Source: Phyllobates terribilis (Eukaryota). From it: DNA of 64,000 nucleotides. The stretch covers positions 111,228,001 through 111,292,000 of the forward strand of contig NW_027362773.1 in the NCBI RefSeq assembly GCF_046119375.1, in the 5' to 3' direction. Both the position numbers and the translations under genes were made by a program. Below are positions 1-64,000 of the stretch, one piece after another. Position 1 is the first letter of the stretch. Each line of letters starts with the position of its first letter. The notes beneath the pieces were generated by a model. It worked only from the letters and a program-made list of their open reading frames with translations. It ran no database searches and had not been told where the DNA came from.

Positions 1-830
1 GGAGGGAACAGGGGCGAGTTAGGTTAGTGAGTTGAGGTGATAGGCCTGTCTAAAGATGTGTTTTTAAAGCACGCTTAAAAACATGGGGGCCAGGTATTAG
101 TCGGATCATCTGGGGTAGTGCATTCCAGAACACTGGTGCAGCACGAGAGAAGTCTTGGAGATGGAGGTGTGAGGTTTGGATTATGGAGGAATTTAGTCTT
201 GGATCAGTTACAGAACGGAGGGCACAGGTAGGGTGATAGAGATGAGGGAGGAGATATAGGGTGTTGCAGAACTGTGGAAAGCTTTGTGGGTGAGAGAGAT
301 ACGTTCGTATTGTATTCTGTAGCGGATGGGCAACCAGTGTAATGACTGGCACAGGGTGGAGGCATCGGTGAAGCGGCTGGACTGAAATACGACCCTGGCT
401 GCTTCATTCATGACGGATTGGAAAGGAGAAAGTTTGGTTAGAGGGAGACTGATCAGTAGAGAGTTGCAATAGTACAGACGAGAATGAATAAGAGTGACAG
501 TAAGATTTTTTGCAATTTCAAAGGTGACAAAAGGTCGGATTCTGTATATGGTTTTAAAGTGCAAGTGACAAGAGCGGATGAGTGATCAGATATAGGGAAT
601 AAAGGAAATTTCTGTGTCAAATATGATCCCAAGACAGCGAGCATGCTGCTGAGGAGTTATGGTAGAACCAGCCAAGGAAATTGCAGTATCGGGTATAGCT
701 AGGTTAGTAGAGGGAGGAAACACGAGAAGTTCAGTTTTGGAGAGAATCAATTTCGGAGAGATTCACTTTCAGATAGAGGGAGGACATGATGTCAGAGACC
801 CCTTTAATGTCAGAACCAGTCTATTGCTGC
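1..830 (-). mobile_element. L2/CR1-clade LINE fragment, RT C-terminal region, frameshifted
   Basis: Minus ORFs 208..564 (SRLYYCNSLL...[16 protein letters not shown]) and 50..352 (LQDFSRAAPVFWNALP...FKRALKTHL) parallel the C-terminus of the L2 ORF2 at 59578-62754. Confidence 0.85.
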
Positions 831-923
831 CTATCCATGTGCCTATTGAAAAGAACAAGTAGTACGAGTCCAATATTAGACCTATCATGAACATTTCAAG
901 GATTCTTGATTTTATATTTTTAA

Positions 924-3297
924 CCCTTTTCTGACGTATGACCTAATAGTACGTCTTGGTGACCTGGGCCGATTGGACCAATGACGTACTATTAGGTCAT
1001 ATGGCAATCGCGCGGGGCGATCACTGCCGGGTGTCAGCTGATAGTCAGAGCTGACACCCGGTACTGTGTGCAGGGAGCGGTCCCGCACCGCTCCCGGCAC
1101 ATTAACCCCCGCAATGCTGCGATCGAAGTCGATCGCAGCATTGCGGTGGCAAGAGGAGGTGATCGGAATACTCACCTCCTCTTCCGGCCTCCAGCACTGT
1201 CTGCCGCGGCTTCCCGGATGTTGCCATGACGACCCGATGTCGTCATGAGAATATCCGGGTCACCAGACAGCAGGAAGATTCTTTGGTCATGCGCAGTGCA
1301 TGACCAAACTATCTTCTCCCTGTGCAGCACTGACAGCCTGTATAGCACAGGAATGGTGCTGCATTCCTGTGCTATACAGGTGATCAGAATAAAAAAGTGA
1401 AAGTCCCAGAATGGGACACAGAATAAAAGTCCAAAAAGTGTTAAAAAATTGAGAAAAAAAATTGTAAAAATATTTAAAAAAAAAAAACACCAAAAGTAAA
1501 AATATAATGTACCCATATTATGAAAAAAAAAAAACCAATAAAAGTACACATATTTGGTATCGCCGCGTCCAGAACGACCTGACCTATAAAACTGTCCCAC
1601 TAGTTAACCCCTTTAGTGAACACGGTAAAAAAAATAAATAAAAAACGAAGCAAAAAACAATGCTTTATCATCATACCGCCAAACAAAAAATGAAATAACA
1701 CGCGATCGAAAAGACGAATATAAATAAAAATGGCACCGTTGAAAACGTCATCTTGTCCCACAAAAAACAAGCCGCCATACAGCTCCATCAGCCAAAAAAT
1801 AAAAAAGTTATAGCTCTCAGAATAAAGCGATGCAAAAAAATATTTTTTTCTATAAAATAGCTTTTATTGTGCAAAAGCGCCAAAACATAGAAAAACTATA
1901 TAAATGTAGTATTGCTATAAACGTACTGACCCGAAGAATAACGCTGCCTTATCAATTTTACCACACGCGGAACAGCATTAAAAAAAAAAAAACATAAAAA
2001 AAAATTCTGGAATTGCTGGTTTTTGTTTATTCTGCCTCCCAAAAATCGGAATAGAAAGTGATAAAAAAAAGTCATGTGCCTGAAAATGGTACCAATAAAA
2101 ACGTCAACTCATCCCGCAAAAAACGAGCCGTCACATGACTGTTGGCCAAAATATGGAAAAATTATAGCTCTCAAAAATATGGAGATGCAAAAACTGGATT
2201 TTGCAAAAAAATGCGTCTTTTTGTGTGTGACAGCTGTCAATCCTGATATGATTCTGGTATCACTGTAATCGCACCGACCCGAAGAATAATCACTTATACC
2301 GCACGAGGAACGGCGTAAAAAATAAACTCTAGGGTTAGGGTTGTGATGGGGTTGAAGTATTCAAGTAAATTTTACATTCAAAAAGTCAAATGGCGCTCCT
2401 TCCCTTCTGAACCCTGCCGTGCGCCCAAACAGTGTTTTTCCCCCACATATGGGGTATCGGCTTACTCAGGAGAAATTGCACAACAAACTGCATGGTGCAA
2501 TTTCTCCTGTTACCCTTATGAAAATGCAAAACTGGGGGCTGAAAAACATTTTTGTGGGAAAAATGTGAACATTTTATTTTTACGGCTCAATGTTCTAAAC
2601 TTCTGTGAAGCACCTGGGGGTTCAAGGTGCTCACCACACATCTAGATAAGTTCCCTGAGGGGTCTAGTTTCCAAAATGGTGTCACTTGTGGGGGGTTTCC
2701 ACTGTTTAGGCACATCAGGGGCTCCCCAAATGCAACATGGCGTCCTTCAAGATTGTTGGAAGACCATTTCCGGTGACTACCTCTTGAAGCTCATCAAGAG
2801 AATGCCAAGAGTGTGCAAAGCAGTCATCAAAGCAAAAGGTGGCTACTTTGAAGAACCTAGAATATAAGACATATTTTCAGTTGTTTCACACTTTTTTGTT
2901 AAGTATATAATTCCACATGTGTTAATTCATAGTTTTGATGCCTTCAGTGTGAATGTGCAATTTTCATAGTCATGAAAATACTGAAAAATCTTTAAATGAG
3001 AAGGTGTGTCCAAACTTTTGGTCTGTACTGTATCTCTCTGATTTAAGGGCATAAAAATTCAAATTTTGAAAATTGCTAAATTTTCGCCAAATTTCCATTT
3101 TTTCACAAATAAACACAAGTGATATCGAAGAAATTTTACCACTATCATGAAGTACAATATGTCACGAAAAAACATTCTCAGAATCAGGGGGATCCGTTGA
3201 AGCGTTCCAGGGTAATTACTTTATAAAGTGACAGTGGTCAGAATTGTAAAAATTAGCCTAGTCATTAACGTGCAAACCACCCTCGGGGGTAAAGGGG
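924..3297. mobile_element. Non-autonomous TTAA-flanked DNA transposon (piggyBac-like termini)
   Basis: TTAA at 920-923 followed by CCCTTT; AAAGGGG followed by TTAA at 3298-3301; no coding capacity. Confidence 0.6.
2744..3030 (+). mobile_element. Tc1/mariner 3' end fragment nested in the TTAA element
   Basis: Transposase C-terminal remnant (YLLKLIKRMPRVCKAVIKAKGGYFEE) then a Tc1-type right terminus ...CCAAACTTTTGGTCTGTACTG|TA. Confidence 0.8.
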
Positions 3298-3666
3298 TTA
3301 ATATAGACTTTTAAAAAAAAGTTGCTTTCGTGCATTTATGTGCAATTATTAAAAGTTTGTTTTTAAAACATGAAAAAAATAGAACCACATGAATTACATT
3401 TTTTTCATTTTATTTTCAATTTTTTCATTTTGTAACATTTCTAACATGCTTTTTTCTGTGCTGTTCAGATCTCTATGCATTTAGCTCTTTGTTGTCTAGT
3501 TAAATGATGTACCCCATTATAAGTCAGTGGGGCCAGTCAGGCACTGTTCCTGTCTATTTTGTCCCAGATTCAGCTCACTGTGAAAGATACAGGTGCGTCT
3601 CACAAAATTAGAATGTCATCAAAAAGTTAATTTATTTCAGTTCTTCAATCCAAAAAGTGAAACTCA

Positions 3667-5149
3667 TCTACTATATAATTGTCTTATCCTGTCTGTCTGT
3701 CTGTCCTGGAAATCCCGGGTCGCTGATTGGTCCGGCCGCGGCCAATCAGCGATGCGGCATTTCTGAAAAACATGGCGGGCGTTAGCGGCTCATGTGCGGC
3801 ACGGAGGTCAGCGGCGATGCAGCCGGCTACTCGCAGCATAAGTCCCCCGACCGCAAGCGCCGCTGACCTACATGCGGCTATCGTCGGGAGATCAGCTGCT
3901 ACGGCCGCTTATCTCCCGAGGACAAGTGTGACACCCCTCCCCTCCTCTCCTCTTCCCTCCCCTCCTCTCCCGTCCCTCCCCCCGCTCGATCAGGACCCCG
4001 GCACCCGGCGTCATACTTACCCCTCCCCTCCCCTCCTCTCCTCTCCTCTCCCGTCCCCTCTCCTCCCGTCCTTCCCCTCTCCTCCCGTCCCTCCCCCCGC
4101 TCGATCAGGACCCCGGCACCGGCGTCATACTTACCCCTCCCCGTGCCTCCGCAGCAGCTCCTGTGTCTTCCGCTGATGCTCTGTGACGTGTCAGGTCAGA
4201 GGGCGCGGTGACGTCTTTACACCGCGCTCTCTCCTGACCGGTCACAGCGTCAACATGCCAGAGTCCAGAGAAGCAGCTGAGAAGGGAGGGGAGTATTGGA
4301 TTTTTTTTTTTTGTATGGGGCCATAGGGGACCTGCATGGGGCACTATGGGAGGATGGATATACAGGGAATATGACTTCCTGCATGGGGCATTATATGGGG
4401 GGGAGAGGTGACATCCTACATGGGGCATTATATGGGGGGGGAGAGGTGACATCCTACATGGGGCATTATATGGGGGAGAGGTGACATCCTGCATGGGGCA
4501 TTATATGGGGGAGAGGTGACATCCTGCATGGGGCATTATATGGGGGGAGAGGTCACATCCTACATGGGGCATTATATGGGGGGGGAGAGGTAACATCCTA
4601 CATAGGGCATTATATGGGGGAGAGGTGACATCCTGCATGGGGCATTATATGGGGGGAGAGGTCACATCCTGCATGGGGCATTATATGGGGGGAGAAGTCA
4701 CATCCTACATGGGGCATTATATGGGGGGGAAGAGGTGACATCCTACATGGGGCATTATATGGGGGGAAGAGGTGACATCCTGCATGGGGCATTATATGGG
4801 GGGAGAGGTGACATCCTGCATGGGGCATTATATGGGGGGAGAGGTGACATCCTGCATGGGGCATTATATGGGGGGAGAGGTGACATCCTGCATGGGGCAT
4901 TATATGGGGGGGAGAGTTGACATCCTGCATGGGGCATTATATGGGGGGGAAGAGTTGACATCCTGCATGGGGCATTATATGGGGGGGAAGAGGTGACATC
5001 CTACATGGGGCATTATATGGGGGGAGAGGTGACATCCTGCATGGGGCATTATATACGGGGGATGTGACTTCCTGCATGGGGCATTATAAAGGAGGGTCGG
5101 AAGACATATGCTAGAATAACCGATGCGTTAGAATCGGGCCACCATCTAG
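3667..5149 (+). mobile_element. Non-autonomous Helitron
   Basis: 5' TC (TCTACTATATAA), 3' CTAG preceded by hairpin CCGAT-GCGTTAGA-ATCGG; inserted between A and T with no target duplication. Removing it rejoins Tc1 sequence AAACTCA|TATATTATATAG. Confidence 0.85.
4371..5090. repeat. ~33-bp minisatellite inside the Helitron (about 20 copies)
   Basis: Unit GGGGGAGAGGTGACATCCTGCATGGGGCATTATAT with a variable G-run. Confidence 0.95.
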
Positions 5150-7555
5150 TATATTATATAGAGTCATTACAAACAGAGTGATCTATTTCAAGTGTTTATT
5201 TCTGTTAATGTTGATGATTATGGCTTACAACCAATGAAAACACAAAACTCGTTATCTCAGTAAATTTAAATAATTAACAAAAACACCTGCAAATGCTTCC
5301 TAAGCGTTTAAAAGGGTCCTTTAGTCTGTTTCAGTAGGTTCCACAATCATAGGAAAGACTGCTGACTTGACAGATGTCCAAAAGGCAGTGATTGACACTA
5401 AGTGAATGCAAAGTAAATTTTGCATTTCATTTGGAAATCAAGGTCTTAGAGTCTGGAGGAAGAGTGGAGAGGACACAATCCAAGCTGCTGGAGGTCTAGT
5501 GTGAAGTTTCCACAATCAGTGATGGTTTGGGGAGCCATGTCATCTGCTGGTGTAGGTCCACTGTGTTTTATCAAGACCAAAGTCAGCGCAGCCGTCTACC
5601 AGGACATTTTACAGCACTTCATGCTTCCCTCTGCCGACAAGCTTTTTGGAGATGGAAATGTCATTCTCCAGCAGGACTTGGCCCCTGTCCACACTGCCCA
5701 AAGTGCCAATACCTGGTTTACACACAACAGTATCACTGTGCTTGATTGGCAGCAAACTCGCCTGACCTTAACCCCATAGAGAATCTATTATAATCTATGG
5801 GGTATTGTCAAGAGGAAGATGAGAGACACCAGACCCAACAATGCAGACGAGCTGAAGGCTGCTATCAAAGCCACCTGGGCTTCCATAACACCTCAGCAGT
5901 GCCACAGGCTGATCGCCTCCATGCCACATTGCCGGATTGATGCAGTAATTGATGCAAAAGGAGCCTCGACCAAGTATTGAGGGCATTTACTGAACGTACA
6001 TTTCAGTAGGCCAACATTTCGGATTTTAAAATCATTTTTCAAGCTGTTGTTATAAAGTATTCTAATTTACTGAGATAATGGCTTTTGTGTTCTCATTGGC
6101 TGTAATCCATAATTTTCAACATTAACAGAAATAAAGACTTGGAATAGATCACTCTGTAATGACTCTATATAATATATGAGTGTCACTTTTTGTATTGAAG
6201 AACTGAAATAAATTAACTTTTTGATGATATTCTAATTTTGTGAGATGCACCTGTAGTTGGGACAGGCAGCACAGCACTTGCTGTACAGTTATCAAATGTC
6301 TTTCCAAGAACTACTACTAGTATAAAATAACATGTACGCGCTTCTTCTTTTCCCAGTAATCCAGCATTAGTACTCTGGCAGACCTTCCTGCCTTTGCAAA
6401 AGAGATCAGTATGTGACCACTTCAGCCAGTGTGTGGCTACTGCAGTCATGTGCTGAACTACTGGCATTAGGGCTACTTAGTGACCGCAGCCATGATGCCA
6501 TTATTGCATCAAGAGGGCTGACGAAAACCTTAATGCTACTGTAGGTTAACGGGGGAAGATGAGAAATGTTTATTTTAATATATATACATATATGAAAGTT
6601 GGATAAGCCCTTCAAATAAAGTCCTATTTACTTTGAGTCGACTGTGGCGGATAAACAAGTGACAATCTGCTACATGCAAGCCAATGGGCAGTTTTTTAAT
6701 AGCCTGTCCGGACAGGTCGACCCGAATCCTATGTGCGCACACAGAACAATTGTAAACCGGCAGCACATGTCCTGTTTACAAAGGACTGTTGATTTTTTTT
6801 TTTTTTATTGCTGGCATGAACAAGTGCTTTGCTTATTTGTGGAGAGATCGCTGTCATGTTTATACAACTGAAAAATTGATCACGATTATTGGCTCATTTA
6901 AATGAGTAATGAAAAACAACGTCCCAGTAATGAGTCCAAACATACTGTTAATATTGTTTTCATTGTTTAACACCACTTCAGCACCCTGCAGCTGTCCTTG
7001 TAGAGTGTTATTGTTTCCCTCTATGCCTATATTTACCATGATGCAGAGCTGTATCTGTCCCACAGCTTACTCAGCGCTTGCCCACTCCACCTGCAAAGCA
7101 CCATCCTGAGGCTCCCATACAGGCTCAAGATGGATAGACCATTGCACACACAGATTCTGCCTTTTAACATTTCTCCCTATTCACCTAGTTTGTGCTTTGT
7201 TGACATTCTTGTAATCCGTAATGTTCCAGGTGCTGACACTGGCCCCCCACACAGGCTTGGAGTACTGTATGAGAGCATTGAGTCATATAGTGGATTGTGT
7301 GTATTATAATGTAATCCAGCGTCTCTGGCCAAAGTCACAGGTTGCTCAGATTACTTCTGTGTGGAGTCAGCAATGTCTCTGTGCTTCCTCCCTGTGCACA
7401 TCCCCAGTCACTGTAAACTTGCTGATGATCACAGGTTTTCCATTGGTCTTCAAGGGAGGAATTGCTGCACAAAGAATAATGAAAATATTTGAATAACTTG
7501 TTGGGATGAGGCATCTTTACATACGACATATATACAACCTTTGTTTCTTTTCCAG

Positions 7556-7667
7556 GAAAGTATTAAAACACGAGAGTGAAACTACAGGGGCCCTCATGAC
7601 CTTCTTCTTGGCATTGGGACTGTCAGTAGGAGCGGGGTTATCCTTCGGCTTCAAAGTACTTTTATAA
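7556..7667 (+). CDS. SLC29A2: Equilibrative nucleoside transporter 2, last coding exon
   Basis: Acceptor TTTCTTTTCCAG|G; encodes KVLKHESETTGALMTFFLALGLSVGAGLSFGFKVLL*, matching the ENT2 C-terminus as recalled (QVLPHEREVAGALMTFFLALGLSCGASLSFLFKALL); synteny with B4GAT1/BRMS1/RIN1. Confidence 0.9.
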
Positions 7668-7897
7668 GTAGAAGACTTGAATCTCCATCTACAGATACAA
7701 TAGTCCTCCTATCCTGACCCTCAGTCGTGTCCTGCAAGGGAGAAATCTGCACTGATCTCGGCTGTTTACTGCTTTCTTATAGTGTTTGTTTTATTTTTTT
7801 TGTTTTTTTCCTTTATTTTACTTCTTTTCAGTTTATTGTCTCTCATCTTTAATGATCATTGCTGCTACATTTTTATACATAAGAAGACTATCCTTAA

Positions 7898-8252
7898 AGT
7901 GGTATTCCCATCTCCAAGATCCTATCCCAATATGTAGTAGGTATAATAATATATAATATTCGCAAATACCTCCAGTTACAAATGTAGTATAGCCCTTGAG
8001 ATAAGCTACTTCACATGCCCCATGTGCAGGGCATTGCAGTAGCTTAGGTATCCATGGTTATGATCACTCATAGTGACAGTTAGCTGTTACCTTAGGTATC
8101 CATGGTTACGACCATTACTGCAATGCCCAGCACATGGAGTAAGCGACATAGCTTATCAGAAAAACTATACTACATTTTTAATTGGAGGTATTTGCTATTA
8201 TTATTACATATATTAAATATTGGGATAGGATCTTGGAGATGAGAATACCCCT
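7898..8252. mobile_element. T2/Kolobok-type TTAA MITE
   Basis: TTAA|AGTGGTATTCCCATCTCCAAGATCCTATCCCAATAT ... ATATTGGGATAGGATCTTGGAGATGAGAATACCCCT|TTAA; same family as 19602-19922. Confidence 0.8.
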
Positions 8253-10937
8253 TTAAACTATTTTTGTTCACAAATTCAGACCTGAAGCCATTTTTTGGGG
8301 TTATTTTTTTAGGTGTAATATTGAAAATAGGAATGCGCATGTAGCATCTTGGAAACTACAGTCTGCTAAATTGTATATTATCTATAGACTTTTTATCACA
8401 AAACGTGCTTGAAAAAAAGCATCAGATGATCAAATACCATTTCCTTCTCAAGAATTGCTCTAGAAATTGTATGAGAAGAACTTTATCCTGTCTGCTACTA
8501 TTGTAGCTGATTGACCATGAGTCACAATGTCGGTGTCCGGGATCAAAATGACCACAATTGATCAGAACGTCTTGCAGAGTTGGTTCTCTCATCTTCCAGG
8601 TCTTAAATGGTCCACATGAATCTATTTTTGGTGTCAATAGAGATTAGTTCTACGGGAAAAAGTGTAAGCAAGTGACCTGGGGATGTGTGCTGGGAATGTT
8701 CACACAGGATGGATAATCTGCTGATTTTACGTCTTTATTTTCCAAACTTAAATACAGTAGCAACAAAATGAGATGAGATTGTGCCAAACTCCATCTATAC
8801 ATTGCGAGAAAAATCAGCGCAGAAGTTGACCTGTGAAATCCATGAAAAAATTTCAGCAAAATCTGCGTGCAAGTTTTTGCCATGGATTCACAGTAGATTT
8901 TTTTTTTTTTTCATTTTTTTCTGCTCAGTTTTCATCCCATGTAGATGTACCCTACTCATAGCACTGCGTTTTACAGTACCAGGGTGACACGTGAGATTTT
9001 ATGACGTACGTACTTCTTCCAGGTTGTGGACACACTGCTTACAGATACTGCCCTGTAAATCCACCTTGAAGCCGGATCCACATGTCCCGTGTACAAATGG
9101 CAATTTCCGGACAGACTACGCATCACCAGACCTGAACTATGACTGAAATTATTGGTTCAGCTTGTTGGTCAGGGTCGGTCCAGAAATCGCTGCCTATGAT
9201 GAATGTGAATGCGGCCCAAGTCTGATGGGGGCTACACAAGAATATATCTTCACCCTGTTCCCTCTGATACAGGATCTATATCTCCCTGCACACTTGCAGC
9301 TCTATTTAAAGTTTTTAGCAATAAACTTGTAAAATGTACATTTTTATCTTTATTACTTTAGCTAATTTTATTTATAGGATTTTAAAGGGAGCAAATCCAA
9401 TTTTATTTTTAGGACTTTTTTTTTTTAGTTGTCGGGTTGGAAAGGGAACACACTGAATAGTGATGGGTAGTTGTTAATGAATATATAAGTACTTTCCAAC
9501 GCTTGTATTATAAGCTCCTTTCCATTTACTGCTGCTGTAGTATTGATGCAACATTCATATATTGTGTGTAAAATGCTTAATATTATACTTTTTATCTTAT
9601 CCTGTTATATTAGATGGCTCTGGTCTCACCCAAATCAACACAAGTACATATGTCATGTCCCTGTTACATGTAGGATTCACGAGATTGAACCTTATAGATG
9701 CGTGTCAGTGGAGTAGATGGAGGTCCAGGGTAGAGGAGATACTTCCATGACTTTTTACATGGAGCACTTCAGTACCATCGACCCGGGTATATAATACAAT
9801 GTAGTGGAGCTTCAGTCACCAGTGTATGGGATACTACTCTGTATCATAGGATGTTGCTGTTACAAAGCGGATTAACAACTTCATTTTTGCATTTATTATT
9901 TTATGTTAAATGCTCAAAAGTTGGGGGGGGGGAACATTTTATCAGTTTATTTTTATATAAATAAAACATTTTTTTTGTGATAAACCAGTTTCATTGTATG
10001 ATTTTTAAAACAACCGTTGAGTAATTCCATCCTGTAACGTCTAGATCTGCAGGCCGCACAGGTTGTAAGATCAAAAGTCAAAATAATCATCTTATTCTTT
10101 GCAGGGATGGTCCGGACACTGTAGAACTTGTCGCTGCGTATTTTATGAATTTTTTAATATTGGACAAGCTGCAGCATGCACATTTGGAGGAGGAGATCAG
10201 CGTCTCTCAGACGTTTCCACCCAGGAGAAGTTAAGAGAGGAATTGCTGAGAGCACATGCTTGTGTTAGCTTTGTAGTCGTACTAGACATGTAGTCAGCGG
10301 TGCAAAATGATGCTGCCTTTCTCCACATATCAGGGAGAAAAAGTAGTATGAGGCGTCTCTTATTCTATAGCTTCATCGTTTCCTAACAGATTACATAATG
10401 CAAATTCTTAGCTGTACGCTTGTTTTTATCAGTAAAATGGGTTATACGTAAGAGCTGAGTAACTTATCATAGGATACGGTCTTATCAACACATCCAGCCG
10501 GGCCAGACCTGGTATAGTGATCTGCAGACGTATATAGGAGTAAGAGCTATGACGTTCAGGGATGCCTTCTGCTACATGGGTGGGGAATTCATGCCTGACA
10601 GCTGCACACAAGTCATTAAGATTACATGCTCATTGACATCTGTAGTATTGTATTGATGAGGCCTCATTCACACGTCTAATTATTCCACGTACAAGAAAAA
10701 GGACTGATAAAATAGTTTAAAAACATACAAAAAAAGTTAATGTCTGCTCACCACCTCCTGGAGCGCACGGATCCTGCTGTGCGGCAAGTTTTCAGAACTT
10801 AGAAAGGAATAAATCTAGCGCTATAAGTCCATAAAAAATCAATTTTTCATTTATTTCATAGCTTCGAATAGTATAAAATCAATTAAGTCACAGTCCACAC
10901 ATTAAAAACATACGCGTTTCGATGCAAAGCAGTGCGT

Positions 10938-11294
10938 CTTATCTCCTCTTCCCACAATCGTATACAAGACTTCTCCCGTGCATCCCCCTTACTCTGGAAC
11001 TCTACTGCCTACTGTGGAAACCTTCAAAAGGAAGCTGGAGACCCACCTCTTCCTACAAGCCTACAACATGCAGTAACCCTCGCTCCACCATACTGCTGCG
11101 CGACCAGCTCTACCCTCACCTACTGTATCCTCACCCATCCCTTGTAGATTGTGAGCCCTCACTGGCAGGGTCCTCGCTCCTCCTCGACCAGTTGCCGTCA
11201 CATTGTGTTCAAGATTATTGTAATTGTTCTTGTATGTATACCCCCTTTCTCACATGTAAAGCGCCATGGAATAAATGGCGCTATAATAATAAAA
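10938..11294 (+). mobile_element. 5'-truncated L2 copy (3' end only)
   Basis: Closely matches 62594-62960, including the terminal AGCGCCATGGAATAAATGGCGCT hairpin and TAA-rich tail. Confidence 0.9.
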
Positions 11295-11689
11295 TGCAAG
11301 TGATTCTTCAAAGATTAATAGGAAAAAAACAAAAGTAGAAAAAAAAAATAAGGGCTAATGATATGGGGACCCTTCATCCTGCTCTACCGGATCTATCGTG
11401 TGACCGATAACGCACCCTCTGTTGTGACGGGAAGAAATGCTCTGCGTGCCGCTCTATCCCTCCTGTAATATCCTGTGGAATAGGAGATTATTTTTACTAT
11501 ATACTTAAAATATTGAAGTATAACACTATATAGTACAAGCGATCAAATGGTTTCCGATTCTAGTGATGACTAATAATAAAAAAAAGGTTGCATGAAAAAG
11601 TTATTAAAAATATTAACTTTTTTTTATTAACACAGCACATAAAAGATTGAGATACTACCTTTTCTCCAACTGAAAATGAATAAAAAAAA

Positions 11690-11825
11690 NNNNNNNNNNN
11701 NNNNNNNNNNNNNNNNNNNNNNNNNNNNNNNNNNNNNNNNNNNNNNNNNNNNNNNNNNNNNNNNNNNNNNNNNNNNNNNNNNNNNNNNNNNNNNNNNNNN
11801 NNNNNNNNNNNNNNNNNNNNNNNNN
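11690..11825. other. Assembly gap (N run)
   Basis: Run of N. Confidence 1.
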
Positions 11826-12004
11826 AAAGTCCGGTTTTTGAAAATCTAAAATAACCAACAAGATGAATGAAATAAAAAAATGTTTTTCATTTTCGCACCT
11901 CCTTAAAAAATGAAATGAAAAAAGTTAATAAAATGTATTAGGTTTCCCAAAATGATACTAGTAAAAACACCACCTCACCATGCAAAAAAATAAGACCTTA
12001 CACC

Positions 12005-12299
12005 CAGGGCTGTGGAGTGAAGTCATTGTCTATTTTGGTGGAGTCACAGTGGGTATAAAATGGACAGACTCCTACAATCTATAATAAATTGGGTTCAGTA
12101 GTACAATGCCGGATGTGCTGTAAATCTTTTCATAAGAATTTGGGAAAGTTATGAAATATCCTATAAATGTCTGTTCTGTTCCTGATCTAAGGATCTTGGC
12201 TTTTAGTTGAGATAAATGTGTGCTGCACTTTATGTACACGCTCAGCAGTGAGACAGGGCTGTGGAGTTGGAGGTATAGCTTACCGACTCCATAGCCCTG
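12005..12299. mobile_element. hAT-type MITE with 8-bp target site duplication
   Basis: CAGGGCTGTGGAGT ... ACTCCATAGCCCTG termini flanked by CTTACACC at 11997-12004 and 12300-12307. Confidence 0.85.
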
Positions 12300-12779
12300 C
12301 TTACACCAGGGGTGTGCAAAATTTTTTGGTCCAAGGACCACATTGCCATATTGAACCAATCCCAAGGGCTTCAAAAAAATGTAAAGGGGTAATTACATGA
12401 ATACATCACCAGAACAACAGTTAGTACATTAATACATCCCCAGAACCAAGTTTTTGAGAGTTTCTGCTAACAAAAAAAATTAGCGTGAACACACGCTAAC
12501 TTAAACAGAGTTTTTGGAGCAGAAACTCGCCAAATCCTCCTCATAATACAGGCACCACGGTACTGATGAGTCGCAGGCAGTATGACATATTTACATCCAG
12601 GTACCTGTTCTGATTGAAGTCGATCTTTTCTTCTCCATTTTGTCCAGACGCCATGATGAGGTTCTGTGCCCAAAGTTTGTCTCTGCAGACATCCCTCTTC
12701 TTGGTCTTCAACAGCACTTCCCAACACGGTGCCCTTAAAAATAAAAGTATCATTATACTGCCCCATAAATAATTGCCCA

Positions 12780-13260
12780 TCATTATGCTTCCTGCATAAA
12801 ATATCCCCCTCATATTGCCCCTCTCAATAATATCCCCCACACTGCCCCTCTATAATATGTCCCCGCCCATACTGCCCCTCTCCATAATGTCCACCCTCAA
12901 AGCCCCTCCATAATATAACCCTACTCTGCCCCTCTCCATAATATACTCCCCCATACTGCCCCTCTATAATATACTCCCCCATACTGCCCCTCTCCATAAT
13001 GTCTACCCTCACAGCCCCTCCATAATATACCCCTACACTGCCCCACTCCATAATAAACCCCCCACACTGCCCCTCTCCATAATATACCCCCTCTATATAA
13101 TAAACCGCCACACTGTCCCTCTCTATAACATCACCCCAAACTGCCTCTTTCCCTATCTCCCCAACAATGCCTCTCTGCATATTGTCCCCACTGCCCCTTG
13201 CTATACTATGCCCCCTATCACAATCTGCCAATTGCCCCATAATGTCCTCCATTGCCCCTT
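12780..13260. repeat. Degenerate C-rich minisatellite (~25 bp, CCCCCATACTGCCCCTCTCCATAAT-like)
   Basis: Recurrent motif; explains the low-complexity minus ORF 12824..13321. Confidence 0.8.
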
Positions 13261-14025
13261 TATGTGCCCTTCCCCTGGCCCTGTCATCTAAAATAAAAGC
13301 ATATTTCTTCAGCTCATCCATAGAGCGCTTTACCTGCCCGACGTCTCACCAGCGTGCTGACCTCATTTTTTTCTTTCACTAAAATATAAAAATAAAGGAT
13401 ACAAGTTTGGTATCGCTGTGGGGAAAGAGTCGGGAGTGTTTTTTTTTAAATAAAGTATTTTTTTTTTTCTTTTTATTACTGGGTTGGTAATGGGGGTGTC
13501 TGATAGACACCTCTCAATTAGTAACACCAGGGCTAGATGCCAGCTGTGGTTTTGGACAATTCACAGCTGACATCAACCCCAACTACGCTTACCCCGATTG
13601 CCACCGCACCAGTGCAATCGGGAAGAGCTACTGTGATGCGCCACTTCTGGGGCGGCTGCAGACTGGTATTTTTAGGCGGGGAACCATGGACCTTCCCAGC
13701 CTGATAATATCAGCTCACAGCTGTCTGCTTTACCTTTGCCCGATTCCAGCTGAGGAAAAACTTCTGATGAGCACTGCCTCATTGAATAACATTGGTGCGA
13801 GCGCAATGCAATTTTTTTTTTTTATCACATTGCACTCCGCGTATTTATACGCCGATGTGAGCGAACCCCTAACCCCATTATTTTCTGGCTATTCGTCTCC
13901 ATGATGGCAGGCGCTGATCTTGGCTTTGGGGAACACTATCCCCCCGGTCGTAGAGCACGGCCACACATATGGACCAACTGCATCATGTGTTAGGGAGCGC
14001 AGGTTTGCATGGAAAAAAATAAGCG

Positions 14026-14110
14026 AATGCGCTAGTGTGGTTAATGCGCTAGTGTGGTTAATGCGCTAGTGTGGTTAATGCGCTAGTGTGGTTAATGCGC
14101 TAGTGTGGTT
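14026..14110. repeat. 17-bp tandem repeat x5
   Basis: AATGCGCTAGTGTGGTT repeated exactly. Confidence 0.95.
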
Positions 14111-14423
14111 GGATTTATGCTCTGGACCAGTACCTGTAATTATGGGCTCACAGACGGGATGTGGATGAGGCCAGTGTGCAGAGACTGCTCCGAGAAGGCT
14201 CCAGGACAAAATCATGCAATGTCAGTGAATAAAATGGCAGTTGGCGCTATTGCAAAAAAATCTATTATCTTTTTTATAACTTTCAGGTCACGATGTTCCC
14301 CCATATACTAACATTACGCTGTGATGCAGCAGTAAGGGCGAGTGTCGTCCCCAAATCACTGTGTATCTCCAGTCCAGTGGGTGCAATAAGGGCCGCTGCT
14401 ACCGTCATTAATGGTTTTTACCC

Positions 14424-14576
14424 NNNNNNNNNNNNNNNNNNNNNNNNNNNNNNNNNNNNNNNNNNNNNNNNNNNNNNNNNNNNNNNNNNNNNNNNNNNNN
14501 NNNNNNNNNNNNNNNNNNNNNNNNNNNNNNNNNNNNNNNNNNNNNNNNNNNNNNNNNNNNNNNNNNNNNNNNNNNN
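14424..14576. other. Assembly gap (N run)
   Basis: Run of N. Confidence 1.
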
Positions 14577-14739
14577 CAGCTTCTCCTTCTCTCACATAGC
14601 TGTGTCTGTAGTCACGCACTCACCCTCAGCCAGTGGTGTAATCGGCCGCTTCCTTCTATTCTCCTCTATTGCTTCCTATGCTCCGTCCAGCTGTAGATTC
14701 CCAGCCATTCTACACGCCTTTATCTTGCGCTTTCTCTTT

Positions 14740-14900
14740 CGGGACAGCAGAGGGCGCTCTGAATTTAACGATAACATGCGCAGATGATTCTTCCCTTCCT
14801 GCTGGGGCATGATGGGTCGTGGGCGGAGCATCTCGTGTACGTCAGCACGTCGGCGTGTAGTTCTCACTCAGATGCGAATGACTGCAGCTGGAGGCGTCAC
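14740..14900 (+). promoter_or_regulatory. B4GAT1: Probable CpG-rich B4GAT1 promoter
   Basis: Local CpG enrichment, GC box GGGCGGAG, ACATGCGCAG (NRF1-like) and TACGTCA/CACGTC motifs about 300 bp upstream of the ATG; transcription start not known. Confidence 0.55.
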
Positions 14901-15154
14901 GGTGAGGTGTGATGAGAGGGGGCTGCAGGGTGAAGTGTGAGTGCGGCCGGTCCTGAGTGGTGGTGGCCGCAGGGGGAGCAGGTCCTGAGTGGTGGTGGCC
15001 GCAGGGGGCGCTGTTCCTGGCCTCTCTTGCAGTGCTGGGTGCAGAGCAGTGTGATGGGTGCACCCCACCAGCTGTCAGTCTCTTTCTACAAGGACAGGGG
15101 TTGATTTTACACCATAAGTGGGACTCAAACCCCCCACCCCCCAAAAAAGGGGCA

Positions 15155-16228
15155 ATGCCAACTGCGGTGCGTTGCTCCTTTTTCCGTGTGGTCCTAGTCG
15201 CCCTCCTCCTCGTCGCGCTCCTCCAGCTCCTCTACCTCTCGCTTCTTTCTAACCTCCATGGACAGCAGCAGCAGCGCTCTGCCCACCCAGTACTGGCGGG
15301 CACACCCCGGGCAGAGCCAAGATGGCAGCGGGAGCAGAAGGACCACCTGAAAGCAGTGCTGGCGTCCGGTGGCGTCCTAGATACCGGGGGACAGTACCGC
15401 ATTTATCGCCATCTTTTGGCCCGTGAAGCTGCGCAGTCTAAAGATTTGGCGTTGGCGTCTCACGCCAGCCTGAGTAACCTGTGGCATCTGCAGGAGCTGG
15501 TACAGCGGTGGGATGGTCGGATCTCATTAGCGCTGTTTGCATCTAGCGGTGCCCAGGTGAAACTAGCCACTGTGCTGACCTATACCCTTGCCCAGCTGTG
15601 CCCGTCAGTGAGGCAGAGGGTATCCGTCCATCTGGTGTGCCAGTCCGGAGATTCAGCCGTCTTCTCGGAACAAGATGATGCAGCTGAGTTTGCCCATCTT
15701 CAGACCTGTCAGGCCGTCTTCGCCAAGGCAGCGAATCTGGGCACAAATATAATAAACTATGCAGGGAACACATCTTACCCCAACAACCTGCTACGAAACG
15801 TCGCCAGGGGCGGAACGGGCAATGCAGCCTTTGTACTGGTGCTCGATATCGATATGGTGCCCAGTCAGGGGCTGAGATCAGGCTTTTTAGATCTGGCCGC
15901 TCAGGGGGTTGATCCTCACCTGGTATTTGTGGTGCCAGCCTTTGAAATTAGACATACTAGGCGGCTGCCTGGCACCAAGGAGGAATTGCTGCGACTGTAT
16001 CAGGTGGGAGAAGTGCGAGCGTTTTATGAGGAGTTGTGCCCACGATGCCAAGCACCTACTAACTATTCAGTCTGGCTAAACCTACCGGAGAAGGACACTT
16101 CTGGCAGACTGGCGGTTGCCTATGTGGTGGAGTGGAGAGATCCCTGGGAACCGTTCTATATCGGGAGTAAGGATGTGCCAGCCTACGACGAGAGGTTCAA
16201 GCAGTACGGATTTAACAGGATCAGTCAG
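15155..16228 (+). CDS. B4GAT1: Beta-1,4-glucuronyltransferase 1, coding exon 1
   Basis: MPTAVRCSFFRVVLVALLLVALLQLLYLSLLSNLHG (type II TM anchor), YPNNLLRNVAR, VLDIDM (DxD), PWEPFYIG, YDERFKQYGFNRISQ|GTAAGG phase-0 donor. Confidence 0.97.
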
Positions 16229-17268
16229 GTAAGGTTCAGATAGATTTTATAAACACTGTGGTTTCTGTTTGGGGGCAAGTTGAAGGGAGTGTCCACTACT
16301 GTGATGCCCTTAGGGTAGGTCCTCAATATATGTTTAATGGGGGTCCGACAGCTGATACCTCTGGCAATTGCCAGATGTAAAGGGTGTATGGAGTGGAGCA
16401 AAACAGCGCTGCACACCGTGTAGTGGCTGCTGCCAGGTACTGCAGGTCAGCTCCTATTCACCTGAATGTGATCTGAGATCCAGTGCCCAGAGCTGGCTAC
16501 TATACATTGAACGGAGCTGTGCTGTTCGCTAAGTACACGGTATACATCCAGCCATCGCTGGAGCTAATAACTGCTGATTGTGGGGGTGCCACCTGTGTGA
16601 CCCCAACTAATCTAATATTTATGACCTATTGTGTGGGCTTCCCAGTAGTGGGCTTCTTCCCAATCTAAGATGTTAGAGTGCATCCTAGATTAGGTGCAGG
16701 AGTATGAAGAGGATGCCATACAAACCTGGTGCCAGCTGTGTTATACAGCCAGCACCGACTTCTTATAACAGCAACCAGAGGTGACATTAATTGCTGTCAT
16801 TTAACCATTTTGGTGCTGCTGTCATTTTATCACAGCGGCGTTGAATTAGTTGTGATCGGTCTGCGTTGTTGGGGGGGGGGGGGTTGTCTACTGAAGGCTC
16901 CAGATGCCGTTATCCTTGTACTCCCATGAAGCCCACCCTGTGTTATATACTACAGTATATAAAGACCACAGGATCAATTTCTCTAGGGAGATTTTATTAA
17001 TAAAAAAAAAAAAATGCAAGTTAGTTGAAAACCGTTTTTAAAGATATATAAAAGTCTAAACCGCTCTCCGTTTCCCCAATTTAAAAGTAAATTAAAAAAA
17101 TAATTTGGCATCACCGCCTGCATAGCTGTCTAATCTGTGAAATGATTAATTCTCTCCTATGCTATACAGAAAATTTAAACTGTCAAAATTGGTGTTTTTC
17201 GATCATCTCATCTTTAAAAAAAAATACGGTCATGAGCTCTGACAGTATCTTTGCTTTTTTTCCTGTAG

Positions 17269-17460
17269 GCTTGTGAGCTGAATATGGCCGGCTTCTCCTT
17301 TGCGGTCCTGGACTCTGCATTTTTGCTTCATAAAGGTCATAAGCTTCCCGGAGACTTCCACAGTCAGAAAGAGGAGGAGAACAAAAGAAACCGCTTACTC
17401 TACAGGGGCTTCAAGGAGGAGCTGAAGATGAAGTACCCCGATTCCAGCAGACGCTGTTAA
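17269..17460 (+). CDS. B4GAT1: B4GAT1 coding exon 2
   Basis: TTTTCCTGTAG| [25 protein letters not shown]...[16 protein letters not shown]; total protein 421 aa. Confidence 0.97.
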
Positions 17461-17991
17461 TAGTATTGATGACCTGGATTGTGTGATGAGTGGGAGATGT
17501 AGGTCATGGACTCTGTATTTTTTTAGAATTGTGCGATGGGTCTACATCTAGCAAATCTAGCGACCCCGCCACCCCTCCAATGTGACGTAATATACCTTTT
17601 TATTTATTGATGTGTGCGACTACTGAGAATCTGAGACTGCATTTATCAGTCAGATCATCCTCCTCCAGTATTCCTGAAGTCTGGTCATCAGTCATTTTTT
17701 AGGAGAATGGGTCTTCCTTGTTCCTACTCTCTATAAAAAGTTTTCTTTTTTTTTTTAAAGAAAGTTTTCAGTGTTAGACCGGTTACATACAACTAAAACA
17801 TTTACTGAACTGAACACTCCGGGAGAGCCGCCGGCGGTCCGTCACTGCCTCGGGAAACAGGCCTAGCCTGATAAATGACTGTCGGCCCTCCCTGTATTCA
17901 TACACCAAGAACCCAATAGTGAAGGAAGGATAACTGCCGCACACAACACAGAAAGTGGGAATATACTTTTTTTTTTTTTTTTTTTTTTTAA

Positions 17992-18269
17992 AAGGGACTC
18001 CGCCAGCGCAGAATGACTGTTCAGACTAAGTCCTACCGCTCAATGCTTCATGGCGGAGCCAATCATTTATATACACCTTCCCACCTGCTTGTTTTCCCAC
18101 AATCTCCACCTCCTCTTCTTTGACAGCTCTGGCTTCATAGAGCGAGAGAAGGGTTGAAATAAATAGAAACCAAGCAGCAGGAAGGTGTATATAAATGATT
18201 GGCTGCACCATGATGCACCGAGCGCCTGTGCTTGGTTTGAACAGTCAATCTGTGATCAGAGTCCCCTTT
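17992..18269. mobile_element. TTAA MITE downstream of the B4GAT1 stop (probable 3' UTR)
   Basis: TTAA|AAGGGACTC ... GAGTCCCCT|TTAA termini. Confidence 0.65.
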
Positions 18270-19601
18270 AATATAAGTATTGCCCGTTGCTCTTTTCTGT
18301 ATTGTACGATCACTCACCTGAAACATCTCATTTTCCTGCTTTACCACAGCTGAACTTCTGTTATCCTTCTGTATATTTATTCTCTTTTATTTTTTCCTGT
18401 CTTTTCTCCTTCTTGTCGGTATACTTGCAGTATTTGGAGCTATAATAAAAAAAAAAAAAAGCTCAATCTAGTTTGTGGGGTTTCTTTGCTTGATTTTTAA
18501 TAATCACCTTCTTGTTTGTAAAATGTGATCCAGTTGCGTTTACAGCTTATAGAAAACCACAGCACGTTACACAATTGTATGGAAGGGATAACTGTTTTCT
18601 GCAAGCTGTTTCATTGTTTTTATTTTTTTCTTATAGAAAAAAAAAAAAACATTATAATCCATTTACACTCGCATGTATTACTGCCCCATGTATCCTCTGA
18701 GTTGTACACAACCATAAGCTATGGCTGCTACTAACAGTCCAAACAATAGCCGGCACTCACATCTTCTTAGAACAATTGCTTTATTGATCCAGAAGAATAA
18801 AAGGCACAAAAAATGGTTGAACACAACAGCACAAAAAATAAAAATGCAGAAAAGAAATATCCGCTGCGCTCCCAGGCAACATGTCTCACACCTACATGGT
18901 CCTTTGTCAAGCCAATGGGTGCCATTCTGCATTTCCAGTTTTCTGTTTTTTCTTTTTCCTTTTGGATTCACATAGATAAATCATTTTTTAGTGAAGTGTT
19001 TGTTTATTTCACCCGATCTTGCTTTCTCGAGAATTTATTGTAGGGAACCAAAATTCCGTAATAGTGCCCAGAAATGCTTATTACAGTGCCAGCGCCCTTT
19101 TTTTCCCCCTAATGTACAGTGCTTGGCATCCTGCCCTTACTATTTTTAATATGAAAAAATGTAACCTAATCCTGAATGATCACTTTAAATTTGCACCTGA
19201 GCGATTTTGTTTTTTTTATTAGTTTACAGAAGAGGCAATAATATCAGTAATGTGTGCTGAAAGAGCAGCTGCCGTTTCTTGCGCTGCTCCACTGCCTCTC
19301 CTGCATCGTATGGCTGCAGGTCGTTCTCTTTTGGGCTCACACCTCGGACAGTTAGCTCCTTTGTTACTGTAAGCTGATGAGAGCCTTGTTCTGAGTCTCA
19401 TAGACTTAAATTTAGCAAGACGACACAGCGTGCGTCGGGAGGTCACAGCTGTTGTCACATGATGCAGGAGAGGTTTAGCGCTGCGCTGGAAACTGCAGAA
19501 GACGGCAGACGGGAAGAATTTTAATGCGCACGTTGTACATACGTTATTGATCGCTAACAGAGGGGGCAGTTCATAAAATCCCTGATTTAGCGGTACATTA
19601 A

Positions 19602-19922
19602 AGGGATATTCCCATCTCCACGATCCTATCCCAGTATGTCGTAGGTGTAATAATATTAGAAATGTAGTTCTTCTGATTAGCTATGTTGCTTACCGCATGT
19701 TCAGGGCATTGTAGGAGCTTAGGTATCTGTGGTTACGACCACTACTAACTGTCACTAGATGAGTGGCTGTAACCATGGATACCTGACCTGCTGCAACGCC
19801 CTGCACCTGGTATAATCAGAAGAACTATACTACATTTCTAATTGGGGGTATTAGCTAATATTATTATTATTATTACACCTACCACATATTGGGATAGCAT
19901 CTTGGAGATGGGAATACACCGT
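19602..19922. mobile_element. T2-type TTAA MITE (same family as 7898-8252)
   Basis: TTAA|AGGGATATTCCCATCTCCACGATCCTATCCC ... GGGATAGCATCTTGGAGATGGGAATAC. Confidence 0.8.
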
Positions 19923-20344
19923 TACGTAAAGTTTTTTAATTCCTGTCGCTTTATAAATCAATACTGGCAATTCAATGTTTAGTCTGTAAGGCTCTGTTCA
20001 CACCTGCGGTATGCATTTTTTGTTCTCGGCACAGGAAACTTGGATTTATGTGGAGGATTGAGCTGGTATAGATGAATGACAAAAGGACGTGACCTCTTCC
20101 TTGTAAGGCTCTGTTCACACTTGTGTTCGGACATTCCATTTGCTGTTCTGTGTTCAAGCACAAAAGCAGGTGTGAACTTAGCTGTACCATGTGCTCACTG
20201 TCACCACAATCTGCTCAGGGACGCAGCACAGGAAGACTTCAAGCTTGATTCCGTATCCCACAATGCACCGCTCTGTGGGCGTTCTAGCCGCACTGCAGAA
20301 CTCTATGATTTCCTTTATTACGATTGGACGCAGTGTTTATTTTA

Positions 20345-20490
20345 CACTAGAGGCGGGGTCTTACAGATGTCCCGCCCCCTTCGTGCATGATTGGCTGCCC
20401 GCTCTGCGCGCTTTTCTCTGATTGGCTCAGTCTCACGTCGGTCAGAGAGAAGCGATGTGGAGGAAGGCAACAGTGTGATGACGTCACGGC
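20345..20490 (+). promoter_or_regulatory. BRMS1: BRMS1 promoter
   Basis: Two GC boxes (20350, 20371), two inverted CCAAT boxes 31 bp apart (ATTGG at 20390 and 20421) and a perfect CRE TGACGTCA at 20479-20486, in a CpG-rich segment. Confidence 0.7.
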
Positions 20491-20551
20491 CAAACTAAAG
20501 GAAGCGAGAAAAGTGAATGAAACGGGAGAAGGCGGCGAGTAACGGGCACAG
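20490..20551 (+). other. BRMS1: BRMS1 non-coding exon 1 (start approximate)
   Basis: Ends at strong donor CAG|GTGAGT (20552) just downstream of the promoter motifs; human BRMS1 also has a non-coding first exon. Confidence 0.65.
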
Positions 20552-21807
20552 GTGAGTGTGTGGCGGGCGAGGAGCAGCCACGGGTCGGTTGTGCTGGACC
20601 GGTCCACGCTGACCTCTTGCCACGGTGTGGAGACCTCAGGTGGTATCGGGGGGGCTGGCCACCTGCAGGGGCATGGGGTTACTCAGGAGAGGGGGGGGGG
20701 GGGGGGGGGTCTGTATAAGGGAGCGTGCTGGGTTTCCCAGGCAGGACTGCAGGGAGTCTGCAGGTTCCTGGGGCCTGGATGCGTGTATGACAATGGGAAC
20801 CGCTCCAGATGTGACCCCAAAATAGTGTCTGTGCCCTTCTGTGTGTTACCAGGGGGAAATACAGAGGGTGCAGGATCTGGGGTCACACCCAGGCCCGAAG
20901 AGTCCCAAAGACCAATCTGTCAGCAGGTATTTGTCTGTAGTCTGAGAGCAGCATGACGTCAGAGCAGAGACCCTGATTCCAGCGATATATCACTTCCTGG
21001 GCTGCTGGCTGTAGTTTTTTCATAAAATCAGTTTTATCAGCAGGGGATTATCACTTGAGGACTAGTAACCCGCTGCCATGTAGTCCTTCATATTCATCAG
21101 CTCTGTATAACCCCCACCACTGATTGGCAGCTTTCTGCCTATGCACAGTATACACAGGACACTGCCAATCAGAGGTGTGGGCGGGGTTATGAAACATTTC
21201 TTCAAAACTACAGCAAGCAGCCCAGTAAGTGACACATCACTGGAATCAGGGTCTCTGCCCCTACATCATGTTGCTCTCAGAGCAAAAAAAACTGGTGAGA
21301 GATTCCCTTTAAACACCCTGATCACAATGGAGCGCTACTGATTCTTATCGCTCGGTAGAATTACGACTAACCTTAAAAAAGCATCAAGGACGTCCCAGCA
21401 CCTGCTCTCCCCCTGTCTGATTACACACAGGAGAGGAGGGGGGTTCATGTGGTCCCCTGGAGCACCGCAGACGGGTGGTTCTCTCCATGGGAGCACAAGG
21501 ACATTTGTTTAGGGATGGGGAAGTGACACTCTCCCCAAATACTGCAGATTATTTTTCGTTAATATCAGATATTTTTATTCGGGTTTTCTGTAGAAAACAA
21601 AACACAAAAGACGGCCGAACATAAGACCTGCACAAATAGTGATACATCCAGGCTTCTATCTAGTTGCTTAGTTATGGCATTGGTGTACAGATAGTGGAAA
21701 CATTCATTATTATTTTTTTTATATACTTCCTTGGGGAAGGTGTTGGGGGGGGGGGGGGGTGACCATATTGTAAATATACATTTTCCTTCCTTTTATTGTC
21801 CGTGTAG

Positions 21808-21853
21808 CAGTTAAGGTTCTATTGACAGAAATGTCATAGACCAGGGAGCAAAG
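21808..21853 (+). other. BRMS1: Putative extra BRMS1 5' UTR exon
   Basis: Pyrimidine tract plus TAG|CAG| tandem acceptor and consensus donor AAG|GTAAGT. Confidence 0.5.
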
Positions 21854-22280
21854 GTAAGTAAGTGGAATTTACTAATATACTTTTTATATCTGTGGGGGTT
21901 GCCCTGCCCTGATTGGCAGGTGTGGGAGTGCCACTCCACTTTTGGATTATGTTCAACACAGGAGTCTCCTGTGTCACCCCCTTACTGCACAGTGAAAGGG
22001 GGGGGGGTTAAGGTCTGGCTTCACACGACTTTTCTGAAAACTTTCCTACGTCTATCACATAATGGAGCCGATGGCGCTGTGCCCGAGGCCGGTACTTGTA
22101 GATTAGGGCATCTTTGTGATTAAATATATATTTGTAAACTCTGTATCTGATCTAAAGGTAATTTTTGAAAATTTCAGTCTCTTGTTAAAGGTCTCATAAA
22201 AAATGAGAAATGTTTGTAATAAAAGCCTTTTTTTTTTCCTTTATACCCCCCCAGAAGAGAACAGAATTTATTCTCTCATA

Positions 22281-22386
22281 ATGGATCCTGAAGCAGATTC
22301 AGCTACAGAAATGAACGGGCAAGATGAAGTGGACAGTGAGCGGGAGGACAGTGTCAGTCAGTCGGACTCCGAGGAGGAGAGCTCTG
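22281..22386 (+). CDS. BRMS1: BRMS1 coding exon 1 (exon begins ~22255)
   Basis: MDPEADSATEMNGQDEVDSEREDSVSQSDSEEESS, acidic N-terminus as in human (EGDSAAEMNGEEE...SEEESSE); phase-1 donor G|GTCTGT (weak). Confidence 0.85.
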
Positions 22387-23083
22387 GTCTGTGTTTGCCA
22401 TGTTATTTATTACGTTGTACTTCTGTATATCTGGCTGGAAACTTCTGCTTTATAAAAAGATGTTCCAAATCCATCAGAGATTCTGCTCCTGGTTGTGACT
22501 GCTTTCCTGGTTACTTAATACAAGAAATGGCAGCCGGGAGGGAGTTGTACACATTTACACATGGTGGAGAGGGGGCTAAGTATCTAGAGTCTCAAGGAGG
22601 GAAGAGGAAAAAGGCTTTGGAATAGGAGGAAATAAGTGCATCCTGAACTCTCACCCACCCTAGAGAAAAATAAGAAAATTGGATCTTTATGCAAACTTCT
22701 TATCGGTGGTCATCAGAAAAAAAAATGAAGATTACAGACGGAAACTCCATTTTTATTAATCCCCGATAACATATGTCTTTAAGTTCCATTTCTGCCCTGG
22801 TCAAATATGTAGTTAAAAAAAAAAAAATTAAACTGGAGGGAAAAAATTTAAAAGGTGCACGCACACACCTATCCTAGGGTTTTGGAGCAGAAACAGAAAC
22901 TTTCCAAACACTCCTTAAAAACTTGGATGCTGTGCCCTGAAAACTCTTCAGAAAAAAATAATTTAATATACAAATAATATAATTATTAGACGTCTTGGCA
23001 TTAGGATATTTTTTTTTTTATTTGTGTCAATGAAATCTGGTGCATTGTATGAGACCGGTTATTGCAATCTTTCCTTTTAACAG

Positions 23084-23174
23084 ATATGGATGACTTGGAT
23101 TGTGAACGTCGTAGAAATGAGTGTCTTGATGAGATGTGCCATCTGGAAAAACAGTTCTCAGAACTGAAGGAAAA
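23084..23174 (+). CDS. BRMS1: BRMS1 coding exon 2
   Basis: [30 protein letters not shown]; canonical AG/GT, 91 bp. Confidence 0.95.
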
Positions 23175-23545
23175 GTGAGTTTAAAAAAAAAAATAAAATA
23201 AAAAAAACTAGAAATACTGATAATTTATAAGCCAAAACCAGGAGTGGGTGATAAATGCAGAAGCGATGACGTGTTTCTATTAGACTTTTCCTCTGATTGT
23301 TCAACTCCTTGTTTTGGCTTATAAATACTGGTGTAAAATACTGAACGTGGCCTTAAGCTGATCGTAGACAGACTTTTGTCCATACAGAATCTATACAGAG
23401 TCCTACTGCAGATTAGGATTAGTTTTGATTATTCCCAGAGCTTGAATATTGTTCTACGTTAGTTTATTAACCCCCTTGGATTTGCAATGTATTACCATGA
23501 CTGAGATATGGATGGATGTATTCTACTGAAATATATTGTCTCCAG

Positions 23546-23673
23546 ATTATTTAAGGAACGATTAAGCCAGCTAAAAGCCAAATTGGAAGAGGTGACGTCC
23601 GGAAAAGCTTTGGAGTACATCAGTCCTCTTGCAGACTTACAGAAGAACATGAAAATCCGCATTGAAGTGGCAG
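23546..23673 (+). CDS. BRMS1: BRMS1 coding exon 3
   Basis: [42 protein letters not shown]; 128 bp. Confidence 0.95.
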
Positions 23674-23756
23674 GTAGCATCTTATTTCCATTCTGGTGCG
23701 GTCGCTGCCACCACTGGACAGATTTCTCCAGGAGTCATGTCTGTCTCTTATTTTAG

Positions 23757-23836
23757 GCATCTATAAGGGATTTTGTTTGGATGTCATCAAAAACCGATAT
23801 GAATGTGAACTGCAGGGTGCAAAGCAACATTTAGAG
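23757..23836 (+). CDS. BRMS1: BRMS1 coding exon 4
   Basis: GIYKGFCLDVIKNRYECELQGAKQHLE; 80 bp. Confidence 0.95.
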
Positions 23837-24088
23837 GTAAGGAAGTCTTCTGCCTTTCTGTTTCCTCCACTTCCACAGGGTTCTCTGCAAATACCCTATG
23901 GGCAGGGGTCACCCCAGCTCTTCGCATTTAGACAGAGCTGGGGGAAAGGGAGAATGGCTTGAAAGTGCCAGAAATTGCATTTGTTTGCATAACTTCGTGC
24001 TGTGGCAAAAAAAAAAAATGCAACTTTTAATTTTTTTAATTACAAGAAATGTAGCAAAAATCTTTGAACCACCCCAAAGTCTTTTTAA

Positions 24089-24624
24089 AGGGAACCTGTC
24101 AGCAGGATTTTGCTAAGTAAACTACAGGCAGTGTCATGTTCGGGCTGCTGCACTGATTAAAATGATACCTGAAGTGAAGAAATCAGTCTTGTGGTTCTTG
24201 TGTAATCAGTGTTTTCAGTTTTGAGTTAATGATATACTCGTGCTCCGGGGCGGGCCTGTAGGCTGGTCTCATCTTGCGCTCTAGGCCAGATCAGACAGAA
24301 AACACGGGCCTTCCCCGAAGCACAAGTATGTTCCTCATCATAGAGACAGACAGCCAGCCAGGGTCTGCCTGAGTCTCTCTGAATATACTTGTGCTTCGGG
24401 GCGGGCCCGTGGGCAGGTATTTTCTTGCTGATCTGGCCTAGAGCACAAGATGAGACCTGCCTATAGGACTGCCCCGTAACACGAGCATATCATTAACTCA
24501 AAGCTGCAAACACTGATTACACAAGGCGGGTTTCTTCACCTCAGGTATCATATTAATCAGTGAAGCAGCTTCAACATGATGATGCCTGTAGCTTACTTGG
24601 CAAAATCATGCTGACAGGTTCCCT
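24089..24624. mobile_element. T2-type palindromic TTAA MITE in BRMS1 intron
   Basis: TTAA|AGGGAACCTGTCAGCA ... TGCTGACAGGTTCCCT|TTAA with long internal inverted symmetry. Confidence 0.85.
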
Positions 24625-25435
24625 TTAAGATGCTGGTGGACCTGCTGAGTTTCTCAAAACAAAGACTTCTGAAAATCACCAGTGGTTTCTTTTCCTGAAG
24701 GTCTTTTTTTTTTCCTTTTTTCTTCCGCCTGTCAAACGGAAGAACGGTCAAGTCACTTTCAGACACTTCATGGCTTTCGCATCTTGAAGCGATTGAAAGA
24801 GGTGACCAAAGACTGACCATATGTACAAGTGCTTTTGACACTGCTGTGCATTAGGTTCATTCTTTGTATTGTGTTTTGTGCACTTACCCTTAACGTTTAA
24901 TTTTCTTCTGTCTATTGGTTTGTTCAATTTGAGTTAAAGGGAATCTGTCAGTAGGATCAGCCCTCCTAAGCCATCTCTATCCTCATGTAGGTCATAGGAA
25001 GCTGAATAAAGTGATACCTTGATATCTGTGATCTGATGTCTTATTCCAGAGAAATGCATGTTTTTATTATATGTAAATGAGCTGTTAAGATCTATGGGCC
25101 GGACATGGATCTCTCTGAGAATCAGCCTCCAGAGCTGCTTATAAATGAAAGGGAGCATTACCAGTGTGAGACATGTAATGACTGACAGTCAGCTCTCCTG
25201 ATCTCACTGCAGAGCTGTGTGTGATTATAACTGACACATCTGCAGGTTCCTCTCAGCTTCCATCTCACTGGCCAGCAGAGCTGTGAGAGCTGCAGCTGCT
25301 AACGTGTTTGTTTAGAGACAAAGCTCAGTTCTTCTCTTCTGTTACACATCTCGCACTGCTAATAAAACCTTCATTACTAGAATATCATATTCACTGTTAT
25401 ATCGTTCATTTACACATGTATTTTGCTGTTTCCAG

Positions 25436-25532
25436 AGTGAGAAGATCCTGCTGTTCGATAACATGCAGTGTGAGCTTCTAGAGCGGATCCAGAGGCTGGA
25501 GGAAGATCGGCAGAGCATCGACATTTCATCCG
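25436..25532 (+). CDS. BRMS1: BRMS1 coding exon 5
   Basis: [32 protein letters not shown]; 97 bp. Confidence 0.95.
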
Positions 25533-25897
25533 GTATGAAACCTCATCAGAGTATATTGTGTAAATACCGCCTTATATTGTACACTGATTTTTTTTGTAAG
25601 ATACACTAATGCTTACTTGTACAGTTCCCACATGTATCCGACACTTGTGGGTGCTGTCACTCTGGAGGAATCGGGAAGGGCATGTGCTATAATGCTACTT
25701 TATGTGGAGAATGCCGGCTCGTGCCAGGCCAGCAGATTTTCCATTGATGGATGCTAACTGCTAGCGCTTCAATAGTTAAACAGTAAGAAAAACGGAGAGA
25801 AAATTGCATTAGAAAATAAACTAAAGAGGTTTCTCATCCTATGGGGCAGCATAGTCTTCACCCAGCATAAACAGCTTGCATGTTTTTCATTCATTAG

Positions 25898-25990
25898 AGT
25901 GGTGGGATGAAGAATTAAGGTCAAAACGAAGCCGCAGAAAATGGGATTCATTCCGATCTGAGAAGAAGAGGAGGGTCCCATTGGTTTCTG
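25898..25990 (+). CDS. BRMS1: BRMS1 coding exon 6
   Basis: EWWDEELRSKRSRRKWDSFRSEKKRRVPLVS; 93 bp. Confidence 0.93.
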
Positions 25991-26874
25991 GTATCCTTTA
26001 CATGATCTGCCGTATATTGTAAGTTTATCTAGTTTTGCTGGAACAGTAATAGTGTGTGATGGCAGAATCCTGACCCATCTACATCATTTGTTTTGCGTCA
26101 GCACAAAATGACTGTTCAAACCAAACACAGGCGCTCGGTGCACCCTTGACGTGGTGGCTGAATCGTTCAGTGCTCCCTTTCCATCAATCTACATCCTCCC
26201 CTGCCCCCTGTAAAGCCAGGGCCGTCAATCAAGAAAGAAGTGAGGAAATAAATACCTACTGAACTGCTCTACAGAGATAAGGGTGCGTCAAGCGCCTGTA
26301 TATATGGACCATGGTGCTGGCTGTGGGGATCCAGACCCAAATTTGATAGCCACAAATGGAGGCTGTTGAGTTGGGGCCTGGAGAGCATTACGGATGTGTG
26401 AATTCAGCCTAACCTTTTTTAAGGTTGTCTGTGTGTCTTTTCTGTTTCTTTTGTTTGTTTTTTTTACTTTATTGGTCATGGTCAGCTAACTTAATGCTTT
26501 GAAGGGCCGGGCTTTTACAGATGCTGCATTATCAAATTTATTTAGACTTTTTTTTTGAGTGGGGGAGTGACTTTTTTTATTTTATTCTTTTAATTACGTG
26601 TTTTAACATCTTGTACTATACATCTAGGGATATGTTGGGTTGAGGAAGGACACCTTGGTATCCATGTCGACAGGCCTTCACTTCCGTGGCGGTTCACTGC
26701 GGTCAATAGTGAAGAAGATATAGTTGGTAGAAGACTGCTGGTTCCAGTGATTGGCAGCAGTGGTTAAAGTTACAGATATTTCTATTTTGGCTCATTGTAT
26801 AAACGCTCTGCTAACATCGCTGTTCATTTCTGATCTCTATGTAAAGATGTAGTTCTCCTTGACTGTTACACTAG

Positions 26875-26939
26875 GTCCTTATATTGTATACATGCTGCGG
26901 GATTTGGATATCCTGGAGGACTGGACGGCTATCAAGAAG
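26875..26939 (+). CDS. BRMS1: BRMS1 coding exon 7
   Basis: [22 protein letters not shown]; phase-0 donor AAG|GTAACT. Confidence 0.95.
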
Positions 26940-27664
26940 GTAACTGATCCGGTCTGTAATCTATATGTGCAGGGAATGTTGCTGCACATAACACTCATCC
27001 ATGCAAATGTGATAACCCTTTGTATTAGATGACCGATCCTGGGAACATAATGAACACTTTTTTCCCCTTCTCCCATGACAGCACCACCTGAGAGAGGGTA
27101 TCCGCCCACCAAGGACAGGAACCTACTGAATAAAAAGGCGGTACCTCTCCTCCGCATCAGTTTTGGTTCCTGTCCCTGATGGGAGCCTCACCAGGTGGTA
27201 CCTCACGTACCTGGATTATGGACGGTGCGGCCTGGAGGCCGTGGAAGCAGCAGATGGTCCCTGTTTCCAGCCCGTCTGGCTGCTGCCCGGGTCTGCGGGT
27301 GGGGAGGAGGTGCTGTTTTTTTGGATTCCTCCCCGCGTGCGCCGGGGCCTGCGGCCGGGTCTGCGCCTCGCAAAGACTAACTGAGCGCGCCGGCCGGCAG
27401 GTCTTCCGGGCTGCGCACGTGGGGGTCGCGTCGCACCCTGTGACGGAGCGCGCCGGAAGTCCGGGCTGCGCACGCGCGGGGTGCTGACGCGCCCTATCAC
27501 GGAGTGCGCCGGAAACCGGGTCTGCGCATGCGCGGGTGGGAAGCTGTCATCCCGCTGCAAGCGCGCCGGGTGCCGCTGGGCTGCGCACGCGCAGAGGCAG
27601 GTGGATCTGCGGGTAGCGTGCCAGCTGGCTAAAAAAATTTAAAAAAAAAAAAAAGAGATTTGAG

Positions 27665-29378
27665 ATGAGCACGCTGCCGGAAGGGGAGGAGCCTAAAGGA
27701 GGTGGAGCCCTACTGCTTTTAAGGATGGGGAGCAATCAGGATGGCGGTGTCTGCATCCCCGCCATGATGGATGAGGAACCGCAGTCACCTGGGCAGCAGC
27801 TGTCACCGCCACAGGAAGTACAGCAGCAGCCACAGCCATCAAAGCAGCGCAAGCAGCTCAAACAAATGGAACGGGAATCTTCCCATCGACAAAGTCACAG
27901 CAGTGAGGGGCGTACGAGTTCCGGCAAGACTGGTCAGAAAAGACTTCGTCAGTCCACCTCCGCCAGATGGGAGCCCTCATGTGAACGGCAACCACCGCCT
28001 CCGGTACCCTAGTCTGAACGGCAGTGTGGTGAATGATCTTCGTGAAAGTCTCACCTTGAATAATGTGCTCTTCTCTCTCTCTCTCTTTTCCTCCTTCTTC
28101 TCCTTTTATTTCTTGGGGCAGGAGGCAAAGAAGTGTAGTGCTAAAAGTAAAAACAGGGAGTGTGCTTTATGCAAAATCGGTCTTCCCACCTTCTATGCCA
28201 AAAACCTATGCTCGGACTGTATTCAGAAAACCATTGCAGAGGAGTCCCCCAGGTTTTCTTTAGAATTAAAGGATCTAATCCAGACAGAGGTCAGAGAGTC
28301 TTTAAGAGGCTTAACCTCACTCAAAAAGAAGAAGCGAAAACTAGTTTCTTCAGAATCAGAGGAATCAGTGGAGTCCCGTTTTACGAGAGAACTGCCTTCC
28401 TCCTCTAATCACTCCTCATCGTCATCGGAGTCTTCGGATGATGATGGGGGGGGCAGACCTTGTTTTTCGGTTGATAATACTGAGAGAGTAGTTAAAGCCG
28501 TCAGAGGGACTATGGGTATTACCGATACCAAAGTGCCCAGAACAGTCCAGGATGTTCTGTTCGGGGGCTTAGACCAAAGGAGGAGACGCTCATTCCCGGT
28601 CAATGACAGGATTAAATCTCTGATAGAAAGGGAATGGAAGAAACCGGAGAGGAAGGGTCAGCTGCCGTCATCCTCCAAGCGGAGGTACCCCTTTGAGGAT
28701 GAGGATGCGGCTAAATGGGACAAAACCCCTAAGATTGACGTGGCCATTTCAAAATCTTTAAAAAAATCCACTCTGCCCTTTGAGGATTTAGGAGCCTTAA
28801 AAGACCCGCTGGATAAAAAAGCGGAGTCCTTCCTTAAGCAAACCTGGGAGTCGTCAGCAGGGGCCCTTAAACCGGCAGTAGCAGCGACCTGCACTGCTAG
28901 ATCTATGATGATCTGGCTTCAACAATTGGAAGACCAGATCAGGGGGAATGTGTCCAGGGAGAAAATTCTATCAGACCTTCCTCTTGTGCAGGGAGCGGCT
29001 GCATTCCTGGCAGATGCATCGGCAGATTCAGTTAGGCTGGCTGCCCGGTCTGCAAACCTCTCTAATGCAGCCCGTAGGGCGCTATGGCTCAAGAGCTGGC
29101 CAGGAGATGTGCAGTCAAAGTCTAAACTGTGCTCAATCCCTTGTGAGGGGGACTTCTTGTTCGGCAAAGGTCTAGATGACATCCTAGATAAAGCCGCAGA
29201 CAAAAAACATGGATTTCCCACGGTGTCTGGTTCCCGATTTAACAGTTCCTTTCGGAAGAGAAAATACAGCCGCAGTAAAGCTCCCAGAGACCAAGGTAGC
29301 TGGAAAGACCGAAAGCCGTATAGCAGAGGCTTCATGTTTGGGGGTCCCTCCTCCGAGAATAAGAAAGCCCCTAAGTGA
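27665..29378 (+). CDS. DIRS gag-like ORF1 (probably spliced 27665-28003 + 28122-29378)
   Basis: C-X2-C-X12-C-X2-C motif (CALC...CSDC) and DIRS ORF1-like segments (LKDPLDKK, AARRALWLKSWPGD, LFGKGLDDIL); the splicing is inferred. Confidence 0.75.
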
Positions 29379-31276
29379 CAGTCCCCCCCCCAGGTGGGGG
29401 GGAAGATTGTCCCACTTCCTGCCTGCCTGGAAGGAAATTTCATCCAATTCTTGGATCTTAGGGATAATCAGGAGGGGGCTCACATTAGAGTTCAAAAGCA
29501 GGCCCAAGAACACTGTCAAAATATCAGCCCCCAGAGGTTTAGCGGAACAGATAGCCTTACAGCAGGAAGTTCTCTCTCTGCTCATGAAAGAAGTTCTGGT
29601 GGAAACACCTGCACCCGAGCAAGGAAGAGGATTCTATTCGACCCTCTTCCTAATAAAGAAGCCAGACTGCTCCTTCAGGACCATTGCGAACTTAAAGAGA
29701 CTGAACGACCATTTAATCTACAGGCCTTTCAAGATGGAAACAATAAAATCGGCCATAAAGATGTTATTTCCGGACTGTTTTATGTGCGTCCTCGATCTGA
29801 AGGATGCCTACTACCACGTCCCGATTTTGCCAGATCATCAACAGTTTCTAAGAGTAGCTGTACAATTCGGCAGGCACGTAAGGCATTTTCAGTTCGCAGC
29901 TCTTCCCTTTGGCATTTCCATGGCGCCGAGAGTCTTCACAAAAATCATTCTGGATGTCACAGCGCACTTGAGGGAAAGAGATATTTTGGTCATCCCTTAT
30001 CTGGACGACTTCTTAGTAGTGGGCAGATCAAGTCAACTCTGTGCTCTAGCCCTGGCGGACGTCATGGCCAGTCTAAGACGCCTAGGTTGGCTGTTAAATC
30101 TGGAGAAGTCAAGGCTGGAACCAAAGAGGGTTCAGTCTTTCCTGGGTCTCATTCTGGACTCAGAAAACCAAATCTGTCTTCTGCCAGAGGAAAAGAAACT
30201 GAAGATCAGATCCCTAACATCTCAGGTTGTCAGCAATCCGACCATGACCCTGAGGAGTGCAATGTCTCTGTTGGGTACAATGACGTCTTGCATCCCGGCG
30301 GTTCAGTGGGCCCAGCACCATTCCAGATGTCTTCAACAGGAGATTCTGGCAGCGGACAGGCGGCTCAAAGGTCGCCTGAATGGGAAAATATCTCTTCCAG
30401 ATGTTGTGATCAACTCCCTGGACTGGTGGACATCTCCGGTCAACCTATCTTTGGGGGTTCCTTGGACCTTCCAGGTGTCGGATACAATTACAACAGACGC
30501 AAGTGCGGAAGGTTGGGGAGCTCACCTAAGGGATCGTTCTGTACAAGGCCTCTGGTCGGACAGCGAGACAAGTCTCTCTTCCAACATGAAAGAGCTGTTG
30601 GCAGCCAGAAACGCGCTAAAAGAATTCAGTTCTGTTCTTCAGGGTCCTCACGTCAGGATAATGTCAGACAACAGATCAACAGTCGCCTACATCAATCATC
30701 AGGGGGGTACCAGGTCTCTCCCTCTGATGTTAATAGCGGATCAGATCTTCAGGTTTGCCGAGAGTCGGCTGGTTACGCTCTCGGCACTGCATATAAAAGG
30801 GGAAGAAAACATAAAGGCCGATTTCTTGAGTCGTCACATCTTGAAACAAGGAGAGTGGGAGTTGAATCCAGCCGTTTTTCAGCAGATTGTGGATCGGTGG
30901 GGACAGCCCCAGATAGATCTGTTTGCAAACAGACACAATCGGAAGACCGAAACCTTTTGCTCCCTGAATCCAAAAGAGGGGGCGTTTGCGGTGGACGCAC
31001 TGCAGATTCAGTGGGATTTCACTCTAGCTTATGCCTTTTCCCCCTTTAGTACTGATCCCTACTATCCTGAGGAAGATCCGAGAGGAACGGGCGAGGGTTA
31101 TATTGATCGCCCCGTTCTGGCCCAAGAGACCATGGTTCACTTGGATGAAGAGAATGTCCCAAGCAGATCCATGGGTTCTTCCGGACATCCCGGATCTCCT
31201 CAGGCAGGGCCCAGTCTGTCATCCCCAAAGAGCGGGCCTGCATTTGACTGCTTGGATTTTGAGAGGTCGCTATTGA
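29209..31276 (+). pseudogene. DIRS pol (RT, RNase H, DNA methyltransferase-like), frameshifted at ~31036-31039
   Basis: LDLKDAYYHVPI, YLDDFLVVG, TTDASAEGWGAH, MSDN, DLFA; the methyltransferase-like tail FPPLVLIPTILRKIREERARVILIAPFWPKRPWF is in the +1 frame (ORF 31031..31276). Confidence 0.88.
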
Positions 31277-32295
31277 CGCAAAGGGGGTTTTCTCCGGATC
31301 TTGTTACTACCCTTCTAGCAAGTAGAAAGCAGATAACAACTAGAATCTATGGTAGAACCTGGGCTAAGTTCTTGTCTACCTCGGGTCAGTCTGCCAAAGG
31401 GAGGATTCCTATTGAGGCCATACTAGAATTTCTCCAGAAGGGGTTAAACATGGGACTAGCCACCAGTACTCTTAAGGTACAGGTATCGGCTCTGGGGGCA
31501 CTGTATAATTATGACTTGGCAGCAAATAGATGGATCATTAGATTTATTAAAGCCTGTCATAGATCCAGACCTATTCCTGTTCCAAGAATGCCTCCTTGGG
31601 ACCTTAATTTAGTTCTGGAAGCATTAACCAAACCTCCCTTCGAGCCCTTAGAGAAGGTTTCAGAAAAAATCTTAACTTTAAAGACTGCGCTATTGGTGGC
31701 CCTGACATCAGCTCGTAGAGTCAGTGACTTACACGCACTATCCGTTAACCATCCATTCACTCAAGTATGTATGGATAGAGTAATCTTAAGACCAGACCCG
31801 GCCTATCTTCCAAAGGTAGCCTCCAAGTTCCATAGGACGCAAGTAATCACTCTCCCTTCCTTCTATCCTAATCCTAGGGATTCTGAGGAACATAAGCTTC
31901 ACACCTTAGATGTTAAGAGGGTGTTAGTCCAGTATTTGGAAGTGACAAAAGCCTGGAGAAAGAGTGACGCTTTATTTATATCCTTTCAGGGGGCTAGGAA
32001 AGGACTTAAGGTTACAAGGGGGACCATAGCTAGATGGGTCAGGGATACTATTACCTTAGCCTACTCTTCTAGCAATCTGCCGGTTCCTGAGAACCTGAAG
32101 GCCCATTCCACCAGAGCGGTAGCTGCTTCCTGGGCTGAGAAGGCGGATGTGCCCATCGACATTATATGTAAGGCGGCAACTTGGTCATCCCCCGCTACAT
32201 TTTACAAACATTACCGTCTTGACCTTTCCTCTTCTACTGATCTGTCCTTTGGTAGAAGGGTGTTGCAAGCGGTGATCCCTCCCTCTGGTATTTGA
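29394..32295 (+). pseudogene. DIRS tyrosine recombinase ORF overlapping pol, split by the same frameshift
   Basis: N-terminal overlap part is ORF 29394..31049; catalytic part has TSARRVSDL, HTLDVKR, HSTRAVAAS and ATWSSPATFYKHY (R-H-R-W-Y). Confidence 0.88.
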
Positions 32296-33934
32296 TCTCT
32301 ATAAATCTCTCAGGTGGTGCTGTCATGGGAGAAGGGGAAAAGATCCTAGTTACTTACCGGTAACGGGATTTTACAGAGCCCATGACAGCACCCTATTAAT
32401 TCCCTCCCCTTTATCACTGTGGTGTGCACTTTTTTTAAGGTGTTTAGTACATATGTTGAGGTGGTGGTTATGTATTAACCTGTCTTCGGAGGCCCTCTCA
32501 TGCTCTGAAACAAAACTGATGCGGAGGAGAGGTACCGCCTTTTTATTCAGTAGGTTCCTGTCCTTGGTGGGCGGATACCCTCTCTCAGGTGGTGCTGTCA
32601 TGGGCTCTGTAAAATCCCGTTACCGGTAAGTAACTAGGATCTTTTTTTTTTTTTTTTTTTTTTTAAACTATACCCTCATGCGAGCATTATAGGGTGTATG
32701 TAAAAAAAAATCCTCATTTGAGTACAAAAAAAATGAAAAAAATCTCATCACTGTCCTGCCTCCTCTAAAGAATAGTCTCCAAAGTTCAAACTATTTAATA
32801 TCAAATTTAACCTATATGGAAAATGCTGTATAGGGCGGGAATGCCAAAACTGCTGTTTTTCAGTTGATGCCCCCAAAAAAGTAAAACAAAAAAAATAATA
32901 ACTTTTATCAAGTGATCTAAGTCTGTGAATGCTCAGTAATGGCCTGACATGTTTGCTATGACAGATGTCGTACCCTTCAGCTATTACTTTTTCAACATCA
33001 AGTCTGATATGGACAGGAGAGAAGCTGTGGGGTCACGGGACCCTGCGCTGGGATCCTGTCTAGTAGGATTTACTTGGCTGAGAAACCTGGAGAAATACAG
33101 GTCTGCCGGGAAGCGAAATGCAATTACAGTGCAGATTTTACTTCTTACCCACCCACCTAAAGAGATTGTCATCAGAAAATGAAAAAATTTTTTGTGTTGA
33201 ATGGATAGAAATATAGCCATTTTCACACCTGCTACTGGATGTGTTTTTTTTTTTTTTTTTTTTTTTTTAAATCTATCTTCCTGATGTTTCAGGAAATAAC
33301 ACATGTACATAGCCACAGTGGGCCGGACTCTGTCCTTTCTATTGAAGCATTTAATGAGCGTGTGCAAAGGTCATTGTGAAGGGAGGGGGTGCTGTGACAT
33401 TGCCTATTGTGATTGCTGTGTATAGAGGTGTCATTGTATTCCTGCCTTTGATAAGGCGCCTGCTGAAAACTCTTCCCGAACAGATGGGAAATATACGTTT
33501 ACAAAAAAAAAAAATCCCTGTGGCAAGTGTGAAAAAATACAGGATTGATCATTTTTGAAGGAGGCCCTACCGCCACTATTCTCTCCAGTATTTAAGTTAC
33601 TAAACCGCCGTAATGGGAGTTTCACAACCTCAGCGTTGTCCATAAAAACCCCTACCCGAACTTTATTCCAAAGTTTATTTTTTTTGTACCAGAACTTCAA
33701 CCAGAACCCGAACCCCATTGAAAACGGTGAGGACCCAAACTTTTGAGGCAGAAAACTTTTGCTCTGTCTCTTTCTTTCTCTTATCCCGGAACTTTGAACA
33801 TTGCAATGGAGGTCATAGACTTTCTTAACACCTCCATTTTTCTTCTTATGTGTTTTCCCATTATTATGCATGTAAAGGTCTGTTGTTTGGATTCACTTTG
33901 GTTTTTTTTGTTTTTTTTTTTGCTTCCTTCTCAG

Positions 33935-33974
33935 GCCAAAGCATCCGTTTCCCCACAAAAGCGAAAATCTGACG
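33935..33974 (+). CDS. BRMS1: BRMS1 coding exon 8
   Basis: AKASVSPQKRKSD (human ARAAVSPQKRKSD); long pyrimidine tract, donor G|GTAAGG. Confidence 0.93.
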
Positions 33975-34926
33975 GTAAGGAAACGTGTGACATGGTGCTA
34001 CTGACCTGAGCTCAGTCTTCATTTCTAAACATCGAGCGGAGTCCTTTTGATAGTTATGTCACAAATCTTTTAAGGGGAATCTGTCATCAGATATTTGCTC
34101 TGCCCATCTGAGTGCAGCATAATTTAGGGACAGAGACCTTGATTCCAGCGATGTGTCACTTACTGTGCTGCTTGCTGCAGTCTAGATAAAATCACTTGTT
34201 ATATCAGCAAGAGATTATCACTAGAGGACTAGATGTGATCTCTGTGCTCCCGGCACTGATTGGCAGCTTTTCTGCCTATGCACAGTGTACACACAAAGCT
34301 GGCAATCTGTGGTGTGGGTTGGGGTTATACAGGTCTCAGCATTCAGAGAACTGCTAGATCTGCAGCAATTTTTTTTTCCTTAATATAACGACACCTGAGA
34401 AATAGGTGAAAATAACATAAAATGTAAGGACAAACCTAAAGGTGAATTCCCAAGTTTTTGTGTTTCGGAAATTTCTACGATTGCTTCCTTGTATCTGTAT
34501 GGGGAGGTTTCTGACGAAAGGACTATTGCAAGAACTTTCCACAACAAATGTGCATTAACCCTGATAGTACCAAGGGTTTGTGAATGACTGATTATCTATG
34601 TGGGGGGTGGATATGGGCAGGACCCCAGTATATGCTCCCTTCCTATATGTATTGTGCTGACTGGCAGAGGAAGCCTTAGCAAACTCCTTGTGTTTGTGGC
34701 ACAGAAAGCCAATGTCTTTGAGAACTATAGTAGAACTTGACGATCTCATGCAACATTATGAAACATTGGTGACAAAATTTAAATGCCACCCATGTCTGTT
34801 GTGATGAGGCCGGTGAATTCCAGCATATTGGAGTAGAAGGAGATCCCTCTTTACTGCTTTAAACAGTTGTTACTTTAATATATTTTACTTTTATTAAAGG
34901 TTTGTTTGTTTTCTTGGTCATCTTAG

Positions 34927-35050
34927 GAATAAAAGGTGAAAAGCAGCATTTTAGTGCTCGTTGTGAAGACGGCTGCCTGTATTATGAAGGAGAAAGCTTT
35001 ACCAAGGGAGAAGCCATTATTCTTGACATGAAAGATGAACCACCTTCACA
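34927..35050 (+). CDS. BRMS1: BRMS1 coding exon 9 (BRMS1L-like C-terminal domain)
   Basis: GIKGEKQHFSARCEDGCLYYEGESFTKGEAIILDMKDEPPS, similar to recalled BRMS1L KHLHSARSEEGRLYYDGEW; splice phases fit the flanking exons. Confidence 0.88.
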
Positions 35051-35334
35051 GTAAGGAATTCTGTTTCTTTTCTTGAGGCAGTCACTTTTTTGCTTGGTTT
35101 GTTGTTAGGTTTCAATGTAAAACAAATATAAATTCTAAACAGTTTGAGAAACTAAAGGCTCCATAATGCACAATGCCTTTTCAAAGCTTTCGAATTGGCT
35201 TGTTAAAGGGAACCTGTCACGTCCTAGCTGCCCTCTAGACTGCCCCCATAGCGTTGTTAGTGATGCAGTGTGCATCACTAACAAGCTGTTTTCATGAAAA
35301 TTGGTGCAGCTATAATTTTATAACTTTTATTATA

Positions 35335-36894
35335 CACTGCTCAAAAAAATAAAGGGAACACTCAAATAACACATCCTAGATCTGAATGAATGAAATATTC
35401 TCATTGAATACTTCTGTACAAAGCTGAATGTGCTGACAACAAAATCACACAAAAATCATCAATGGAAATCAAATTTATTAACCAACGGAGGCCTGGATTT
35501 GGAGTCACCCCCAAAATTAAAGTGGGAAAAACACACTACAGGCGGATCCATCTTTGATGTAATGTCCTTAAAACAAATCAAAATGAGGTTCAGTATTGTG
35601 TGTGGCCTCCACGTGCCTGTATGACCTCCCTACAATGCCTGGGCATGCTCCTGATGAGGTTGCGGATGGTCTCCTGTGGGATCTCCTCCCAGACCTGGAC
35701 TTAAGCATCCGCCAACTCCTGGTCAGTCTGTGGTGCAACGTGACATTGTGGATGGAGCAAGACGTGATGTCCCAGATATGCTCAATCGGATTCAGGTCTG
35801 GGGAACGGGCGGACCAGTCCATAGCCTCAATGCCTTCATCTTGCAGGAACTGCTGACACTCCAGCCACATGAGGTCTGGCATTGTTCTGCATTAGGAGGA
35901 ACCCAGAGCCAACGGTACCAGCATATGGCTTCACAAGGGGTCTGAGGATGTCATCTCGGTACCTAATGGCAGTCAGGCTACCTCTGGCGAGCACATGGAG
36001 GGCTGTGCGCCCTTCAAAGAAATGCCACCCCACACCATTACTGACCCACTGCCAAACCGGTCATGCTGAAGGATGTTGCAGGCAGCAGATCGCTCTCCAC
36101 GGCGTCTCCAGACTCTGTCACATGTGCTCAGTGTGAACCTGCTTTCATCTGTGAAGAGCACAGGGCGCCAGTGGCGACTGTGCCAATCCTGGTGTTCTGT
36201 GGCAAATGCCAAGCGTCCTGCACGGTATTGGGCTGTGAGCACAACCCCCATCTGTGAACGTCGAGCCCTCATACCACCCTCATGGAGTCAGTTTCTAACT
36301 GTTTGTGCAGACACATGCACATTTGTGGCCTGCTGGAGGTCATTTTGCAGGGCTCTGGCAGTGCTGCTCCTGTTCCTCCTTGCACAAAGGTGGAGGTAGC
36401 GGTCCTGCTGCTGGGTTGTTGCCCTCCTACGGCCCCCTCCACGTCTCCTGGTGTACTGGCCTGTCTCCTGGTAGTGCCTCCAGCCTCTGGACACTACGCT
36501 GTCAGACACCGCAAACCTTCTTGCCACAGCTCACATTGATGTGCCATCCTGGATGAGCTGCACTACCTGAGCAACTTCTGTGGGTTGTAGAGTCCGTCTC
36601 ATGCTACCTTGAGTGTGAAAGCACAACCAACATTCAAAAGTGACCAAAACATCAGCCAGAAAGCATTGGTACTGAGATGTGGTCTGTGGTCCCCACCTGA
36701 AGAACCACTCCTTTATTGAGTGGGTCTTGATAATTGCCAATAATTTCCATCTATTGTCTATTACATTTGGACAACAGCATGTGAAATTGATTGTCAATCA
36801 GTGTTGCTTCCTAAGTGGACAGTTTGATTTCACAGAAGTTTGATTTACTTGGAGTTATATTCTGTTGTTTAAGTGTTCCCTTTATTTTTTTTTT
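35335..36894 (-). mobile_element. Decayed Tc1 element in the last BRMS1 intron (right tip lost in gap)
   Basis: TA|CACTGCTCAAAAAAATAAAGGGAACAC and AGTGTTCCCTTTATTTTTTT termini; frameshifted transposase pieces ([28 protein letters not shown]). Confidence 0.92.
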
Positions 36895-37026
36895 NNNNNN
36901 NNNNNNNNNNNNNNNNNNNNNNNNNNNNNNNNNNNNNNNNNNNNNNNNNNNNNNNNNNNNNNNNNNNNNNNNNNNNNNNNNNNNNNNNNNNNNNNNNNNN
37001 NNNNNNNNNNNNNNNNNNNNNNNNNN
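36895..37026. other. Assembly gap (N run)
   Basis: Run of N. Confidence 1.
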
Positions 37027-37050
37027 TTAGTTATTTTTTCTTTTAATTAC

Positions 37051-37092
<42 letters not shown>

Positions 37093-37378
37093 TAATTAAA
37101 AGAAAAACATATATATACACCCTTTTTATATATTTATTACATATTAATAGACATTTATTTAATATAGAAAGGGAAAAAAGTTTAGACACCTCCTGTTTTG
37201 TACAGCTGACTTTTCAGCAGTCACATTAGGTTATTACCTTTCATTCTAATATTAACTAAAGTAAAAAAAAAAAAAAAAACTTTACTATATAAAAAAGTAA
37301 AGTGTTCCTATGCCCCGGAGTGTGTTGTGGGTCTTTTGGTTTGCATTTCTCTTTTTGATGCGCTCCTCTTGTCTGCAG

Positions 37379-37502
37379 GGCGGTGATCACAGCAGTAAGC
37401 ACAGGAGAAGTCTGGCTGAGGCGAGGAGACAGCAGCAAAACAAAGATCTACGTTTCACAACTGCAGAAAGGCAAATACTCAGTGAGAAGGGCAGGGAAAT
37501 GA
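37379..37502 (+). CDS. BRMS1: BRMS1 coding exon 10 (last)
   Basis: [40 protein letters not shown], similar to recalled BRMS1[35 protein letters not shown]; the spliced CDS is 948 nt (315 aa + stop) with no internal stop. Confidence 0.92.
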
Positions 37503-37776
37503 GCGCGGCCTCACTCTGACTGCGGCGCGGCTGAAGAGCGATCCTCTACAACGTGGCGATCACCATAGAATGTAATGTGCAGAGTTAGAGCGCTGTGTTC
37601 ATGTTGGGAATTAATCTAGCATTGAGGTGTGTGGAGTGAATGGTGTGAATTGTGTGCTAATGGATTTATAGAGCTTCAACTAGGACACTCTGTGTGGCTG
37701 GACAGTGGTGAATGAACAGAAGTTTTCAGATATAGTATATAAATATTTTCCTATATACTTTTTTTTTTTTGCACAA

Positions 37777-37820
37777 AATAAATGTATTTTTTTATATCCA
37801 TTAATTTAGTAGACAATAAA
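37777..37820 (+). terminator. BRMS1: Candidate BRMS1 polyadenylation signals
   Basis: AATAAA at 37777 and 37815 followed by T-rich sequence. Confidence 0.45.
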
Positions 37821-38467
37821 GTCTTTTGGCAAATGACCCTTTTTTGGCTATAAATATATATATATATATATTTTTTTTTTTTTGTGAAATTATTCCACAG
37901 CTAAGAAACAGCTAACAGCTTATTCCACAGTTAAGAAAATATTAACTAGCAAGTTTCTTAATTTAGCAAAGTCTTAAGGGGGGGTTACAAACTGAGGTTT
38001 TCTTTTTTCTCTTAGAAAAATTTTGCAGAGTTTCTGCTCCAAAAACTCCACAGAATAAAAGAAAAAAAGAACTTCAAAAACGCACCTTAATAAATCAGCA
38101 TCATCATTCATTCAAGGTAGCAGTGGCATGATGCCAGAGGTGGGTGGGTGGAGTAGTATTCGGCAAGCTCCTGGCAGCAATGATATGATATAAGTAGGGA
38201 TGAGCGGACCCGTGGAAGTTCGGGTTCAACCGAACTTTAGTCTAAATTTCGGTTCAGGTGCCAGAACTGTACCTGAACCCGAACCCCATAACAAATCAAT
38301 GGGGACCCAGACTTTGGAGCTGGAAAATCTCTCTCGTTCAGGTTTGCACCTCCTGTAATGATAAGCTAATGAGAGGACAAGGAGGGGAGGGGGCCTATTC
38401 ATGTTGTCCAACCACTTATATGCCACAGGCAGTAGTGAAAAATAAAAACTCCCAGTGCATTTCTATA

Positions 38468-40167
38468 CACTCCCTGACAGAAGTCGCTTATCCATGTTAT
38501 GTAAATGAAAGCTTATAACCGGACGTTAAATTCATCCATTGTTTTTATAAATTACTCTTTTGAAAGCTGAAACCCTCCCAAATTTGGTTTAGGTTAAGAA
38601 AATAAATTGGCAACAATGCTGAAATATTGATCATTTAATGAACACAGAATGGTCAGATTTTGGCAAGACATAAGTTTTGTCGCCCACAGAAAGTAATGTG
38701 ATATTCTAACAAATAATTATCTTAAAATACAAATATATGTTGCATAACATTGGTGAATGAAGTTGTGGTGCTAGTAGAGTCATATTTAATATTTTGTGTG
38801 ACTTCCATGAGCTTGAAGGACTGAATCCATGCGGTTCAACAATGATTCATACAATTTATTAATGAAGTCATCAGGAATAGCAGAGAATGCCGTCTTACAT
38901 GCCTCCCAGAGTTCATCTAGATTCTTTGGTTTTGTCTTCCAAGCTTCCTCCTTCATCCTACCCCAAACATGCTGAATGATGTTCATGTCTGGTGACTGGG
39001 CTGGCCAGTCCTTGAGCACCTTGATCTTCTTTGCCTGGAGGAACTTTGTTGTAGAGATGGATGTATGAGATGGAGCACCATCCTGCTGCTGAATTTGACC
39101 CCTTTTATGATTTGGAATGTAAGAGGTAGCTAATACTTCTTGATATTTTAGGCTATTAATATTGCCTTCCACCTTGCAGATGTTTCGCACACCCCCATAC
39201 TGAATGTAACCCCAGACCATGATCTTTCCACCACCAAATGTAACTTTTCTGGGTGTATTTTGGATCCATACGGGCTCCAGTAGGTCTCCTGCAGTATTTG
39301 CGGCGGCTGTGGTGTAATTCTACTGAAGATTCATCAGAGAAATCCACCTTCTGACACTTTTCCTGTGTCCACCTGTTTAGCAGGCTGTGGGACTTTGCAA
39401 ATGCCACACGGGTTTTTATTTGCCTTTTGTTTAGTGTTGGCTTCTGGGCACTGATTCGACCATGGAGGCCATTTCGAGACAGAATCCTACAAACTGTTCT
39501 AGTTGACACAGGGACTTGAGGTGACCAGGCCTGTTGGAGCTCTGCTGCAGTGGAAGAGGGACTTGCTTTGGATTTTCTAACCAACAAACGTTCCTCCTGA
39601 GCAGTTGTCTTGTGGGGTCTGCCGGACCTCAGCTTGTCAAACACATCTCCAGTCTCTTCTAATCTTTTTTTAATTCTTTGTACTTGACGCTGAGACACAT
39701 TAAAGGTGGCAGCCACCTCTGCAGTGGATCTGGTCTTCAGCCTCTTGATAATCAAGGCTTTGGTCGCAGGGTGGATGTTTGGCATGTTGTCAGAGCTCAA
39801 GTTGCAGTTCAAGTGAAGGTCGCAGGGTGCTGGGTTTCTTTTTATACACACCCACTAATTAATCGATCATTTACTGAGCACTGGTGAGGATGTAAACTAG
39901 GATTATATGACCAGGCGACAAAACTTTTGTCTTGCCAAAATCTGACCATTCTGTGTTTGATTAAATGATCAATATTTCAGCATTGATGCCAACTTATTTT
40001 CTTATTATTTCCTAAACCAAATTTTGGGAGGGTTTCAGCTTTCAAAATAGTAATTTATAAAACCAATGGATGAATTTAGCATCAGGTTATAAGCTTTTAT
40101 TTACATAACATGGATAAGCGACATAATTTTCTTGGAGGGGGTGGGGTAATACACTCCCTGACAGAAG
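38468..40167 (-). mobile_element. Tc1 element with frameshifted transposase; right TIR tip inverted
   Basis: TA|CACTCCCTGACAGAAGT left end; ORFs 39156..39851 and 38786..39220 (FSDES, QQDGAP, SPDMNIIQHVW with the catalytic E changed to Q). Confidence 0.92.
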
Positions 40168-40785
40168 TTATTTTTTTCACATTTAGTATGTTAGACAGTT
40201 TTCGTGCTTTGTAAGGGCAGGTGTAGACCCCTCTTCTCGTATTCTCTGATCTAAGAAAAAATGTCCGATTTATGCAGATCAGGCTGATCAGGGGGGGGGG
40301 GGGGGGAATCAGTGTTTGTTTGTTTTTTTCTCTCTCCCACCTTCTCCAGTCTGTCAGTGAAAATCGGACAGCACTCTAGCATCATATGTGCGGTCCAATG
40401 TTTTCCATAGACTTGCATTGCTGATTATGATCCGACACTCAGCTCAAAATCGGGTATGTCAACGCCTAAAGTTTAGTGGTTTACTGGGAAAGGGGTGTGA
40501 CCTAATGTGCGACACAACATATAATTTTGGCCACACTAAGTAAGCCAGCTAATAGGGGGGTGTACACTTGGCGGTTCATGTGGTCTGGTAAATCTGATAA
40601 ATATGGAGTATTTTAACACAGTCTAGTCTAAGTTTTCACTGGCTAAGAATTGGATAGTACTAAACTTGGCCCAATGAGGTTTTTTGATCCAGTGGTTGAT
40701 TAACCAGTGATGTTACCAAGACACCCGAAAATCGATGCTGTGGAAGGTGCTGAGTGACTTGATTGGTAAGTTCAGAGACGCAGCA

Positions 40786-41173
40786 CCCCTGAGTGTCCCT
40801 GGCCTGAAGATACCGTTACCGCCCCTGAGATTCCCTGGCCTGAAGATGCCGTTACCGCCCCTGAGCTTCCCTGGCCTGAAGATGCCGTTACCGCCCCTGA
40901 GCTTCCCTGGCCTGAAGATGCCGTTACCGCCCCTGAGCTTCCCTGGCCTGAAGATGCCGTTACCGCCCCTGAGCTTCCCTGGCCTGAAGATGCCGTTACC
41001 GCCCCTGAGCTTCCCTGGCCTGAAGATACCGTTACCGCCCCTGAGCGTCCCTGGCCTGAAGATACCGTTACCGCCCCTGAGCGTCCCTGGCCTGAAGATA
41101 CCGTTACCGCCCCTGGGTGGCCCTGGCCTGAAGATACCGTTACCGTCCCTGAGCTTCCCTGGCTTGAAGATAC
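40786..41173. repeat. 36-bp minisatellite, about 11 copies
   Basis: Unit CCCCTGAGCTTCCCTGGCCTGAAGATGCCGTTACCG, exact 36-bp period. Confidence 0.97.
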
Positions 41174-42416
41174 CTTTCTTCTTGGGTAGTAGTTCCATTA
41201 AACTGCAATTAGTTTTATCACAGACCCAAGTAATACACAAATATATTATCATCGCTGTCCCCATTGGTGCTCACAATCTATATTCCCTATCAGTTTGTCT
41301 TTGGAGTGTTGGGAGGAAATAAGAACCCTACGGAAACCCACACAAACTCCTTGCAGATGTTGTCCTTACTGGGATTTGCATTAAAGTGCTGCAAAACCAT
41401 TGTGCTGTCCACATCCATTTAATGCATACCTTATTAATAAACACCAAGTTTTTTCACAACTCTTATAAACTACAATTAAAGGAGGATTGTATACTTTTGT
41501 GGTCTATTCCTCTTTAATGTGCCATATATTTAAGAGACTTATGGTATAGACTGTACAGAAATTTATGATGAGAATACGTAATACCTGCTGTAGAGCCCGA
41601 GGGGCCAGTGGATGACAGAGAGAATCAAAGAACATCTAAGAAAAAAAAACGAGTTATGGTCTACTCTAGGCATGAAGTAAAAGTTTTTTTAGTTTATTTT
41701 GCTTCAAGGGTTGTTCAATTAAATCTTACTGAAGACTTGACAGTTCAGACAGCACCGCTGGCTGATACTGTGCACTTTTCCATGCTCCAAGCAATGGTAG
41801 CTTTGGCTCTGAAGCATTGGAGGAGTGCGAGGGACTGAAACTGGCCAAATTGTGTGCTCCATCGAGTCTGGCCAGATTTAGAACAGCACTTGTAAGCACT
41901 GCACATGCTCAGCTACCCCTGCAGAGGTGGCTGATAACCTAGATAAAGTGCATACTGAAAAAAAGCCCGCTGTACTTGAGACTGGAGAGGATTTTTTTTT
42001 TTTATCAAGAAAGTTAATTGTTTTTACAATTGTAACCACTACTAATACTGATGCTAACCCCTTTTAAAAATAAGTTTTCTTTAGCTATATGCTCATAGAC
42101 AACCATACGTAATCACTCATACTTGATTCTACCTAGGTCTTTTACATATAAAGGGGTTGTCCAGCCCTGAAATATCTGTAAAGTGGATCTGCCACCAATA
42201 CCTACTACATACATTGTTCATCCTTGAAACTGATGAGGCTGGTGTACTTACTTTGAAAGCCCATGTCCGATATAGTCATGCAATCCTAAAATAAACAAAC
42301 ATACACAAGACAGGGCTGGACTATTATTATGCTTATTTTAATATTGGGCAGGGAAACTATCACAAAAGGAGTATACAAATATTTATTATTATAATCTTTA
42401 TTATTTTATTTACATA

Positions 42417-44007
<1,591 letters not shown>

Positions 44008-45399
44008 TATATTTTCAAAGTAAGTACACCAGCCTCATCGGGTCTCATATATAACTCTTTACCGAAGTATGCAGTTTCTATTGTGAAATCTAATAAGAGA
44101 TCTACTTAAAAAAATAAACATCCATAACGCTTTTGAATAAAATAGTCACCTTACTGATTTCCACTGATACTGTGCTGCAGGGTCCCGGGCAGGTCTTCAT
44201 CCTTTCTGCTGGGTCTCAGCAGACATGACCACTGCAGCTATTCATTAACTGTTGCTGTGATTAAAGGCAAGCAGTGATTGGCTGCAGCAGTGCCATGCTT
44301 GTCCAAACTGAAAAAATAAAGTGCAGTGTTTTTATTTTGGGTGTTTTTTTTTTCTCATGGCTGAACAACCCTTTTAAATAACTGCTCCTTAAAGACCTTC
44401 TATATCATGGGTTAGAAGCCTCAGAAATGATTAAATAATTGTATAATGTACCAACCTTTTTGTCAATCAGCGTTTTATGTGCAGATTTTCCCCATAGAAT
44501 TGCATTAGATGCGGAAAATCAGCAGGTAAAAAAAAGCATGTAATCCGCACATGACTGCGTCAATAAAGTTTTGTCAAAGCCAAAACTCAGGAAGTATAAA
44601 AGTAAAACAAAGCAACTTTATTTAAAACATGACATCACAAAAAAATCAATGTCAAAAACGCAATAAAATGCAAATAAATAATTTACCAAATAAGTGCAGA
44701 AAATCTTCAACATCAAAAACTCGTGAAATACTCATCATGGGAACGTAGCCTTACACAGATGAAAAATGGAAAGTCGTAAATTGCAGCACTCGGAGCCCCC
44801 CCATATTGTGTATTCCAAATCTGTACTGTAAATCTTATGTAAAATGCTGACCACAATAAAAATCCTTTTTGTAACCCTTCAGGCTCAATTTGAAGTGTCT
44901 GGGCGTGTGATGATGCGTGACTCACATGTGAGCGTCAATGGGTTTGTTTATTCAGTCACTATAAGAAAGGAATGTGACAACCTATAAGGTAGAGGAGTAA
45001 AGGCGGGGAGATTAAGCTGCAGATTTTATAGAACTAATATTTTATACACCAAAATGAAGGTCAGACGCTGCAAGGATTTCCCACGGAATTTTACGATTAG
45101 CGGGTACGACATTCCACCGAAGATCCAAACTAGATCTCAACCTGAGGCTTCATGAATTTAAGGAATAGAAGGCGGATTTATAAACTTTACTTGAACCTGA
45201 CTAAGGACTCGGGACTCTTTAAGGGGAATAATGGGGCCCCATAGCTAAAGTCTAACTTGACCCCCTCCAAATATATATAAATAATGTGGTGGGGGTCACG
45301 GGACATACGCACAATCACAGTGAGAGGGACATGCACATAGAAACCACTGAAGCCTCTCAGTGTTTTCACTCATATGATATCCCTTTAATGGACCCCATA

Positions 45400-46115
45400 C
45401 AGTATGAGGCACCCAAAAATGCTTTGCCTCTACAATGGCCACAACATAGTATGAAGCCCCTACTATATCCCTAGCACAATATAATGCTTCACAGTGTCCT
45501 CAATACAGCATAATAAACCCTCTATGCCCCCAACACAGTATGATGCCCCTAAAGTGCCCTCTAATACAGTATGAAGCCTTTACTATGTCCCCAGCATAGT
45601 ATGATGCCCCCAACACAGTATAATGCTGCCTGCATGTCCCCAGCACAGTATGATGCCCCACTGTGCCCCCAACATTGTATGATGCCCCTATAGTGCCCTT
45701 CAACACAATATAATTTCACCCTGTATGTACCCAACACAGTATGATGCCCCACAGTGTCCCCAACACAGTATGATGCCCTTATAGTGCCATTCAACACAGT
45801 ATAATGTTCCCCTGTATGTTCCCAATACAGTATAATGCCCCCAACACAATATGATGTTCCTAAAGTGCCATCCAACGCAATATGATGTTCCTAAAGTGCC
45901 ATCCAACGCAATATGAAGCCATTACTATGTCCCTAGCATAGTATAATTCCTTACAGTGCCCCCAACACAGTATGATGGCCCCTGTATTTACCAGGCACAG
46001 TATGATTTCCCCCTATATGTTTCCAATACATATTCCAATACAGTATGATGCCCCCAACACAGTATGATGCCCCTACAGAGCCCTTCAACACAGTTTGATG
46101 CTGCCGCAGTTCCCC
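45400..46115. repeat. Degenerate minisatellite (CCCCCAACACAGTATGATG-like)
   Basis: Recurrent ~22-bp motif; explains the repetitive minus-strand ORFs. Confidence 0.8.
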
Positions 46116-48539
46116 CACACACATTATGAGGCCCTCCAACAATGGGACTGACAACAAGAAAGTTATCTGCTCAGCTAGCCCCATTTCCCCGATTAGCTAC
46201 TGCGGTCTGTGCTGTGTGTGTCTCCACACAGCAGCCACGATCTTGAGATGTCATCACGCCTGCTGTGTCCAGACTTTTCCACTGTGGAAACTCTGCAACA
46301 GATCAATGCGATGTGCAAATACCTAAATGGTACATGCACACAGGAGTGATATGCAGTGGATACAAAACCCATAGTCCAGTTTCATGAAAAAATTATAGCC
46401 AAAGCCGCCTTTGCTTCAACATAATAAAATAAGCATTACCTACTGCTACTGCTGTCCTTGCTTCTCCAGAGCTGCTCTTTGCTGGTGTTTTTGACAGGTT
46501 GCAGTGATGATTTCCTGTCTACAACATGTGACTTCAACAGCCAATCACTGGGCTCAAAGGTCATACTGACATAGACAGCACATTACAGTTAAGCTAAGGG
46601 ATTGGCTGCAGTGGTCATATGCGAAGACATGACATCCCCATTGAGGCTCTATCAACAAATCCTGATAGGGAGCAGTGGAGGGGTGGCACTGGAATGGTAA
46701 GTGTAATAGTATTACAGTGAAGCCTGTGTGAATTGGCCAAATTTTGAATGAAACGTGATGATAACCCATTTAATGTTCTAATAGTTTATCTCATATTGTT
46801 AATAAAAGCAACAGCTAAAAAATTCTCTTCTGCAGCACAACTATGTCCCTCTACAGCAGGAGCCTCTCCCCTTGCCCCATTTTCAAAAGAACACAAATAT
46901 TTTTAAGTATTGCCCTCTTTCTCTCCAAGTAATATCGGCTGGATGTGAACCCTGGTGTCCAGAGTACAGTGATCTTCATTAGCTCATATATATATATATA
47001 TCAGCATAGCTCTAATTTTGTAGTTATTACTCCTTCATGTGCTTTCATTCTTATATATAGCCAGTTTTATCTGCCCTCCATGAGACTGTACAAGCTTTCT
47101 CCCCAGTCCAGATTGTAGAGATCTGTCTAAAACCCCCTCTCTATTACTCTATTACTTTTCTGTATATTTCCCAATAGCCATTGCATAGGTATGACAGTAC
47201 CATATAGACCCTACACAATACTGCTTTACTGTGCCCCAAAGACAGCGCCCTACAAAATCCCCCCCAAAATAATCAAACATGGCTTAAAAATACTATTTAA
47301 CACTGTCTATACAATAATGCATTTTAGTCTTTGATTGTTTTTACCATATAATGCTTAAGTAATACTGATATTCTGTGCACAAGTAACAATTTTCAAATAA
47401 ATGCCACAGACTGCCCAAAACAGTAGCCAACCAGACTCACCAGTAATTACTACAAAAAAGTGGAAATTTACTTTTTTTTCACCTCTGGGAACCTCGTTGG
47501 TGAATTGTAAGCCAAAATCCTAGCAAGGGAGTTTGTACCAGAAAATAGCTGGATGCTAGAAAAAAAAAATCGACCCAAAATGAATGATTGCTCCTTTTGT
47601 CTGATGGCCTACTGACGAACCTTTGTTATTTTTCTTCAGAAGATTAATCAGGCATGATGGATTTTTTTCAGCCGATGATACAGTATCATTGGCTGGAAGA
47701 ATTCAATGTAGTTTTTTACCCGCTGATGTTCACCGTCCCATATTTTTTACTGTATGTGTATGGTGTCAATAATGTTTTTTTTTTGTGTTTCAGGAAAGTT
47801 GTGTCCCTATTCGGTTTGGTTTAAGAAAACAAACTCTGCTTTATTTACCCTGCCCAGGACCAGTGTTGAGTCTCTGCCGCTGCTCCTGGTGTCTTATTAT
47901 TTTTATTGTCATTATTTAATATTATTAATATTATTATATTATTATTTATTATTAGTTATTTTTTATTATAATTATTAATTATTATTTAATCATGATTTAA
48001 TATTATTATGCTAATTATTTATTATTATCCATGCTGATGTCACATTAACAGCGCTGCAGCAAACAAATGATCACTGCTTGGCTGCAGCGCTGTTGATGTG
48101 ATTTTACTAAGAATTTACTATAAAGGTTGCAGGGGTTCCTTAGAGTCAACAAGGGCCAATAAGTTCCTATTTGGCAGAGAGGATCAATACTACTAAAACC
48201 AGTGATAGTTGGGTGTTGGAGATTTTGTATTGGGGCACAGGAGTACCTAATTTCGCCTTGGCTAAGATTCGATACGAATGACTGAACGCTGAACTGTATA
48301 CAATGAGATGAAATGTATCCGTCTCCTTTACTTTGCTTTTTTACAGGGAAAACCCCATTGTGTGTGAATGCGCAACCGATAATCCGTTAGTGCTTAGTGT
48401 TACAAAGCCCAATGTGAAGGGATCTGTCATAACCACTGAAAGTTTTCTTCCAGGAATCCCAGAAGCTTGACTTGTTTCACAAGTCTCTGCAGAGCAGGCA
48501 TGTGGAGAGAAGAGGCATCGTGAGACACTGCGAAAGACG

Positions 48540-48690
48540 AGGAGGGGAGGAGAAGTGGAAAGATTGAGTGGAGGAGCTGCGTATACACCTTGCAACACCC
48601 TGAGGGTTAGTCACCCTGGGAACGCCCATAGGGGTGGGAAAAACAGGGCGAGAAAGATTCAGGACTCTGTGTCCAGAAGGAAGGCAGAAG
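48540..48690 (+). other. RIN1: Putative RIN1 upstream (5' UTR) exon; start unknown
   Basis: Consensus donor AAG|GTAAGT at 48691, 280 bp upstream of the acceptor TAG| at 48970. Confidence 0.4.
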
Positions 48691-48996
48691 GTAAGTGGGA
48701 CATATCCCGTTGTTCGTTACTTCTGACATGTGCTGTCTTCTATAGTGACCAGACGGTAACGTAAGAGTCGTTATCTCATAAGAATGTACAGACGTAATGA
48801 TTGTCCCGCAGTTCCTGTACTCCACTGCTGAGTAATAAGGAGTTTACTCACCGAACAATATTTCTGAGGTTTTACCAAAGTTCAGCTTGGAAGTATTAAT
48901 CTTTCTGCCTTCACTGTAACGTGACTCTCTAATCCTGTCCCTAAATTCAGAACAAGCATCTTGTACATAGGAAGGGGTCAGGCTGGAATTAACGGC

Positions 48997-49028
48997 ATGG
49001 ACAGCACATCCGAACCCAGTGCTACAAG
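48997..49028 (+). CDS. RIN1: RIN1 putative first coding segment (exon 48971-49028)
   Basis: ATG GAC AGC ACA TCC GAA CCC AGT GCT ACA AG|GTACGG; phase 2 joins the next exon in frame (MDSTSEPSATS-TCEPVYDYP). Little sequence homology to rely on. Confidence 0.55.
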
Positions 49029-49204
49029 GTACGGTATCACATTAATGTGTTCTTGGTTGGGTTGCACGATCATCGGCGCCCTTGTTACTGCTGCAGTATA
49101 ACGGAAAGGATGGGGAACGACTAGTTTCCTCTTTCTAATGCTGACAGCATAAGTGGTTCTCCGAATTGCATATCTCTTGTGCATATTCAAAGTTTGTGGG
49201 ACAT

Positions 49205-49880
49205 AGCCAAGCAGCTGCATGCAGCCTTACATCACCAAGCACAATGTCAAGCGTCGGATGGAGTGGTGTAAAGTCATAAAGCCGCCACCACTGGACTCTG
49301 GAGGAAACGTGTTCTGTGCAGTGACTGATCACACATCTCTCTCTAGTGTCTGATGGATGAGTCTGGGTTTGGTGAATGCCAGGAGGACATTACCCGACTG
49401 CATTGTGCCCGCTGTACATTTTGGTGCAGGAGGATAATGCTATGGGCTTGTTTTTCAAGAGTTGGCCTCTGCCCTTAGTTCCCCTGAAGGGAAATCCTAA
49501 TGCCCCAGCAGATGACATTGTGGAAAATTAATCTTCGACTATTGTGGAAACAGTTTGGGGAAGACCCTTTTCTGTTCCCCATGCACAAAGTCTATAAAGG
49601 CCATGGTTGGGGGAGTTTAGTGAAGAACATGACCATCCGGCCGCACAGAGGCCGACCTCAACACCTTTGGTATGAACTAGATCGGAGATTGTGATCTCGG
49701 CCTCTTCCCAATATCGGTATCTGACCTCACAAATATTCTTCTGAATAAATGGATAAAAATTCCTACAGACTCACTCCAAAATCTTGTAGAAATCCTTCCC
49801 AGAAATGCGGGAACTGATATAACTGTCCAAGTATGTAGAATAGGAGATCGAAAAAGCTCCTGTGGGTGCAATGTGGTGGG
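49205..49880 (+). mobile_element. Highly degenerate Tc1 remnant
   Basis: Remnants of Tc1 transposase DNA (CACTGGACTCTGGAG...CGTGTTCTG, GGTGCAGGAGGATAATGCTATGGG, CTGACCTCACAAAT). Confidence 0.65.
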
Positions 49881-50376
49881 TACATAATTTTGTTAAAGTT
49901 AGCTTGGTCTGAGTACTCAGTAAATTGACAATATTATCCAGTATTATTCAGAGTATTTGGCCCTTGGTTGATGTGCTGTTTGGGCCATAATACGGCACCA
50001 CCTCTCATATGGATGCCTAAGTGGGGGTCCCCTCTATGTCATCCATATGCCCCATTATCGCATGCGGACAGGTGTTGTCTCATTAAACAACTCATTTATA
50101 GAATTATCATCTTCAACTTATAAAAGTTGAAAAATACAAAAAAACTGTTGCAAAAAAACCCAAATTGAAATAAAAAATAATTACAACTTTTTTAAAAACT
50201 GCAAACACTTGGAAGATTGTTTAGTCTCTTCTTCCTCTTCGGGGCAGGATGCTACCAGGATTGAAAATCACAGACTTGGATTTAACCCCCAAGATATATA
50301 TATATTTTTGAATTTTCCTCTTTGTAACATATATTTATAATTTCCCAAACCAGATGTAATGAGGAAACAATTAAAA

Positions 50377-50589
50377 GAAAATTTTGGGTACTCACTGTAA
50401 AATCTCTTTCTCGTAGCCTTCATTGGGGGGGGACACAGGAAACCATGGGACTAGAGCCTGTGGCTCAGTAGCTTTACTCGAACCCACAACCTTCAACATT
50501 ACAGGCAGGAGCTAAAGCTACTGAGCAGCAGGCTCTGGTCCCATAGTTTCATGTGTCCCCCAATGTCCCCCAATGAAGTGATAGAGAAA
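50377..50589 (-). mobile_element. Miniature DIRS-like element consisting only of inverted termini
   Basis: Minus strand reads TTTCTCTATCACTTCATTGGGGGACA... at one end and ...GTGTCCCCCCCCAATGAAGGCTACGAGAAAGAGATTTTACAGTGAGTACCCAAAATTTTC at the other; the arms are mutually inverted. Confidence 0.6.
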
Positions 50590-50884
50590 TACATTTTTTA
50601 CTAACTTGACAGATGAAGAATCATGGACTTATTTATTGGTATTTTTATTTATGGAAAAATGTTCTGGGAAAAGGGATTCTAGTTCCCGGTTCAAAATATC
50701 TAGATATCTAGTTCTCAGTCCCATATGAAAGCAGCTTAATATACCGGAAAGATATAACGTCTATGCACATGTTGTAGATCAGTAGAATTTATGCTAGGAA
50801 CCTCGAGCTGCAAGGGAAAATGCGGTCCATGCAGTCACCATAGTTTGTAATATTTGCTGACTTGGAACCTGTCTCTCTTTGCAG

Positions 50885-51062
50885 TACATGTGAACCTGTA
50901 TATGATTATCCACACCAAAAAAACTCCCGTTCCCCGTCTCCCAGAGGCTCCCCAACATCTCTCAGTGTCTCTGAGAGGCTTCTTCTCACGCAGAGCGTCT
51001 GGCTTCATCTCAGTGTAAATTCGGCCACTGCGTTACACATTCTGCAGAGGGAGCCCCCCGGG
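50885..51062 (+). CDS. RIN1: RIN1 coding exon 2 (start of SH2 region)
   Basis: EPVYDYP...SLSVSERLLLTQSVWLHLSVNSATALHILQREPPG vs recalled human DPLYDVP...SLRERLLLTRPVWLQLQANAAAALHMLRTEPPG; canonical splice sites. Confidence 0.92.
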
Positions 51063-52411
51063 GTAAGTACAGTACCTGCCTCTTGGATTTGGTCTTTATA
51101 AAAGATTCAATTCAGACAGACGCGCTAAGAGGGAAAGAGGAACGGCTATTCTTGAGGAATTCTTAAGTGGAGTCTTATTGGCAAATATCCATGGAAAAAA
51201 GTGTGCAACTTCTATCCCAAATTCTGTCTCGCAAGTGCCACCTAGAGGAGGTAGCCACCCTACTATAAATGAATGTTTGACCCTTTAATGAGCTTTGCAA
51301 CATGACCAGGGATAATACCTAAGCTAGGCACTATAACTGAGCAAAAATTTTGCATAGACCCAGGTTTGGCATCCACGTTGACACCTGTGGCATCCAGACC
51401 AGGGCAGTGCAAACGTCCTCGGCCGGCACTCGATGGCCAGGATCTGGGGCACCTCTTGTGATTGCTAGAAATAATGTCCAGTGACATCTAGTCACGAGGT
51501 CTCAAGAGACGTCATGAAACGCATCATGTCGTGATGACACAGGAGCCTAGGTGCCCAGGTTGCCGGCAATCGATTGCCAGCCGAGGAAGTCCGCACTGAC
51601 CACCAGCACCAATGTGGACATCAGACCAGGTTCCTGCTAATCTTTTTCCTCAATGCTACCAGGCATGATCCATCTATAGACAGCTGTTTATTGGCGTTCT
51701 TCAGCGTAGAGCAGTAGGTGACACTTGCTAGAAAAATTGTCATTACTTCTGGGAGAGAGCAAAGTTTTCACACTGCAGAAACTTTGACTTAGAAGTTACA
51801 CTGGATAAATAGGATCAATGTAAATACTGATAGCCTACATAGGAGACCAGAGCCTCATGGCAAAGAAAAAATCAGGTGCTACTTGATACCGTTCCACACC
51901 TAAAGTCCAACAAACCTGGAATGGGGTACTTATCTCCATAGATGTACCCCCCCCCCCAAAAAAAAAAAAAATTCTAAAAGTTGATGAAACTGTTTTGCAA
52001 AATTTCTGAAGAATCCAACATCCAACCATTTCACTGCATCAGTGATGGTAGAGGTGTCGGGCAAGCAGGAACCCCTCTAACTTCCACAGACTTTAGCATC
52101 CATTACTTATATATTACACCTTAGTTTTATATGGAGCCATAAGAGGGCTGTCATAGATGTACTGGAGCCCAATGCTGTGCCCTCTGCACGTCCTCAATGT
52201 CATACGGAAGCAAAAAGAATAAAAAAAAAAAGTGAGAATATTTTTGTAGGTATGGAGTCTGGTGGTTGTTTTATGTTGGTGCACGAATGCTGTACTGTTC
52301 TGTACTAAAGAAGTCATACATGCTCCGAGCCCATGTACATGTCCCTCAACATACATGTAGAGGGGGATTTATGGTGACCATGGAGAAATAACTAGCACCA
52401 GTGTAAAGGTA

Positions 52412-54005
<1,594 letters not shown>

Positions 54006-54943
54006 TATATGAATCGTAGATTCAGAAGCCTAATGGACCCAAATATAGTCAATAGAGTATGTTAGGCGCCACAGCAGCAGCACTGTCTGCAGAGAAAGTT
54101 TAGGCAAACCAGTGGTCAATCACCAGTGAGGGAGGAGGGGTGGATCGCTGCACTGAGCCTCTTGGTTCCACCCAGGGTGCACCTAGCACCATAATTAGCA
54201 TATTTGATTAAATTTCAGCTTTTGCAAAACAGAGGCAGCAATTATAACACTAAAGGCGCAATTTTTATAAGGACTGTAAAACCTACGAGGCTATGTGCTT
54301 AGTATATGGTGTCAAGATGTGCTGACAGAATCCCTTATTCACTTTGGAAAACGCTATTTACCTGCAGACATTAATTTGGAAGGTGATAGTGTTACAAAGC
54401 TGCCCGTCCGCCTTACTAAAAGTGCGGCTACCAGGAGAAAATTAACTTATTTCTTCCCGGCAGCCATTAGCTTTCAGTCAAAGGGGCGTGCATAGTCATT
54501 GCATACAGAACCACGCTCACTATACTGTGAATGGCGGCTGTAAGCACGCCCCGCTACTTTGATTGACAGCTTGTTCTGTACAGATGCGCTGCATCAATCA
54601 AAGTGCTGGGGCGAGCATACAGCCGTTGCTTGCAGTATAGTGAGCAATGCTATATGTAGTGACTGTAAACGCTCCGTGCACACCCCCTTGACTGAAAGCC
54701 AGCGGCTCCTGGGAGGAAATAGGTTTATTTTTTCCCAGTAGCCGCACTCTTAGTAAGGCGGATGGGCAGCATTGTAATGTATTGATCTGCAGGTAAATAG
54801 CGTTTTCCAAGGTTACCGGTTCCCTTTAAGTAACAGACCAGAGCCTAAGTGATTGGTTTTTTTTACCTAATTTCTGATAATCAGTGTTTCCTTGTTTGCT
54901 GTATTCATGTATAAATGAACTGACCAAAAATTTTAACTTACAG

Positions 54944-55058
54944 ACTTTTCTTGTAAGGAGATCAAACACTCGGCAGCAGCTGGTCCTGTGTGTGCGGTTA
55001 TCAGACGATTGCGGGCCAAGCTTCATTCATCAGTCGTATATACATGAAGGACCCTCGG
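54944..55058 (+). CDS. RIN1: RIN1 coding exon 3 (SH2 domain)
   Basis: TFLVRRSNTRQQLVLCVRLSDDCGPSFIHQSYIHEGPS vs recalled human TFLVRKSNTRQCQALCMRLPEASGPSFVSSHYILESP; phase 0 in, phase 1 out. Confidence 0.92.
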
Positions 55059-55544
55059 GTAAGCTAACAAGCAGATTTAAAAAAAATATTGGGGTGCGCC
55101 CAAAAATCTTAGCTGCAACTCCTTATCAGGGCTGGTCTTAGACAAAGTGGGGCCTTAGACAAAAGTTTAAAGTGGGGCGCTAAATGCTCACATATGGCAC
55201 CATCACACTCAAGCATTTCGGTTGCATTTACATGCGCTGAGTTCAACGAGCACGATCGACAATACTGAAGTTGTTCGGCACTTGTGTACCAGCCTCTATA
55301 CAGTCTAACGAAGAATGATGGGCACAGAATGATCACTAATAGATCAATCTGTCCCCATATTGTATCATGTTATCGGCAGCACATCTGCAGATTACACCGC
55401 GCGATGTGCTGCTGAGGACAATGATTCTTGTTCCGCCATAAACAGTCCAATCATCTGATGAATAGGCAGCATTTTGCTCTTTCGTCGGGCGATTGCTGAG
55501 ATGTTTACAAATATGAACTCTTATCTGCGCTGCCCAGATTTATA

Positions 55545-55790
55545 AATGTGGATGCTACATACACATACATATGTATACACACACATGGCACACAAGCATG
55601 TATACACACACATAGCACACAAGCATGTATACACAGAGCATATACACACACATATATGTATGTATTCACAGAGCACATACACACATGTATACAGAGCACA
55701 TACATATACATATGTCTTCACATATATATACCACCAAGAGTCAATACATTCTAGACTAAACCACATATCAGACAGACACACACACATGTC
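55545..55790. repeat. Degenerate (CA/TA) simple repeat
   Basis: Alternating purine-pyrimidine tract. Confidence 0.85.
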
Positions 55791-56849
55791 CATTCACATC
55801 ATTGAGCTGTCTGTGTCATACAGGACGGGTCCTCCAGATAGAGACGCTCTTTGTAACCACTTATACTCTGACCAAGAGATGAGGATTCTGAACATGGGAG
55901 TTAAAGGTGTTGTCCGGTCTAAATTGATAAGTCTGCAGTCACTCTGTGTGACTGCAGACTTATGAATCCCCCCAGCGAACGAACTGAGCGGTGCGATGAT
56001 TCACCGGTTTTTTAGCCAGGAACGGTGGTGATTTATGCGTTATACATAATCCCAGACAGAACCCATCTAGTGGGAGCGACCTTGCTACATACACTTGTGT
56101 AGAGCGAGGCCACACCCCGTCACTAGCCATCCAGTTGGCGTGGCTATCTAGTGGCTCCTCCAGTTTGCCCCCCCCCCCCTCCGCCGGCCCTGCTTCTTAT
56201 CCAGTGTTCGGTAAGTGTGGAAGACTAATATGCCAAATGTTGCACATTGATGATGAAATGTTGCATGAATTGCAATTTATCTGAAGTTTTTGCGCAAAAT
56301 GTAAGCTTTTAAATATGTCTATTAGTACAACCCCTAATGTTAGAAAAGAGTGGGAGACCAAAGTGTGAAATGTTGCATGTTAATATACAATTTTGAGCAA
56401 ATTGTGACTTTTTACGCTTATTTAAAACGGTTGCATGTATTTGATCCATGCCTCTTGGAATATGCAACTTTTTTGTGTCTTTTTTGTAGAAATGTAATCA
56501 TATGTCGTACTTCACTCCAAAACGTAAAACGTACTCCCTTTTCTCACCATTATTAAGTTTTGCTTCTTAAAAAATGGTGTCATAAATGGAGTTAAACAGT
56601 GATAAATTTGGCTCAGGCATTTATGACAATGAAGCTTATCCTTATAAATAAACACAACCCAGTCCATATTTCATAATAGGATTTCTCTCTAGCAATAAAA
56701 CTCTTCTATAATAAGGTAATCTATGGAGTGGTATAAAAAACAGGAGGACAGTGCAGGTCCACAGCAAGCTTTGTATACAACACAGATCTTAATCAATGGT
56801 ACTGAGCACTAAAAACAGTATGAACAAAAAATATGCACCCTGACTTTGG

Positions 56850-57410
56850 TAGGCCACAAGGTGGTGCTATTACTTACGCATATATATTGGCAGGCCACAA
56901 GGTGGTGCTATTACTCTCGTATATATATTGGCAGGCCACAAGGTGGTGCTATTGCTCTCGTACATATATTGGCTGGCTACAAGGTGGTGCTATTACTCTC
57001 GTATATATATTGGCAGGCCACAAGGTGGTGCTATTACTCTCGTATATATATTGGCAGGCCACAAGGTGGTGCTATTACTCTCGTATATATATTGGCAGGC
57101 CACAAGGTGGTGCTATTACTCTCATATATATATATTGGCAGGCCACAAGGTGGTGCTATTACTCTCGTATATATATTGGCAGGCCACAAGGTGGTGCTAT
57201 TACCCTCGTATATATATTATATTGGCTGGCCACAAGGTGGTGCTATTGCTCTCGTACATATATTGGCTGGCTACAAGGTGGTGCTATTACTCTCGTATAC
57301 ATATTGGCAGGCCACAAGGTGGTGCTATTACTCTCGTATATATATTGGCAGGCCACAAGGTGGTGCTATTACTCTCGTATATATATATTGGCAGGCCACA
57401 AGATGGTGAT
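56850..57410. repeat. ~41-bp minisatellite, about 14 copies
   Basis: Unit ATATTGGCAGGCCACAAGGTGGTGCTATTACTCTCGTAT(AT)n. Confidence 0.95.
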
Positions 57411-57673
57411 ATTGGACATTCCCAGTCCTAGTCCTTTCTTTTGTGACACCGCTATCATGTGTCATAAGCAATAATCACAGCCTAAGAAAACAGCATTTTT
57501 CACAATATAAAAAAATAATTAAAATATATGTGTATAAATGTATATACTCAAACACTGTATGTTATTTTTTATTTCTTTCATGAAACAATTATTCGATCTC
57601 ACAGCAATAATGACGGCTTGAAAAAAATGCATTTTGCAGAATATAGAAAAATGAATATTAATAATATAATATA

Positions 57674-57968
57674 ATAATTCCCCTGCTCCTATGTATGCTG
57701 TCATGTAATGCTCTGCTGACCCATCTCTCTGGTACATGCTCTGCATAATTCCCCTGCTCCTATGTATGCTGTCATGTAATGCTCTGCTGACCCATCTCTC
57801 TGGTACATGCTCTGCATAATTCCCCTGCTCCTATGTATGCTGTCATGTAATGCTCTGCTGACCCATCTCTCTGGTACATGCTCTGCATAATTCCCCTGCT
57901 CCTATGTATGCTGTCATGTAATGCTCTGCTGACCCATCTCTCTGGTACATGCTCTGCATAATTCCCCT
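57674..57968. repeat. 71-bp tandem repeat, 4 identical copies plus a partial copy
   Basis: Units start at 57674, 57745, 57816, 57887 and 57958. Confidence 0.97.
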
Positions 57969-58182
57969 ACTTCATCTGTCCCACTCCAATCAATATTCAC
58001 ATATGTTTGTCCCTTCCCCACTATATACCTTATCTAATTTTTAGAGGTGCTAAACTGCAGAGACTAGAGTCCTGGCTCTGTCTTTGATCACCCAGCCATC
58101 TCCTGTTGAAATGACCAGCTGTTAATTTATCCACAAGCCGTTCCCACAATGCCCTTCACCTGATATAGTTTAATGTGGCCTA

Positions 58183-59435
58183 TATGACGCGCCCCCTGGG
58201 CCAGTGTTGTTAGGGATACCCGGAGCCGGATCAGATGGGGGTTGTAGTCTCCGAGTGGCTGTGACCCGGTCCGTGCCCAGGGTGTCAAGCTCAGTGTGTG
58301 GCAGTCCTTACTGATGTTACTAAAGTTCTTTATGTCGACTACGCCACCCGTTGAATTGCGGTCACTACGGCCGCCGCTGCAACAGGGTCCACTGAGGCTG
58401 ATGATGTGATTGCAGCTTAGGTGGTATAACCCCCAACGGGAGGGGTATAGCCTCAGGGGGTCAGGTGCAGAGGATGGTGGTTGTGGAAGTGCAGGGAAGA
58501 TGGTAATGAGAGTCAGAGTCGGGTTGTGCAGTTCAGGGTTCTTTACTTACTGCTGTTCTTGTACCGGTCACTCCGGCCTTGAGTGACCACCCGAGCCGTG
58601 CTGCGTCCACCAGGTCCTGGACTCGGCCAACCCCCAAGTAGTTCTGGAGCGTGGTTCTGAGCTCCCTTTCTGTCCTGTCCTCGTCTCTGGCCTTCCCCAC
58701 CAGGGATCCACCTATGTCCGGCTCCCTCGGGCCTCTTGTTGGGTAAACCCTTGCCTCTGGGTTCCCTGACCCTATGCGTGGTCTGCCTTCCGGGTGGATT
58801 TGGTGGGTGGCCGTGGCAGATGCTGCCCACGGCCTCCGGTCTCTGGCTGAGGTATGCTGTAGCCCCCACCAGTTTGGGATCCGGTACCCTGTTGCCAACT
58901 CTTCACCCTGTGGTTGTATTTGGGCTCTCAGAGTTCCTTCTTTCTCCCCCTCTGGGTCTTTCGTTCTCTCCTCTCTCACTCTGGGCCTGGGGCTGCTCTG
59001 CTCCTCTGCTTTCTTCCACTGCTCTGCAAAGTCTTCACTACAACAGGCTGACTGGCTGCTGTCTGCCTGTCTGACCGACTTCTCACAGACTGACCCTGAT
59101 CTTAGATGGTGCCCACCTTAAATACTCCCTCTATGTGTGAGCTCAGGTGACCAGCACCCAATGAGCTCCTAACTTTACCCAGGCTGCTCCCCCTATCTGC
59201 CCCTACACTACTGGGATGTACCACCCCCCTCCCACTCCAGCCAAGGACAGACTCGGTCGTACCTGCACATTATTAAGTGGGAGTACCATTGGTCTGTCCT
59301 CCGGAAATGGGATGTGTGTAGTGCATGCAGCTTTCTGAGCTCAGCTCCACACTCCATCCTTACCCGGGAGTGGAATACCACACCTCTGGCTGAGGTGCAA
59401 TACCCCTGTAGCAGCCGAATCCTCAGGGTGCTACA
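58183..59435. mobile_element. Probable solo LTR (Gypsy-like)
   Basis: Begins TATGACGCGCCCCCTGG, ends CAGGGTGCTACA; TATA on both flanks; ~1.25 kb, GC-rich, no credible ORF. Confidence 0.55.
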
Positions 59436-59439
59436 TATA

Positions 59440-62400
59440 TATTTAGTCTCTCTGTAAGGGGTGCATGCGTCTTCTTGTGCAAAGTGGCTTCGGAGAGAAG
59501 TGGCAGTTATTTCAGAGGCAGTTAGTCAGGGCAGGAGTCAGGTAACAAACACTTTGACCACTCACTCTCTTTTAACTATGTTTCTGTTAGCTCTCACTTT
59601 TTCCTCTATAGTCCTCCACTTTCTAATAACCCCTCAAATCCCTACACCAAGTAAGAAACTCTTCATCTCTCCCTCTATCCTCCCCATTCATCTCACCTCC
59701 TCCTCCAAATTATTCCTCAACATTCAATCCTGGATCTCCAAACACAGACAGCCACCTCATGCTCTCTCCTGTTCCCACCTGCTAACACTTTCTCTGCTCC
59801 TCCTCACTGCTGGAGATATCTCTCCAAATCCTGGTCCTCCTCACCATATCCCCACAGTCACTTCTACCTCCTATCCACGACCTTCCTCAAACTGTCGCAA
59901 CCCTTCTAACCTCATACCCATCCAACTAATACCCACCTCCTCAGCTATACTAACAGGAGCTCTATGGAACGCTCGCTCTGTCTGCAACAAACTTTCCTTC
60001 ATCCACGATCTTTTCATTACAAACAAACTCTCCTTCCTCGCCATCACCGAAACCTGGCTCACCCCCTCTGACACAGCCTCCCCAGCTGCCCTTTCATATA
60101 GCGGATTCCACCTTTCCCACACCCCCCGCCCCAATGGCAAACATGGTGGAGGCGTAGGTTTCCTCCTATCAGAACTCTGCGCTTTCACCCAAATCCCACT
60201 GCCACCTTCCGTTACACTCCCCTCTTTTGAGGTGCACTGTGTGCGCATCTATTCCCCCTCCAACCTCCAACTGGCCGTCATTTACCGACCACCAGGGCAA
60301 GCCACCATCTTCTTAGACCATTTCACTACCTGGCTGCTTCACTTCCTTTCCACTGACATCCCCACTATCATAATGGGTGACTTCAACATCCCCATTGACA
60401 CTCCCCACTCGTCTGTCTCTAAGCTCCTATCCCTCACTTCCTCCTTTGGACTCACTCAATGGTCTTCCACACCCACCCACAAAGATGGCCACACACTGGA
60501 CCTCATCTTCACCCGCCTATGTTCCCTATCTAACCTCTCTAACTCACCACTCCCTCTCTCTGACCATAACCTCCTCACATTCTCTACCCTCTCCTCTCCG
60601 GGTGCACAATCCCCACTCCACAAACTCACACACCCTCGCAGAAATCTCAAACACCTTGACCTACACTCTCTCTCTGAATCCCTCCTTCCTCTAACAGACA
60701 TAAATTCCTTACACGATGCAGACGTTGCTGCTGCTTCATATAACACCACAATAGCTTCAGCTCTAGACTCAATCGCCCCTCTCACACACACCACACCTTG
60801 CACATTCAACAGGCAACCCTGGCACACTAAACTTACCAAAGAACTGCGCCGGGCCTCCAGGGTTGCGGAGCGGAGATGGAAAAGGTCTCACTCCATCGAG
60901 CACTTCATCGCATTCAAGCAATCCCTCACTAATTTCAAGTCCGCACTCACTACAGCAAAACAAACCTACTTCTCATCTCTCATATCCTCCCTATGTCACA
61001 ACCCTAAACAGTTATTTAACACTTTCAACTCTCTCCTTCGTCCCCCAGCACCTCCTCCCTCTTCTCTCATCTCAGCCGACGACTTTGCCTCGTTCTTCAA
61101 ACAGAAGATTGACACCATCAGACAAAACTTTGGCCTAAAGTCCACACAACCCCTCCTCATATCTACTCAACCCTCCTCCTCCAAACCCCACTTCTCCACC
61201 ATTACAGAAGGTCAAGTCTCCTCTTTACTCTCCAAATCACACCTCACCACCTGCGAACTTGACCCAATCCCATCCCACCTCATCACTAACCTCACCACAG
61301 TCTTCATCCCAACCCTAACCCACCTCTTCAATCTATCACTAACAACCGGAGTCTTCCCCTCATGTTTCAAACATGCCGCAATCACACCCATCCTCAAAAA
61401 GCCCTCCCTTGACCCTTCCTCTCTGACTAGCTACCGCCCCATATCACTCCTCCCCTTTGCCTCAAAACTTCTAGAACAACATGTCCACCTTGAACTGTCC
61501 TCCCACCTCTCCTCCTGCTCCCTCTTTGACCGTCTACAATCTGGCTTCCGACCGCATCACTCGACTGAAACTGCCCTGACCAAAGTCACCAACGACCTAC
61601 TAAATGCCAAATCCAAGCAACACTACTCCATCCTCCTCCTTCTGGACCTGTCATCTGCCTTTGACACAGTGGACCATTCCCTCTTACTCCAGATTCTCTC
61701 ATCTCTTGGCATCACGGACTTGGCTCTATCTTGGATCTCCTCATACTTAACAGACAGGACATTCAGCGTCTTCCACTCACGCACCACCTCCTCATCTCGC
61801 CCCCTATCTGTCGGTGTCCCCCAAGGTTCAGTTCTAGGACCTCTGCTCTTCTCCATCTACACCTTCGGCCTGGGACAGCTCATAGAGTCTCACGGCTTTC
61901 AGTATCACCTCTATGCCCGCGACACACAGATCTACCTCTCTGGACCCGATATCTCCTCCCTACTAACCAGAATCCCACAATGTCTGTCCGCCATCTCATC
62001 CTTCTTCTCCGACAGATTTCTAAAACTCAACATGGATAAAACTGAGTTCATCATCTTTCCACCCTCTCATTCACATCCCCCATCCGACCTATCCATCAAC
62101 GTCAATGGCTGTTCACTCTCCCCAGTCCCACAAGCTCGCTGCCTTGGGGTAACCCTGGATTCTGATCTCTCCTTCAAGCCACATATCCAAGCCCTTTCCA
62201 CCTCCTGCCGACTCCAACTCAAAAACATCTCCCGGATCCGTGCATTCCTCAGCAAAGACTCTGCAAAAACACTAGTGCATGCCCTCATCATATCCCGCCT
62301 CGACTACTGCAACCTCCTGCTCCGTGGCCTCCCTTCCAACACTCTTGCACCTCTCCAATCTATCCTAAACTCTGGTGCTCGACTAATCCACCTGTCCCCC

Positions 62401-62970
62401 CGCTATTCCCCGGCCTCTCCTCTCTGTCAATCCCTTCACTGGCTCCCCATTGCCCATAGAATTCAGTTCAAAACCCTAACCATGGCATACAAAGCCATCC
62501 ACAACCTGTCTCCCCCATACATCTGTGACCTAGTCTCCCGGTACTTACCTGCACGCAACCTCCGATCCTCACAAGATCTCCTTCTCTACTCCCCTCTTAT
62601 CTCCTCCTCCCACAATCGTATACAAGATTTCTCCCGTGCTTCCCCCCTACTCTGGAACTCTCTACCCCAACATATCAGACTCTCGCCGACCGTGGAAACC
62701 TTCAAAAGGAACCTGAAGACCCACCTTTTCCAACAAGCCTACAACCTGCAGTAAACACCACTGCACGACCAGCTCTACCCTCACCTACTGTATCCTCACC
62801 CATCCCTTGTAGACTGTGAGCCCTCGCGGGCAGGGTCCTCGCTCTTCCTGTACCAGTCGCTGACTCGTTTTGTTAAGATTATGTAAATGCTTTTGTTATG
62901 TATATCCCTATCACATGTAAAGCGCCATGGAATAAATGGCGCTATAATAATAAATAATAATAATAATAAA
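59440..62970 (+). mobile_element. Near full-length L2-clade LINE in RIN1 intron (sense orientation)
   Basis: Uninterrupted ORF, 3' hairpin AGCGCCATGGAATAAATGGCGCT and (TAA)n tail; 5' boundary approximate. Confidence 0.93.
59578..62754 (+). CDS. L2 ORF: hydrophobic leader, 2A-like motif, APE endonuclease, RT
   Basis: WNARS, ITETWL, IYRPP, MGDFN, LDL, SDH (APE); [37 protein letters not shown] and YARD in place of YADD (RT). Confidence 0.9.
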
Positions 62971-63025
62971 AATAAAACTCTCTCTCTCTATATAAAGTTT
63001 TATTTATATTATTATCTTATTATTA

Positions 63026-63027
<2 letters not shown>

Positions 63028-63080
<53 letters not shown>
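63028..63080. repeat. (TA)n microsatellite
   Basis: Perfect TA run. Confidence 0.95.
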
Positions 63081-63084
<4 letters not shown>

Positions 63085-64000
63085 CATCTATATGTATATA
63101 TATAGATTTTTTTATGAATTAATTAATTTTGTAATTTATTTATTTATTTTCCATTACAGACTTAGATACAGATCTCACCAACCTCTGGTCACGTCTTCAT
63201 TGCTTAGTAAAAAATCTAAATACGAGCTTTTTATAATATTTTTTGTATTTGTTGCTATGGCTGCTGGGTACACCACCAAACGACCTCCTGGGGCCGCTAT
63301 TGGAGACCCATCATTATAGCCCCAGCCCCCCTGAGGAAGCCAGTCATGGCGAAACTTGTTGGGGTGGTTATGTGACTATTTTAGATAGCATTAGTGAAAT
63401 CTGTGTGTATTCTAGCGAACAGTTACTCTGATTAAGCCACTTCCAATCCATGAACTGCAGTCACCGTGGAGATAGCATAGCTTTAGCAATGTAAATCAGA
63501 TTGATCAGCGAATCATACAGATCAAAGAGATTATAATTGCTATAGAAATAACACAGACACACTGGTGTTATTTTAATCTGAATTACCACTTTTTTAAAAT
63601 AAACAATAAAAGTCATGTTTTAATGCAGCCCTTAATTAGAGCTTATTTACCCTCTGGATAATCTGCCCCATACATTGCTTATATCGGCAACCCCCAGAGC
63701 AGATTACAGCAGATTGATGGCGGACCCCCAACGATCTGATATTGGTGACCTATTGTACGGAGAGGTGATCAATTTGTACATTGCGGACGAACCCCTTTAA
63801 AACATATGGACATCATAGACAGGTTCCTCTGCCCCCCCCCCTTTATTAGCCAAAGTAGCGTAATATACAGGTAAAAATGCAATAGGTCATTTGAGTTTAG
63901 TGCCATTATATCCCTCCCTATCAGTGAGTGACTGTACTAACCCTACTACTTATCTAAGAAAGGAACTATATTCTATATACTCTGTACATCTGCGGCTTGT

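What the first reader, a model, noticed from the sequence alone, without database searches (positions are those of the whole stretch)
26875..29378. Predicted in-frame BRMS1-Gag fusion via the DIRS splice acceptor
Seen: BRMS1 exon 26875-26939 ends at a phase-0 donor. The sense-oriented DIRS 120 bp downstream carries a very strong-looking acceptor: a ~45-nt pyrimidine tract, no AG from 28049 to 28119, then CAG| at 28121. The next base (28122) starts a codon in the open gag frame (EAKKCSAK...stop at 29378). Inference: splicing 26939->28122 would encode BRMS1 aa 1-220 (the coiled-coil/Sds3 region that binds SIN3-HDAC) fused to 418 aa of Gag with a CxxC..CxxC motif, in place of the normal C-terminus. 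This acceptor lies about 5.8 kb closer than the native one at 33935, so the insertion may divert or truncate BRMS1 transcripts.
Basis: partly seen in the sequence, partly recalled or inferred. Interest (0 to 1): 0.75.

Follow-up and report, generated by a model that had tools for sequence, protein, structure and literature searches.

The report
DIRS gag acceptor inside BRMS1 intron
A young DIRS retrotransposon sits in sense orientation in an intron of the poison frog BRMS1 gene, and its own conserved gag-intron splice acceptor could join BRMS1 to Gag in frame, but the RNA assemblies available show only the normal BRMS1 splice.

Summary
The sequence observation holds. BRMS1 coding exons 22281-26939 sum to exactly 220 codons and end at a phase-0 donor. 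A full-length DIRS1-type element (27060-32645) starts 120 bp downstream, in sense orientation. An AG-free, pyrimidine-rich stretch (28049-28119) precedes CAG|28122, which opens a 418-codon Gag frame.

The acceptor is not a chance feature. It is the 3' splice site of the element's own phase-0 gag intron (28004-28121). RefSeq models of at least 8 paralogous Phyllobates terribilis copies use exactly this junction. Four other divergent DIRS families on public contigs carry a GT-AG intron at the same place and phase.

The fusion itself is unsupported. In RNA contigs of 4 runs from 2 studies, the only junction assembled from exon 26875-26939 is the canonical one to 33935. No 26939->28122 joint was seen, and no BRMS1-Gag protein turned up in protein searches. 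By a rough weight matrix the native acceptor is much stronger.

Contigs cannot exclude a minor isoform, and the genotype of the RNA donors is unknown.

The geometry matches what Abascal et al. 2015 inferred for the DIRS Gag capture that created LAP2alpha and ZNF451-L2a. First readers of this scan noted DIRS gag introns on other DNA of this genome; those notes were unchecked.

The parts
22281..22386 (+). BRMS1 first coding exon (ATG at 22281)
   Evidence: MDPEADSATEMNGQ..; donor GTCTGT
23084..23174 (+). BRMS1 coding exon 2
   Evidence: PDB 4AUV/2XUS BRMS1, E 3.9e-7
23546..23673 (+). BRMS1 coding exon 3
   Evidence: weak Sds3 (E 0.007) and 2XUS (E 0.04) matches
23757..23836 (+). BRMS1 coding exon 4
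   Evidence: AG/GT boundaries with consistent phase
25436..25532 (+). BRMS1 coding exon 5
25898..25990 (+). BRMS1 coding exon 6
   Evidence: Its 3' end is the loose end seen before 26874 in the RNA contigs of all four runs.
26875..26939 (+). BRMS1 coding exon 7. It ends codon 220 at a phase-0 donor AAG|GTAACT.
27060..32645 (+). Full-length DIRS1-type retrotransposon, same strand as BRMS1
27060..27169 (.). Left inverted terminal repeat. It contains an AATAAA on the + strand at 27129.
   Evidence: (I1 99% over 98 nt; I3)
27665..28003 (+). DIRS gag exon 1 (113 codons, MSTLPEGEE..QPPPP), followed by donor CCG|GTACCC
   Evidence: (RefSeq models)
28004..28121 (+). DIRS gag intron: 118 nt, GT-AG, phase 0. 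It has stop codons in the exon-1 frame, a pyrimidine tract and an AG-free zone 28049-28119.
28122..29378 (+). DIRS gag exon 2: 418 codons plus stop. It holds CxxC..CxxC and a LAP2alpha-type domain (aa 155-361).
29209..32295 (+). DIRS pol ORF (RT, RNase H, tyrosine recombinase), 1028 codons
32306..32392 (.). Internal complementary region, complementary to both element termini
   Evidence: I2 and I3, both 100%
32507..32645 (.). Right inverted terminal repeat
33935..33974 (+). Native next BRMS1 exon (AKASVSPQKRKSD..). Its acceptor is the strongest AG in the intron.

Best explanation
A young, structurally complete DIRS1-type retrotransposon inserted in sense orientation 120 bp into the intron after BRMS1 codon 220 in Phyllobates terribilis.

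The pyrimidine tract plus CAG at 28121 is the 3' splice site of the element's own short phase-0 intron. That intron separates a small ATG-bearing gag exon 1 (27665-28003) from the main gag exon (28122-29378).

The BRMS1 donor at 26939 is also phase 0, so splicing from it into this acceptor would be in frame. The product would be BRMS1(1-220)-Gag(418). This follows from the two phases and is not a selected design.

In practice BRMS1 is spliced normally across the 7-kb intron to the much stronger native acceptor at 33935. A BRMS1-Gag transcript is at most a minor, so far unobserved, by-product.

Shown: the anatomy, the phases, conservation of the DIRS intron, and the canonical junction in RNA. 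Inferred: that the DIRS acceptor is used in vivo, and that BRMS1 pre-mRNA uses it rarely.
For: Anatomy and phases.

The acceptor belongs to the element:
- RefSeq protein XP_073532658.1 (P0001, 98% identical) equals exon 1 plus exon 2, joined QPPPP|EAKKCSAK. Its gene span of 1716 nt implies an intron of about 120 nt.
- Nine of the 11 cluster members, all at separate loci, carry the same junction.
- Four other DIRS gag families, 36-45% identical at the protein level, have an ATG exon of 19-23 codons, a phase-0 GT-AG intron of 80-113 nt and a pyrimidine tract. Their exon 2 starts about 11-15 codons before the CxxC motif.
- Reading through unspliced from the exon-1 ATG hits a stop in 4 of the 5 families.

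Normal splicing prevails:
- In all 4 runs (2 studies) a contig covers 26875-26939. Its loose end on the left is the end of exon 25898-25990. Its loose end on the right is the start of exon 33935.
- The intron flank 26650-26849 has no depth, and no 26939->28122 joint is listed.
- Rough weight matrix: 28122 scores 6.6 bits, 4th of 514 intronic AGs. 33935 scores 12.9 bits, 1st.
- No BRMS1-Gag protein appeared among hits of 230-731 aa or in the profile search.
Against: No read-level RNA evidence was available. The runs are kept as contigs, which drop rare variants.

The contigs show neither the fusion nor splicing of the DIRS intron itself. Contigs run unspliced into 28004-28121 from both sides (27684-28055 and 28108-28442). 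Use of the acceptor therefore rests on RefSeq gene models and comparative conservation.

Whether the RNA donors carry this insertion is unknown. The DIRS donor CCG|GTACCC is weak (-2.1 bits). A frame-0 ORF from ATG 27771 reads through the intron, so Gag could also be made without splicing.

My weight matrix uses approximate frequencies from memory. It is not MaxEntScan.
Confidence: 0.72

Rival explanations
1. One reading: the DIRS acceptor captures a meaningful share of BRMS1 transcripts. This would produce a BRMS1(1-220)-Gag fusion protein or truncate BRMS1.
For: The splice is in frame, and the acceptor lies 5.8 kb closer than the native one. It is probably a real splice site. It scores above the six other BRMS1 acceptors. 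Poly(A) hexamers lie at 29652 and 29742, just after the gag stop. DIRS Gag became a terminal alternative exon of TMPO and ZNF451 (PMC4495291).
Against: Only the canonical junction is assembled in 4 runs from 2 studies. The native acceptor is far stronger. No BRMS1-Gag protein model was found. Use of the poly(A) hexamers is untested, and contigs run through them.
Confidence: 0.12
2. The CT tract plus AG is not a functional splice site. Gag would be translated unspliced from ATG 27771 (535 aa, with the tract coding LFSLSLFSSFF..), and the RefSeq introns would be gene-model artefacts.
For: Frame 0 is open from 27771 through the tract. RNA contigs are unspliced there. One RefSeq model (P0063) starts inside the intron. 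In L001 the intron has a length divisible by 3 and is open. The donor is weak.
Against: GT, AG, phase 0 and a pyrimidine tract are kept at the same place in five families whose intron and exon-1 sequences are otherwise unrelated. L001 has TACTAAC. In L002, L006 and L008 the intron carries a stop or a frameshift. The frame-0 upstream peptide has no relatives among the hits.
Confidence: 0.1
3. The insertion affects BRMS1 mainly by premature polyadenylation. Candidate sites are AATAAA at 27129 in the left ITR and sites inside the element. The result would be truncated transcripts rather than a fusion.
For: AATAAA or ATTAAA on the + strand at 27129, 28265, 28611, 29652, 29742 and 31546.
Against: Hexamers at this density are expected by chance. 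Canonical full splicing is seen in all runs, and no contig ends are reported at these sites.
Confidence: 0.05

Closest known systems
TMPO/LAP2alpha and ZNF451-L2a: mammalian isoforms whose terminal exon derives from a DIRS1-like gag (Abascal, Tress, Valencia 2015; PMC4495291)
   Same: A DIRS gag lies in sense orientation inside a host gene, and upstream host exons could splice into one large gag exon that replaces the normal C-terminus. Gag exon 2 here matches the solved LAP2alpha C-terminal domain (2V0X, E 3.5e-20; Pfam PF11560). The paper inferred that the colonizing element carried a splice acceptor plus a poly(A) signal. This element does carry a conserved acceptor directly before the gag core.
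   Different: Here the element is a complete, young retrotransposon, not a domesticated exon. No chimeric RNA or protein is observed. No selection on the host-gag combination can be claimed. Homology of the mammalian exon boundary to this acceptor was not tested.
DIRS1-like retrotransposons of anurans (e.g. Xenopus families; PMC9210276)
   Same: ITRs plus an internal complementary region, a gag with a LAP2alpha domain, RT/RNase H and a tyrosine recombinase.
   Different: The Xenopus survey describes ORF1 as a single ORF and never mentions introns or splicing. Here gag is split by a short phase-0 intron.
Intronic sense-oriented retroelement insertions that act as gene traps through their own splice acceptors (e.g. 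mouse IAP/ETn insertions; own knowledge)
   Same: A sense-oriented element with a functional acceptor sits in a host intron and could give aberrant terminal exons.
   Different: In those cases aberrant transcripts are documented and often cause phenotypes. Here only normal splicing is documented.

Membership tests
DIRS1-like (tyrosine-recombinase) retrotransposon | Reverse transcriptase and RNase H | tested here: met
   RVT_1 E 1.7e-14; RT_RNaseH E 1.3e-5
DIRS1-like (tyrosine-recombinase) retrotransposon | Tyrosine recombinase instead of a DDE integrase | tested here: met
   Phage_integrase E 7.6e-5 (23 bits, just under Pfam's 27.1 cut-off) at the C-terminus of the pol ORF
DIRS1-like (tyrosine-recombinase) retrotransposon | [quoted passage not shown] | tested here: met
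   I1 98 nt 99%; I2 55 nt 100%; I3 36 nt 100%
DIRS1-like (tyrosine-recombinase) retrotransposon | ORF1 (gag) with a LAP2alpha-type domain, as in vertebrate DIRS | tested here: met
   PF11560, E 2e-20; 2V0X, E 3.5e-20
BRMS1 orthologue | Sequence match to BRMS1 coiled coil / Sds3-like region | tested here: met
   4AUV/2XUS E 3.9e-7 for exon 23084-23174; weak Sds3 and 2XUS matches for the next exon. Tested exon by exon only.
BRMS1 orthologue | Short BRMS1-type C-terminus and synteny with B4GAT1 | tested here: inconclusive
   Exon 33935-33974 encodes AKASVSPQKRKSD. This resembles the human C-terminus as I recall it, which is memory and not a test. A Glyco_transf_49 ORF lies upstream.
U2-type spliceosomal intron (28004-28121) | GT..AG ends, pyrimidine tract, AG-free zone | tested here: met
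U2-type spliceosomal intron (28004-28121) | Position and phase conserved in divergent relatives | tested here: met
   five families, all phase 0, introns of 80-118 nt
U2-type spliceosomal intron (28004-28121) | Spliced RNA observed | tested here: inconclusive
   RefSeq models use the junction, but the RNA contigs are unspliced there and no joint is listed
Host-DIRS Gag chimeric isoform (LAP2alpha type) | Sense gag downstream of a phase-compatible host donor | tested here: met
Host-DIRS Gag chimeric isoform (LAP2alpha type) | Chimeric transcript or protein exists | tested here: not met
   only the canonical junction appears in 4 runs (contig level, so weak); no BRMS1-Gag protein.
Host-DIRS Gag chimeric isoform (LAP2alpha type) | Poly(A) site that ends the gag exon | not testable with these tools
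   Hexamers at 29652 and 29742. Their use is unknown.

The most novel reading that the evidence does not exclude
Anuran DIRS elements carry a conserved phase-0 splice acceptor immediately upstream of the LAP2alpha-type Gag core. This would make every sense-oriented intronic copy a ready-made gene trap. It may be the very acceptor that Abascal et al. inferred for the independent captures that created LAP2alpha and ZNF451-L2a. On this reading the BRMS1 locus is a nascent case, with a low-level BRMS1(1-220)-Gag transcript.
Probability: 0.25. Interest if true: 0.7.

Novelty: new member of a known kind. Interest (0 to 1): 0.42.

Why it matters
If BRMS1-Gag transcripts exist, this locus would show the first step of a route already known to have produced LAP2alpha and ZNF451-L2a. 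In that route a DIRS gag exon is captured as an alternative terminal exon.

The more solid result is that DIRS gag genes in this frog, and in four divergent relatives on public contigs, are split by a conserved phase-0 intron. I found no paper describing this intron. It gives a concrete, testable basis for the 'element carried its own acceptor' inference of 2015.

It also raises the question of how a retrotransposon keeps an intron through reverse transcription. One possible answer is a balance between unspliced genomic RNA and spliced gag mRNA.

For BRMS1 itself the evidence says the gene is spliced normally.

Tried and rejected
- PDB search with the 21-aa exon peptide found nothing.
- Exon-by-exon Pfam gave only a sub-threshold Sds3 match. 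BRMS1 identity rests.
- DNA of the P0001 locus could not be fetched because the file is too large. The paralogue's intron was therefore inferred from gene span and protein.
- A profile search with 12 Gag sequences did not reach beyond hyloid frogs. It did not reach Xenopus, amniote DIRS or LAP2alpha. How widely the intron occurs, and whether the LAP2alpha exon boundary is homologous, stay open.
- The alignment tool printed a consensus line by itself.
- Literature searches for a DIRS gag intron found nothing.
- A word search of earlier findings for read-level checks found nothing.
- MaxEntScan and SpliceAI are not available. I used a rough weight matrix with frequencies from memory, so only its ranks are useful.
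- The 535-aa frame-0 ORF was considered as the true gag and judged secondary (see rivals).
- GTGAGG at 27903 was considered as the donor. I rejected it because the RefSeq models use 28003.

Full report
**Observation**

Exon 26875-26939 follows an AG and is followed by GTAACT. It translates as ..[21 protein letters not shown] and ends on a full codon.

I located six further upstream coding exons: 22281-22386, 23084-23174, 23546-23673, 23757-23836, 25436-25532 and 25898-25990. All internal boundaries are AG/GT with consistent phases. Together with 26875-26939 they sum to 660 nt, exactly 220 codons.

Gene identity was tested exon by exon, without joining:
- Exon 23084-23174 matches the solved BRMS1 coiled coil (4AUV/2XUS, E 3.9e-7).
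- The next exon gives weak Sds3 and 2XUS matches.
- A Glyco_transf_49 ORF (B4GAT1-like, E 4.5e-80) lies upstream on the same strand.

The next BRMS1 exon is 33935-33974 (AKASVSPQKRKSD..).

**The insertion**

27060-32645 is a complete DIRS1-type element on the + strand:
- Terminal inverted repeats: 98 nt at 99%.
- An internal complementary region, 32306-32392, that matches both termini at 100%.
- A gag with a LAP2alpha domain (PF11560, E 2e-20; 2V0X, E 3.5e-20).
- A 1028-codon ORF with RT, RNase H and a phage-integrase-type recombinase.

It is the only copy in the window. The near-identical repeats and open frames indicate a young insertion. I did not build any consensus or repaired version. 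Copies were only compared.

**The acceptor**

The last AG before 28120 is at 28047. The stretch -45..-4 is 88% pyrimidine. CAG ends at 28121, and 28122 opens EAKKCSAK.., 418 codons to the stop at 29376-29378.

This acceptor is not a chance feature. The best protein match is RefSeq XP_073532658.1 of Phyllobates terribilis (98% identity, 531 aa). It identifies the organism. It equals the 113-codon ORF 27665-28003 joined directly to 28122 onward, with the junction QPPPP|EAKKCSAK. Its gene span of 1716 nt implies an intron of about 120 nt.

Nine of the eleven members of its cluster carry the same junction, and all eleven are at different loci. So 28004-28121 is annotated as a 118-nt GT-AG, phase-0 intron of gag. 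In the exon-1 frame it contains stop codons.

Four other DIRS gag families on public contigs have the same layout. These are L001, L002-L005, L006/L007 and L008/L009, at 36-45% protein identity (organisms not given). Each has:
- a short ATG exon of 19-23 codons;
- a phase-0 GT-AG intron of 80-113 nt with a pyrimidine tract (L001 also has TACTAAC);
- an exon 2 that starts about 11-15 codons before the conserved CxxC..CxxC motif.

Unspliced read-through from the exon-1 ATG meets a stop in four of the five families. Neither the introns nor the exon-1 peptides show any evident similarity between families. Only the signals, position and phase are kept.

First readers of this scan noted such introns on other DNA of this genome and on this window. 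Those notes were unchecked. My comparison agrees with them.

**RNA evidence**

The only runs offered are kept as contigs. I laid four of them, from two studies, on 26650-32649.

In every run one contig covers 26875-26939:
- Its letters to the left are the end of exon 25898-25990. I found them at 25960-25989.
- Its letters to the right are the start of exon 33935. One run carries a single-base variant there.
- The intron flank 26650-26849 has no depth.

The runs therefore contain spliced RNA, and the canonical junction 26939|33935 is confirmed in all four.

No 26939->28122 joint is listed. No 28003->28122 joint is listed either. Contigs run unspliced into the DIRS intron from both sides (27684-28055 and 28108-28442) and break at the low-complexity tract.

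Two limits apply. Contigs drop rare variants, and 143 further loose ends were not shown. This is evidence that normal splicing dominates. It is not proof that the fusion is absent. It is also unknown whether these animals carry the insertion.

**Strength of the sites**

MaxEntScan is not available. A rough weight matrix, with frequencies from memory, was used for ranking only. It gives 6.6 bits for 28122, above the six other BRMS1 acceptors (-0.3 to 5.4) and 4th of 514 AGs in the intron. The native 33935 site gets 12.9 bits, 1st.

GGGG at -7..-4 weakens the DIRS site. The element's own donor CCG|GTACCC is weak. That fits mostly unspliced element RNA.

**Protein databases**

A 638-aa BRMS1-Gag protein would have fallen within the length range (230-731 aa) and among the top word matches. 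None appeared there or in the profile search, although RefSeq proteins of this species are in the collection.

Some gene models in related frogs join other sequence to Gag exactly at this boundary (P0028). Most host-Gag models of Ranitomeya imitator join elsewhere and look like prediction artefacts.

**Mechanism**

Shown: the anatomy, both phase-0 boundaries, conservation of the DIRS intron, and canonical BRMS1 splicing.

Inferred: the acceptor is functional. BRMS1 pre-mRNA could use it occasionally, giving BRMS1(1-220)-Gag(418) that ends at the gag stop. Poly(A) hexamers at 29652 and 29742 could end such a transcript. The native acceptor wins in most transcripts.

The in-frame match is a consequence of the DIRS intron being phase 0. 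Any sense copy in a phase-0 host intron has the same geometry.

**Comparison with known cases**

Abascal et al. 2015 (PMC4495291) showed that the LAP2alpha-specific exon of TMPO and an alternative terminal exon of ZNF451 derive from a DIRS1-like gag. [quoted passage not shown]

The element here carries such an acceptor, conserved across families. A survey of Xenopus DIRS elements does not mention introns or splicing. My searches found no description of the intron. Whether the mammalian exon boundary is homologous to this acceptor could not be tested.

**Verdict**

As a BRMS1 finding this is an ordinary intronic transposon insertion with splice-trap potential. Its value lies in the conserved DIRS gag intron and the link to LAP2alpha-type capture.

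I left out the search with the joined exon-gag junction sequence.

Noticed in passing
window 29393-31990: A fair donor CAG|GTGGGG lies 15 nt after the gag stop (29393|29394). The second-best acceptor of the whole intron (31989|31990, 8.8 bits by my rough matrix) lies inside the recombinase region. No such joint was listed in the RNA contigs.
   Followed up: partly
window 14957-16243 (+): A single-exon ORF of 428 codons has a Glyco_transf_49 domain (E 4.5e-80). It is probably B4GAT1, the neighbour of BRMS1 in mammals as far as I recall.
   Followed up: partly
proteins P0058, P0061, P0064, P0065 (RefSeq, P. terribilis): These gene models start with DIRS gag exons 1 and 2 but end in unrelated C-termini. 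Transcripts initiated in DIRS copies may therefore splice out of gag into flanking sequence, which would be chimeras in the opposite direction.
   Followed up: no
window 27090 and 32586: RNA contigs in several runs leave the element at these two mirror-image ITR positions. The letters they run into are reverse complements of each other (..GGTCGACC..). This points to a related ITR variant or another terminal form of the family (table 7).
   Followed up: no
window 27129: AATAAA on the + strand inside the left ITR lies 190 nt after the BRMS1 donor. It is a possible intronic poly(A) signal. Its use is untested.
   Followed up: no
L001 668-769: In this divergent DIRS family the gag intron is 102 nt, divisible by 3 and free of stops. 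It has a perfect TACTAAC. Both spliced and unspliced RNA would therefore encode a Gag.
   Followed up: partly
window 59461-62754 (+): An ORF of 1097 codons. I did not examine it.
   Followed up: no
window 11690-11825, 14424-14576, 36895-37026: Runs of N (gaps or masked stretches). I left them untouched.
   Followed up: no
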